A stretch of 39,724 bases of DNA from an uncultured archaeon (GTDB lineage: Archaea > Asgardarchaeota > Thorarchaeia > Thorarchaeales > Thorarchaeaceae). Where the stretch lies: contig CAZVZC010000016.1 of assembly GCA_964631415.1 (NCBI GenBank), positions 1 to 39,724 on the forward strand, read 5' to 3'. A program made the translations under genes and the position numbers. Shown here piece by piece: positions 1 to 39,724 of this stretch. The number at the start of each line of letters is the position of its first letter. Within the stretch, counting starts at the first letter, position 1. The notes beneath the pieces were generated by a model, which did no database searches, was not told the DNA's origin, and saw nothing but the letters and a program-made list of their open reading frames with translations.

Positions 1-96
1 GAGAAGGAGTTGGCAGACAAAGACAAGGAGGGCAAGTTGCCGCCGCTCTATGACGGCCACAAGACAGAGCTGTACTCTAGGGGTGAGTTCCTGTGA
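1..96 (+). CDS. 3' end of a gene truncated by the window edge (...EKELADKDKEGKLPPLYDGHKTELYSRGEFL*); possibly the Fe-S partner of AOR
   Basis: Frame 1 is open to TGA 94-96, which overlaps the GTG start of aor (GTGA coupling). The product is a guess from context. Confidence 0.55.
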   Translation, partial: EKELADKDKEGKLPPLYDGHKTELYSRGEFL

Positions 97-1949
97 TCAC
101 AGGAGTTGGCGGTCAGGCGCTATACATAGATCTTACAAGCGAGAGAATCAAGAAGAAACCCCTCGATGAACAAGTCGTCAGGAAGTACCTCTTGGGTGCA
201 GGGTTCCTGTCAAGGACTCTCTTCGATATGATCCCTGATGGGACGGACCCTCTTGGCCCAGAAAACGTTCTCGGCTTTGCTACCGGGCTCCTCACAGGTT
301 CCATGTTTCCGCAGTCGTCAAGACATGTTATTGCGGCATTGTCCCCTCTCACTGGGATATGGGGAGAAAGCCACGCCGCGGGATTCTGGGGGCCGGAACT
401 CAAGCTCGCTGGATACGACTCAATCATATTCACCGGCGCCGCTCGGAAGCCCGTCTACCTCCAGATTCAGGACTCGACCGTGGAACTCCTCGACGCATCA
501 TCTGTCTGGGGTCATGACGTCTTTGAAACCGATACGATGCTCAAAGCCAAACATGGGAGGAACTGCCGGGTCCTCTCCATTGGGCAGGCCGGAGAGAATC
601 TAGTTCGTTTTGCCGCCGTGATGAATGACAGGGACAGGGCATCTGCCCGTTCTGGCATTGGTGCAGTGATGGGGTCCAAGAATCTCAAAGCGATATGCGT
701 GAAGGGAACAGGCAAGCTCGAAGTCGCAGAGCCACGCACTTACCTGAAGCAGATGGACGAGCTCCACAGGAGAATGCTAGCCAATCCCTTCACTCCGGGC
801 CGAGCTGAGTTTGGGACCACTAGCCTGATAGAACTCATGCAGCACATAGGCCGACTGCCGACCTACAACATGCGGCAAGGGGTGTTCGACGGCTATGACA
901 AGATAGGCGGACATGCCGTCAACCAAGGTCATCTCATAAAACCCAGGGCGGATTGGAGCTGCTTGCAGAGATGCGGCCGCTTCACTTGTGTGTCAGACGG
1001 GCCGTACGCCTACACAGGGGGGTCTCCCGAGTTCGAGAGTCAGGCTGCCCTCGGTTCGCGTTGCGGAAATGACAATCTGGAGTCAGTCCTATACAGCCAT
1101 CACTTGGCCAATCGTTATGGAATGGACACGATATCTCTCGGTGGTACGATATCCTGGGCAATGGAGGCCTGGGAGGAAGGTCTCCTCACAGAAGAGGACA
1201 CCGGTGGAATCGATCTCGGCTGGGGCAACCATGAGTCAATCGTTAAGCTGACCAAGATGATTGCCTTCAGAGAGGGGTTTGGTGACCTGCTTGCAGAGGG
1301 GAGTGCTAGAGCAGCAGAGAAGATTGGACGAGGAAGCGAGAGGTTCGTCATGGCTGTGAAGAAGCAGGAGATAGCTGGACAGGAACCTCGTGCTCAGAAG
1401 TCGATGGGGCTCGCCGCGGTCACTGCCGCTAGAGGTGCCGACCATCTCTACGGTTTTCCTGTATTAGATGAGGTGGGGTTTGATGATGAGATCAGAAAAC
1501 GCTTCGGAGAGCAGTACCTTCCTCAGATGGCGGATAGACTCGACCCCACATACAAGGGCATCATGGTGAAAGAGTGTGAGGACTTCATGGTGGTGGTTGA
1601 GAGCGTGGGCCTCTGTAAGTACGGCACACAGATTCCTCCCGAGTTCTACTATGCAGATGTCGCACTTGGACTGAAGATACACAATGGCCTCGATATCTCT
1701 GTGGAGCAGTTGAAGACGATTGGAGAGCGAATAGTGAACCTCAATCGCTTGTTCAATGCAAGGTTCGGGATTACGCGAAAGGACGACACGCTGCCAGAGA
1801 GACTGACAAAGGAGAAGGCACCAGTCGGTCCCTCAAAGGGTCAAGTGGTCGAGCTGGACAGAATGCTCGACGAGTACTACAGCTCTAGGGGCTGGAATCT
1901 AAAGACAGGCTTGCCGCTCAAGAGCACACTGAAGAGACTCGCACTCTAG
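93..1949 (+). CDS. aor: Tungsten-dependent aldehyde:ferredoxin oxidoreductase family protein
   Basis: Motifs DPLGPENVL, SPLTG, IGQAGENLVRFA, GAVMGSKNLKA, GMDTIS, RGADH, DDTLPERL and MLDEYY..RGW. Confidence 0.93.
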   Translation: MITGVGGQALYIDLTSERIKKKPLDEQVVRKYLLGAGFLSRTLFDMIPDGTDPLGPENVLGFATGLLTGSMFPQSSRHVIAALSPLTGIWGESHAAGFWGPELKLAGYDSIIFTGAARKPVYLQIQDSTVELLDASSVWGHDVFETDTMLKAKHGRNCRVLSIGQAGENLVRFAAVMNDRDRASARSGIGAVMGSKNLKAICVKGTGKLEVAEPRTYLKQMDELHRRMLANPFTPGRAEFGTTSLIELMQHIGRLPTYNMRQGVFDGYDKIGGHAVNQGHLIKPRADWSCLQRCGRFTCVSDGPYAYTGGSPEFESQAALGSRCGNDNLESVLYSHHLANRYGMDTISLGGTISWAMEAWEEGLLTEEDTGGIDLGWGNHESIVKLTKMIAFREGFGDLLAEGSARAAEKIGRGSERFVMAVKKQEIAGQEPRAQKSMGLAAVTAARGADHLYGFPVLDEVGFDDEIRKRFGEQYLPQMADRLDPTYKGIMVKECEDFMVVVESVGLCKYGTQIPPEFYYADVALGLKIHNGLDISVEQLKTIGERIVNLNRLFNARFGITRKDDTLPERLTKEKAPVGPSKGQVVELDRMLDEYYSSRGWNLKTGLPLKSTLKRLAL

Positions 1950-2048
1950 CCGGATGGACCAGTCCAAGCTCCTGACGGTGGATGGTTCGAGCCCAGACTC
2001 CGGGGGCGGGATCTAGGAGCACATTCGCTCCCCATGCATCTGGCAGTT

Positions 2049-2294
2049 CTAGTCACAAGCCGCACAGACATTAGTCACAGTGTCTCTCACACCATCAACT
2101 TTCCTGAGTGTGTCCACCACGAACAAGCTTAGGGCCTCGGGTGTCTTGAAGCTGGCCTTAATCAGGAGGTCATACGCACCGTATATGATATAGGCCTCCT
2201 CCACTCCCTCAAGCTTCTTCACAAGCTGGAGAATGCTACGCGATTTGGATGATTCGGTCTTCGCCATGATGAATGCAGTGATCACCGTTCTCAC
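2049..2294 (-). CDS. Lrp/AsnC ligand-binding (RAM) domain protein
   Basis: LEGVEEAYIIYGAYDLLIK...LRKVDGVRDTVT. Stand-alone RAM domain, divergent from the hydrogenase operon. Confidence 0.85.
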   Translation of the reverse strand: MRTVITAFIMAKTESSKSRSILQLVKKLEGVEEAYIIYGAYDLLIKASFKTPEALSLFVVDTLRKVDGVRDTVTNVCAACD

Positions 2295-2452
2295 TCACCA
2301 AAAGGGCAGAATCACAGTGAGGCCGATGCATGCCGATAAACATATTCATCATGGCGAGCATAGGCGCATGAATCTCGCAGGACGACGTACTCCTCAGACT
2401 AGGACCGTCCTCAAGCAGGAATCTTTAAAGAACTGGACGGGTCCCGCCTGAG

Positions 2453-2944
2453 ATGCCCACGGGGGTCTCGAATGGTTTGACAGCGGCAGGTCAGAAATCG
2501 ACCAGCAGTCAGAAACCAAAGACAAGGGTAGAGGACAAATTCGAGCCCCGAATTCTGGCCTTCTGCTGCAACTGGTGTTCCTATGCAGGTGCAGACCTTG
2601 CAGGCACCAGCCGAATGCAGATGCCTCCGAATATGCGAATCATCAGGGTCAACTGCACCGGACGCATAGACCCCGTCTTTGTTCTTGATGCACTCAACCA
2701 AGGTGCAGACGGCGTGCTCATCTCAGGCTGTCATCCAGGGGACTGCCACTATACAACCGGGAATCTGAAGATGAAGTCACGCTTCGCCCTTCTCCAGAAG
2801 ATGCTTGAGGAGGCAGGCATCGAACCAGAGAGAGTCCATCTTCAGTGGGCGAGCGCAGCAGAAGGCGATGTCTTCACGCAAGGTGTTACATCGATGGTGG
2901 AGCGAATCAAAGCTCTGGGGCCGAATCCCGTAAGGAAGGACTAA
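2453..2944 (+). CDS. mvhD: Methyl-viologen-reducing hydrogenase delta subunit, [2Fe-2S], all-Cys form
   Basis: FCCNWCSYAGADLAG, RVNCTGR, GADGVLISGCHPGDCHY, WASAAEG. The exact start is uncertain. Confidence 0.93.
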   Translation: MPTGVSNGLTAAGQKSTSSQKPKTRVEDKFEPRILAFCCNWCSYAGADLAGTSRMQMPPNMRIIRVNCTGRIDPVFVLDALNQGADGVLISGCHPGDCHYTTGNLKMKSRFALLQKMLEEAGIEPERVHLQWASAAEGDVFTQGVTSMVERIKALGPNPVRKD

Positions 2945-2950
2945 TGAAAG

Positions 2951-3865
2951 ATGACCAAACGCATTGCGCTGGCCCAACTGACCTCATGCTGGGGCTGTGA
3001 TCAGTCACTAGTCGATCTGCATCTTGGACTGTTGAGTGTACTGCCCGAGGTAGAGATAGTCTTTTGGCCTGCAGTAGTCGACTTCAAGTTCAAGGACCTT
3101 GAGTCAATGCCTGACCAGTCGATCCACATTGGGCTTGTGGAGGGAAGCTGCAGGACCGAGGAGGACGTTCACCTACTCAAAGTCATGAGAGAGAAGAGCA
3201 AGACCCTTGTCGCGTGGGGGGTATGTTCATGCTATGGAGGCATTCAGGGTCTCGCGAACCAGTGGAACCTCGAGGAGCTGGTCGACAGGAAGTTCATGAA
3301 GGCGGACACAGTCACCGACCCACGAGTACCCTCTGAGAACGTTCCGGCTTTCATGGAAGCCATACAGCCGAACACTGACATCGTGGAGTTCGATGTCATG
3401 TTGCCCGGGTGTCCTCCAACCAGCAAGAACCTGTTCGATGCTCTCACTGCTCTCATCTCAGGAAAGCCCTTTGACCTTCCTGAGAAGAGCGTGTGTGATC
3501 AGTGTAGTAAGGTGAAACAGGACAAGCACATCAAGGAGTTCCACAGGACTCATGAAGGACACATCGACCCCAGCAAATGCCTCCTCGATCAAGGGTATCT
3601 CTGTCTAGGCTTCGCAACAATAGGGCTCTGTGGGGCTATCTGTCCGAATGTGAACACACCATGTAAGGGATGCTTTGGACCTGTCGTCAGGGTCCGTGAC
3701 CATGGTGCCAAGATCATCTCAGCTCTGGGGGCCATTGCTGAGATGGAGCCTGAGAAACTGAAACAGTCATTCCCAGATCCGATTGGATCGTTCTACTTCA
3801 CGGACTATGCGGCCTCGTACCTCTCGAGGATCCGGACGGAAACGCGGAGGAAGAAGAAGAGATGA
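2951..3865 (+). CDS. vhuG: F420-non-reducing [NiFe(Se)] hydrogenase small subunit
   Basis: SCWGC, VEGS, GVCSCYGG, PGCPP, VCDQC, CLLDQGYLCLG, CPNVNTPCKGCFG. Confidence 0.92.
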   Translation: MTKRIALAQLTSCWGCDQSLVDLHLGLLSVLPEVEIVFWPAVVDFKFKDLESMPDQSIHIGLVEGSCRTEEDVHLLKVMREKSKTLVAWGVCSCYGGIQGLANQWNLEELVDRKFMKADTVTDPRVPSENVPAFMEAIQPNTDIVEFDVMLPGCPPTSKNLFDALTALISGKPFDLPEKSVCDQCSKVKQDKHIKEFHRTHEGHIDPSKCLLDQGYLCLGFATIGLCGAICPNVNTPCKGCFGPVVRVRDHGAKIISALGAIAEMEPEKLKQSFPDPIGSFYFTDYAASYLSRIRTETRRKKKR

Positions 3866-5175
3866 CGGGCGAGAAGACTGTCAAGATATCGCCTGTGACC
3901 AGACTTGAGGGTCATGGTGACATCACCATTAAACTGGGCAAGGACGGAAAGGTGAAAGAGGCCCAGTTCAACATCACGTCCACCCGGTTCTTCGAGAAGT
4001 TCCTTGAGGGGAGGTTTGCAGAGGAAGCACCAAGGTTTGCACCAAGGATATGCGGCATCTGTCCTGAGCCCCATCACTTGGCCTCCGTGAAGGCCGTGGA
4101 GGAGGCGTGGGGCATCACTCCACCTCCTGCGGCTGTGAAAGTGAGAAGGCTTCTGATCAATGCCAAGCAGCTCAGCAGTCATGCACTTCACTTCTTTGCT
4201 CTTGCGGCTCCGGACTTCTTGGTCGGGCCATTTGCAGAGCCTGCAAAGAGAAATCTGGTCACTATAGCCAAGGCCATGCCGGATGTTGGCAAGATGGCCC
4301 TCCAGATGATGCAGTTTGGCCAGGAACTGGCTGCAGCAATTGGTGGAACTGCCATTCATCCTGTGACGGCCATCCCCGGTGGCATGTTGAATCCATTCTC
4401 AGAGGAGAACCGGGACAAGTTCCTGAAACAGATAGGGGACATCAAGCAGTGGACCGCTGACACACTCACATTGGCCAAGAAGATCTTCGAGGACTACTGG
4501 GATGCCATTACCAAGCTCGGAGTAGTCCAGACGTACTATATCGGGACTCACAACAAAGGGGCTCACGAGATATATGATGGCAGTATCAGAGTGATGGACC
4601 CCGATGGCAGCGTTGTGGCCGACATCAAGCCGAAGGACTATCGCAAGTGCTTCGCAGAGTATGTGCCTGAACACTCCTATGCCACGCATGTGTACTACAA
4701 GCCAGTGGGATACCCAGATGGGGTCTGGCGGGCTGGCACTCTTGCGCGCATCAATGTAGTGGACAAGATGGCCACTCCTCTCGCCCAAGAGGCGTTCGAA
4801 GAGATGAGAAACAGACTCGGCCATCCCATCCATGCGACATTCGCATATCATTGGGCCCGGATCGTGGAACTTGTCCAAGCAATGGAAGAAATGGAGCTCC
4901 TGCTGAAGGACCCCCAAATAGTGAGCAAGGACGTCAAGTTGTCAGAGGTCCTGCCGAAGAAGGGCGATGGTGTAGGATGTGTTGAGGCGCCCAGAGGAAC
5001 ACTCATCCATCACTACTGGACCGACGAACAAGGAATCATCACGAAGGCAAACATGATAGTCGCCACAAACAACAATGTCGGCGGCATTGAGAAGACTCTG
5101 ATGGAAGTAGCCAAGCAGGTCTTTGAGCAGAAGACACACCAGAAACTGAAACTGCCCAAACCCATGATAGGCTAG
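3862..5175 (+). CDS. vhuA: [NiFeSe] hydrogenase large subunit lacking the C-terminal metal-binding motif (split VhuA type)
   Basis: TRLEGHG, RICGIC and EAPRGTLIHHY are present. The protein ends KLPKPMIG with no DPCxxC. Confidence 0.93.
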   Translation: MTGEKTVKISPVTRLEGHGDITIKLGKDGKVKEAQFNITSTRFFEKFLEGRFAEEAPRFAPRICGICPEPHHLASVKAVEEAWGITPPPAAVKVRRLLINAKQLSSHALHFFALAAPDFLVGPFAEPAKRNLVTIAKAMPDVGKMALQMMQFGQELAAAIGGTAIHPVTAIPGGMLNPFSEENRDKFLKQIGDIKQWTADTLTLAKKIFEDYWDAITKLGVVQTYYIGTHNKGAHEIYDGSIRVMDPDGSVVADIKPKDYRKCFAEYVPEHSYATHVYYKPVGYPDGVWRAGTLARINVVDKMATPLAQEAFEEMRNRLGHPIHATFAYHWARIVELVQAMEEMELLLKDPQIVSKDVKLSEVLPKKGDGVGCVEAPRGTLIHHYWTDEQGIITKANMIVATNNNVGGIEKTLMEVAKQVFEQKTHQKLKLPKPMIG

Positions 5176-5187
5176 GAGAAAATCAAG

Positions 5188-5340
5188 ATGACGGACGAGA
5201 TACCTGAAGGCGTACTGAACCTCCTTGAGATGGTAGTACGCTGCTATGACTGCTGACTATCGTGCGCCGCTCACATCGTCATAGTGGACGACGAGGGGCG
5301 CGAGATAGCAAGGAGAGAGCTCGTGACTGGCAGTGAATGA
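5188..5340 (+). CDS. vhuU: Selenoprotein VhuU, 50 aa: MTDEIPEGVLNLLEMVVRCYDCULSCAAHIVIVDDEGREIARRELVTGSE
   Basis: AGGAG precedes ATG 5188. In-frame TGA 5254-5256 lies in RxYDx-U-xSCxxH, the motif missing from VhuA. The frame stays open to TGA 5338-5340. Absent from the ORF track. Confidence 0.93.
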
Positions 5341-5374
5341 TGGCATAGTCACAAACCTCTGGACTAAGCCTGAC
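5337..5374 (+). promoter_or_regulatory. Eukaryote-type SECIS element of vhuU
   Basis: AUGAU core, stem GGC(A)UAGUC/GACUA(A)GCC, loop ACAAACCUCUG and 3' core UGAC, about 80 nt downstream of the Sec codon. Confidence 0.82.
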
Positions 5375-5430
5375 AGCCCTCGCAATGGGCTCGCCGGTCG
5401 AAGCTCTCACCACTAGCTCTATTGTCCAAT

Positions 5431-8334
5431 CTACTCAAGGAAGAGAGATACCCTACCAGGAAGAGCAAAACGCGCCTTGTTCTGTGGGTCATTCTGCGGC
5501 TTTTCAGCAGATTGAATCACTATCTCTAGGCCAAGTTCCGACTTCAAGTACTCGACTGAACTCTGCAGCGTTAGGATCTCGTCCTTGGCGCTTGCGGAGT
5601 AGCCCCAGAGCCCATTCTCTTTTGCCATTCGGTCCACTAACATCTTGACCTCTTTGCCATACTGCTTGAAGATGGGGTTTGACATCAAGTGTTTCATGAC
5701 ATCGCCGACAATCATTGGCAGCTTGGCGTTTCGGACGCTATCCATGGCATCAAACATCCATTGAGGCGCTACATAGATGTTGACTCTCTTTGGAGTCTTC
5801 TCCTTCAGAAGCTTCGAAATCTCGCGCACGTCACGTATCGTCGCTTCGACCACCTCCTGCGCTCGTTCTGCCGGCAAATCAATCATCTTCTTGTCCGCCT
5901 TGGGCCATGGCGCAAGAGAAACATACCCTTCATGCTTCATCTTCGACCACAGCTCTTCGCAGATGTGGGGAGCTATAGGGGTAACTAGACGGACCCAGAT
6001 GTCGCATGCGTATGCCATGGCGGCCTCACGCTCTTCCTTCGGCACCTCGGGGCGGTCCACGTACTGACTCACAATACGTTGCATCTCTGATGTCACAAGC
6101 AATGCATAATCCCTGAGCTTGAAGCTGTCAAAGCTCTCTGTACTGTCTTCTACCAGCGAGTTAACCTTGGACAGAAACCACCGGGTCATCATGGCAGGCC
6201 TGTCCTTCTTGGTGTACGCCTTCGGAGTCTTTGTCGCGTACTGCTTGACTGTTTCAATGAACTGAGCAACCCTGTTCTTGACTACAGGTACGTCCCTCTC
6301 GCGCCAGTCCATGAGAGTGCCCGGCTCAGCGGCCGAAATGACATAGGTACGATACACGTCAGCACCATACTTCTTCGGAATCTCCACAAGCGGGATGACA
6401 TTGCCCTTGCTCTTTGACATCTTCATCCCCTCCATGTTCACGTGCTCGTTCAAGCTGATGCATCTCAGCCAGTGCTTTCGCGGAAATATCGCGACATGGT
6501 GAAAGATGGCGAAGCTCAGGTGGTTCGATATGTGTGATGGCGCCGTATGTCGCTGGTCGTTCGGATACCAGTAGAGGAATTCATCGTGCATTGACTTCAG
6601 GAGATCAGTGCTCACACCCGTGTCTTCTGAGACCTTCTTCAGGTCACCCTTGCTCAGGAAAACGTAGTCAAAGAAACTCAATGTCAGCTGCTCTGGCTTC
6701 AGCTTGTTCCCTGTTATCTTATGGGCTATGGTGTAGAACGCCATGTAGATCGTGGAGTCTGACAGTGATTCGATGATCCACTCCTCATCGAAGGGAAGCC
6801 GGGTGCCGATTCCTCGCTTTCTCGCGCAGGGCCTCTGGGTCAGCCAGTCAAAGGTGGCCTCGAAGAGGTTCCTGAAGGTGTTTGGCACAATCTGCATTGA
6901 GTCTAATGCGCTACGTGCCAGATCCTTCCAGCCCGGACTCATGTAGTCCAAGAACCACTGGCCGGCGAAGACACCGACTTGGACATCTGTTCCGCATTTG
7001 CAGACGACAGGCCTCTTATCGGGTTCGTAGAAGACATCAACGCGATTGTTTGACCTCATCCAGTTTACGACATCGTCTTTGACTTCCTTGATTGCCCTGC
7101 CAGAGAACTGACCGCAGTTGTTTCTCATCACACCCTCGTAGAATTCGGCCTTGTAGATCTCTTGGGTGGCCTCCTCCAGCTTCTGAGCCTCTGCCTGTGA
7201 CTTGATACCTCTCTCTTCGACGGTATCTTTGGCTGGAAACTCACTGTATCCCTTGATGTCAATCATGCCGATGATCTTGATACTCCGAACGTCCTCAGGC
7301 GAAATCCCGTATCGCTCTAGGCCTGAGGGATCCTCCCAAAGGTCACGGAGTGCAACATAGTCGAAAGGCGCGTGGCCGGGAACGGAGTAGACCACACCAG
7401 TGGCATTCTGTGGGTCCACAAAGTCAGCTGGCAGGATTGGAATCTCATGCTCGTCATGCACCGCCCGGAACTTCTTGCCAACTATTCTGGCCCCGGGAAA
7501 CGACTCAATCACTTCTACCTTCTTGGCTTGCAGTCTCAGCTTCTCGACTGCTGCGGATGAGATGACCCACTTCTCGCCGTTGACTCGGGCCCACACGTAG
7601 GTTGCATGAGGGTTGATCCACATGTTTGTGACACCAAATATGGTTTCAGGCCGGAGGGTCGCAGGCACTATGAATCCATCTTCGAACCCGAACTTGATCG
7701 CCGTGAACTCCTTGATCTTGGCATCCTCACCCTTCAGCAGGTCGTCCTCTCCGACTGGATTGCCATCGTGAGGGCAGTATAGTAGTGGATAGGAACCTTG
7801 TCGGATGTATCCCTTGTCCATGAACTTGTGATACTGCCATGTCACGAACTTGTTGTAGATCTTATCACCAGTCGTGAACTTCCTACGCCAGTCAATACTG
7901 TAACCAAGGGCCTTGAAGTCGGCAGAGATGGCATCCGCAAAGAACTTGGCCGTCACCCAAGGGTCAGTGAACTTCCGCAGCTGCTCCTCGACTTCCTCCT
8001 CTGTCTTCAGATAGAGTCTCAGGTCTCGCTTATATTGTTCAATCGCATCATGGTCGCCTGCTTTGATCCTCTCCACCATTCCTAGGATTGGTGTGCCGGT
8101 CATATGAGAGGCCATTGGGAACAGTACATTGTATCCCCTCATCCGCTTGTAACGGGCTATCAAATCCCCCACAGTGTATGTCCTGCCATGACCGATGTGC
8201 AAAGCACCATTTGTGTACGGATATGGTACAGTAAGGAAGAACTTGGGCTTGTCGGGGTCGGGGTCCGCTTCGAAGATCTTGTCCCTTTCCCAGCGCTTTT
8301 GCCATTTCCTTTCGATCTCGGCGTATTCACTCAT
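5431..8334 (-). CDS. leuS: Leucine--tRNA ligase (archaeal/eukaryotic type)
   Basis: PYPYTNGALHIGH, ATLRPET, GTGVV-like ATGVVYSVPGHAPFDY, IESLSDSTIYMAFYT, KMSKSKGN. Start moved to MSEYAEIERKW. Confidence 0.97.
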   Translation of the reverse strand: MSEYAEIERKWQKRWERDKIFEADPDPDKPKFFLTVPYPYTNGALHIGHGRTYTVGDLIARYKRMRGYNVLFPMASHMTGTPILGMVERIKAGDHDAIEQYKRDLRLYLKTEEEVEEQLRKFTDPWVTAKFFADAISADFKALGYSIDWRRKFTTGDKIYNKFVTWQYHKFMDKGYIRQGSYPLLYCPHDGNPVGEDDLLKGEDAKIKEFTAIKFGFEDGFIVPATLRPETIFGVTNMWINPHATYVWARVNGEKWVISSAAVEKLRLQAKKVEVIESFPGARIVGKKFRAVHDEHEIPILPADFVDPQNATGVVYSVPGHAPFDYVALRDLWEDPSGLERYGISPEDVRSIKIIGMIDIKGYSEFPAKDTVEERGIKSQAEAQKLEEATQEIYKAEFYEGVMRNNCGQFSGRAIKEVKDDVVNWMRSNNRVDVFYEPDKRPVVCKCGTDVQVGVFAGQWFLDYMSPGWKDLARSALDSMQIVPNTFRNLFEATFDWLTQRPCARKRGIGTRLPFDEEWIIESLSDSTIYMAFYTIAHKITGNKLKPEQLTLSFFDYVFLSKGDLKKVSEDTGVSTDLLKSMHDEFLYWYPNDQRHTAPSHISNHLSFAIFHHVAIFPRKHWLRCISLNEHVNMEGMKMSKSKGNVIPLVEIPKKYGADVYRTYVISAAEPGTLMDWRERDVPVVKNRVAQFIETVKQYATKTPKAYTKKDRPAMMTRWFLSKVNSLVEDSTESFDSFKLRDYALLVTSEMQRIVSQYVDRPEVPKEEREAAMAYACDIWVRLVTPIAPHICEELWSKMKHEGYVSLAPWPKADKKMIDLPAERAQEVVEATIRDVREISKLLKEKTPKRVNIYVAPQWMFDAMDSVRNAKLPMIVGDVMKHLMSNPIFKQYGKEVKMLVDRMAKENGLWGYSASAKDEILTLQSSVEYLKSELGLEIVIQSAEKPQNDPQNKARFALPGRVSLFLE

Positions 8335-8608
8335 GTCTGAAGGCCTCGACAGACGTTGAATCACTAAAGGAGCCGGATGCGGTACCTGCTATAAAGGACT
8401 CGAAGAAGAAGCAAATATCATGGACAGAGAACGCAATCCATCCTTGGCTCACTCGTGCATCCGGGCTCATGGACTGTCTAATAGAGCTTTGGATGAATCA
8501 AGTTGACCTTCACGCTATAACTCGGGGTATGCTTGCCTTGAGAGCAGATTGCTGATCATCAAGTCAACATGAATAGAGTGAAAAAGGCTTGAATGGGGCA
8601 ACGCGCCC

Positions 8609-9274
8609 ATGAGCATGGGCTGGATGATGCACCCCTCGGGAGAGTTCATAGATGTCCACGAACACTTGATGGGCCATCAGGAAACTCTGACACTTCTTCA
8701 GGCTGTGGAGAAAGACTTCGATGTCCGTAGGTATTGTAGCGGAAACAACGTAGGAGGAAGGTGGATCTTCCAGATTTTCAGCAAAGAGTTCGTGACAGAG
8801 CTGGCTCAAATCATAAAGGCGGTTCTACTGCGCACGGACAAACCGGGTCCTGTCTTAGAGGTGATGGCGGGCGATGGAAAACTCACTGAGTTCTTGAAAC
8901 CGCTGCTAGATAGACAGACGATTGCGACAGACAGCAGAGATGGACGTTACAACATAGCCTACCCCAAGTGGGTGGAAAGATTGGACGCGCTGGAGGCGAT
9001 AGCACACTACAGCCCATCAGTTGTCATTGTATGCTGGGAACCTTACCTGTCGATGGCAGGGCTAGATGTCATCAAGAAACGAATACCGACCCTGTGGATA
9101 GGCGATCCCCAATGGTGTGGGCACCAGGACCTCTTCAAGAGGCGTTCCATCAAGAGGGAGAGCGAGTATGCACTCTGTCGGCACGATGACCTTGCAGGCA
9201 GCACTTTCAGAAGTGACATATTCTTGTTCAACTGCAGAAGCAAGTGGTTCATCAATCAACAGGCTGAACGGTGA
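8609..9274 (+). CDS. Hypothetical protein with a SAM-methyltransferase-like motif I
   Basis: VLEVMAGDGKLT followed by IATD and VERLDALEAI, a Rossmann-like pattern. Confidence 0.6.
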   Translation: MSMGWMMHPSGEFIDVHEHLMGHQETLTLLQAVEKDFDVRRYCSGNNVGGRWIFQIFSKEFVTELAQIIKAVLLRTDKPGPVLEVMAGDGKLTEFLKPLLDRQTIATDSRDGRYNIAYPKWVERLDALEAIAHYSPSVVIVCWEPYLSMAGLDVIKKRIPTLWIGDPQWCGHQDLFKRRSIKRESEYALCRHDDLAGSTFRSDIFLFNCRSKWFINQQAER

Positions 9275-9395
9275 GTCGTCGAGGGAACGCGGAAGACGTG
9301 TGCCTCTCCACCTTCGGAACCTACTTCGAGTCTGTATTGTGCGCCCTCCCGTCTAGTTTATTTCTTGGCGATGGCGTCCTAGTAACGGTGATGTC

Positions 9396-9830
9396 ATGGG
9401 AATCTTCGGGACATCTGCAGAAATCATCTTTGACATCAATCTCATCATACAGCTAGTGCTCGTCATCTTGTTGGCGACAGGTGTCGCAAGTAGACGTATT
9501 CGGAAGCGTCACGGTATCATAATGGCGTCTGCGACGCTCGTCAATCTTACTACCATATTCCTGATTATGGCGCCTTCACTCATTCGGAACTTCGGGACTA
9601 TCATTGCGGACCCTCTGAGTACTGGCGCGATGATTACTGTTGCCCACAGCATCTTTGGCACGACAACCATACTACTGGGTCTACTATTCGGCTTCCGGTT
9701 CTTGTCGGCAACAAGAGGCTCCAGACCCCTCGCATGTGGAAAACGGAGGATGATGATTCTGACTGCGATTCTATGGCTGCTTTCCTTGGGCGACGGAATA
9801 GCCTTCTATGTCTACTACTATGCGTTTTGA
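9396..9830 (+). CDS. Four-TM membrane protein, DUF420-like
   Basis: Four hydrophobic segments with His in RHGIIM and VAHSIFG. Preceded by GGTGA. Confidence 0.7.
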   Translation: MGIFGTSAEIIFDINLIIQLVLVILLATGVASRRIRKRHGIIMASATLVNLTTIFLIMAPSLIRNFGTIIADPLSTGAMITVAHSIFGTTTILLGLLFGFRFLSATRGSRPLACGKRRMMILTAILWLLSLGDGIAFYVYYYAF

Positions 9831-9988
9831 GAAACCATAGTCAAGCCTTTCGAACATGAGTGTTCCATCCAGCAGCCAGACCGTTTCATGACTGTTGTCG
9901 CCATTGTCTGGGGTTCTGCCTTGCGTCATACACCGCTTCATATCGACTAGAATAGAAGCAACATCATCAGTCCGAAGAAGGCCTTGCC

Positions 9989-10930
9989 ATGGTCAAGCCA
10001 GAAGTAAGTGCCGTAGACATTGACCTGAAGACAGGGAACACATTAGGGTTCTACGCTCTCGGAACAGATAGACCGAATGTTCTGATTATATCTGCCATGG
10101 ACGGCATGTCAGCCACGGATGTCTATGCATGCTATCTCGTGATGAAGCACCTAGAAGGACTTGAGAGGATTGATGGCTCTGTCACGTTGCTTCCTGTAGC
10201 GAACCCGCTGTCATTCAGGCTGGGAACAAAGGTCTCTCCTCTTGACTCCCTCGACCTCGATACGGTGTTTCCCGGCAACGAACAGGGCACTGTGACCCAG
10301 AGGACTGCTTGGGAGATCTGGCGGAGAGTCTCACAGGCCGACTTTGTTGTGCACCTCAGGACGGGTTGGCAATCATGCATCAGCCATGTAGTTGCCCTTC
10401 ACCGAGACTACATCCACGTCCGCAACATGGCCTCTCAGATTGCCCTTCCTCTTGTAGTCCAAGGTCCGGGCAACAGAGGCTCGCTAATCACAGAGGCGGC
10501 ACAGGATGGCATAGCGGCTGTTGCAATCGAAACAAGGGGTGAGAGAGGACAGGTAGAGCCCCAGGCAGCCGTTGAGGTGAGAGAGGCAATCCTCAACTTC
10601 CTTCGGATAAAGGACATGATCCCCGGGGAGAAGATGGAAACATCCAGTATCGTCGCTGGAAGAATGCAGCACGTGAATGTTGAAGCCGAGGGGTTCTTTG
10701 TTCCCACTATGCACCCAGGTGAGGCAGTGCGCCACGGTGACGTCATCGGTCAAGTGCAGGACAAGGTGGAGGTGATATCACCTCATGATGGCACGGTGGT
10801 ATCCCTCGGCAAGATGAGCTACGTGTTCGAAGGCGACATCATAGCCCGTGTGGCGACCCCGATTTCGGACCAATGGAGCGAACCTGAGTCAAGAGAGGAC
10901 AGAACGCCGGCGAGGAGGAGAAAGTGGTAA
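9989..10930 (+). CDS. Succinylglutamate desuccinylase/aspartoacylase (M14) family homolog with a degenerate active site
   Basis: GSVTLLPVANP, FPG, GSL, IE and a C-terminal barrel-sandwich hybrid domain are present. The Zn ligands are substituted. Confidence 0.8.
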   Translation: MVKPEVSAVDIDLKTGNTLGFYALGTDRPNVLIISAMDGMSATDVYACYLVMKHLEGLERIDGSVTLLPVANPLSFRLGTKVSPLDSLDLDTVFPGNEQGTVTQRTAWEIWRRVSQADFVVHLRTGWQSCISHVVALHRDYIHVRNMASQIALPLVVQGPGNRGSLITEAAQDGIAAVAIETRGERGQVEPQAAVEVREAILNFLRIKDMIPGEKMETSSIVAGRMQHVNVEAEGFFVPTMHPGEAVRHGDVIGQVQDKVEVISPHDGTVVSLGKMSYVFEGDIIARVATPISDQWSEPESREDRTPARRRKW

Positions 10931-11376
10931 CCCCAAACTGCAGTCGTTGCGAAGGACTCATGTGCACCAACGTCGGAGACGCAAGACTGAGGAACTCAAA
11001 GAACCTCCTATTGATTGGAAGCTGTATGGCCACTCGCTATCCCGACATTGTTGAGGAGTTCAGTAAGAAGAACGGTGACCAGCCAGTGCTTGAAGTGTGT
11101 CTTGAGGAAACCCACGTGAATCAAGCAGGCTTCAAGATAGCTTCCATCGTGAGATATGCGAGCATACGAGGACTGACCGTCCTCACAATTGACGGGAGTC
11201 CCCACTGTGTCCAGCTTCACATGGTGGTTGAGGACATCAAGCGCCACTTCACACCGGAGGTTGAAACAGCACACTACGTCGTGGAGAAAGACGAACTGTA
11301 CGAGATCTCCGCAGAGGCAGTGAAGAGAGCGCGACACCTGTCCAAGATTCAGGCGTCACTGGATAGTCTGAGCTGA
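10924..11376 (+). CDS. Cys-containing putative Fe-S protein
   Basis: LLIGSC, VCLEETH and DGSPHCVQLH motifs. Overlaps the end of the upstream gene. Confidence 0.7.
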   Translation: MVTPNCSRCEGLMCTNVGDARLRNSKNLLLIGSCMATRYPDIVEEFSKKNGDQPVLEVCLEETHVNQAGFKIASIVRYASIRGLTVLTIDGSPHCVQLHMVVEDIKRHFTPEVETAHYVVEKDELYEISAEAVKRARHLSKIQASLDSLS

Positions 11377-11400
11377 ACCATTGATAATGACGCCAACCCC

Positions 11401-12012
11401 TCACGCAGCATTCTTCTGCTCGTGTGAACGGTTCACTCTTGGGAGCATGAATGCAGCCTTGTGCCGATAGTCAAGATACTCCTGTCCGTAGACGACAATC
11501 AGTTTTCTCTCCTCAAGGCGTGCTCCTATCAACACGTAGGCGATCAGCGACGAGCAAAAGACTACGACACTTGGAAATGGATACAACAGGATCGTGCCTA
11601 GGAGTATGAGAATTGTGGCAAGATACAAGGGGTGACGCAACCGAGAGTAGACTCCACGAGTAACAAGCTCCGGTTTCCTGTCGGTTCTCATGTCTGCAAC
11701 GCTTGTGACTGATAGGTCCTTTGATGCTGCCTTGGCTACTATCAGTCCAATGAGGATGGATACGACCCCTGCCAAAGCGAGAAAGAGGTTGACATCTTCA
11801 GGCGAGATGATGAAGTATAGCCAGTCCCAATAGCCCATCGATAGGAAAGCAGTCGCGAGAGCGACTACACTGGTGACTGTGAAGATTCTGCCATACCCAT
11901 TCTTTCCCCACTTCTTGATAATCCTAGACTTGATGCGTATGGCCGAAAGACCGCTGTGTTGGAGTCCGAACACCGCCACCGCGCAGACAATGACCAGATG
12001 CTCGATCATCAA
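11401..12012 (-). CDS. Isoprenylcysteine carboxylmethyltransferase/NnrU family membrane methyltransferase
   Basis: LQHSGL, LVTRGVYSRLRHPLY, EERKL, YGQEYLDYR. Confidence 0.85.
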   Translation of the reverse strand: MMIEHLVIVCAVAVFGLQHSGLSAIRIKSRIIKKWGKNGYGRIFTVTSVVALATAFLSMGYWDWLYFIISPEDVNLFLALAGVVSILIGLIVAKAASKDLSVTSVADMRTDRKPELVTRGVYSRLRHPLYLATILILLGTILLYPFPSVVVFCSSLIAYVLIGARLEERKLIVVYGQEYLDYRHKAAFMLPRVNRSHEQKNAA

Positions 12013-12129
12013 TAGCCCCAGACATCGCCCACACTTAGCCTACAATAACTCTTCGCTGCAGCACTTTCCTTTCTGAGAATGCACTATGGATGAAGCGAGC
12101 GCAAAGATGTAACCGGAGTGGTGTTTCGC

Positions 12130-12141
12130 AAGGCTTATATG
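12130..12141 (+). promoter_or_regulatory. BRE/TATA box upstream of the 12180 gene
   Basis: AAGGCTTATAT about 40 nt before the ATG in an intergenic gap. Confidence 0.55.
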
Positions 12142-12179
12142 GTTAGTTCACAATAGTTAATCTCAGAAGGCGAAAAATA

Positions 12180-12749
12180 ATGCAGAAAGTCATTAAGAAT
12201 CCATTCGTTCCTGTCGAGATATCAGACGATGAAGTGGTCACCGTAAATGAGGGTGACGACCAGAAGGAAGTAGATGCAAAGCGCTACTACGTTCGGTATA
12301 TCGTAGGCGAGAGCGATGAAACCAAATTCGTAGATGGAGGGAAGGACCAGACAGATTCGGTCCACGAGAAGACCATATACGCGGCCCCCTCGATACACAA
12401 GCTCGCTGGCGAACCCTTCCACTATGACAAGAGCAGCGTGATGACGATAAGTGGTAACGGCCGCGCTGACGACCTGAAGCGCCTTAACCGAGTCGATGCT
12501 TGTTCAGAGCACGAAAAGGTTGAGGTTGCCTTTGAGAGCACCGGTGTCGAATGCTGCGCCATGTCAAAGGAAGAGGCTGACAAGCAGAAGGTCCCAGTAC
12601 AGTACCTAGCTGGTTACATGCTGGGAAGAAGCGATGGAGTGTTCAAGGTGGCACTCTCAAAGACCGTGTTCGATGATGGCACTTCCTACTACGAGAACGT
12701 ACACATGATCCCTGAGGACGTAGTCAGGTCTTGGTCGTGCATAGAGTAG
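12180..12749 (+). CDS. Hypothetical acidic protein
   Basis: 189-aa ORF with coding-like codon use, flanked by its own TATA box and terminator. Confidence 0.8.
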   Translation: MQKVIKNPFVPVEISDDEVVTVNEGDDQKEVDAKRYYVRYIVGESDETKFVDGGKDQTDSVHEKTIYAAPSIHKLAGEPFHYDKSSVMTISGNGRADDLKRLNRVDACSEHEKVEVAFESTGVECCAMSKEEADKQKVPVQYLAGYMLGRSDGVFKVALSKTVFDDGTSYYENVHMIPEDVVRSWSCIE

Positions 12750-12777
12750 TTGGCGGATGCATTGACCCACCAACAGC

Positions 12778-12834
12778 AGAGGGTGGAGAAAGAGGCGAGT
12801 ACGCTTCTAATCTCTAGCCCCTCTCCTTTTTTTT
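12778..12834 (+). terminator. Long hairpin followed by a T8 tract
   Basis: AGAGGG..GAGA.AGAGGCG-AGTA-CGCTTCT..TCTC...CCCTCT, then TTTTTTTT at 12827-12834. Confidence 0.75.
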
Positions 12835-12914
12835 GAGTTTTCATGCCTTGTTACGACGATGGGCTATCCGGCCCAACCTCGCCTAAGAAAGGCGTACATT
12901 TTTTCATAGAGGCT

Positions 12915-12926
12915 TAAACTTATATA
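12915..12926 (+). promoter_or_regulatory. TATA box of tfb
   Basis: TAAACTTATATA about 110 nt upstream of the ATG. SD AGGTGA at 13024-13029. Confidence 0.55.
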
Positions 12927-13035
12927 GTCATAAATCTCCGTCACGGGACAGCTCTTTTCGGAGCAGTTTTGTTTACTGATTGTTGGTCCAATTTCTGGGC
13001 CCAATCCTGAAAGGAGCACTTGTAGGTGACCTCGC

Positions 13036-13980
13036 ATGGCGAAACCAGTCCGGGCTATGGCTGAAAGACGACAAGGCATCGGTGTGTGTTCCATTTGCGG
13101 TAGTAGCGAGTTCTACGAAGACACAACCCGAGGTGAGAACATCTGCACTGCTTGTGGGTGCGTGATCAATGACCGCATGATGGACACTGGTCCAGAGTGG
13201 AGGGCTTTCACAGCAGAGGAGAGAAACGCTAGGGCGAGAACTGGCTCACCCATGACACTGACAATGGCAGACAAGGGCCTTGCCACCACTATTGGCTGGA
13301 GCGACAGGGACGCGAATGGTCGCTCGATTGCTGCAAACAATCGTGCCGCAATCTACAGAATGCGCAAGTGGCAGATCAGGACTCTTGTGCACAGCTCTCA
13401 GCACAGGAACCTCAGCATCGCCATGAGTGAGATGGACAGGCTGACTTCACAGCTGGGCATTCCTAGTGAAACGAAGGAAACAGCTGCTCTCATCTACAGG
13501 AAAGCACTGAGCAGGCGCTTGGTCCGAGGAAGAAGCATAGAGGGAATGGTCGCGGCTTCGATCTACCTGTCCTGCCGTATTCACAAGATACCAAGGCAGC
13601 TTGATGAGATAGTCACCGAGGCCAGAGTGAACAGAAAAGAACTCGGCCAGTGCGTTCGACTCATCCTGCGCAATGTCGACATCAGAGTCCCAATACCGTC
13701 GGCAAATGACCTGATGCCACGCATCTCGGCAGACCTGTCGCTGGATGGAAGAACCCTGCAGTGTGCGATGGACATCATCAACAAGGCCAGACAGCATGGT
13801 CTGACAGCCGGCAAGGACCCAGGTGGTCTTGCGGCAGCTGCGCTGTACATAGCGGGTATCATAGAGGACGATAGACGCACGCAGAGAGAGATTGCGGAGG
13901 CGTCAAACGTGACTGAAGTCACTGTCAGAAACCGCTACAAGGATCTTGCGCAGTCACTCCAGATCACCATCAGACCATAG
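13036..13980 (+). CDS. tfb: Transcription initiation factor IIB, paralog 1
   Basis: Zn ribbon CSIC..CTAC, B-reader DTGPEWRAF, two cyclin repeats, TEVTVRNRYK. Confidence 0.97.
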   Translation: MAKPVRAMAERRQGIGVCSICGSSEFYEDTTRGENICTACGCVINDRMMDTGPEWRAFTAEERNARARTGSPMTLTMADKGLATTIGWSDRDANGRSIAANNRAAIYRMRKWQIRTLVHSSQHRNLSIAMSEMDRLTSQLGIPSETKETAALIYRKALSRRLVRGRSIEGMVAASIYLSCRIHKIPRQLDEIVTEARVNRKELGQCVRLILRNVDIRVPIPSANDLMPRISADLSLDGRTLQCAMDIINKARQHGLTAGKDPGGLAAAALYIAGIIEDDRRTQREIAEASNVTEVTVRNRYKDLAQSLQITIRP

Positions 13981-14057
13981 ACGGCGTGGGACGCGCTGTC
14001 GTTAGGCCCAGCCTCAGCAAGACATTTCTGTTCCAGCTTCAGAGTGAATCATGTTCC

Positions 14058-14822
14058 ATGAACAAGTTCCTCCTAGCCCTTTGTGGGCTCCCTGCTTCGG
14101 GAAAGACAACTCTTGCCAGGGCAGTGCAGACCAAGCTTGGTCCTCGTGCAAAGGTGCAGATAGTGAGTACGGATGAGTGGCGGGACCAACTCTACTATTC
14201 GGAGTTCTCACCTGAAAAGGAGCACGACGTGAGAGAAGCGGCGCTAAAACGTGTCACCGAAACGCTTGCACAAGGGTTCTCGGTGATTCATGATGACACG
14301 AACTACTACGCCAGCATGCGCCACGAACTTCTGGAAGCGGCCAGGACACAAGAATACGCCTTTGCGGTCGCATTCGTGTCCACACCATTGGAAACGTGCC
14401 TCCGGTGGAATCGGGAAAGAAAAGCAGCAGTACCAGAGCATGTGATAGTCAGAATCGGCAGCAATTTCGACAGACCTGGTGACAGATACGCGTGGGACAC
14501 ACCCATCGCGGCAGTGGACTTGTCCAAGGTGCACATCGACGACGCGGCGATGCAGGTCATTCAAAAGCTCAGGGCGCTAAGTCCACCCATTGAGCAGCGT
14601 TCACAGCCGATTGAAACAGATGACAGTGCCATCGATCTTGCCACAAGGGAGGCGGTTTCTCAATTCCTAGGCAAGTTCAGGTCCTACAGATCAGATCCTA
14701 GAGTGCACCAGATACGGAAGAGAGTGCTGTCAGAGTCAGTTGCGGCAGGCGAGTCGCCAGAGCAGGCCAGAAAGCGTCTGACAGCTGAGCTTGAGGAACT
14801 GATAGGCAGTAACTCGAGATGA
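14058..14822 (+). CDS. pstK: O-phosphoseryl-tRNA(Sec) kinase (PSTK/KTI12 family)
   Basis: LCGLPASGKTT, DDTNYYASMR, RWNRER and YAWDTP. Adjacent to tRNA-Sec. Start moved to MNKFLL. Confidence 0.9.
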   Translation: MNKFLLALCGLPASGKTTLARAVQTKLGPRAKVQIVSTDEWRDQLYYSEFSPEKEHDVREAALKRVTETLAQGFSVIHDDTNYYASMRHELLEAARTQEYAFAVAFVSTPLETCLRWNRERKAAVPEHVIVRIGSNFDRPGDRYAWDTPIAAVDLSKVHIDDAAMQVIQKLRALSPPIEQRSQPIETDDSAIDLATREAVSQFLGKFRSYRSDPRVHQIRKRVLSESVAAGESPEQARKRLTAELEELIGSNSR

Positions 14823-14845
14823 TGCAAGACTGGTATCTGCAGCCA

Positions 14846-14936
14846 TGGCGGCCTCCCAAGAGAATCGAACTCTCATCGCTTGCACGATCATGGGTTTGAA
14901 GCCCATGGAACCAGACCACCGGTCCTTTGGGAGGCC
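14846..14936 (-). tRNA. selC: tRNA-Sec (anticodon UCA), 91 nt, CCA encoded
   Basis: 9-bp acceptor stem GGCCUCCCA/UGGGAGGCC, G discriminator plus CCA, 7-bp D stem with 4-nt loop, 6-bp anticodon stem CAUGGG/CCCAUG with loop CUUCAAA, variable arm with GCAA loop, 4-bp T stem AGAG/CUCU with UUCGAUU loop. Confidence 0.97.
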
Positions 14937-14990
14937 CTATCTGGATAGACTGCTTGAAAACAAGGCCATAAACGTGTGGTTCGGACAGTC

Positions 14991-15641
14991 CTACAGATAG
15001 CGAGTGATGACTGCGTGAGTCTCTTTCTTCCATTCGACTGTCTTCTTTGCCAACTCGGTCGCAATCTCTGCTGGCAGAGGCTTGTCTCTTGGTAACGACT
15101 CGATCTTTGATAACCACGCGTTTGTGGTCAGAGCTATGGGATGAACTTCCTCCCCCTCAGTGGCCTTTATGATCATCTCTCGTCCGAGGGATATGTCGAA
15201 ATAGATCGCACTCAGCTGGGTCTTACTCAGAATCTCAAGGACAGTCCTGTCCCAACAGGTCTTTGCCACTAGGGCTCTTCCAAGCTTACTCTTGTCCTTC
15301 TCCTTAAGACCCTGATACTTATGTAATGAGGACTCTAGCTGCTTGACAAGTCCGTCCATGTAGCTTTTCATTGCAGTTTCGCTCCCCCCGAAGACAGCCA
15401 GCTCAACTGATTTCTGTGCCTCTTCAACCCACACACGCACTGTGACCTTGCTATCGCCAATCTTGGTCGTGAACATAGCCTTGCCCTTGAATATATGACT
15501 CTCTGCCTCGCTGTATTCAGTGAGCAGAGTCCCAGGCGGTGAGGCCACTACGTACCAAGCCATTCTGAAGACGACAGCCGACTCTGAGATGTCATAGCTC
15601 AGGGTGTGGGACACCTTGGGCTGCTTGTCGATCGCTTCCAT
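14991..15641 (-). CDS. Hypothetical protein inside the Sec gene cluster
   Basis: 216-aa ORF with SD GGAGG, 24 nt downstream of sepSecS and co-oriented with it. No family recognised. Confidence 0.8.
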   Translation of the reverse strand: MEAIDKQPKVSHTLSYDISESAVVFRMAWYVVASPPGTLLTEYSEAESHIFKGKAMFTTKIGDSKVTVRVWVEEAQKSVELAVFGGSETAMKSYMDGLVKQLESSLHKYQGLKEKDKSKLGRALVAKTCWDRTVLEILSKTQLSAIYFDISLGREMIIKATEGEEVHPIALTTNAWLSKIESLPRDKPLPAEIATELAKKTVEWKKETHAVITRYL

Positions 15642-15665
15642 GGACGCGTCCTCCCTTCAAAACTC

Positions 15666-16982
15666 TCATGATAGGCTGTCTAGTGCCCTATTGAGCTTAG
15701 TGGTGGCCTCCTCCACGTCTTTCCTACTCGTGCCAATCGCGGCATTCATCACTAGATAGCTGTGAGGATAGCCGTCAATCGAAGAACCGTATTCGCCCTT
15801 CCTGATGGCTCTCGGACCAGTCACCCTTAGACTGTATAGCCTTGACCCGACCTCCGTAGCATCGAGTCCGTCCAGAGTAATCGCGCATGACACTGGGTTT
15901 CTTACAGAGAGTACTCTCTGACCTATGCCTTCCGCAACCGATTTCAGTCTGTCCTCCAGAAGGGCACGATTCTCTGCCTGTTCCTTTCTGAGCTGGCTGT
16001 ATCCATCATGCCCGATGACAAGAAGTGCAGCGAGGGTCTGAACAAGAGGAGCGGCGGTCGCTCGGCCCGCATAAGTTTCCGCAGTCCATTCCACCACCTT
16101 GTCGTCTGGTGAAACGATGATTGAGCCGCCGACCGGACACAGGAAGTTCTTGTCACTGCTCTGGACGACAGCATCCACACGACCTGCATCGACTGCCGAC
16201 CGTATGGACCTCAAGACCTCTTCGGACTGCACTCCATAGGCGTTGTTAACCACAAGTGGCAGGTCTTTCTCAGCACAAATCTTGGCTACGTCCTTAACTG
16301 GATCTGACTCTCGAGGAGGAAAGAACGTCGTCGTCAGCAGGACTGCAGAGCCTCTGTGTTTCGACACGAGCCGCTCCAGCCCGCCCATATCAACCCGTAC
16401 TGCATCTCCCTCGAGTATTGTGGGCACAACTACCTCCGTGAGCCCGGCAAATGCTATGGCTCGATGAGGAGAAGTATGATCGACGCGAGGAAAGAGGACC
16501 TCCCGGCAGCCAATCTCTCTCCTCATTCCTGCCAATACAAGTGCGATACTCATCCCGGTCGACAACGGCGTGACGAGGCCATGATGTATGTTTTCCAGTC
16601 CGAGCTTCCGGACTGCATCGACTGCAACACTGTCAACGAGTTCCTGCATTAGTGAGGAACCGACAGCTTTTGGCTGAGTGGCGGTGATGTGACCACTGCG
16701 TCCAATCCCATGGTTGAAGCCAGATGACAGACGAGAGATTAGAGGAGAGGCAGTCCGTCCCTCCCGTTCACCAACCCTTGAGCCCTCAGGGTCCTTGTCA
16801 GAGTCCATTGAGGACAGCAGTTGAAGCAAAAGATCAACCTGTAGATCAGAGAGAGGTTTCACCGGGAACATCCTTCTGTTCAGCACGTCCTTCACTGGTG
16901 CCAACAGGGCGTCAATTGTCACTCGGCCTCGCTCAGCTAAGTTCTCAGGTATCAGATCGGTAAGCTTGCGCTCAATGTCCAA
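15666..16982 (-). CDS. spcS: O-phosphoseryl-tRNA(Sec) selenium transferase (SepSecS)
   Basis: VGEREGR, HGIGRSG, QPKAVGS, NNAYG, QSSDKNF (PLP lysine) and YAGRA. Confidence 0.96.
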   Translation of the reverse strand: MDIERKLTDLIPENLAERGRVTIDALLAPVKDVLNRRMFPVKPLSDLQVDLLLQLLSSMDSDKDPEGSRVGEREGRTASPLISRLSSGFNHGIGRSGHITATQPKAVGSSLMQELVDSVAVDAVRKLGLENIHHGLVTPLSTGMSIALVLAGMRREIGCREVLFPRVDHTSPHRAIAFAGLTEVVVPTILEGDAVRVDMGGLERLVSKHRGSAVLLTTTFFPPRESDPVKDVAKICAEKDLPLVVNNAYGVQSEEVLRSIRSAVDAGRVDAVVQSSDKNFLCPVGGSIIVSPDDKVVEWTAETYAGRATAAPLVQTLAALLVIGHDGYSQLRKEQAENRALLEDRLKSVAEGIGQRVLSVRNPVSCAITLDGLDATEVGSRLYSLRVTGPRAIRKGEYGSSIDGYPHSYLVMNAAIGTSRKDVEEATTKLNRALDSLS

Positions 16983-18366
16983 ACTTGTACTCCTCCTCGA
17001 CTGTCGTTTCGTACATCACCATGTCCCCCACCCTCACAGGCCCGTCAAATTGAGCAGACAAGACTCCTCGTGTTCCAAACGGTTGAGCGAGAAGCCCCTC
17101 TCGTCCAGTGTTTGTCCTAACAGAAGAACCGACTAGGGTTTCAGCAGTCTCCTTCCTCGACGCAAGCCCTTCAACAAGTACGTCAGCAGGCCTGACTCGG
17201 GAAACCCTTCCGGAACGAACGTGTTTCTTGGCAAGAATCATCTTGTTGGGAATGTCCACAATCTCTCCTGAACCAATGATGCGCATTTGAGTCGGAGGCA
17301 AGTCTGTCCGCATTAGTAGAACACGCATACCAGTTTCTGCCACCACCTCTCGTTGAAGCAACACTGCCGTATGACTCATCGGGCCTTCAACACTGTCCTC
17401 AACAACTCGAGTAATGCCTTCGGTCCTAAACGGCACCAACTCGGCTGTCACACTCGGCATTCCGATTGTTGCACTTACGACCATTCCCTTCGTGAGTCGC
17501 CCGCGGTACAGCGGGTTGGGTCTAATCTGTAGGATTGCCCCGGTGGCAGTCCTTACAGAGCCCGGCTTGCACAGATAGTCCCCTCGGCTCATAGTTGCAG
17601 ATTCCAGGTCGGGAATGTTCAACCCCACCCGGTCACCTGCGCCTGCGTTCTCTCGCGGCTCGCCGAAGGTCTGGATGGACCGTATCTTTCCTATCTGCCC
17701 CTGAGGCATGAGTCCGAGTGAATCGCCAATCTCTGCGACTCCTCTGAGAACCGTTCCAGTGACGACGGTACCGTGACCCTTCACACTGAAGGCATGATCA
17801 ACGGGCATCAGGAAGGGAGCGTCCCTCATTCTTGGCTTTGGCGTCACTGTTGTCGCCATGACCTCTCGGAGCCTATCAATGCCATCTCCAGTCAGTGCCG
17901 AAACTCTCACGTACTCCACCTTGTTGAAAGAGAGGTCGGCTATGATGGATCTCATCTTGCTCTCAACAGATGTCTGTTGTTTCTCGTCGGCAAGGTCGAT
18001 CTTTGAGATGACGATGATGATGGTCTCAACACCCATGGACTGCAGTACAATTAGGTGCTCGCCGGTCTGTAATTTCGGACCTTCGTCCGCCGCAACAACG
18101 ACAAGAGCTGCGTCGATGATCCCCGCACCGGCGACGACACTACGTATGAGATCGGCATGACCAGGGGAGTCCACCAAGGTCACAAGATACTTGCCCAGCA
18201 CGAACATGGTGAACCCAAGGTCTATGGTTATCCCGCGCTCCTGGGACTGTGGATGCTTGTCAAGACCTGCGGTAGACACCTTCTGACTCAGGGCTCTTGC
18301 GAGCTGAGTCTTGCCGTGATCGATGTGCCCCATGAGGCCCACGTGAATCGGTACAAGGCGCTCCAT
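16972..18366 (-). CDS. selB: Selenocysteine-specific elongation factor (archaeal/eukaryal SelB/EFSec)
   Basis: GHIDHGKT, ERGITIDLGF, DSPGHADL, QTGEHL and DHAFSVKGHGTV. C-terminal domain IV (G..AQPFGTRG) instead of bacterial winged helices. Confidence 0.95.
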   Translation of the reverse strand: MERLVPIHVGLMGHIDHGKTQLARALSQKVSTAGLDKHPQSQERGITIDLGFTMFVLGKYLVTLVDSPGHADLIRSVVAGAGIIDAALVVVAADEGPKLQTGEHLIVLQSMGVETIIIVISKIDLADEKQQTSVESKMRSIIADLSFNKVEYVRVSALTGDGIDRLREVMATTVTPKPRMRDAPFLMPVDHAFSVKGHGTVVTGTVLRGVAEIGDSLGLMPQGQIGKIRSIQTFGEPRENAGAGDRVGLNIPDLESATMSRGDYLCKPGSVRTATGAILQIRPNPLYRGRLTKGMVVSATIGMPSVTAELVPFRTEGITRVVEDSVEGPMSHTAVLLQREVVAETGMRVLLMRTDLPPTQMRIIGSGEIVDIPNKMILAKKHVRSGRVSRVRPADVLVEGLASRKETAETLVGSSVRTNTGREGLLAQPFGTRGVLSAQFDGPVRVGDMVMYETTVEEEYKFGH

Positions 18367-18515
18367 TATCTGGTCATCGGAATTGTGGGTTTATGGCGGT
18401 TAAAACCTTCGTCAATGGACGACGGCCACACGATTAGCGTGACATGCTTCTCAAAGAAGAGAACGGTGTCCACAGAAGTCACAGGTTTATTGGGTCATCC
18501 ACCATACAGAAACAC

Positions 18516-18944
18516 ATGGTTTCGCGCTCCCTTGAGAAGATGATGCTTGTGGCTGTAGGACTGACCACAGCAGTTCTTGTCGGAGCTCCGGTCTTGCTTT
18601 ATGCTGTTGTTACAATGGACACGGCCGCACAGGTCGGACAAGCAGAAACCTTGGCTGACACAATGCACAACGCAACTGGCAGGGTAGATACTGGAAGCAC
18701 AAGCGAGATCACAGTTGAGGTCGTGGTACCAAAGTATACGAATGTAACTGCACTTGGGACTACTCTTACTGTTACATATCGAAGAGAGAACACCGAGCCG
18801 ATTATCTGGTCTGAAACCTACAGCCACAATATAGTCATGCAGGCAGGTCCATCCTTCGCACCGGGCGCTTTCTTTGTGCGGGTCAGACTAGTTGCAGACA
18901 CAATAGAGATCATGTTTTCATTCACTATTCCACCCCATGCCTAG
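18516..18944 (+). CDS. Secreted or membrane-anchored protein with a pilin-like hydrophobic N-terminus
   Basis: MVSRSLE followed by a long hydrophobic helix and a beta-rich domain. TTTATT lies about 27 nt upstream, suggesting a leaderless mRNA. Confidence 0.6.
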   Translation: MVSRSLEKMMLVAVGLTTAVLVGAPVLLYAVVTMDTAAQVGQAETLADTMHNATGRVDTGSTSEITVEVVVPKYTNVTALGTTLTVTYRRENTEPIIWSETYSHNIVMQAGPSFAPGAFFVRVRLVADTIEIMFSFTIPPHA

Positions 18945-19026
18945 CTGTCTCCCTTGTCCAACGCAACGTTTTTAATGTCACCCCAGTTCTCCGGCCGTCA
19001 CACGGCCCAAGACGAGGACTGATGCA

Positions 19027-20097
19027 GTGGCAGAAGATGCCGAGAGGTCAGACAAAGGCAAGACTGAAGCCGGCCAGACGGAGGGAGCCAGTGAAGAGGA
19101 GAAGACTGGTGCTCTCGCTGAGAAGCCAAGGCCGTCCTATCGTGAGATGATATCCAGCCCTCTTGGGCACATCTTCAATGTTCGCATGCTTCGCCGAGTG
19201 GTTCAGATTGTCTTCTTGTTAGGCATCAATGCTTACGTAATGGTGTCATTGTTCGGTGGTCAGCAGTTCGTAGCGTTCTGGACTGAGTTAGGTCGCATTC
19301 TTCCCACCATACCTATCCTTGCTCCTCTGCAAGGACCCGCAGCAATCATTGCTGGGTCCTTTGACACATTACAGCGGGAGTTCAGCAGTGGGCTGTTCCC
19401 ATTCTTCACGATAGGAGCAATGGTGATCATCCTGACAGTCGTCGGCAGGACAGCCTGCGCATGGGCTTGTCCGATTGGCACGATACAGGACTTTGCCACG
19501 CTGCCTATGCGGAACAAGATCAGACCTGCCCCCAGCACAGAAGAGGAACTGCGAAGGGTGAAGGCATATGTCTTCATCATTGTGATGTTCTTAGTCGTCT
19601 GGGTAGGTATAGGCAGATGGACTGGCACGGTCGACATGCTCACTGCGGCCCTTGGGCCCTTCGCCGTCGCTGCATTCGACCCATTCAACCCTGCCTACAT
19701 CCTGTTTGTTGCACTCCCAAACATAATCAGTCAACATCTATGGCCGGTGAGCCTCGATACTCTATGGTACATCCTTCAATGGGGCTGGTTCCTTGGTCAG
19801 TTTGTCTTTGTGCTAATAGTAGTAGTGGCGTCAGTCTGGTTTCCAAGATGGTTCTGCAGATGGCTGTGCCCTGCCGGATGGATATACGGTGTCTTCTCGA
19901 AGGATGCCCTTATTGGAATTGGCCGAAACCCGGCCAAGTGCACACCAGAAACTTGCAACGTGTGCGAGGTCGTTTGTCCCATGAACATCAGAATCAGACG
20001 CTTCCCGTATCAGCACATGCACAGTCCCGACTGCATTATGTGTCTTGAGTGCAAGAGCCACTGTCCCAACAAAGCAATACTGATACGCTTCTCATGA
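19027..20097 (+). CDS. Membrane 4Fe-4S protein (NapH/RdxA/YccM family)
   Basis: GRTACAWACPIG and RWFCRWLCPAG motifs, TM helices, and C-terminal CNVCEVVCP and CIMCLECKSHCP. Confidence 0.88.
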   Translation: MAEDAERSDKGKTEAGQTEGASEEEKTGALAEKPRPSYREMISSPLGHIFNVRMLRRVVQIVFLLGINAYVMVSLFGGQQFVAFWTELGRILPTIPILAPLQGPAAIIAGSFDTLQREFSSGLFPFFTIGAMVIILTVVGRTACAWACPIGTIQDFATLPMRNKIRPAPSTEEELRRVKAYVFIIVMFLVVWVGIGRWTGTVDMLTAALGPFAVAAFDPFNPAYILFVALPNIISQHLWPVSLDTLWYILQWGWFLGQFVFVLIVVVASVWFPRWFCRWLCPAGWIYGVFSKDALIGIGRNPAKCTPETCNVCEVVCPMNIRIRRFPYQHMHSPDCIMCLECKSHCPNKAILIRFS

Positions 20098-20421
20098 ACG
20101 CTTTCCGCTGGTTTCTCGAGCTGCTCGTTCAAACCCCTCGCTGACTTTAGCATAGATTCTCATCAGTCTGTGCCCCAACTCCGTCACACGAGCTCCTCCA
20201 CCGCCCACTGTTCCGCCCTTGTGAGTTTCTATCAGTCGTGTGCCGAGCTTTTTCTCTATGCCTCTAATCACGCCCCACGCATATCGGTAGGACATCCCAA
20301 GCCTCTTGGCTCCCTCAGTTATAGTGCCGCTTTCGTCAACAGCCTTCAGAATCTGATAGGCGCCCTGGCCAAAGACATAGTTGCCATCGCGCTCTAACCA
20401 TAGCTTCCACTTCGCAGTCAA
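20092..20421 (-). CDS. modE: ModE-type winged-helix regulator (stand-alone N-terminal domain)
   Basis: VFGQG..ILKAVDESGTITEGAKRLGMSYRYAW...KGGTVGGGARVT. Confidence 0.85.
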   Translation of the reverse strand: MTAKWKLWLERDGNYVFGQGAYQILKAVDESGTITEGAKRLGMSYRYAWGVIRGIEKKLGTRLIETHKGGTVGGGGARVTELGHRLMRIYAKVSEGFERAARETSGKRS

Positions 20422-20513
20422 GGCACGAGTGATGCCCTCTTCATTATTCGTTGAGTCTTGCCCCCTACACAGTACAGCTCACGAGATTCATTCAGCCCGT
20501 AGCCTTGGACGAT

Positions 20514-20744
20514 CTAAGGATGACCCCAACGTAGTCGTTCGGGCTTTGTGTCCTTCTTGAAGGCCTTCTTAACACTCTTCCAGTGATCCGAACAAAGGTA
20601 GGTCTTTCGTGATGCTGCATCCTTTAGCTTCAAACCTGACACCGCAACGCTCTCAGCTATCCTCATGGTGGCGAATGAACGCTTGGACGGATTGCTGCAT
20701 CCTGTGACACTGCAGACCTTGTCTGACTTCTCCAACTTCACCAC
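20514..20744 (-). CDS. Small basic zinc-binding protein
   Basis: CSVTGC...YLCSDH (C3H ligand set), Lys-rich. Confidence 0.7.
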   Translation of the reverse strand: MVKLEKSDKVCSVTGCSNPSKRSFATMRIAESVAVSGLKLKDAASRKTYLCSDHWKSVKKAFKKDTKPERLRWGHP

Positions 20745-20777
20745 TTCAATGCGGGTGGCTGTCTGACACCATTATAA

Positions 20778-21788
20778 CTATGTTGGCAGGCGTCTCTGGA
20801 CTGCCCTGTCACGTGGTGTTAAGACAGGTCCTCTAGAGAAGTCGAATAGGACACGGTCTTCTCGACCACTCCTCAGCCTGAGACTGTGAGAGTCATCGAC
20901 ATGCCCAATCGATGCAATCTCCATGCCGTGATCCCAGACTATCTGTGAAACACGATGGACATTCTTCTCTCGGAGGGACACCAGAAAGCCTAGAGAGATG
21001 TACATCCGGATCCAGTCTTCCAGCTCAATGGAGTCGGGACTGGTGTTCTTGACAGCGTCCATGTCGATATATCCGCCCATGTCGGAGTACTCGAGCATCA
21101 TTCCTGTTGTCCCAACGAGCCCTGCCACGGAAACATCCTTCGAAGCACTGAGGACGTGCGCCCCTGCGAGAGTATTCATAGTAGACAGCCGATCCACGAC
21201 CGATTCTGAAGGTGCATCCGAAACACAGTCCCAGCCCAGCTTATAGCTGGATCCTCGCTTGCCATTCCTGTCATATATCAGCATAATCACGTCGTCAGGC
21301 TGGGCCCCCCCAGACGTCAGCAGGTCGCGCTTCTTGACCTTTCCAACCGCAGACCCAACAACATATGTGGTCCCGGAACGCGGGTTCGTGTGGCCACGGA
21401 CTATGGGAACCCTGAACTTGTTAGAACCATCAATCAGACCCTGAAGAAGCATGTTTCCGATTTGGGAATCGGAGTATGAGAGTGCAATGGCAAAGGAGTT
21501 GGGAACACCGCCTGCGGCATAAATGTCCATGACATTTGCGAGGACAACGTTGAAGCCTGCCGCTCGAGGATAGTGCAGGCATAGCTCCTCAACAATCGAA
21601 TCTGTCGTGAGGAGCATGACCTCGTCCCTTTCCATTTCGATGACTGCCGAGTCTTCGCCCAGCGAGTGAGGAAGACCACCCCTGTACGACTCTTCCCGGA
21701 GTCTAGTCAGAATCTGGGGCAATACGTACTTCCGTGATATGCCATCAAAGTCATGCAGGACACGGACAAACTCGTCAAGAGGCTTCAA
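20778..21788 (-). CDS. AIR synthase/SelD-superfamily protein (methanogenesis marker 2 / COG2144-like)
   Basis: FDGISRK, GEDSAVI, NVMDIYAAGG, VPIVRGHT and KDVSVAGLVGT..MLEYS. Confidence 0.8.
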   Translation of the reverse strand: MKPLDEFVRVLHDFDGISRKYVLPQILTRLREESYRGGLPHSLGEDSAVIEMERDEVMLLTTDSIVEELCLHYPRAAGFNVVLANVMDIYAAGGVPNSFAIALSYSDSQIGNMLLQGLIDGSNKFRVPIVRGHTNPRSGTTYVVGSAVGKVKKRDLLTSGGAQPDDVIMLIYDRNGKRGSSYKLGWDCVSDAPSESVVDRLSTMNTLAGAHVLSASKDVSVAGLVGTTGMMLEYSDMGGYIDMDAVKNTSPDSIELEDWIRMYISLGFLVSLREKNVHRVSQIVWDHGMEIASIGHVDDSHSLRLRSGREDRVLFDFSRGPVLTPRDRAVQRRLPT

Positions 21789-21817
21789 AGATGATCACTC
21801 TGGTGGACAATCTCGAA

Positions 21818-21943
21818 TCACGGTGGTCCAAGATAGGCAATCGCAAAGGCAGCCTGACCAAGAAGAATGCCTATTCCCAACAGCGACATTCCCACCATGA
21901 AGTAGATGAGCGCTCTCATCTCAGGCCGCACTTCATCCAACAC
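21818..21943 (-). CDS. Unannotated 41-aa single-TM micro-protein (MLDEVRPEMRALIYFMVGMSLLGIGILLGQAAFAIAYLGPP)
   Basis: GAGGCG SD before the GTG, TATAAG about 42 nt upstream, one hydrophobic helix. Fills the gap before the COG2144-like gene. Confidence 0.65.
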   Translation of the reverse strand: MLDEVRPEMRALIYFMVGMSLLGIGILLGQAAFAIAYLGPP

Positions 21944-22015
21944 TTTGTTTCGCCTCAGCAGGTGTTAGGGACCGTCGCGCGGCACTTATAGAGGTTACGG
22001 GCACTCCTGACAGTA

Positions 22016-22375
22016 TTATGAGAGCGGGCCCTTTCTCCGCAGTTTCTTGGCAAATCGCTCGGGAATCGGAACATCATGCTCCGGGTCGAAGAGGTCATGT
22101 GGAGCTTCATCAGGCAATTCCTCTTGATGCTTGATCACCTTCCTGCATCTGCCATCGCTTGTCATCTTGCGCTCCATGCAGAGTCCGAACTTGCAGTAAG
22201 GTCCTTCGCATTCGTCTTCAGCCCACGTACATTGTACGGATCTACGGCCGCCTCCGGTGAGTATCTTGTACGCCCCGGGGTGCTTGTCACATCTGAATTC
22301 CTTACACAAAGGTGAACACTCGGGGAGACCGTCTTGCATTGCAGTCAACTCCGGATAGATGTCTGTATGTTTCAT
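22016..22375 (-). CDS. Cys-rich hypothetical protein
   Basis: Eight Cys (CSPLCKEFRC, CTWAEDECEGPYCKFGLC, GRC). ATGA overlap with the upstream gene. Confidence 0.75.
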   Translation of the reverse strand: MKHTDIYPELTAMQDGLPECSPLCKEFRCDKHPGAYKILTGGGRRSVQCTWAEDECEGPYCKFGLCMERKMTSDGRCRKVIKHQEELPDEAPHDLFDPEHDVPIPERFAKKLRRKGPLS

Positions 22376-23184
22376 TTGTGCTCAGCGATACTGAGTATCG
22401 TTTCCAAAGCCCTCTGTCCCCCTTCAAGAACTTCGATAGACCGATCAACCTTCGACCTAGACTCCTCAAAGACTTTTGTGGATATGTCGCCGATCTTGTG
22501 CCTAGCGTCTAGCCTACTCGCTTCGCGCCTGAGTTCCCTTGTCTTCTTGCTCATGCCCTTCAGCCACTCACGGGCGTCTTTCACTGCACCCTTCAGTTCT
22601 TTCTTGAGCTTCTTAGTACTCGTAATCAGGGCTTCATGCTGCTCGTCATACACCTGAGCGTCCACAGAGCCCTCTAGCTGTTCAAGCTTCGAGAGCTTTG
22701 ACTCCTCGGACGTCAGTTCACTCAGGACAGCTTCAATCTTGAGAGGACCCTTGATGCTCATCAGCTCTGCTCGTCTGCTCTTGGTGCGGTCCAAGACATC
22801 CCTCAAGGTTTCGGCTCGTGCTGTGAGAACAGCCCTGTCAGCATTCTTTAGAGATAGAGCTTGGCGGGTCGCTTGTATCTGACGAATCAGTTCATCGAGA
22901 TCCCTGTCAATCACTTCGAGCTCAGCCTTTGCTAGCAGAACCGACAAAGCCCGCGGGTCCATGTCTTCAACAGTGACACCGAAATCAGGAACGGGTTGCT
23001 TGTCTGCGTCCGACACGGGCACGAGCACACCAAGAATAGGATTGGAAAGAGTCGCCGGTGGAGATGATACCATGCTTCCATCCAGACCACTGACCCCTGG
23101 GAGAGGGCTCCCGCAAGAGGTGCAGAAGCGCGCGCGCGCTACCTCAACACCGCATGATGGACACACAACGAGCGCTCTTGACAT
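22372..23184 (-). CDS. Zinc-ribbon plus coiled-coil protein with a CdvA-like C-terminus
   Basis: CPSCG..FCTSCG, long heptad helices, and LDARHKIGDISTKVFEE. Confidence 0.7.
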   Translation of the reverse strand: MSRALVVCPSCGVEVARARFCTSCGSPLPGVSGLDGSMVSSPPATLSNPILGVLVPVSDADKQPVPDFGVTVEDMDPRALSVLLAKAELEVIDRDLDELIRQIQATRQALSLKNADRAVLTARAETLRDVLDRTKSRRAELMSIKGPLKIEAVLSELTSEESKLSKLEQLEGSVDAQVYDEQHEALITSTKKLKKELKGAVKDAREWLKGMSKKTRELRREASRLDARHKIGDISTKVFEESRSKVDRSIEVLEGGQRALETILSIAEHK

Positions 23185-23260
23185 CAGATTCTTCCGCCCC
23201 AAAAGACAAGATGATATGAGCCATCTGGGCTCATTCGTGATTCTGGACTCATACAGTATA

Positions 23261-23578
23261 TCACTTGAGGGTTGCTAGCCGACTTGCGGTCTCATCCAGT
23301 TTTTCCTTTGTAGTCACCACGGTATCGGCGCCATAGTCGGGCAGGACTTTCAGCTCCTCAATAAGGAGAGCGATCGCTTTGATGGGGTCGATTTCCTTCT
23401 TGTCGAGAGATCCATCGGGAAATGTAATCGAGGCCTCAATCCACTTCTGCTTCTTGTCATCAGATGGATACAGGCAGTAGATGTAGTCGCCATTGCTACA
23501 GATGAATGATGGTGTGCACTCCCACGCCCGAGCCAAGAGCGTAGCGAAGCTCTTTGCATTTGTCGCCTTTTGTGCCAT
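23261..23578 (-). CDS. Hypothetical protein
   Basis: SD GGAGG before MAQKATN, with coding-like composition. Confidence 0.75.
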   Translation of the reverse strand: MAQKATNAKSFATLLARAWECTPSFICSNGDYIYCLYPSDDKKQKWIEASITFPDGSLDKKEIDPIKAIALLIEELKVLPDYGADTVVTTKEKLDETASRLATLK

Positions 23579-23682
23579 AGGGGATCTTCCTCCTTGGCTG
23601 GATGAGGTTGCGACGAAGTCACACAGCGGGACCTTATTTGTTTTGCTAATACACACGAACGGGTGTCATGTGGAGAAACAGA

Positions 23683-24249
23683 CTATGGCCGATGCCACTG
23701 GAACATGTAATAGGCAATCTCACCGTTCTCTCTGACCGTAGCAACCATGAATTTCTTTCTGACACTTGTCGCTAGCCGTCCTGCCCTGACTATGTCGAGA
23801 GGCATGACACCCTTCTTATGAGGAATCACGTGTACTAGGAAAGGCGCATGATCAACGCCTGGGCCATGCTCATATACAGCAAAGTCAGTCCCGAACTTGA
23901 GGCCCGGACGAACAACATAGCCAAGCTCCCTCAGTTGAGAGTACACGAGAAGCCTGTCATTGAAGTCGTCGGACTTGGCTAGGCCCACGGCAAGCAGCTC
24001 CTCCTCAGTCACATCGCGCCCTTGACGAGGATCACACACCTTCAGGGAACCTCTCTTCATAAGATAGGCGCACTCAATGAGAGAGAGTTCCAGAGGTTTG
24101 TTGAACTCGGCCGACTTCGGCTTCCTAATACCCACAGGCTGCCCGAAGTAACCATGGCCATAGAGATGCATCGCGTGCTGAGGATTCCAGACTATCACCC
24201 TGTCACCAACCAACTCTGCGACAGCGGCTTCTTCGGGCTCCAGAGACAA
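23683..24249 (-). CDS. endA: tRNA-intron endonuclease catalytic subunit
   Basis: LELSLIECAYL, GLKFGTDFAVYEHGPGVDHA and RLATSVRK (Tyr-His-Lys triad). Confidence 0.95.
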   Translation of the reverse strand: MSLEPEEAAVAELVGDRVIVWNPQHAMHLYGHGYFGQPVGIRKPKSAEFNKPLELSLIECAYLMKRGSLKVCDPRQGRDVTEEELLAVGLAKSDDFNDRLLVYSQLRELGYVVRPGLKFGTDFAVYEHGPGVDHAPFLVHVIPHKKGVMPLDIVRAGRLATSVRKKFMVATVRENGEIAYYMFQWHRP

Positions 24250-24267
24250 GACAGGACACCAGCGGAA

Positions 24268-24930
24268 TCAAGTATTGAGGGTAAGAGACAACCCTCGGAT
24301 CGCGATAGCAGCATCTTCACTGAAGTTTGCCATCTCTTCCAGCTGGTTGACAAAGTCACGGAACCTGAGCACCGTCGCAAGCGGGATAGGGCTGGGATAC
24401 AATAGAGAAACCACGTCCCGCCACTGGGCATCTATACGTTTCTCAATCCTGCAAATCTCGTCCGCTTTGGCAATCGACGTTTCGATGTTGATGGATAGGA
24501 ACCTCACAGCCTCCCTCTGTTGGGTCACAATCTCATTGACCATACGCCCCAGTTCAGTGACCTTGGCCCTCAGCTCTCCTTCAGGGATCCAAGAACCCAT
24601 GACAGCGGCCAGATGATAGCAGCAGATTTCTGCGCCGTCACACAATTTGTCGTTGTAGTGGACGAGGCGCAACAAGTCTTCTCGTTGCATGAGTGTTTGG
24701 GAAGTCGAAAGGACGTTCAGCATCGCGCGCTTGAGCTCGTCGCCCTTCTCCTCAAGGGCAGTGACCCGAGATAGGTCCTCTGCGCTAATCGACTTGCGCT
24801 GTTCGATCCATTCGGTCATCGCAGTAGTGACCATCTTTGTGGCCGACAAGGCAACTCTGAAGTGCTCGTCAAGCATCTGAGTCACGTTGGCGAGGTCACT
24901 GCTGCTGATTCGGTCACTGTCAAGGACCAC
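24268..24930 (-). CDS. DUF47/PhoU-like phosphate transport regulator
   Basis: LEEKGDELKR, REDLLRL..DKLCD, IEKRID and LEEMANFSEDAA. Confidence 0.85.
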   Translation of the reverse strand: MVLDSDRISSSDLANVTQMLDEHFRVALSATKMVTTAMTEWIEQRKSISAEDLSRVTALEEKGDELKRAMLNVLSTSQTLMQREDLLRLVHYNDKLCDGAEICCYHLAAVMGSWIPEGELRAKVTELGRMVNEIVTQQREAVRFLSINIETSIAKADEICRIEKRIDAQWRDVVSLLYPSPIPLATVLRFRDFVNQLEEMANFSEDAAIAIRGLSLTLNT

Positions 24931-25018
24931 ATTTCACGCCTCCAGAATCGAGTCGAGTTCGACCCCAGCAGTTTTTAACCCTTTGGTAACACGCGACTCT
25001 TACCACAGGTGAGAAGAA

Positions 25019-25816
25019 GTGGAACCTTGGCAAATCATAGCCGCACTGATTCAGGGATTGGTCGAGTGGTTGCCAATGAGCAGTCAAGGTATGGTAATCC
25101 TTTTCGCGCACAACATCGGCGCTGTCCCTCTCGAATCATTACTGGCCTTGTCGTTTTGGCTCCACCTCGGGACGATGTTCGCAGTGGTTGTACGGTATCG
25201 AAAAGAGATCCTGCATGTTTTGACCCTGAAGGACAGGACTCTGTTCAGGCTTCTACTCATTGCCACTGTTGGCACGGTCATCACGTCATTACCTCTCTAT
25301 TATGCTCTCAAGGTGGGAGTCCTAGTGCCCCGAGGAGAACTGTTGAACATCCTCGTGGGCCTGCTTCTGCTGCTCACAGGCGTCGTCCTCTACCTGACAA
25401 GCCGTAGGGCCCTAGTATCTGAGAACACAGACACAGGTCGCGCAATCACAGACAGAGCATCGTTTGTCACCGGGCTAGTCCAGGGTTTCTCCGTCCTCCC
25501 CGGACTGAGCCGCTCAGGAGTTACTGTGTCCACTTTGCTTATGCATAGGGTCGAGAAAGAAACAGCATTCAGTTTCAGCTTTCTGATGAGTGTTCCTGCT
25601 GTGGTGGGGATTCTCTGCTTGGAACTGCTGGGCGAAGGCGCAACATTCGGTGGTGTCAGCCCTGTAGATCTCATCGTGATGGAGGCAATCGTGTTCCTGA
25701 CTGGGCTGGCCTCAATGGAAGCTCTCCTTCGTCTCGCACGAAGAGTGCCTTTCTGGAAGCTCTGTGTTGTTCTTGCACTTGTGGCAATCACATTCGGGAT
25801 GCTGACCCTGCTGTGA
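25019..25816 (+). CDS. uppP: Undecaprenyl-diphosphate phosphatase (BacA/UppP)
   Basis: QGLVEWLPMSSQG, LHLGT, PGLSRSGVT and FSFLMSVPA. Confidence 0.92.
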   Translation: MEPWQIIAALIQGLVEWLPMSSQGMVILFAHNIGAVPLESLLALSFWLHLGTMFAVVVRYRKEILHVLTLKDRTLFRLLLIATVGTVITSLPLYYALKVGVLVPRGELLNILVGLLLLLTGVVLYLTSRRALVSENTDTGRAITDRASFVTGLVQGFSVLPGLSRSGVTVSTLLMHRVEKETAFSFSFLMSVPAVVGILCLELLGEGATFGGVSPVDLIVMEAIVFLTGLASMEALLRLARRVPFWKLCVVLALVAITFGMLTLL

Positions 25817-25822
25817 GCCCGC

Positions 25823-26539
25823 TCATTCTGTCCTCTTTTGGAACATCATCGCAATCGGAGCATTAGCAGTCCGCCACTCAGCAAGCTTCCCCTCATATTC
25901 GAGGGGAACTGGGTGTCGACCGTGGTTTCCGATCACTACGAAGAGAGTCCCAACCCGGGCTTGTTTCAACAGCACCTTGACCCAATTGTCGGTCCTTCTC
26001 ACGATCTTCTCAAGGAGAGTCTTGGGCGGTGTCCTATGGCCGTACTGGGCATATAGACTCTCGAAGTCTAGGAAGTGGAGATAAAGAAAATCGGCCTTCG
26101 AGATGTGCTTGGTCGACTCAACGTACGTTGCCATGTCATCACGGACTTCGACTGTAAAACCTGATTCGAAGCCTAACGATGCCATGTCCTCTCCACGGCA
26201 AATGACTTGAACAGACTTGCCGTAATCCCGAACATGCTGGACTAGTTGGAGCCCGCTCGAGCTTCGAAGGAGAGAGTTTGTCAGGGCGATGGCATAGGGG
26301 TCCTCTGATTCAATGAGGGCTAGCAGTTCCATGTTCTTGATCAGTGCCTCGGGCTTGCAGACGACTGCCTCAAACAGCCCGAAGTTGTCAATCATGATGA
26401 TTACCACTGCCTTTGGACTGAATCGATCGAGTATCTCTTGGTTTGCAGGAGGCAGTCCATCCGGCGCCATGATGCCAAGCAGCCTGAGGATTGTGGATGG
26501 AAACTGTGCCGCCGTCATGCGGACCTGCGGAAACGACAT
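25823..26539 (-). CDS. Alkaline-phosphatase-superfamily homolog with degenerate metal ligands
   Basis: IIMIDNFGL, LYLHFLDFE, RRTDNWV and VVIGNHG. SD GAGG before MSFPQ. Confidence 0.65.
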   Translation of the reverse strand: MSFPQVRMTAAQFPSTILRLLGIMAPDGLPPANQEILDRFSPKAVVIIMIDNFGLFEAVVCKPEALIKNMELLALIESEDPYAIALTNSLLRSSSGLQLVQHVRDYGKSVQVICRGEDMASLGFESGFTVEVRDDMATYVESTKHISKADFLYLHFLDFESLYAQYGHRTPPKTLLEKIVRRTDNWVKVLLKQARVGTLFVVIGNHGRHPVPLEYEGKLAEWRTANAPIAMMFQKRTE

Positions 26540-26773
26540 CGAGATTGCCTCATCAACTGGCCCAGTATCAGGCCAAGCCGGGTGGCGCTTCCCGGCATCC
26601 ACCGGGTGGAGGAAATGCCTGCGCTTAAGCCTTTGCGTGATGCGTTGCTGCTGCCTGAAGCAGATTCATGCTGGCAATCTTGTTGAATGCCACAGGTCAA
26701 CAGTCTTCTTAGGGATGTGCTTCTGGGAAGCATTAATAGACCAATGAATACGAGGTCAGAGTGAGGACTGGAA

Positions 26774-27727
26774 TTGACGCTCAGGGACATCATATACAAA
26801 GACAGCATCAAGTTCATTCTGTCAGGCGGCAAGGGTGGGGTCGGCAAGACCAGCTGTGCAGGCGCAATGGCCCTTCTTTCAGCGGAACACGGTTACAGAA
26901 CGCTTGTCTTGTCTACTGACCCGGCTCACAGCCTCAGCGACTCTTTTGATCAGAACTTGAGTGGAGGCGAGGTTGTCCCGATAAAGGGTGTCGAGAGACT
27001 CTCCGCCCTTGAGATTGATACTGAGAAGGGAATGAAAGAGTTTCAGCAGACCCTTGGGTCGAAAAAAGCAGGGCCGGACATGCAGATGGTGTCCCAGCTC
27101 TTGGGTGACATGGATGGCATGTCACCGCCCGGTTCTGATGAGGCAATGGCATTCGGAAAGATGCTGGAGTTCCTAGAGGACTCCTCATACGATCGAGTGA
27201 TTTTTGACACAGCGCCCACCGGACACACGCTCAAGCTCCTTGAGTTGCCCGATCTTCTTGACAGCTGGCTAGGCAAGATACTCACACTCAGACAGAAACT
27301 CAGCTCGATGATGTCAGGTTTCAAGGCTATGTTCGGCGGCCCCGCTGAAGAAGATGACTCTTGGGAGATGCTCAAGCAGACGAAGGATAAGATACGAGCT
27401 GCCAGAATCGAACTCTCAGACCCGGACACGACACAGTTTGTTGTGGTACTAATCCCTGAGGCGATGGCAGTGTTTGAAACCCAGCGTTTGCTGTCAAGTC
27501 TGAACAAGTGGCATATACCTGTAAGCCAGCTGATTGTCAACCAGCTCGTGCCAGAAAATGTGGATTGTGTGTTCTGCAGCAGACGTCGCGAGATGCAGCA
27601 GGCCAATCTTGCAGACATCAGAGACCTCTATGGTGATCTAGAAATCACAGAGGTGCCTCTCTTTAAGAACGAGATTCGTGGTATAGACGAGCTCACCACT
27701 CTAGGTAACATACTTCTGGGGTCTTAG
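26774..27727 (+). CDS. ArsA/Get3 (TRC40) family ATPase
   Basis: GGKGGVGKT, STDPAHSLSD, DTAPTGHT, a Met-rich insert (SSMMSGFKAMFGG) and C-terminal CVFC. Confidence 0.92.
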   Translation: MTLRDIIYKDSIKFILSGGKGGVGKTSCAGAMALLSAEHGYRTLVLSTDPAHSLSDSFDQNLSGGEVVPIKGVERLSALEIDTEKGMKEFQQTLGSKKAGPDMQMVSQLLGDMDGMSPPGSDEAMAFGKMLEFLEDSSYDRVIFDTAPTGHTLKLLELPDLLDSWLGKILTLRQKLSSMMSGFKAMFGGPAEEDDSWEMLKQTKDKIRAARIELSDPDTTQFVVVLIPEAMAVFETQRLLSSLNKWHIPVSQLIVNQLVPENVDCVFCSRRREMQQANLADIRDLYGDLEITEVPLFKNEIRGIDELTTLGNILLGS

Positions 27728-27739
27728 GAGGAAACGAGA

Positions 27740-27835
27740 TTGCATCTGATGACCAAGAGAAAGATTGCAGCCATCTTCTTCGTGATGCTGTTCTTGGTGT
27801 CGATTATTGCGGCAGTCTACGAGTTCCTCAAGTAG
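27740..27835 (+). CDS. Unannotated 28-31 aa membrane micro-protein (MHLMTKRKIAAIFFVMLFLVSIIAAVYEFLK)
   Basis: GGAGG at 27727-27731, then TTG 27740 or ATG 27749, a basic patch, one TM helix and tandem TAG TAG stops. Confidence 0.7.
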   Translation: MHLMTKRKIAAIFFVMLFLVSIIAAVYEFLK

Positions 27836-27887
27836 TAGACCCGTGTCGTTGAGCCGAGAACTGATGCCTTCTGATCGTGGCCACCGG

Positions 27888-28067
27888 ATACCGTACATTA
27901 TCAGCTCGACAAAGCGGGACATGGGCTTCTGCCCTCCTAGAAATGGCAGCGGGGTTGTACTCCTTGAGGTCAGTCCCTTCCAAACCGACGTCAGGAACCG
28001 AATCAGTCAAGAGATCTCTGAGCCCAAATATGAGAGTGTTCAGGATTGTCCAACCTTTGAGAGGCTG
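27888..28067 (+). repeat. Dispersed repeat, diverged copy C
   Basis: Shares ATACCGTACATT and CCTCCyAGAAAyGGCA..GGGGTyGTACTCCTTGrGG with the copies at 34.8 kb and 39.6 kb. Confidence 0.75.
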
Positions 28068-28211
28068 TCACACTCCCTTGACCCGTTTGACAACCGGTGG
28101 ACGGATCTTGTAGAGAATTCTACCGCCGCAGTACGGACACTTGACACCTGGCAAAGTCTTGAGTCCCTCAGGAGTCACTTCGTGCTTGCAAGAGTGGCAT
28201 ATGTAGACCAT
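28068..28211 (-). CDS. rpo12: RNA polymerase subunit P (Rpo12)
   Basis: MVYICHSC...KCPYCGGRILYKIRPPVVKRVK. Confidence 0.93.
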   Translation of the reverse strand: MVYICHSCKHEVTPEGLKTLPGVKCPYCGGRILYKIRPPVVKRVKGV

Positions 28212-28289
28212 GATTGCCTCGCTCCGAGCCCTATGAGGCGCCTTAACGACAGGCCGAGAGTTCCCCATATGAAGCTTTTCTTCGGGCTT

Positions 28290-29879
28290 CTATTGAGAGC
28301 TGTGCAACGCTTCCCCCATCACGAGATTGGGGCTGAGAATATCTGTGACTCTCACGTTCAAAACGGTACCCGGGGAGTAGCCACCCTGAACAGTCATCAT
28401 GGGCCCGTCCGCTAGAGGATAGACCATCGTGTGGCCGTGCCTAGCCCAAGAGGGCTCGGCTGCCACGCCCCGTATGACGCGGCCGACATACTGAGCCTTC
28501 TTCGCACGATTGATCCTTTCGGCTTCCACGAGCATCCTTCTGGTCAAAGGAGCGTTGAGCGAAGGCGCCGGGAATTGCTCGAAGGCTGAACCTGGAAGTG
28601 GACGAAAACCATAGAGTATGATTCTCTGGGCACCTTCCTTGTCCAGTTCGCGCATCAATCTGACTGACTCATCCACTGTCTGCTCAGACTCGCCTGGTAG
28701 CCCATAGATCAGGTACACAAAGGGGTGCATACCGTGTTCCTTCGCAATCTTCACGGCTCTCACAACATCCGCAGGTGTGCCGCACTTGCCAATGTCACGC
28801 ATGTGTTGTTGCGATCCAGTTTCGAGCCCTATGTTGGGCCTAATCTCTTTCATGTTTCGGGATATCACGTCGCACACTTCGTCGCTCAGAAGACAAGCTT
28901 TCATGTTCTCTATGTCAATGTGAACGGACCCGTCTGCGACTTGAGGAAGGACTGCCAACGAACTTAGTAGGCGATCGACTGCATCGAGATTGGCCGCCGG
29001 TTCGCATGGATCTACGACATCTCCACTTCCCCGCATGTAGTCAAGGAAGTCTGGAGCCTCGAGAACAATTCGATGTACACCTAGGTCTAAGAGACCTCGG
29101 ACCTCCTCAACTATGGCGTCTGGAGACCTGCTTCTAGGCGGACCCCATGTGGCAGGCACGCTGCAGAAACCACAACCAGGTGGTATGTTCTCCGGACAGG
29201 CTATCCGGGCAGCTGGATCATCTGAATCGCAGTCACCACAGTCAGTACACTTGCGGCCGTCAGGAAGCCTGAGCCGCGTTCTTCTCATATTCGAGCATCC
29301 CCTGACAACCTCGACATAGACCCTGTCAGCTTGGTACGCGGGGTAGTCAACAGTGCGAGTTATAGAGGGTCTGTATTCGTCTGACATTTGGCTTGCCGAC
29401 AGCAGAGGACGACGGTCTGTCACAATTGGGTTGGGGCCGCGACGATAAGCGATGCCCTTGACATTGGAGAGATCAGTCTCACCAGATAGGAATCCCTTCC
29501 GGAGAAGCTCTTCAAGCGTTCCCTCTCCCTCTCCAATCACTATTACGTCAGGTCTGAGCTCAGACATCACCAGACTGTGGTCCGAGGAGATGGGACCCCC
29601 AACAAGAACCCTTCCAAGCGGTCTGGACATGCGCCAGCTGCTGATTACTCGTTTGGCGACTGGAAGATCCATTGTCATGGCACTCAGTGCCAAGTGCTGG
29701 AACCTGCGGTCCACGCTTCTCACTGACAAGAGCTCTTCAGCCATCTTGATTCGGCATCCGACGCCATTCTTCTCTAGGACGCCGGCCACAGTCCTAGGTC
29801 CACAACCTATGGAGTCCCGTGAACTCACTCTGCGGCCAGTACCCGAGCTGAGAGCGTCAACGATTAGCACTTCTGACAT
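28290..29879 (-). CDS. B12-binding-domain radical SAM protein with a C-terminal TRAM-like domain
   Basis: LVGGP, IGEGE, EVVRGC...GCGFC, GLETGS and IYGLPGES. Confidence 0.88.
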   Translation of the reverse strand: MSEVLIVDALSSGTGRRVSSRDSIGCGPRTVAGVLEKNGVGCRIKMAEELLSVRSVDRRFQHLALSAMTMDLPVAKRVISSWRMSRPLGRVLVGGPISSDHSLVMSELRPDVIVIGEGEGTLEELLRKGFLSGETDLSNVKGIAYRRGPNPIVTDRRPLLSASQMSDEYRPSITRTVDYPAYQADRVYVEVVRGCSNMRRTRLRLPDGRKCTDCGDCDSDDPAARIACPENIPPGCGFCSVPATWGPPRSRSPDAIVEEVRGLLDLGVHRIVLEAPDFLDYMRGSGDVVDPCEPAANLDAVDRLLSSLAVLPQVADGSVHIDIENMKACLLSDEVCDVISRNMKEIRPNIGLETGSQQHMRDIGKCGTPADVVRAVKIAKEHGMHPFVYLIYGLPGESEQTVDESVRLMRELDKEGAQRIILYGFRPLPGSAFEQFPAPSLNAPLTRRMLVEAERINRAKKAQYVGRVIRGVAAEPSWARHGHTMVYPLADGPMMTVQGGYSPGTVLNVRVTDILSPNLVMGEALHSSQ

Positions 29880-30047
29880 CTGGTCTACAGGCAACAAGTC
29901 AGTGTCCTTCTCTCTTTATTCTTCCTGACCGACAGCCAACCGTGCCAGAAACGCACGTATGGGGCATCTTGGGAGAGCTTATATCTGGGGCTGTCGGCAT
30001 AGAAGACCAGCAAATCGCTGGAAAACAAGTTTCAGGAGTAATTTAGG

Positions 30048-30374
30048 CTGAGTACAGACGGAGGTATTTGCCCAAACTGTGGCTTGCCCATGGATCTGTG
30101 CGTCTGTCAGACAATCGCACAGGAAGAAGCTAGAATAACTGTGAGCGTCGAACGCAGAAAGTGGGGTCGCCTGACCACCATAGTTGAAGGCTTCGACAAG
30201 AATACTGATCTCGGTCAAGTCGCCACGAAGCTGAAGAGCAAACTGGCCTGTGGAGGGGCTGCAAAGCATGGCCATATTGAGCTTCAGGGGGACCACCGTG
30301 GAGTCATTAAGGACATACTAAATGGCCTCGGCTTCCCTGATTCAGCGATCGCAGTAGACTGGGCCGGCAGATAG
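30048..30374 (+). CDS. sui1: Translation initiation factor aIF1/SUI1, probable CUG start
   Basis: GICPNCGLPMDLCVC, LKSKLACGG and IELQGDHR. In-frame TAA at 30039-30041 and SD AGGAG 9 nt before CTG 30048. Confidence 0.9.
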   Translation: MSTDGGICPNCGLPMDLCVCQTIAQEEARITVSVERRKWGRLTTIVEGFDKNTDLGQVATKLKSKLACGGAAKHGHIELQGDHRGVIKDILNGLGFPDSAIAVDWAGR

Positions 30375-30536
30375 GCAGGACAAGCAACAGCCGAAAGAGC
30401 ATCCAACCGCTTGTGCCCTCTGAGTGACAAGCGTTTCTCAGTGGTACGTGTATGCGTTTCAACTACAGAGATATCTGAATCCTAAAACGTACAGTGGCTG
30501 CTCTGCATTCATGCGGCACGATAGAATCTGAACCCC

Positions 30537-31502
30537 TCACATAACGTTTAAGCTCATAGAGTCGATGCCGAGGACTCTGACGATTTCCTTGTACCTGTTG
30601 CGCACGGTGACCTCCGTCACTCGCGCAACCTCAGCAATCTCACGCTGGGTCCTTCTCTCATCCATCATGATTGATGCAACATAGATGGCGGCTGCCGCAA
30701 GACCAAGGGGGTCACGGCCAATTGTGAGACCCATGTCGCGACTCTGTTTGAGGATCTCAACAGTCCTCAGCTGCACTGGGCTGGACAGAGAGAGTTCGGA
30801 GGCAAATCGCGATATGTAGTCGACAGGATTGCTCAATGGTATCTTGATGCTCAGACTCCTGAGAAGCAACCTATAACACTGTCCAAGCTTCTTCTTGTCC
30901 ACTCTCGAAGCGTCTGCAACCTCATCCAGCGGACGTGGCTTCAGTCGTATCCGACAGGCCGCATAGAGGGTTGCAGCAACCATGGCCTCAATGGAGCGTC
31001 CACGAACAAGCTTCTGGAGGATTGACTTCCTATAGAGAAGTGCGGACAGCTCGCGTATCTGTTTTGGAATCCCGAGCTGCGAAGCCAGCCTCTCAAGCTC
31101 TGACATCGCCTGGGCCAAGTTCCTGTCCATGGAACTGTGAACCCTAGAACGAATCTGCCACTTCCGCAGACGGTAGATCTCTGACCTTCGATTCGGGCTC
31201 AGCTTCCGACCTGCCGTGTCTCTGTCGCGCCAGTCAATGACTGTTGAGAGACCCTTGTCATGGACTGAGTAGCGAAGGGGCGCACCCACTCTGCTCCGTG
31301 CATCAGACTCCTCGGAACTGAAAGCTCTCCACTCAGCTCCCGTGTCAATGCGGTGATCGGACAGGACAAGACCACAACCACCGCACACGCGTTCCCCTCT
31401 CGTCATGTCTTCAACGACAGACGTTGATCCGCATTCGGGACAGGATGTATGTTCCGCCGGAGTCTGCTCGGACGACCCCTTACTAGACGGAGAATCACGC
31501 AT
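30537..31502 (-). CDS. tfb: Transcription initiation factor IIB, paralog 2
   Basis: CPECG..CGGCG, DTGAEWRAF, HDKGLST and TEVTVRNRYK. Start could also be GTG 31511. Confidence 0.96.
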   Translation of the reverse strand: MRDSPSSKGSSEQTPAEHTSCPECGSTSVVEDMTRGERVCGGCGLVLSDHRIDTGAEWRAFSSEESDARSRVGAPLRYSVHDKGLSTVIDWRDRDTAGRKLSPNRRSEIYRLRKWQIRSRVHSSMDRNLAQAMSELERLASQLGIPKQIRELSALLYRKSILQKLVRGRSIEAMVAATLYAACRIRLKPRPLDEVADASRVDKKKLGQCYRLLLRSLSIKIPLSNPVDYISRFASELSLSSPVQLRTVEILKQSRDMGLTIGRDPLGLAAAAIYVASIMMDERRTQREIAEVARVTEVTVRNRYKEIVRVLGIDSMSLNVM

Positions 31503-31773
31503 CTGACCCACTTCTGCGCCTCCTTTCACGCCCGAGCCGGAACTACGCTGCCAGAAGTCGCTGACAGATGAACTATCGATACAGTCTCCCGGGCCAACGT
31601 CCAACCAAGCGGATGACGCCTTTTAAGGATTGAGCCGAGTCATGACGCCGAACATGTGGAGCTCGACAGCTCAAGCCGAGAGCCTACTCCTTCCAGTCCA
31701 TCACTTTGGGTCAAGTGCGAGCTGCCGTGGTGCGAACAGCATGTCAAACCAAGGCGACCTGCCAGGTTCGTGT

Positions 31774-32706
31774 CTATGTTGTCTGTTCGTGACCGTCAGG
31801 TGTCACAATGACAGTGTGCTCACTCTGGGTAACAAACTCCCCTTTCTCCTCAGCGAGGATATGATGCGCATAGAGCGCCCCACTGTGACGCAACTCACGT
31901 ATGGCAATCTTGAGCGTCGCATACTTCATCTTCTCCGCCATCCAGCGCTCAGCAAACGGAAAACCTTGGAACTCCTTTCGCGCTATGCCCAAGAACTCCT
32001 TCGTGCCCTTGAAACGGACTGGAACTCTTATGGGAAGCAACTGATAGATCAGCGGGTTTGGCAGATCCGTCACGTTTCCAGAACCCGTGCTGGCAAAGGT
32101 TTCTATCGCGTAGGTTTCGCCCTCCTCTACCAGCACCTCAGACTTGCCCGATACACAGGGAACCTGCTTATCGGCATGGAGCTCATACTCCTTGAGTTGG
32201 TGCCCAGAGAGCTGCCTAATGGGCTCGAAGCCCGCGCTCTTGATCGTGTCCTCAATCAGAGCTCCTATTGAGTTCAGCTTCGCACCGGGGCGCATAAGCT
32301 CAACCGCGACTCTTGTCGCATCGACTGAGGCCTTCACAAGACTCTCATGCTCAGGGTTGAGTGCGACAGTGAAAGCGCTGTCTGATATGCAACCTTCGAC
32401 ATGGGCTCCACAGTCTACTGTCACTAGGTCGCCATCGGCAATGACGGTTTCATCGTTTAGCGGCGAAGTGTAGTGAGCAGCGATGTTGTTTATGGCCACA
32501 TTGCAGGGAAACGAGGGGCCCGAGGCGTTGGCTCGAATGTGTTTCTCGACTGCCTCTACAATATCAATGACTTTCGTGCCCGGTTTGACCATCGGACGGG
32601 CAATCTCAAGTGCCTCGCGGGCCACAACACCAGCACGTTTCCATTTTGACCACTTGTCTTCCGGTTCCTCGCCAGTTTCGGTGGAGGAACGCTTTTCATC
32701 GGACAT
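31774..32706 (-). CDS. map: Type II methionine aminopeptidase
   Basis: FPCN..AAHYT, DCGAHVEGCISDSAFT, LSGH, AIETFAS and QSEHT. Confidence 0.96.
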   Translation of the reverse strand: MSDEKRSSTETGEEPEDKWSKWKRAGVVAREALEIARPMVKPGTKVIDIVEAVEKHIRANASGPSFPCNVAINNIAAHYTSPLNDETVIADGDLVTVDCGAHVEGCISDSAFTVALNPEHESLVKASVDATRVAVELMRPGAKLNSIGALIEDTIKSAGFEPIRQLSGHQLKEYELHADKQVPCVSGKSEVLVEEGETYAIETFASTGSGNVTDLPNPLIYQLLPIRVPVRFKGTKEFLGIARKEFQGFPFAERWMAEKMKYATLKIAIRELRHSGALYAHHILAEEKGEFVTQSEHTVIVTPDGHEQTT

Positions 32707-32782
32707 GCTTCTCACCTTTCTCGATATGAACTAGAGGAAGCCAACTGCGGACCATTAAAAGAATGACGGATGGTCTTAGGGA

Positions 32783-33178
32783 CTATCCAAGTATCTTCTC
32801 GATTCCCTTTGCTACCCTAGTCATCGTGAAGAACAGGTAGCCAAGGTTCGCTCGCTTGTTTGTGAGAACTGACAGGATCGCGTCTTCTCCAGCACTGCAG
32901 ATGATGACGTAGCCGCTCTCACCTTCGACAAGCATCCGGACTAGCGCTCCGCGCTCAAGCTGCTTGAAGACTTTCCTTGTTTCCGTCTGAATCTGTGTAG
33001 AACGGCCCGCTATCACATCCTCTTCCGGCACCTTTGGGCCCTCTACATCACCTGGGTAGTAGGAACAGATAGTGAGACCCTGTGATTGTGATATTATCAG
33101 ACTGGCCTGAATAGTACCTTGGGAGGCCTTACTCAAATCCTTGAGAAGTTCACTCAACATGTCTGTCTTGCTGGACAA
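32783..33178 (-). CDS. Roadblock/LC7 domain protein
   Basis: ASLIISQSQGLTICS, MLVEGESGYVII.SAGEDAILSVLT..ANLG. Confidence 0.88.
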   Translation of the reverse strand: MSSKTDMLSELLKDLSKASQGTIQASLIISQSQGLTICSYYPGDVEGPKVPEEDVIAGRSTQIQTETRKVFKQLERGALVRMLVEGESGYVIICSAGEDAILSVLTNKRANLGYLFFTMTRVAKGIEKILG

Positions 33179-33226
33179 GGCTAGTTATCTCCCTAGGCGT
33201 CTTTCTGCAAATCGGTTCTGTGGTAT

Positions 33227-34000
33227 TTAAACTCTCTTCGAACCTGCCGTCTTCAGAGCCTTCACTATCTTCTTCAGACCTTCGCCCTTATCCTTCAGGA
33301 GATGCTCCTCAAGATATGTGCCCTGAACGATGATTGAAGCCCCTGCTTCCACTCCCTTCACAACAGAGATCTCATCGTTGAAACCGCCACCAGCAATCAC
33401 AGGAATCTGGACATACTGGCTGACTGTTTTAATCATCTCGGGCGGCACGCCACCACCCTCAGCACCGCTTCCTGCCTCCAGATAGACAAGCTTGAAACCC
33501 AAGAGTTCGGCGGCAAGGGCATACATAAGCGGAATCTTTGGCTTGTCACGAAGGAAGACCTTTGCATCGCCTACCCATGCGGCAGTCTTCCCGGGTGCAA
33601 TCAGCAGGTAGGCCATAGAGATAGTTTCGATGCCAAGCATCTTCACATTTGCAGCACTAAGAGCCTGAGCACCAATTATCCAGTAGGGGTTTGTGCTGTT
33701 GAGCAGGCTCATGAAGAACATTGCATCCGCGTTGCCGGTCACTCCATTCAGATTCCCTGGGAACAGGATTGTTGGGATCTCGACAGCGTCGGATATCGCC
33801 TTCACAGTCTGGTCAATGTTACCGAAAATAGTACTGCCACCAATCATGATGGCGTCGCTACCCGCTTTCTCGACAAGGGTGGCCATCTGCACTAGGGTTT
33901 CGTCAGTATTCTTGAGCGGGTCAGGGTCCAACAGCGAGAAATGACAAGCGCCCTCCTTCTCAAGGGTTTCGGTAATGTAACTCCATACCTTGCCGGGCAT
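33227..34000 (-). CDS. Geranylgeranylglyceryl phosphate synthase
   Basis: HFSLLDPD, IMIGGST, ILFPG, FMSLLNS, YLEAGSGA and AGGG. Real start is MPGKVW; the longer ORF runs into the upstream gene. Confidence 0.95.
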   Translation of the reverse strand: MPGKVWSYITETLEKEGACHFSLLDPDPLKNTDETLVQMATLVEKAGSDAIMIGGSTIFGNIDQTVKAISDAVEIPTILFPGNLNGVTGNADAMFFMSLLNSTNPYWIIGAQALSAANVKMLGIETISMAYLLIAPGKTAAWVGDAKVFLRDKPKIPLMYALAAELLGFKLVYLEAGSGAEGGGVPPEMIKTVSQYVQIPVIAGGGFNDEISVVKGVEAGASIIVQGTYLEEHLLKDKGEGLKKIVKALKTAGSKRV

Positions 34001-34044
34001 CACTAGGTCCTCCGAATGTGGTCCCTCGACTTCCATTCCGCTTT

Positions 34045-34698
34045 TTATGGTTTTGGTCGAAACTGGACTCGACGTTTCCCGAACTTTGGGAAGAGCCGTC
34101 CAGTCTGAGCGACGTACTCCCTGTACTCGTCGCCGAACTGAGAAATCAACATGGATTCCTCCGGGAATGTCACGAGGTAATATCCCGGGAGACCCACCAG
34201 CAACAGTATGGTGGCAACCGACGGTATCATCAGGAAGAGGCCGCCAAACGATAGCATGTAGGAAGTATAAGAGGGGTGTCGAATCCATCTGTAGGGGCCC
34301 TTTTTTATCAAACGATGAGCAGAACTCATCGCCCATGAGGAGGCCATGTCCTTTCTTACAAACCGGAACCAGCCATGTAGCACTATCCCGAAGGAGAGGA
34401 CTGTCAGCCCCGGGATCCAAATGACCTCAGATATATCAATGATTGGGAACATGCACAGCAGCAGGAAGGCATCCGCGGATAGAAGCCATGCTAGCGGAAT
34501 GGCCAACACAAGTATGAATGACAGCAGCGTCGAAACTGCCACAGCGGCCATTGCCAAAGCAGGAACACTCTCCTCAGGCTCCGCTGAACTCGAGGCACCA
34601 CGGTTCCTGACCTTTCTTGCATCCAAGGCCGTATGCAAAACGATATCGGAAAGAGAGAGAACACCGATGATCGGGCCTGCTATTGTGAAGTCCAACAC
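34045..34698 (-). CDS. Isoprenylcysteine carboxylmethyltransferase/phospholipid methyltransferase family protein
   Basis: HRLIKKGPYRWIRHPSY, EESMLISQFGDEYREY..TGRLFP. Confidence 0.88.
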   Translation of the reverse strand: MLDFTIAGPIIGVLSLSDIVLHTALDARKVRNRGASSSAEPEESVPALAMAAVAVSTLLSFILVLAIPLAWLLSADAFLLLCMFPIIDISEVIWIPGLTVLSFGIVLHGWFRFVRKDMASSWAMSSAHRLIKKGPYRWIRHPSYTSYMLSFGGLFLMIPSVATILLLVGLPGYYLVTFPEESMLISQFGDEYREYVAQTGRLFPKFGKRRVQFRPKP

Positions 34699-34792
34699 GA
34701 GGAGTCTGTCAGGCCTCTAAGTCTATCAGCGTTTCGGACAGTGGACTCGTATCGACAAGGCACTCGGGCCCCTGCCTCTGGACAGCTGTTAC

Positions 34793-34985
34793 ATACCGTA
34801 CATTGTGAGTTGGACAGAGTTGGACACAGGAGTCTTTGTCCTCCCAGAAACGGCACCGGGGTCGTACTCCTTGGGGCTGGAATGTGTCGAGTCAGCCTCA
34901 AAGAGATGTCTGGTTCGAGCCATTTGAGCCCTACTCAAGAATGTCCCAGATCGTTCAGCTTCTTCGCAGCTGTTGCATACCCTTT
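34793..34985 (+). repeat. Dispersed repeat copy A
   Basis: Core 34811-34925 differs at only 5 of 115 positions from the reverse complement of copy B. Confidence 0.93.
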
Positions 34986-35084
34986 ATTAGCTTCAGAGTT
35001 CTGGTTTCTCCACCACCGTCGACAAGACTTGATTGCGAAACAAAGCCGCATCAATCTTTGAGCATGATAACTGAGGATCAAGAG

Positions 35085-37046
35085 ATGACTGAGAGGAGAG
35101 TTGGCATCTTTCTCTGTCACTGTGGCAGCAACATCGCGGGAGTCGTCGACATCCCTCGTCTCATGGATACTGTCAAGAAGATTGACGGAGTGGTTCACGT
35201 AGAGGACTACAAGTATGTCTGCTCAAAGCCGGGTCAACAGATCATCAACGACAGAATCAAGGAGAAAAGACTGGACAGAGTCGTGATTGGGTCATGCTCT
35301 CCGCGCATGCACGAGGTCACCTTCAGGCAGACGATGAGAGACAGCGGTCTCAATCCCTTTATCCTAGAGATTGCCAACTTGCGGGAGCAGTGCAGCTGGA
35401 TACACCAGAATGACCCCAAGGCGGCCACAGAGAAAGCGATAGACCTAATCCGCATGGCAGTAGCCCGTGTAAAGCTCCTGGAACCACTTCAGGAACCAGT
35501 AGTCGAGGTGAAGAAGGCCAGCTTGATAATTGGCGCGGGCATCGCTGGCATCTCTGCAGCCCTCGACCTCGCCAATGCCGGATTCAAGGTCTATCTCGTG
35601 GAGAAGGAGCCAAGCATTGGAGGCAAGATGAGTCGCTGGGACAAGACCTTCCCGACTTTGGACTGTTCATCATGCATCCTCACTCCGCGCATGGCCGAGG
35701 TCGGTGCACACCCTAACATCGAGTTGTTCACGATGGCCCAAGTGGAGAAAGTCGATGGCTTCGTTGGCAACTTCGAAGTAACTGTCCGTGAGAAACCACG
35801 GTATGTGGATGTCAAGAAGTGCACATCCTGTGGCGACTGTTCAAAGGTGTGCCCGGTCGACGTCCCTGCCGAGTTCGATGCCAACCTGAGTTACAGAAGA
35901 GCTGTCTACATACCATTCGCTCAGGCTGTACCCTCATCCTATCTCATAGACATGAAGAACTGTCTGGGTGTTGATGTGATAAGGTGTGGCAAGTGCAAGG
36001 AGAAGTGCGAGCCCGGTGCCATCAACTATGAGGACCACGAGAAGATCATCAAACTGCAGGTCGGTACCATTATAGTCGCCACGGGCTTTGAGGTCTTTGA
36101 TGCCTCGCAGAAAGAGGAGTATGGCTATGGCGAGTTCCTTAACGTGGTGAACCTCGCTGAGGTCGAGAGAATGCTCAGCTCAGCCGGTCCAACACAGGGC
36201 CATGTAGTGCGGCCTTCGGACCTTCAAGAACCCAAGCGAGTCGTCTACATACAGTGTGTCGGAAGCCGTGATGAGCGTACGAACAAGTACTGCTCTCGAG
36301 TCTGCTGTATGACAGCGATAAAGCAGGCGCGGATGATCAGGGACAAACTTCGGGCTGAGGTCTTTCTGTTCTACATCGACCTGAGGACGTTTGGTAAGGG
36401 CTATGAGGAGTTTTACGAGTCGACCGCTGCAGCTGGAGTGACATTCATCAGAGGACGCGTGGGCGAGATCCTTCAGGACGACGAGACCAAGAGTCTGATA
36501 GTGCGAGGGGAGGACACGCTCTTGGGCAAGCCAATGCAGTTCGACAATGTCGACCTAGTAGTCCTGTCCACGGGTGTGGTGCCGCCCGCCTCGACCAAGG
36601 ACATTGCACACGTCCTGAATCTCAGTCAATCGCCCGATGGTTTCCTCCTTGAGGCCCATCCCAAGCTCAGACCCGTCGACTCCTTCAATGATGGCATCTT
36701 TGTGGCAGGAATGGCCCAGGGCCCAAAGGACATCCCTGACACCGTGGCTCAAGCGAAAGCGGCGGCGTCAGGTGCGATGGCACTCATGGGCAAGGGTAAG
36801 ATCACCGTCGAGCCCTACTTCTCTGTCGTCGATGAGGACAAGTGTTCAGGATGCAGAGTCTGCGTAGCAGTGTGTCCGTACAATGCAGTGACAATCACTA
36901 AGGAGGGCCGCGCTCACGTCAACCCTGCCATGTGCAAGGGATGCGGGACTTGCACGTCATCGTGCCCCTCATCAGCGATTGTTTCACAGCACTACACTGA
37001 TGGACAGATTTCCTCAATGATTGAGGAGTATCTGTCAGCCCATTAG
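35085..37046 (+). CDS. hdrA: Heterodisulfide reductase subunit A (Cys form)
   Basis: FLCHCGSNI, CSPRMHE, NLREQCSW, GAGIAG, DKTFPTLDCSSC, QCVGSRD, CSRVCC, HPKLRP and ferredoxin motifs. Start at MTERRVG after GAGGA. Confidence 0.96.
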   Translation: MTERRVGIFLCHCGSNIAGVVDIPRLMDTVKKIDGVVHVEDYKYVCSKPGQQIINDRIKEKRLDRVVIGSCSPRMHEVTFRQTMRDSGLNPFILEIANLREQCSWIHQNDPKAATEKAIDLIRMAVARVKLLEPLQEPVVEVKKASLIIGAGIAGISAALDLANAGFKVYLVEKEPSIGGKMSRWDKTFPTLDCSSCILTPRMAEVGAHPNIELFTMAQVEKVDGFVGNFEVTVREKPRYVDVKKCTSCGDCSKVCPVDVPAEFDANLSYRRAVYIPFAQAVPSSYLIDMKNCLGVDVIRCGKCKEKCEPGAINYEDHEKIIKLQVGTIIVATGFEVFDASQKEEYGYGEFLNVVNLAEVERMLSSAGPTQGHVVRPSDLQEPKRVVYIQCVGSRDERTNKYCSRVCCMTAIKQARMIRDKLRAEVFLFYIDLRTFGKGYEEFYESTAAAGVTFIRGRVGEILQDDETKSLIVRGEDTLLGKPMQFDNVDLVVLSTGVVPPASTKDIAHVLNLSQSPDGFLLEAHPKLRPVDSFNDGIFVAGMAQGPKDIPDTVAQAKAAASGAMALMGKGKITVEPYFSVVDEDKCSGCRVCVAVCPYNAVTITKEGRAHVNPAMCKGCGTCTSSCPSSAIVSQHYTDGQISSMIEEYLSAH

Positions 37047-37552
37047 TGGGGTTTTGGAACGGAGGGTCCTCTTGCGCGCTTCGGCTCAATCGGGCAATAC
37101 AGGTCCAAGACGAGTTCTGACTCTGAGGCATCAGGATCATGGACACCCTCCAACATCTGATGCTTGCCGAACTTGTACTTGGTTGATTCTACCCACTTCG
37201 CGAGCATTCCCCAAGCTTGTGGGATACCCTCTAACTTACACTCCTTGACGTCACATGTGGTGACTGCATAGAGTCCTCCACTGAACTCCTTTGCCTGTAT
37301 CGCTCCTTCAACCTTGGTGTCCTCTCCAATGCGAACCCAAAACTCATACCCATACTCCTTCCTATCTGGGGATGGATCGGGGTTGTTGAATCCAAACACC
37401 GGGTGTTCTTGGATGTCACCAAGCAAGATCCTTGGCTCTGCCCACCCCCGCATTATGTTCCAAGCATCGCGCTCAGGAGTTTCGCTGACAACCCGGACGC
37501 TAGCTACCCGCATTGGCTCGAGCTTCGCGATTCTGACCTGCAGTTCCTTCAT
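37043..37552 (-). CDS. GyrI-like small-molecule-binding protein
   Basis: VRIAKLEPMRVAS, FGFNNPDP, YEFW, GGLYAV and LDLYCPI. Confidence 0.85.
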   Translation of the reverse strand: MKELQVRIAKLEPMRVASVRVVSETPERDAWNIMRGWAEPRILLGDIQEHPVFGFNNPDPSPDRKEYGYEFWVRIGEDTKVEGAIQAKEFSGGLYAVTTCDVKECKLEGIPQAWGMLAKWVESTKYKFGKHQMLEGVHDPDASESELVLDLYCPIEPKRARGPSVPKPH

Positions 37553-37697
37553 GTAGTTCTCCCTGCGTCCAGTGCGAATCCAGCAAATAGACACAAAACC
37601 CCTCTCTATAAACTTGGCTGACTCCCAGCCAAACCAACATCAATTAGCTATATGAGAGAGATGCGGACAGAAAGAACCAATACTGGGGACAACCTGC

Positions 37698-38336
37698 ATG
37701 AAGAATCCCGACCTTACCGTGGCAGTACTCGCCGGCGGCAACTCCGAGCGCTTCAAGTCTGACAAGGCCCTTGCAATGTTTCGAGGCCGTCCATTGCTCG
37801 CGCATATGATTGGCATCGCCAAGCATATCTCTCCTCAGACTCTGATCGTGGTTTCGAGCGATCAGCAGGCAGACAGTCTCAAGGGCGTAGTCGGCGAGAA
37901 TGAGGTGGCCGTTGATCCTGATGATGCAGTCAGGTGTGCATTGACCGGGGCCGTCACCGCTTTCGAGTTCTGCAAGACGCGGTATGTGCTGCTGCTACCT
38001 GTAGACACGCCTCTTGCGAATGTACGACTGCTTCAGATGTTGGTTGATCTCAGACAGGGGCATGGAGCTATTGTGCCTTCATGGCCGTCAGGAAATGTGG
38101 AGCCACTTCACTCCGTCTACCTATCGGAGCGTGCATACTCAAGCGGTCTCAAAGTACTAGACCAAGGCAAACACAGAATGCAGGACTTACTAGATGCGTT
38201 GCGCAACGTCTTGTATGTTTCGACGCTCGTGCTCAAGACGATTGACCCAGAACTGAAGACATTCGTCAACTTCAATACTGAAGCCGAACTCCTTCGCTTG
38301 GAAGCAAGTAAGAGCTCGACTGATCGAGCGAATTGA
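37698..38336 (+). CDS. mobA: Molybdenum cofactor guanylyltransferase
   Basis: LAGGNSERFKSDKA, PVDTP, EPLHSVY and FVNFNT. Confidence 0.9.
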   Translation: MKNPDLTVAVLAGGNSERFKSDKALAMFRGRPLLAHMIGIAKHISPQTLIVVSSDQQADSLKGVVGENEVAVDPDDAVRCALTGAVTAFEFCKTRYVLLLPVDTPLANVRLLQMLVDLRQGHGAIVPSWPSGNVEPLHSVYLSERAYSSGLKVLDQGKHRMQDLLDALRNVLYVSTLVLKTIDPELKTFVNFNTEAELLRLEASKSSTDRAN

Positions 38337-38413
38337 CCCGACCGGTTTGCATCAGCAGTTCTCTTTGCCAAACAGACGCACGACTGGGAAATACCCTGCA
38401 AGGGTCGCAGGGA

Positions 38414-39493
38414 TCAAAGACCAAGGTTCTCGTGTCGAATCCTGCAAGTGCCTTCGTGTCCGACCATGCATGGACCGTACGGGTCGTCAGGAACACAACG
38501 CTTGCCGAACAGTAGACACTCGGTCGGGTCAATCATTCCCAGAATGACCTTGTGGCACATACACCCGGGTAAGATGTCCACTGAGTGAGTCGCCGGGATA
38601 TTGAAACGTTTGCGAGAGTCATACTCTGCAAGATTCCCTCGGAGATAGTATGCGGACTTCTTGATGACTCCCAGTCCCCTCCAAGGTCCATCGTCAAGGC
38701 GAAAGGCCTGTTTGAGTGCTTTCTGAGCTTGCACGTTGCCCTCGGGACGCACAGCACGGCTATATTCGTTCTCGGATTCTGCACGCCCTTCTTCGATCTG
38801 AAGTAGTATCATCCGTATCGCTTCGAGGACGTCGAGAGGTTCGAAACCGGCTGCAACGCAAGGAACATGGTGTTTCTTGACTAGAGGCTGGAATGCATTA
38901 GTGCCGATTATCGATGAAACATGCCCAGGCGTTATGAAACCATCAACTGGCGGTCCCTTGATGTTCAGTAGGAGTTCCATCGCTGGTGGAATCGCCTTGA
39001 GAGATGTGAGCATGGAGAAGTTGCTTGGGGGGCCCTTCAGTATCTCGACAGCGAGCGTTGGGGCTGTCGTTTCGAAACCCACACCCAAAAAGATCACCTC
39101 TCGTTCAGGGTTAGTTCGAGCGGTTTCGACCGCTTCATTCACGCCATAGACAACCCGGACATCGGCACCGTTTGTATGTTCCTTCGTGAGAGAAGAGGAC
39201 GTGGACGGAACCCGCATCATGTCGCCGAATGTTGTCACGATATGTCCTTGCTTTGCAAGCTCAACAGCCATGTCAACATCCTCGGCCGCACAGACACAGA
39301 CTGGACACCCCGGACCTGCAACCAGAGTGACGCCCTCCGGCAGAAGTGACCTTAGCCCATGGCGGCTTATCGTGTCTTCATGGGTACCACATACATGTAC
39401 AATCCTGATCTTGCGACCATGAGCGAAACGGCCTATCTCTCTAACGATTGCGTCGGCATATCGAGCGCTTCTGAAGTCACTCTGGTCAATCAT
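38414..39493 (-). CDS. hypD: Hydrogenase maturation protein HypD
   Basis: VCGTHE, GPGCPVC, GFETT, PGHVS and GPCMVGHEGTC. Start likely at MIDQ after GGAG. Confidence 0.96.
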   Translation of the reverse strand: MIDQSDFRSARYADAIVREIGRFAHGRKIRIVHVCGTHEDTISRHGLRSLLPEGVTLVAGPGCPVCVCAAEDVDMAVELAKQGHIVTTFGDMMRVPSTSSSLTKEHTNGADVRVVYGVNEAVETARTNPEREVIFLGVGFETTAPTLAVEILKGPPSNFSMLTSLKAIPPAMELLLNIKGPPVDGFITPGHVSSIIGTNAFQPLVKKHHVPCVAAGFEPLDVLEAIRMILLQIEEGRAESENEYSRAVRPEGNVQAQKALKQAFRLDDGPWRGLGVIKKSAYYLRGNLAEYDSRKRFNIPATHSVDILPGCMCHKVILGMIDPTECLLFGKRCVPDDPYGPCMVGHEGTCRIRHENLGL

Positions 39494-39537
39494 GAGGCTC
39501 CCAAGAGTAGAATGCAGTTCCTGCACATAAAGCTTGC

Positions 39538-39724
39538 AAAGGGTACATGCAACAGCTGCGTAGAAGTCTGACAGTATTGGACGCTCTCGAGTAGGGGCCT
39601 AAATGGCTCGAACCAGACATCTCTTTGAGGCTGATTCGACACGTTCCCGCCTCAAGGAGTACGACCCCAGTGCCGTTTCTGGGAGGACAAAGACTCCTGT
39701 GTCCAACTCTGTCCATCTTACAAT
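39538..39724 (-). repeat. Dispersed repeat copy B, running off the window end
   Basis: Reverse complement of copy A. Confidence 0.93.

Follow-up and report, generated by a model that had tools for sequence, protein, structure and literature searches.

A short UGA-containing vhuU gene likely completes the split large subunit of a [NiFeSe] hydrogenase in a Thorarchaeial genome

Separate selenocysteine (Sec)-containing VhuU proteins have been described in the hydrogenases of Asgard archaea and methanococci. In Lokiarchaeota, both VhuU and its SECIS element are known, and the AUGA of this element doubles as the stop codon of Loki VhuU.1 (Mariotti et al., 2016; PMC4989117). For Asgard archaea including Thorarchaeia, a more recent survey describes VhuU with its SECIS, the frhA/vhuU variant of Thorarchaeia, and the [U/C]GG_C[C/U][A/G] type of lower stem in the Asgard eSECIS-like element (Huang, Xiao and Zhang, 2024; PMC11227280). 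VhuU is reported to be present in 68% of the Sec-using Asgard genomes, those of Thorarchaeia included (PMC4989117/PMC11227280). The operon of Methanococcus maripaludis has the order vhuDGAU (PMC11097638). The closest solved enzyme, 9sfi, has a large subunit chain of 418 aa (chain g) and a separate VhuU chain of 27 aa (chain M). In contrast, the fused MvhA proteins of Methanothermobacter (5odc) and of Chloroflexota/Nitrospirota are single polypeptides with the DPCxxCxxH motif and a Cys ligand that are produced without recoding.

The DNA analyzed here (hereafter, the window) is a stretch of 39,724 nucleotides that represents contig CAZVZC010000016.1 (assembly GCA_964631415.1) of an uncultured archaeon of the family Thorarchaeaceae, with a metagenome-assembled genome that is 85% complete. 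On the plus strand of the window, mvhD/vhuD (2453..2944) encodes the iron-sulfur delta subunit (Pfam FlpD, E 7e-56; NCBIfam VhuD, 152 bits at a cut-off of 215), vhuG (2951..3865) the hydrogenase small subunit (Pfam Oxidored_q6; NCBIfam VhuG as the best match, E 3e-78), and vhuA (3862..5175), whose start overlaps the vhuG stop, a large subunit that ends short of the C-terminal Ni-binding motif (NCBIfam VhuA as the best match, E 1e-146). The vhuA frame terminates in TAG, and RICGICPEPH, the N-terminal ligand motif of its product, is located at residue 62. The combination of a large subunit of the RxCGxCxxxH type, a small subunit and MvhD in one operon assigns the system to the Mvh/Vhu type (group 3c). 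Including vhuU, the gene order vhuD-G-A-U is the same as in Methanococcales (M. voltae, M. maripaludis; NF041785, NF041786), as is the UxxCxxH motif, although the Thorarchaeota host, unlike Methanococcales, is not a methanogen. The ORFs scanned near the operon include no hdr gene. An aldehyde:ferredoxin oxidoreductase gene is located 500 nt upstream of the operon, at positions 93-1949 (+).

We also looked upstream for a Sec-containing VhuD of the kind known from Lokiarchaeota and Methanococcus, but found none. Whereas VhuD of Methanococcales and Lokiarchaeota contains Sec, the frame at 2453-2944 encodes the Cys form (AFCCNWC) and lacks an in-frame TGA. None of the four MvhD-domain genes of the genome (contigs C16, C38, C40 and C14) contains an in-frame stop, and all four are therefore Cys forms. 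Two of these domains belong to long ORFs (C38 and C14; 1171 and 723 aa) that are possibly HdrA fusions.

Immediately downstream of vhuA, after a spacer of 12 nt (5176-5187), lies vhuU (5188..5340, plus strand). A Shine-Dalgarno-like AGGAGA, read from the sequence at 5174..5179, precedes the ATG by 8 nt. Only 22 codons precede the first stop under translation table 11, and the corresponding ORF list of the window includes no plus-strand ORF of at least 40 aa at 5188, in keeping with the idea that standard gene callers overlook this gene. When the TGA at 5254..5256 is translated as Sec, the same frame yields 50 residues and a stop, namely, an N-terminal part of 22 residues ending in RCYDC, Sec23, LSCAAH, and a tail of 21 residues (5275..5337), with the ligand motif U23-x-x-C26-x-x-H29. 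Thus, both the SD-led ORF of 50 codons located 12 nt past the vhuA stop and the sequence RCYDC-UGA-LSCAAH plus tail, as claimed in the preliminary description, are present in the DNA exactly as reported. A separate ORF of about 50 codons following vhuA, with a single Sec, is also the arrangement described for the Asgard and Loki VhuU.

The segment from Met1 to His29 (29 residues) is the predicted mature peptide, whereas residues 30-50 are predicted to be a tail that is removed by a maturation endopeptidase and that resembles the tail of the FrhA precursor (3zfs_A 373-403). By homology, the solved VhuU chain having 27 residues and the family model 45 positions, VhuU would be cleaved after His29 to give a mature peptide of about 29 residues. 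The genome encodes one HycI-family endopeptidase, outside the window (contig C5 of genome G000, 6969-7292).

VhuA matches chain 9sfi_g of the identically split solved enzyme (E 3.6e-130) and covers residues 5-417 of the fused MvhA (5odc_F, 473 aa), where the alignment stops; the C-terminal DPCxxCxxH motif is absent from VhuA, in agreement with the preliminary description. VhuU aligns with residues 426-451 of the same MvhA chain and with the FrhA precursor tail; E values for its matches to the C-termini of solved [NiFe] large subunits range from 8e-7 to 2e-5, and the match to the separate chain 9sfi_M has an E value of 3e-4, a similarity well beyond the level of chance. VhuA and VhuU match successive parts of one MvhA chain, share its large-subunit fold and its ligand positions, and jointly cover MvhA 5-451; one [NiFe] large subunit is therefore reconstituted by the two ORFs. 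In the alignments, the UGA coincides with the X, i.e. the Sec position, of 9sfi_M and on the first Cys of DPCxxCxxH in Mvh/Frh, which is the terminal Ni ligand of the fused relatives. These alignments support the earlier proposals that the UGA corresponds to Sec or Cys in relatives and that Sec serves as a Ni ligand, and the 9sfi chains, along with PMC4989117, bear out the existence of separate Sec-containing VhuU proteins in methanococcal and Lokiarchaeal hydrogenases.

The best match of the vhuU product among profile models is NCBIfam VhuU (E 5e-16), with a score of 58.2 bits, below the cut-off of 70 of NF041786, a model tuned to Methanococcales that was searched with a query in which C replaced U. 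All four Vhu models (VhuD, VhuG, VhuA and VhuU) rank first or close to first for their genes, but the matches fall under the respective equivalog cut-offs, and the genes accordingly are relatives of the methanococcal Vhu rather than members of these families by the NCBI thresholds. We therefore file this VhuU under the Asgard VhuU lineage and not as an NCBI equivalog. One difference between the two groups is found directly before the Sec: methanococcal VhuU has RAYDP-U, whereas in Asgard archaea Cys replaces Pro. This D-C-U signature (5251-5256 in the window) is present in 40 of 40 Asgard copies (L001-L005, L014-L043, L053-L057), most of which also contain the Cys of R-C-Y.

The Sec-decoding machinery is encoded in the same window, with the genes for tRNA-Sec, PSTK, SepSecS and SelB located 9-13 kb downstream of vhuU. 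PSTK, the seryl-tRNA(Sec) kinase (13986..14822, plus strand), matches TIGR03574 below its cut-off (E 2e-40) and Pfam KTI12; tRNA-Sec with the anticodon UCA (14846..14936, minus strand) is detected by Rfam RF01852 (63 bits at a gathering score of 47) and by ARAGORN; the Sec synthase SepSecS (15666..16982, minus strand) matches Pfam PF05889 (E 3e-114); and the Sec-specific elongation factor SelB/EFSec (16972..18366, minus strand) exceeds the TIGR00475 cut-off of 242 with 283 bits. Together with a TFB gene and an ORF of 216 aa, these genes form a compact cluster (13036-18366) in the order TFB-PSTK-tRNA(Sec)-216-aa ORF-SepSecS-SelB, which is kept across Thorarchaeial genera in 13 of the 15 loci examined. 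Elsewhere in the genome, a selD gene for selenophosphate synthetase (contig C11, 35254-36063, minus strand) contains one in-frame TGA and is a second selenoprotein gene of this genome. An ordinary TGA stop terminates mvhG, PSTK, SepSecS and SelB in the window, and therefore the genetic code is not reassigned genome-wide.

The protein of 216 aa (14991-15641, minus strand) is encoded between tRNA-Sec and SepSecS, has no Pfam match and is conserved in 25 of the 26 genomes of the family. It was considered as the missing SECIS-binding factor and is probably unrelated to Sec. Its gene adjoins TFB also in two loci (L065 of genome G370 and L072 of G350) in which PSTK, tRNA-Sec and SepSecS were not found at the TFB locus; the VhuU search gave no match in G370 and only a weak one in G350, a pattern that fits joint loss of the whole Sec trait. 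Furthermore, the protein is present in 19 of 19 genomes of family f14, in which VhuU matches are weak only. Given this persistence where Sec genes are missing, it is probably not Sec-specific.

A eukaryote-like SECIS element (lokiSECIS, type I) with a three-way junction is predicted on the plus strand at 5324..5400 (window MFE z -2.2). Its lower stem pairs 5324-5331, corresponding to vhuU codons 46-48, with 5393-5400; the core consists of AUGA (5337-5340), the UGA of which is the vhuU stop, and GA (5372-5373), with a U·U next to it; the upper stem (5342-5350 with 5362-5370) has 9 bp with one A·A mismatch and is capped by an apical loop of 11 nt (ACAAACCUCUG, 5351-5361); and a side hairpin (5375-5391) separates the core from the 3' strand of this lower stem. 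In a set of 33 sequences, pairing holds in 90.8% of the cells, compared with 30-45% for slid partners, and 14 of the 22 pairs, including all nine of the upper stem, show compensatory changes. The ATGA of the core is invariant in the 33 sequences, and vhuU ends in TGA in each of the 35 loci, since its stop belongs to the SECIS core. The element that starts near the stop codon is a conserved AUGA...GA kink-turn-type SECIS and the predicted recoding signal.

The element agrees with the definition of the type I eSECIS-like structure in PMC11227280: an (A)UGA ... [G/A]A core flanks the upper stem, and the stem and loop are within the limits given there (a stem of 7-15 bp that has no more than 2 mismatches, and a loop of 8-20 nt with unpaired A's). 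As in the published lokiSECIS and type I eSECIS elements, an AUGA...GA/AA core is combined with an upper stem of 9 bp and a loop of 11 nt that is A-rich at the start and ends in G; the loop of the window starts with ACAAA, whereas G[U/G]AAA is reported there for most Thorarchaeia. By contrast, the methanococcal SECIS is of the GAA_A type and lies in the 3' UTR. The side hairpin, of the ACCYCGCAAGGGU type, is conserved, and neither it nor the three-way junction was found in the available text of PMC4989117 or PMC11227280. In most of the Thorarchaeial relatives (L016-L043), a pyrimidine tract of the CTCCTTCCATCC type follows the SECIS about 60-75 nt past the vhuU stop; this tract, perhaps a terminator, is absent from the window.

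Two other ways of folding the region were rejected. When the fold was restricted to 5335-5440, the energy was insignificant (z -0.47), since this segment lacks the 5' strand of the lower stem, which is located in coding sequence; 5320-5404 gave the three-way junction instead. An RNAalifold alternative, in which the GGCGG loop pairs with a strand of the side hairpin, has 5 compensated cells versus 20 for the three-way junction and fits the sequence of the window poorly; it is retained merely as an alternative. Rfam yielded no SECIS match near vhuU at either gathering or permissive thresholds; the Asgard SECIS is matched by no Rfam model, and hence this null result is no evidence against a SECIS.

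VhuU is widespread in the phylum: the search produced a match in 325 of 400 Asgard genomes, and the best 150 of these 325 matches each carry exactly one TGA. The nearest contigs come from Thorarchaeota and Promethearchaeota bins, and all five have the stop, the SD box, the ATG and the small ORF, whose TGA occupies the same codon. All 35 Asgard loci that were fetched show the succession of stop, SD box, ATG and RC[YF]DC-TGA-LSC[AG]AH, with the vhuA stop, a GGAG-type box and the ATG at equivalent positions upstream of vhuU. From the Sec codon to the stop there are 27 codons in each of the 35 loci, with an invariant 80 nt between UGA and AUGA, and accordingly the length of the tail may be set by the spacing between UGA and SECIS as well as by protease recognition. 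Among 34 distinct vhuU copies, differences by codon position number 10556 at the third, 3715 at the first and 2056 at the second position, and the residues L24, S25, C26, A28, H29, V33 and G37 past the UGA are invariant, yet encoded by 2-4 synonymous codons. These data show that coding selection acts both before and after the UGA. Two outcomes had been named in the preliminary description as capable of overturning its reading, namely, lack of coding conservation past the TGA in relatives and TGC or TGT in place of the TGA; the former is contradicted by the 34 distinct copies and the latter by the TGA present in all 34, which come from independent assemblies.

Three other explanations of the locus were weighed. 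The one that survives best, although we consider it improbable, is that the UGA is read as Cys or another standard residue, through near-cognate decoding or through Cys-tRNA(Sec) at low selenium, so that the enzyme is effectively a [NiFe] hydrogenase. Indeed, Cys can stand for Sec at the ligand position in fused relatives, and eight fused bacterial MvhA relatives have DPC with TGC or TGT at the position of the UGA. Against such decoding, the complete Sec pathway, the Sec-containing selD and the conserved SECIS are all retained, and none of the 34 copies has switched TGA to TGC or TGT, which is one base change away, arguing that Sec itself is selected.

That the TGA is a true stop, with vhuU as the decayed C-terminal leftover of a large subunit that was formerly fused, and with a hydrogenase that is either inactive or served by another partner, appears exceedingly unlikely. 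The end of the table 11 frame after 22 codons and the lack of an Rfam SECIS match speak for such decay, whereas the 34 distinct copies conserve the 27 codons past the TGA and vary there synonymously, the split with one TGA recurs phylum-wide in the best 150 of 325 matches, a SECIS with compensatory changes follows at the 3' side of vhuU, and intact Sec machinery is encoded in the same window. Finally, a sequencing or assembly error that masks TGC or TGT in an ordinary Cys-type small ORF, conceivable for a sequence from a metagenome bin, has a negligible probability, given that assemblies made independently, for different genera and from different samples, share the identical TGA.

We consider it very likely that an mvhD-vhuG-vhuA-vhuU operon, with vhuU as its final gene, encodes a cytoplasmic [NiFeSe] hydrogenase of the Mvh/Vhu type (group 3c) in this member of the Thorarchaeota; the split enzyme completed by VhuU, which had been proposed in the preliminary description, is supported by the alignments, coding conservation, the SECIS and the Sec genes. 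Under the mechanism that we propose from these predictions, the SECIS, located 83 nt downstream, would direct SelB and Sec-tRNA(Sec) to decode UGA-23 as Sec, and the second UGA, the vhuU stop, would terminate translation, presumably because it is inside the SECIS core. The VhuU precursor of 50 residues would then dock on VhuA, and after insertion of Ni-Fe, a HycI-type endopeptidase would cut behind His29 and remove residues 30-50. The resulting peptide of about 29 residues would contribute Sec23 and Cys26, which would join Cys64 and Cys67 of VhuA in forming the complete active site.

In addition to the SECIS, the coding region itself contains a hairpin of 52 nt (5257..5308, plus strand; MFE z -3.2) that starts with the first base after the Sec codon. 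In 33 sequences, 92.5% of its cells are paired, versus 30-57% with slid partners. The hairpin is kept with compensatory changes in Thorarchaeia, and two pairs covary, one joining the third position of Cys26 with codon 38 and the other joining the second position of codon 27 with the third position of Gly37. It is far more stable than the peptide sequence demands: recodings of the same peptide with the codon usage of the window (n=300) have a mean of -13.4 kcal/mol compared with the observed -30.5, and none of the 300 is as stable. Both Promethearchaeota loci (L004, L005) lack the hairpin. We tentatively regard it as a candidate for a second, coding-region recoding signal of Thorarchaeial vhuU, a suggestion that we rate at somewhat less than even; such a signal could act like the eukaryotic Sec redefinition element or could fold the mRNA so as to bring the SECIS beside the UGA. 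Our literature search found no Sec redefinition element in archaea, and no coding hairpin after the UGA was found in the available text of PMC4989117 or PMC11227280, the former of which includes an RNAz scan of the Loki genes that reported no further structures (Mariotti et al., 2016).

The Thorarchaeal vhuU, its distribution and its SECIS are already known and published for Asgard archaea (PMC4989117, PMC11227280). With both the family and the insertion signal on record, the present result amounts to correct annotation and not to a discovery; a split [NiFeSe] Vhu accompanied by a eukaryote-like SECIS is well established for Asgard archaea, and nothing in this locus is new in kind. Should the third SECIS arm and the hairpin that follows the UGA be active in recoding, this would bear on the origin of the eukaryotic Sec system. 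Without the hidden gene of 50 codons, the hydrogenase would seem catalytically dead in the annotation, and, with the whole Sec-decoding toolkit in the window, this genome is to be annotated as that of a selenocysteine user.

Follow-up and report, generated by a model that had tools for sequence, protein, structure and literature searches.

The vhuU gene of an uncultured thorarchaeon carries two in-frame UGA codons, one in the middle of the gene, apparently read as selenocysteine (Sec), and one at its end. The second lies inside what looks like the core of the SECIS itself. Such a stop codon offers an example from nature of a single mRNA in which UGA has two meanings, and raises the questions of what the element is, how far it extends and why its own UGA should not be recoded. 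These questions reach beyond the locus; the Asgard SECIS has been proposed to connect the selenocysteine system of archaea with that of eukaryotes.

The window, by which we mean the whole stretch of DNA analysed (39,724 nucleotides), contains the host operon in the order mvhD/vhuD-vhuG-vhuA, followed by vhuU. The operon was recognized by Pfam matches (FlpD, Oxidored_q6 and NiFeSe_Hases) and vhuU by translation with TGA read as U:

2552-2920, forward strand: mvhD/vhuD, Cys-type, carrying the FlpD domain
2951-3865, forward strand: vhuG (Pfam match from the same set)
3862-5175, forward strand: truncated vhuA (Pfam match from the same set), without the C-terminal Ni-ligand motif
5188-5340, forward strand: vhuU, 50 codons, 12 bases past the vhuA stop
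5254-5256, forward strand: Sec codon UGA of vhuU, in frame in all orthologs, with Cys (TGT) at the aligned position in the Cys-type ortholog L035

The nearest relatives of VhuA are found in Candidatus Thorarchaeota MAGs (96%, 83% and 81% identity). The C-terminal Ni-ligand motif missing from the truncated VhuA, YDC-U-LSCAAH, is supplied by vhuU. No TGA lies in frame in the mvhD/vhuD gene here, which is Cys-type; several vhuD copies with two Sec codons occur in Loki-type genomes.

Genes for the Sec machinery are present in the same window, clustered between 13986 and 18366:

13986-14822, forward strand: PSTK-like kinase (Pfam KTI12/AAA_33)
14850-14936, reverse strand: tRNA-Sec (Rfam tRNA-Sec, 63 bits)
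15666-16982, reverse strand: SepSecS (Pfam SepSecS)
16972-18366, reverse strand: aSelB (Pfam aSelB_III)

An ORF of 216 aa lying between SepSecS and tRNA-Sec (14991-15641, reverse strand) has no Pfam match. An AIRS_C-like ORF (20778-21794, reverse strand) was considered as selD and rejected, since it lacks a Sec motif; the actual Sec-type selD of this genome is on contig C11.

An earlier reading, made from the sequence only, had placed at the 3′ end of vhuU a eukaryote-type SECIS, described as a 38-nt hairpin (5337-5374) with a tandem G.A core built on the stop codon, a 9-position stem and an AAA loop, and starting about 80 nt past the Sec codon. Each of these parts was recovered. The AUGA motif (5337-5340) includes the in-frame stop UGA 5338-5340 and begins 81 nt past the Sec UGA. 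It faces the UGAC at 5371-5374, placing G5339 opposite A5373 and A5340 opposite G5372 as tandem G.A pairs. After U5341, positions 5342-5350 pair with 5362-5370 through eight Watson-Crick pairs and one A.A mismatch, and the stem is capped by an 11-nt loop at 5351-5361 (ACAAACCUCUG). This loop opens with ACAAA and closes with G; in the family alignment its adenines A38 and A39 are invariant and the final G is nearly so. The hairpin is thus present as described, but it is only the central part of a larger structure of about 94 nt and three helices, presented below.

We then compared the 3′ ends of Sec-type vhuU from across the Asgard phylum, 46 of which are distinct. These orthologs have 49-54 codons, with TGA at the matching position. 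In 45 of the 46 the stop codon is the core UGA. An NUGA core and a 3′ GA or AA are present in all 46 without exception, and in 37 sequences a rigid parse recovers at least 7 stem pairs. The core reads AUGA in 41 cases, UUGA in 3 and CUGA in 2; on the 3′ side, 37 sequences have GA and 9 have AA. The spacing between the Sec and stop UGA codons is also nearly constant (84 nt in 43 sequences, 96 nt in the other 3). The sole vhuU ending in UAA, L080 (G113:C14), has its AUGA hairpin 25 nt downstream.

Closer relatives allow the pairing itself to be followed. The 22 sequences of the Thorarchaeota family never differ in AUGA, GAC or two of the loop adenines, but vary freely in the stem. Pairing is maintained in 90% of cells, compared to 26-48% when partners are slid along the alignment. 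Compensatory changes affect 14 of 21 pairs, and none of 500 shuffles attains the observed scores. The sequence-only reading had named stem covariation and stop/core overlap in Asgard vhuU 3′ ends as the features on which it could be judged, and both were found. A covariance model built from the family vhuU alignment (model R1) gives a single match in the window (5316-5419, 78 bits) and also detects the vhuU SECIS of distant Asgard clades. The Cys-type vhuU L035 (G319:C63; DCC-LSC, with Phe replacing the conserved His of the motif) provides a natural negative control: R1 does not match it and, by eye, no AUGA hairpin lies past its stop.

How much of this could be expected by chance? Folded by itself (5325-5385), the hairpin is not unusually stable (z -0.89). 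A rigid AUGA/9-bp/AA-loop/GA pattern has 7 matches in the 2.16-Mb genome, that is about 3 per 10,000 of its 23,891 AUGA sites, and 5-7 matches in shuffled genomes; the pattern alone therefore does not discriminate. The non-random features are the position on the stop of a Sec gene, the conservation with compensatory changes and the stability of the whole element. The entire 101-nt stretch folds into the three-helix shape with an MFE of -45.7 kcal/mol (z -4.48), and none of 200 shuffles was as stable. A scan of the whole window at Rfam gathering thresholds returned no SECIS family. When 5100-5500 was scanned permissively, the sole match was SECIS_1 (RF00031), aligned on AUGA and GA at 14.5 bits (E 7.9), below the gathering score of 35. 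The element appears to behave like a eukaryotic SECIS, yet stands outside the family modelled by Rfam.

Together, the invariant core, the covarying stem and the stop/core overlap in orthologs and in selD (below) support the proposed eukaryote-like SECIS with a stop in its core. We consider it very probable that the element is the Asgard-type SECIS of the vhuU mRNA, about 94 nt long, with the stop codon in its K-turn, and that it directs reading of UGA 5254-5256 as Sec.

The full element, as given by the MFE fold and RNAalifold, is a three-helix junction at 5315-5408. Its parts are:

5315-5321 (outer) and 5324-5331 (inner), forward strand: 5′ arms of the closing helix H1, in the last vhuU codons (MFE fold and RNAalifold)
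5334-5341, forward strand: bulged strand of the putative K-turn, with U5334 and G5335 in the C-stem, A5336-A5337-U5338 as bulge, the purines G5339 and A5340, and U5341
5342-5370, forward strand: SECIS upper helix H2 and apical loop (RNAalifold; 92.9% of cells paired, compensatory changes at 7 of 9 pairs)
5371-5374, forward strand: non-bulged strand of the putative K-turn, UGAC, with U5371 facing U5341, G5372.A5340, A5373.G5339 and C5374-G5335
5375-5391, forward strand: H3, the third helix, carried by the non-bulged strand, small, rich in G+C and capped by a GCAA-type loop (RNAalifold)
5393-5400 (inner) and 5402-5408 (outer), forward strand: 3′ arms of H1 (MFE fold and RNAalifold)

The RNAalifold consensus of the 22 family vhuU sequences recovers all three helices. 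Compensatory changes are found at 6 of the 8 pairs of the inner H1 helix. H3 occupies the 3′ strand between GA and H1, has a loop of GCAA/GCGA type, and was predicted separately in vhuU and selD.

We compared the core with the K-turn and k-junction motifs described by the Lilley laboratory (PMC4005666, PMC10573300). At the sequence level it has the features of a standard K-turn: the G5335-C5374 pair, the bulge AAU, then G5339.A5373 and A5340.G5372. Both G5335 and C5374 are invariant in the family alignment. The bulge-flanking pair is G-C in 45 of the 46 vhuU sequences, C-G in selD, and G-C, U-A or U.G in vhuD. From this we infer a canonical K-turn with a 3-nt bulge at the core, in which the stop codon would provide bulge nucleotide L3 and the two purines of the sheared pairs. 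In a k-junction, by definition (PMC10573300), a third helix leaves the non-bulged strand immediately at the K-turn. The element described here resembles it in having an extra helix on that strand, and differs in that a C-stem of 1-2 bp parts H3 from the G.A pairs. As H3 begins 1-2 nt past GA, the k-junction label is uncertain, and the structure may rather be a K-turn beside a junction than a true k-junction.

The same organization is found after other Sec genes. The Sec-type selD of this genome (contig C11) ends with CCG-UGA, its stop being at 35041-35043 on the reverse strand; a hairpin of type II comes next, and then GA. In all 30 family orthologs (L092-L121) the selD stop is the core UGA (G/A-UGA). 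RNAalifold, run independently on selD, again gave three helices, with 97.5% of cells paired; H3 is paired in 100% of cells with compensatory changes at 3 of 4 pairs, and H1 has compensatory changes as well. Model R1, built on vhuU, missed the SECIS of selD, but the model is so gene-specific that this is not informative about selD. Nine Sec-type vhuD SECIS were found in Loki-type and other Asgard genomes (L142-L152), and equivalents of H1 and H3 are present in six of the nine, the six whose flanks were read by eye. The three-helix design appears to be common to vhuU, selD and vhuD across Asgard clades.

The vhuD elements checked by eye mostly follow a separate stop, as does that of L080, so that the overlap of stop and core is not obligatory for function. 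This bears on why the overlap persists. It could be a by-product of compaction without regulatory meaning, in which the in-frame UGA of an abutting SECIS simply becomes the stop. Such an explanation is compatible with the SECIS identity of the element and differs only on the reason why the overlap is kept. The separate stops of vhuD and L080 would fit it, as would the stop usage of the genome, where TGA is the most frequent stop (51% of long frames), and the lack of room at this locus: only 90 nt separate vhuU from the convergent leuS, and the three-helix element almost fills them. What makes us regard compaction as rather unlikely is that the overlap has been kept in frame in 45 of 46 vhuU genes, from varied clades and base compositions, and in 30 of 30 selD genes.

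A second structure lies within the coding region:

5257-5308, forward strand: strong hairpin directly past the Sec codon (MFE -35.4 kcal/mol, z -5.57)

In 20 family sequences, 94.7% of its cells are paired, versus 29-57% when partners are slid, and double changes occur at 3 pairs. One pair alternates between C-G, G-U and G-C, an Ala/Gly change being matched by a synonymous Gly change. In position it resembles the bacterial SECIS and the eukaryotic Sec redefinition element. Sec insertion might then be due to this hairpin, in a bacteria-like manner, and the structure at the 3′ end would be a transcript-end element (terminator or 3′ stabilizer). The stability of the Sec-proximal hairpin and its maintenance in the family agree with this possibility, and pyrimidine/T-rich tracts do follow H1 in many orthologs. 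However, it is the 3′ element that is universal, with invariant AUGA, GA and loop adenines, whereas no phylum-wide consensus structure was obtained for the Sec-proximal hairpin. Its mean z is -4.9 in the Thorarchaeota family against -1.4 elsewhere; the excess stability is absent in Loki-type sequences, and the hairpin is weak or missing in several other clades too. The same core moreover follows selD and vhuD, whose Sec codons are distant, and the Cys-type L035 gives no match to model R1. We thus judge a transcript-end role very improbable, and the Sec-proximal hairpin to be specific to the Thorarchaeota family.

The element can be placed among known SECIS types. The euryarchaeal SECIS of the Methanococcus type, located in the 3′ UTR, is made of two G+C-rich stems parted by a GAA_A bulge. 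With the eukaryotic SECIS (RF00031), the vhuU element shares the AUGA...GA non-Watson-Crick core, the unpaired loop adenines and a helix I below the internal loop; like it, it would act from afar on an upstream UGA and obey a minimal-spacing rule. It differs from it by a shorter upper helix, by the overlap with coding region and stop and by the additional hairpin on the 3′ strand. Closest to it are the Asgard elements already described. The lokiSECIS reported by Mariotti et al. (2016, Mol Biol Evol 33:2441, PMC4989117) has a core of AUGA and GA (AA in VhuU) and, between them, a stem of 9 bp and an A-rich loop of 11 nt whose last base is G. The element studied here is like that of Lokiarchaeota VhuU.1 in its AUGA, its stem of about 9 bp, its 11-nt A-rich loop ending in G and its location at the vhuU 3′ end. 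It differs by GA in place of AA on the 3′ side in the Thorarchaeota-like vhuU, and by a spacing from AUGA to GA of 31 nt instead of the 29 nt of Loki-type sequences.

Huang, Xiao and Zhang (2024, ISME J 18:wrae111, PMC11227280) catalogued Thorarchaeia frhA/vhuU and selD elements and noted frequent overlap between UGA stops and the AUGA motif. Their type I eSECIS-like model has a GA_[G/A]A core, a 7-15 bp upper stem tolerating up to 2 mismatches and a loop of 8-20 nt. The element fits this model: AUGA (5337-5340) and GA (5372-5373) flank the upper stem in the form (A/G)UGA...(G/A)A, the upper stem has 9 positions with 1 mismatch (7-15 bp and at most 2 mismatches being allowed), and the apical loop of 11 nt (8-20 nt allowed) opens with unpaired adenines. 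It is located at the 3′ end of a gene with a Sec UGA, in a genome with Sec machinery and a Sec-type selD (contig C11), and its structure is conserved with compensatory changes in orthologs. The lower-stem pairs given in the same text (frhA [U/C]GG_C[C/U][A/G]; selD G[A/U]G_C[U/A]C) match H1 here (CUGGC/GCCGG) and in selD (GAGACCG/CGGUCUC). In its main text the region between core and lower stem is an internal loop, with no third helix or three-way junction described, and its supplementary text, as far as available, does not contain the exact sequence of the window.

The stop-in-core layout is therefore not new. Both it and its rationale, namely the argument that a stop so near the SECIS cannot be recoded, by analogy with the eukaryotic minimal distance (PMC4989117), are already known for Asgard archaea from these 2016 and 2024 reports. 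The call made by the sequence-only reading was right, and the locus is one further well-supported example. What is added is structural: the 3-nt-bulge K-turn, the closing helix in coding sequence, the third hairpin and the family-specific hairpin at the Sec codon. The main text of PMC4989117 mentions neither a closing helix nor a 3-nt-bulge K-turn nor a third hairpin. More widely, neither the main texts of the two reports nor a wider search of literature text gave a third hairpin, a three-way junction or a 3-nt-bulge reading. These additions are targets for functional tests. They also raise the question of which K-turn-binding protein replaces SBP2, which was found in neither Lokiarchaeota nor other archaea according to PMC4989117.

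How, then, could the two UGA codons be distinguished? The element, consisting of the closing helix (last vhuU codons and 3′ UTR), the K-turn, the 9-position helix beyond U.U with its A-rich loop and the third hairpin, would bring aSelB and Sec-tRNA(Sec) to UGA 5254-5256 for it to be read as selenocysteine. While the Sec codon is being decoded, the element would lie some 60 nt ahead, outside the ribosome, folded and able to offer its K-turn and A-rich loop to the Sec-insertion factors. Once the ribosome arrives at UGA 5338-5340, the 5′ arm of H1 would be unwound, the A site would hold the core, and the entry channel the 5′ arm of H2. No SECIS would exist while the ribosome is on the terminal UGA, so that the release factor would prevail and the codon be read as stop. 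Escape of the terminal UGA by zero spacing and by melting of the element by the ribosome, as the sequence-only reading suggested, is plausible by analogy with the eukaryotic spacing rule.

The alternative that the terminal UGA is partly recoded can be stated precisely. Translation of the frame in silico gives the predicted read-through product, Sec plus 8 residues followed by UAA 5365-5367, and a second protein of this kind would arise from an mRNA that carries a SECIS and has an extension frame open for 8 codons. Other [NiFe] hydrogenases suggest, by analogy, that the tail is cleaved off during maturation, which could make an extension tolerable. Yet neither its length nor its sequence is conserved (in L001, 96% identical, the next in-frame stop comes 11 codons on), and the core would be unable to fold inside the A site. 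Partial recoding therefore seems to us highly unlikely, and reading of the terminal UGA as stop is retained.

If termination unfolds the element, it would have a further consequence. While one ribosome occupies the stop, another trailing it by 84 nt would be unable to decode Sec; each terminating ribosome would unfold the element, so that Sec could be decoded 84 nt upstream only with the last ~25 codons free of ribosomes. We put forward, tentatively and as a conjecture that we would not yet call probable, that a three-way junction some 90 nt long is the general form of the Asgard SECIS, recurring with vhuU, selD and vhuD in Thor-, Loki- and other Asgard lineages, and that termination is coupled to the next recoding event. 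If so, a three-way junction would replace the published hairpin with internal loop, its third helix would be capped by a GNRA-type loop, and the stop codon would correspond to K-turn positions L3-1b-2b.

Several minor observations concern the locus and its relatives. At 15 of the 30 best-matching family vhuA loci (L018-L028, L030, L033, L041, L043) the vhuU motif scan was negative; downstream sequence was read for 7 of these 15 and shows no adjoining vhuU, and some others run into a contig end. In hydrogenases with the DPCxxCxxH motif, Pro is usual at the residue where vhuU has Cys before Sec. This Cys always precedes Sec (Y/F-D-C-U), in the window (5248-5256) as in all 46 orthologs. Finally, the leuS ORF ends at 5431, 23 nt past the outer arm of H1 (5409-5431 lying between); with the convergent gene ending so close to H1, both transcripts must terminate nearly back to back.

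Follow-up and report, generated by a model that had tools for sequence, protein, structure and literature searches.

Self-limitation of a start-codon fidelity factor through the poor start of its own gene is textbook knowledge for IF3 in bacteria and for eIF1 in eukaryotes. The bacterial gene is infC, which encodes IF3 and whose AUU start codon and translational autorepression were reportedly described by Butler and colleagues in 1987 and by Sacerdot and colleagues in 1996. In eukaryotes, the eIF1 gene (SUI1) has its AUG in a poor Kozak context, leading to negative autoregulation (Ivanov et al. 2010, PMC2964218; Martin-Marcos et al. 2011). The archaeal factor aIF1 is the ortholog of eIF1 and has the same role in start-codon stringency (PMC6237735). 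Binding to the 30S subunit and rejection of non-AUG complexes were reported for the factors of S. solfataricus and P. abyssi, and in vitro the S. solfataricus factor rejects complexes formed on AUU and on other codons than AUG (PMC4705826, PMC6237735). When the literature on archaeal aIF1 autoregulation, on non-AUG or CUG starts and on Asgard archaea was searched, no description of a near-cognate aIF1 start or of autoregulation was found, and the self-limitation known for bacteria and eukaryotes was thus without an archaeal case in any paper that we located. In Monestier et al. 2018 the eIF1 loop is mentioned only as a parallel from eukaryotes and not for aIF1 genes, a 2020 review of archaeal initiation makes no mention of a start-codon peculiarity or autoregulation of aIF1, and a 2021 review traces an apparent frameshift in S. 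solfataricus aIF1 to a sequencing error.

The aIF1 gene described here lies in the window, the whole stretch of 39,724 nucleotides that was analyzed, which belongs to a metagenome-assembled genome of 2.16 Mb (85% complete, 81 contigs). The named MAGs nearest to the source genome are Candidatus Thorarchaeota. The aIF1/SUI1 coding sequence (30048..30374, plus strand, 108 codons and a TAG) is the single SUI1 gene found in the genome and is flanked by a divergent gene for a B12-binding radical-SAM protein (28290-29897, minus strand) and by a convergent TFB gene (30537-31604, minus strand). Elsewhere in the window ARAGORN placed a tRNA-SeC gene with anticodon TCA (14846-14936, minus strand), which also matched Rfam RF01852 with 63 bits against a gathering score of 47, and selenoproteins are therefore probably encoded by this Thorarchaeota genome. 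A whole-genome ARAGORN run aimed at an unusual initiator tRNA recovered only 25 tRNAs, most of them with predicted introns, including one intron-bearing tRNA-Met(CAU).

The 108-residue product read from CTG 30048 matched the Pfam SUI1 family PF01253 (5e-17, 62.6 bits against a cut-off of 25.5), the NCBIfam model NF002096 (122.8 bits against a cut-off of 98) and the solved M. jannaschii aIF1 used in P. abyssi 30S initiation complexes (PDB 4mo0/5jb3/5jbh, 1.8e-27). On the strength of these matches, the gene is assigned as a bona fide aIF1/SUI1, the identity that a first-pass annotation of the same DNA had given it. Ile7 of the product aligns with residue 4 of the M. jannaschii protein and the zinc knuckle aligns from there onward, indicating that the knuckle is part of the mature factor. 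This N-terminal knuckle, CPNCGLPMDLCVC (30069..30107, plus strand), contains Cys8, Cys11, Cys18 and Cys20, which are invariant across 18 aligned aIF1 sequences, and the archaeal CxxC...CxC arrangement is complete only if translation begins upstream of 30069.

The reading frame of the knuckle is closed upstream by an in-frame TAA (30039..30041, plus strand). After this stop the frame reads TTT AGG, then the CTG (30048..30050, plus strand), then AGT ACA GAC GGA GGT ATT, and then TGC CCA AAC TGT of the knuckle, so that the peptide from the CTG is (M)STDGGICPNCGLPMDLCVC. The first-pass annotation had reported that the knuckle begins ahead of the first TTG and ATG, that no ATG, GTG or TTG occurs between the TAA and the knuckle and that an AGGAG stands 9 nt before the CTG; on re-reading the sequence each of these coordinates was found to be correct, and the frame gives the peptide that it had listed. 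The first canonical candidates, TTG 30084 and ATG 30090 (30084..30092, plus strand), lie inside the knuckle, past Cys8 and Cys11. Near-cognate codons between the TAA and the knuckle are limited to AGG 30045, CTG 30048 and ATT 30066, and the CTG is the sole one at Shine-Dalgarno distance. The AGGAG itself (30034..30038, plus strand) is kept in relatives, and its gap of 9 nt falls within the peak at 9-10 nt of the genome's own spacing, which ranges from 8 to 11 nt when measured from the end of GGAG to the start. Nine codons without a canonical start are not unusual by chance; what is beyond chance is that an essential single-copy gene is obliged to start there, with a well-spaced Shine-Dalgarno sequence and with a layout that is kept in 80 related genomes. 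The lack of a canonical start, the optimum spacing and the homologous Shine-Dalgarno-led codon across relatives together indicate that aIF1 very probably starts at CUG 30048, as had been proposed. Standard gene callers cut the protein to TTG 30084 and drop half of the zinc knuckle, which probably makes mis-annotation of aIF1 the norm in Thorarchaeota and similar lineages. An exact-product look-up of the truncated 96-aa protein, made for independent assemblies, returned nothing on record.

The start region was compared across a sample of 86 species genomes of the Thorarchaeota family, of which 81 contained aIF1 and 80 had its 5' end present, using in each aIF1 5' region the codons from the upstream stop to the knuckle. 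The codon homologous to CTG 30048 was GTG in 61 genomes, CTG in 18 and ATT in one, and was never ATG or TTG. CTG is fixed in seven genera, comprising g1 (this genome and both relatives with the gene), g5, g7, g10, g12, g13 and g14; GTG is fixed in g2, g4, g6, g8, g9, g11 and g15, and g3 has GTG plus the one ATT. Inspection of close relatives for ATG, TTG or GTG at this position showed CTG, which is present in the two relatives of the same genus that have the gene (85-87% protein identity) and in 15 further species, and GTG was met in more distant relatives. The occurrence of GTG at exactly the homologous position in these distant relatives marks the position as a start site. In 15 of the 18 CTG genes the open frame upstream is free of canonical codons throughout, and in nine species a stop precedes the CTG at a distance of one or two codons (TAA ACT CTG or TGA AAC CTG, for instance). 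The genus g12 has a GTG four codons upstream, within the Shine-Dalgarno sequence, as an alternative start candidate. In 79 of the 80 family genomes the start is preceded, at 8-12 nt, by an AGGAG, AAGGAG(T) or GGAGT. Serine follows the start codon in 76 of the 80 and is spelled by six codons (AGC, AGT, TCT, TCA, TCC and TCG); the Asp/Glu-Gly-Gly that comes after it also varies synonymously, and protein-level conservation is absent upstream of the NTG. Since the serine is kept through synonymous codons and nothing is conserved as protein upstream, translation begins at the homologous codon.

The distance from the Shine-Dalgarno sequence to the start is 8-10 nt in CTG-type aIF1 genes and almost always 11 nt in GTG-type genes, against a genome optimum of 9-10 nt. 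All contrasts between CTG and GTG agree in associating CTG with the shorter spacer, with 2-4 independent pairs, which are too few for significance. The shorter spacer of the CTG genes may compensate for the weak codon.

A TATA-like promoter element, CTTATATC (29978..29985, plus strand), was read directly from the sequence about 63 nt upstream of the start. An element at the matching distance is found in most of 37 Thorarchaeota loci, with a family consensus of cACTTATATG at 60-72 nt before the start codon. This distance implies that the aIF1 mRNA would be leadered, not leaderless, with a 5' UTR of roughly 35-40 nt if the predicted transcription start is correct. A palindrome, CCAGCAAATCGCTGG (30007..30021, plus strand), follows the TATA-like element at a distance of about 25 nt, close to where transcription is presumed to start, and is a candidate operator or 5' hairpin. 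In many relatives this place is occupied by related TAGCA-N3-5-TGCTA elements. They keep the sequence itself and do not covary, a pattern more suggestive of a site bound by protein than of a hairpin in the RNA. A bacterial promoter and terminator scan flagged the palindrome alone, its models being bacterial and not relevant to an archaeal promoter. Consensus folding of leader and start over 18 relatives gave no conserved RNA structure (-0.2 kcal/mol), and a riboswitch or hairpin-masking model is unsupported on this fold. Upstream ORFs at ATG 29959 and GTG 29942, ending at or near the CTG, were considered as coupling partners and rejected, being upstream of the TATA element and not conserved, and a frameshift route through an out-of-frame GTG located 7 nt before the CTG in some relatives was set aside because this GTG is not conserved either.

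Outside the Thorarchaeota we examined 54 aIF1 genes having a knuckle. The start was ATG in 40 of them, TTG in seven (five Methanomethylicia and two Halobacteriales), GTG in two (Heimdallarchaeota), CTG in two (Hadarchaeota), ATA in two (Baldrarchaeum and, probably, an Aenigmatarchaeota) and ATC in one (an uncultured archaeon). Outside loci with a non-ATG aIF1 include L053, L061, L062, L067 and L087; L084 and L085; L074 and L104; and L051, L055 and L099. CTG was also seen in the aIF1 of another Asgard family (G038). Across prokaryotes, well under 1% of genes have a non-canonical start. Measured against this general figure rather than against matched genes, CTG, ATA or ATC in five of 54 is therefore a marked excess of near-cognate aIF1 starts.

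In this genome CTG is not in general use as a start codon. When codons preceded by a Shine-Dalgarno sequence near the 5' end of open frames of at least 100 codons were counted, ATG, GTG and TTG stood out and CTG was about equal to CTC and CTT. A start-site model fitted by EM to 1,627 long open frames gave 0.45 for ATG, 0.17 for TTG, 0.10 for GTG and 0.045 for CTG, which is similar to the control codons CTC (0.050), TTC (0.040) and GTC (0.026) and at the noise level, both the counts and the model being rough with a noise of about 2-5% per codon. Among canonical starts the model assigned ~63% to ATG, ~23% to TTG and ~14% to GTG; the combined TTG and GTG share of ~37% suggests an unusually high use of weak starts, as far as the rough model goes. 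For other initiation factors, aIF2alpha and aIF2beta have ATG starts and aIF1A has ATG and TTG candidates.

The neighboring TFB gene provided a control for start-codon turnover. Across the same Thorarchaeota loci (33 species) TFB starts with TTG in ~19, GTG in ~13 and ATG in 1-2, and never with CTG; its layout is GGAGG, 7 nt and the start, which is GTG in this genome. TFB, a general transcription factor, likewise keeps a weak start codon. Avoidance of ATG is therefore not a peculiarity of aIF1, and a family-wide preference for weak starts, together with common ancestry, may account for it. On a TFB+aIF1 tree of 37 species, the aIF1 codon requires a minimum of five changes within the set of GTG, CTG and ATT, with ATG and TTG never reached; on well-supported branches alone 2-3 changes are forced, and the CTG states call for only two changes on well-supported branches and four on the best tree, which weighs against selection for CTG. 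The TFB control cuts both ways, since turnover to TTG and ATG occurs in the family, in TFB, and is absent from aIF1, yet weak starts are common.

If the gene starts at CUG, a self-limiting loop would be the likeliest function of that start. Transcription from the TATA-type promoter ~63 nt upstream would yield a leadered aIF1 mRNA on which the 30S subunit would be positioned by the AGGAG, with initiator Met-tRNA starting at the near-cognate CUG 30048 to give the product opening with (M)STDGGICPNCGLPMDLCVC. The initiator anticodon would pair imperfectly with CUG, with a mismatch at the first position, and aIF1 is expected to destabilize such complexes, so that it should repress its own initiation. 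Abundant aIF1 would cause its own CUG to be rejected more often, and when aIF1 is scarce the CUG would be accepted and more aIF1 would be made. Thorarchaeota aIF1 retains both the basic RKW loop and the ACGG loop, and 30S binding and rejection by the factor are predicted here from these loops. The fidelity and ribosome-binding loops (RKW, ACGG..K) are identical between CTG and GTG lineages, therefore the stringency of aIF1 does not look relaxed.

Negative feedback of this kind, which the first-pass annotation had put forward, would fit the restriction of CTG to aIF1 within the genome, the absence of ATG from all 80 family genes and the near-cognate aIF1 starts in other phyla. It is weakened by the ordinary GTG of three quarters of the family and by the neighboring TFB, which almost never has ATG. 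IF3 spares GUG and UUG. It may be that aIF1, like IF3, does not discriminate against GUG, and if so most of the GTG-starting relatives would be without the loop. Arguing by analogy with the known systems, we consider feedback through the start-codon stringency of aIF1 itself to be close to evenly balanced, with at most a slight lean against it, and the best explanation taken as a whole, a CUG start combined with a self-limiting loop, is one that we hold with as much credence as doubt. Rather more tentatively, near-cognate starts (CUG, AUU, AUA, AUC and perhaps GUG) might be a recurrent feedback device of archaeal aIF1.

The same start codon could also serve without any feedback. CUG would then be the real start and give only a low constitutive output, GTG having drifted to CTG in some lineages under the buffering of a good Shine-Dalgarno sequence, and we regard this as a serious possibility that falls short of being probable. 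It assumes that little aIF1 is needed and that Thorarchaeota put up with weak starts, and it is favored by the general frequency of weak starts in the proportions given above for the genome, by TFB, which has TTG or GTG in ~31 of 33 species, by the plain GTG of most family aIF1 genes and by the spacer of the CTG genes, which at 8-10 nt is more optimal than the 11 nt of the GTG genes and resembles simple output tuning. Drift, however, should yield ATG and TTG as well, as it does in TFB, and neither is present in the 80 aIF1 genes. CTG is moreover not tolerated elsewhere in the genome, near-cognate aIF1 starts recur in unrelated phyla, and the gene affected is that of the very factor which judges such codons.

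Initiation away from the CTG, either at ATT 30066 or at TTG 30084 or ATG 30090 with a truncated product and an incomplete knuckle, is very unlikely. TTG 30084 is the standard choice of ORF finders, and ATT is near-cognate and the probable start in one relative (L021). The GGAGG at 30060-30064 which might serve these codons leaves, however, a spacer of 2 nt to ATT 30066 and of 20 nt to TTG 30084, against the genome range of 8-11 nt, and it is not conserved as DNA, the Gly-Gly being spelled GGTGGA, GGCGGA and so on in relatives, so that it is not a Shine-Dalgarno sequence for ATT 30066. Upstream of the ATT, relatives keep Ser-Asp/Thr-Glu-Gly-Gly at the protein level while its codons vary synonymously. 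Initiation at 30084 or 30090, which the first-pass annotation had itself named as the alternative, would cost two of the four invariant cysteines and has no Shine-Dalgarno sequence at a usable distance, and the methionine at 30090 is variable (M/L/T/Q/K/V/S in relatives). An assembly or sequencing artefact, in which 30048 is in truth another base (A, G or T) or an upstream start is concealed by a frameshift, might be suspected in a metagenome-assembled genome that is 85% complete in 81 contigs but is scarcely credible, as CTG at this position in 17 other species-level genomes from independent assemblies, both same-genus relatives included, rules out a base error, as nine genomes have an in-frame stop one or two codons upstream, and as no out-of-frame start upstream is conserved. 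Taken together, other start sites and artefacts are highly improbable, and initiation at CUG 30048 is retained as the reading of this gene.

A CUG-starting aIF1 in an Asgard archaeon, orthologous to eIF1, is a concrete candidate for archaeal self-limitation of a fidelity factor, and it would show that CUG is usable as a natural start codon in an archaeon. The protein resembles the aIF1 of M. jannaschii, P. abyssi (PDB 4mo0, 5jb3) and S. solfataricus in family, length, zinc knuckle and fidelity loops; its start codon sets it apart from the other archaeal lineages sampled, in which aIF1 mostly has ATG. The resemblance to infC is that the gene of a factor rejecting non-canonical starts itself begins at a near-cognate codon led by a Shine-Dalgarno sequence, and that this codon is kept across many species and never replaced by AUG, a likeness qualified by the ordinary GTG of most relatives and by TFB, which largely avoids ATG as well. 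IF3 and aIF1 have unrelated folds, however, and the codon is AUU in infC but CUG here and GUG in most relatives. The AUU of infC is all but universal in bacteria, while the distribution of near-cognate aIF1 starts in archaea is patchy, and the autorepression that is proven for infC is for aIF1 suggested by analogy from the genes. With eIF1, aIF1 shares the SUI1 fold and, if the loop exists, a start site disfavored by the factor itself. The eukaryotic gene retains AUG in a weakened context within a scanning system, whereas here a near-cognate codon is placed by the Shine-Dalgarno sequence. Should the loop prove a recurrent archaeal device, bacteria, eukaryotes and archaea would all limit the factor that polices start codons through the start of its own gene, and Asgard archaea would have a functional equivalent of the eukaryotic eIF1 loop, perhaps even its forerunner.
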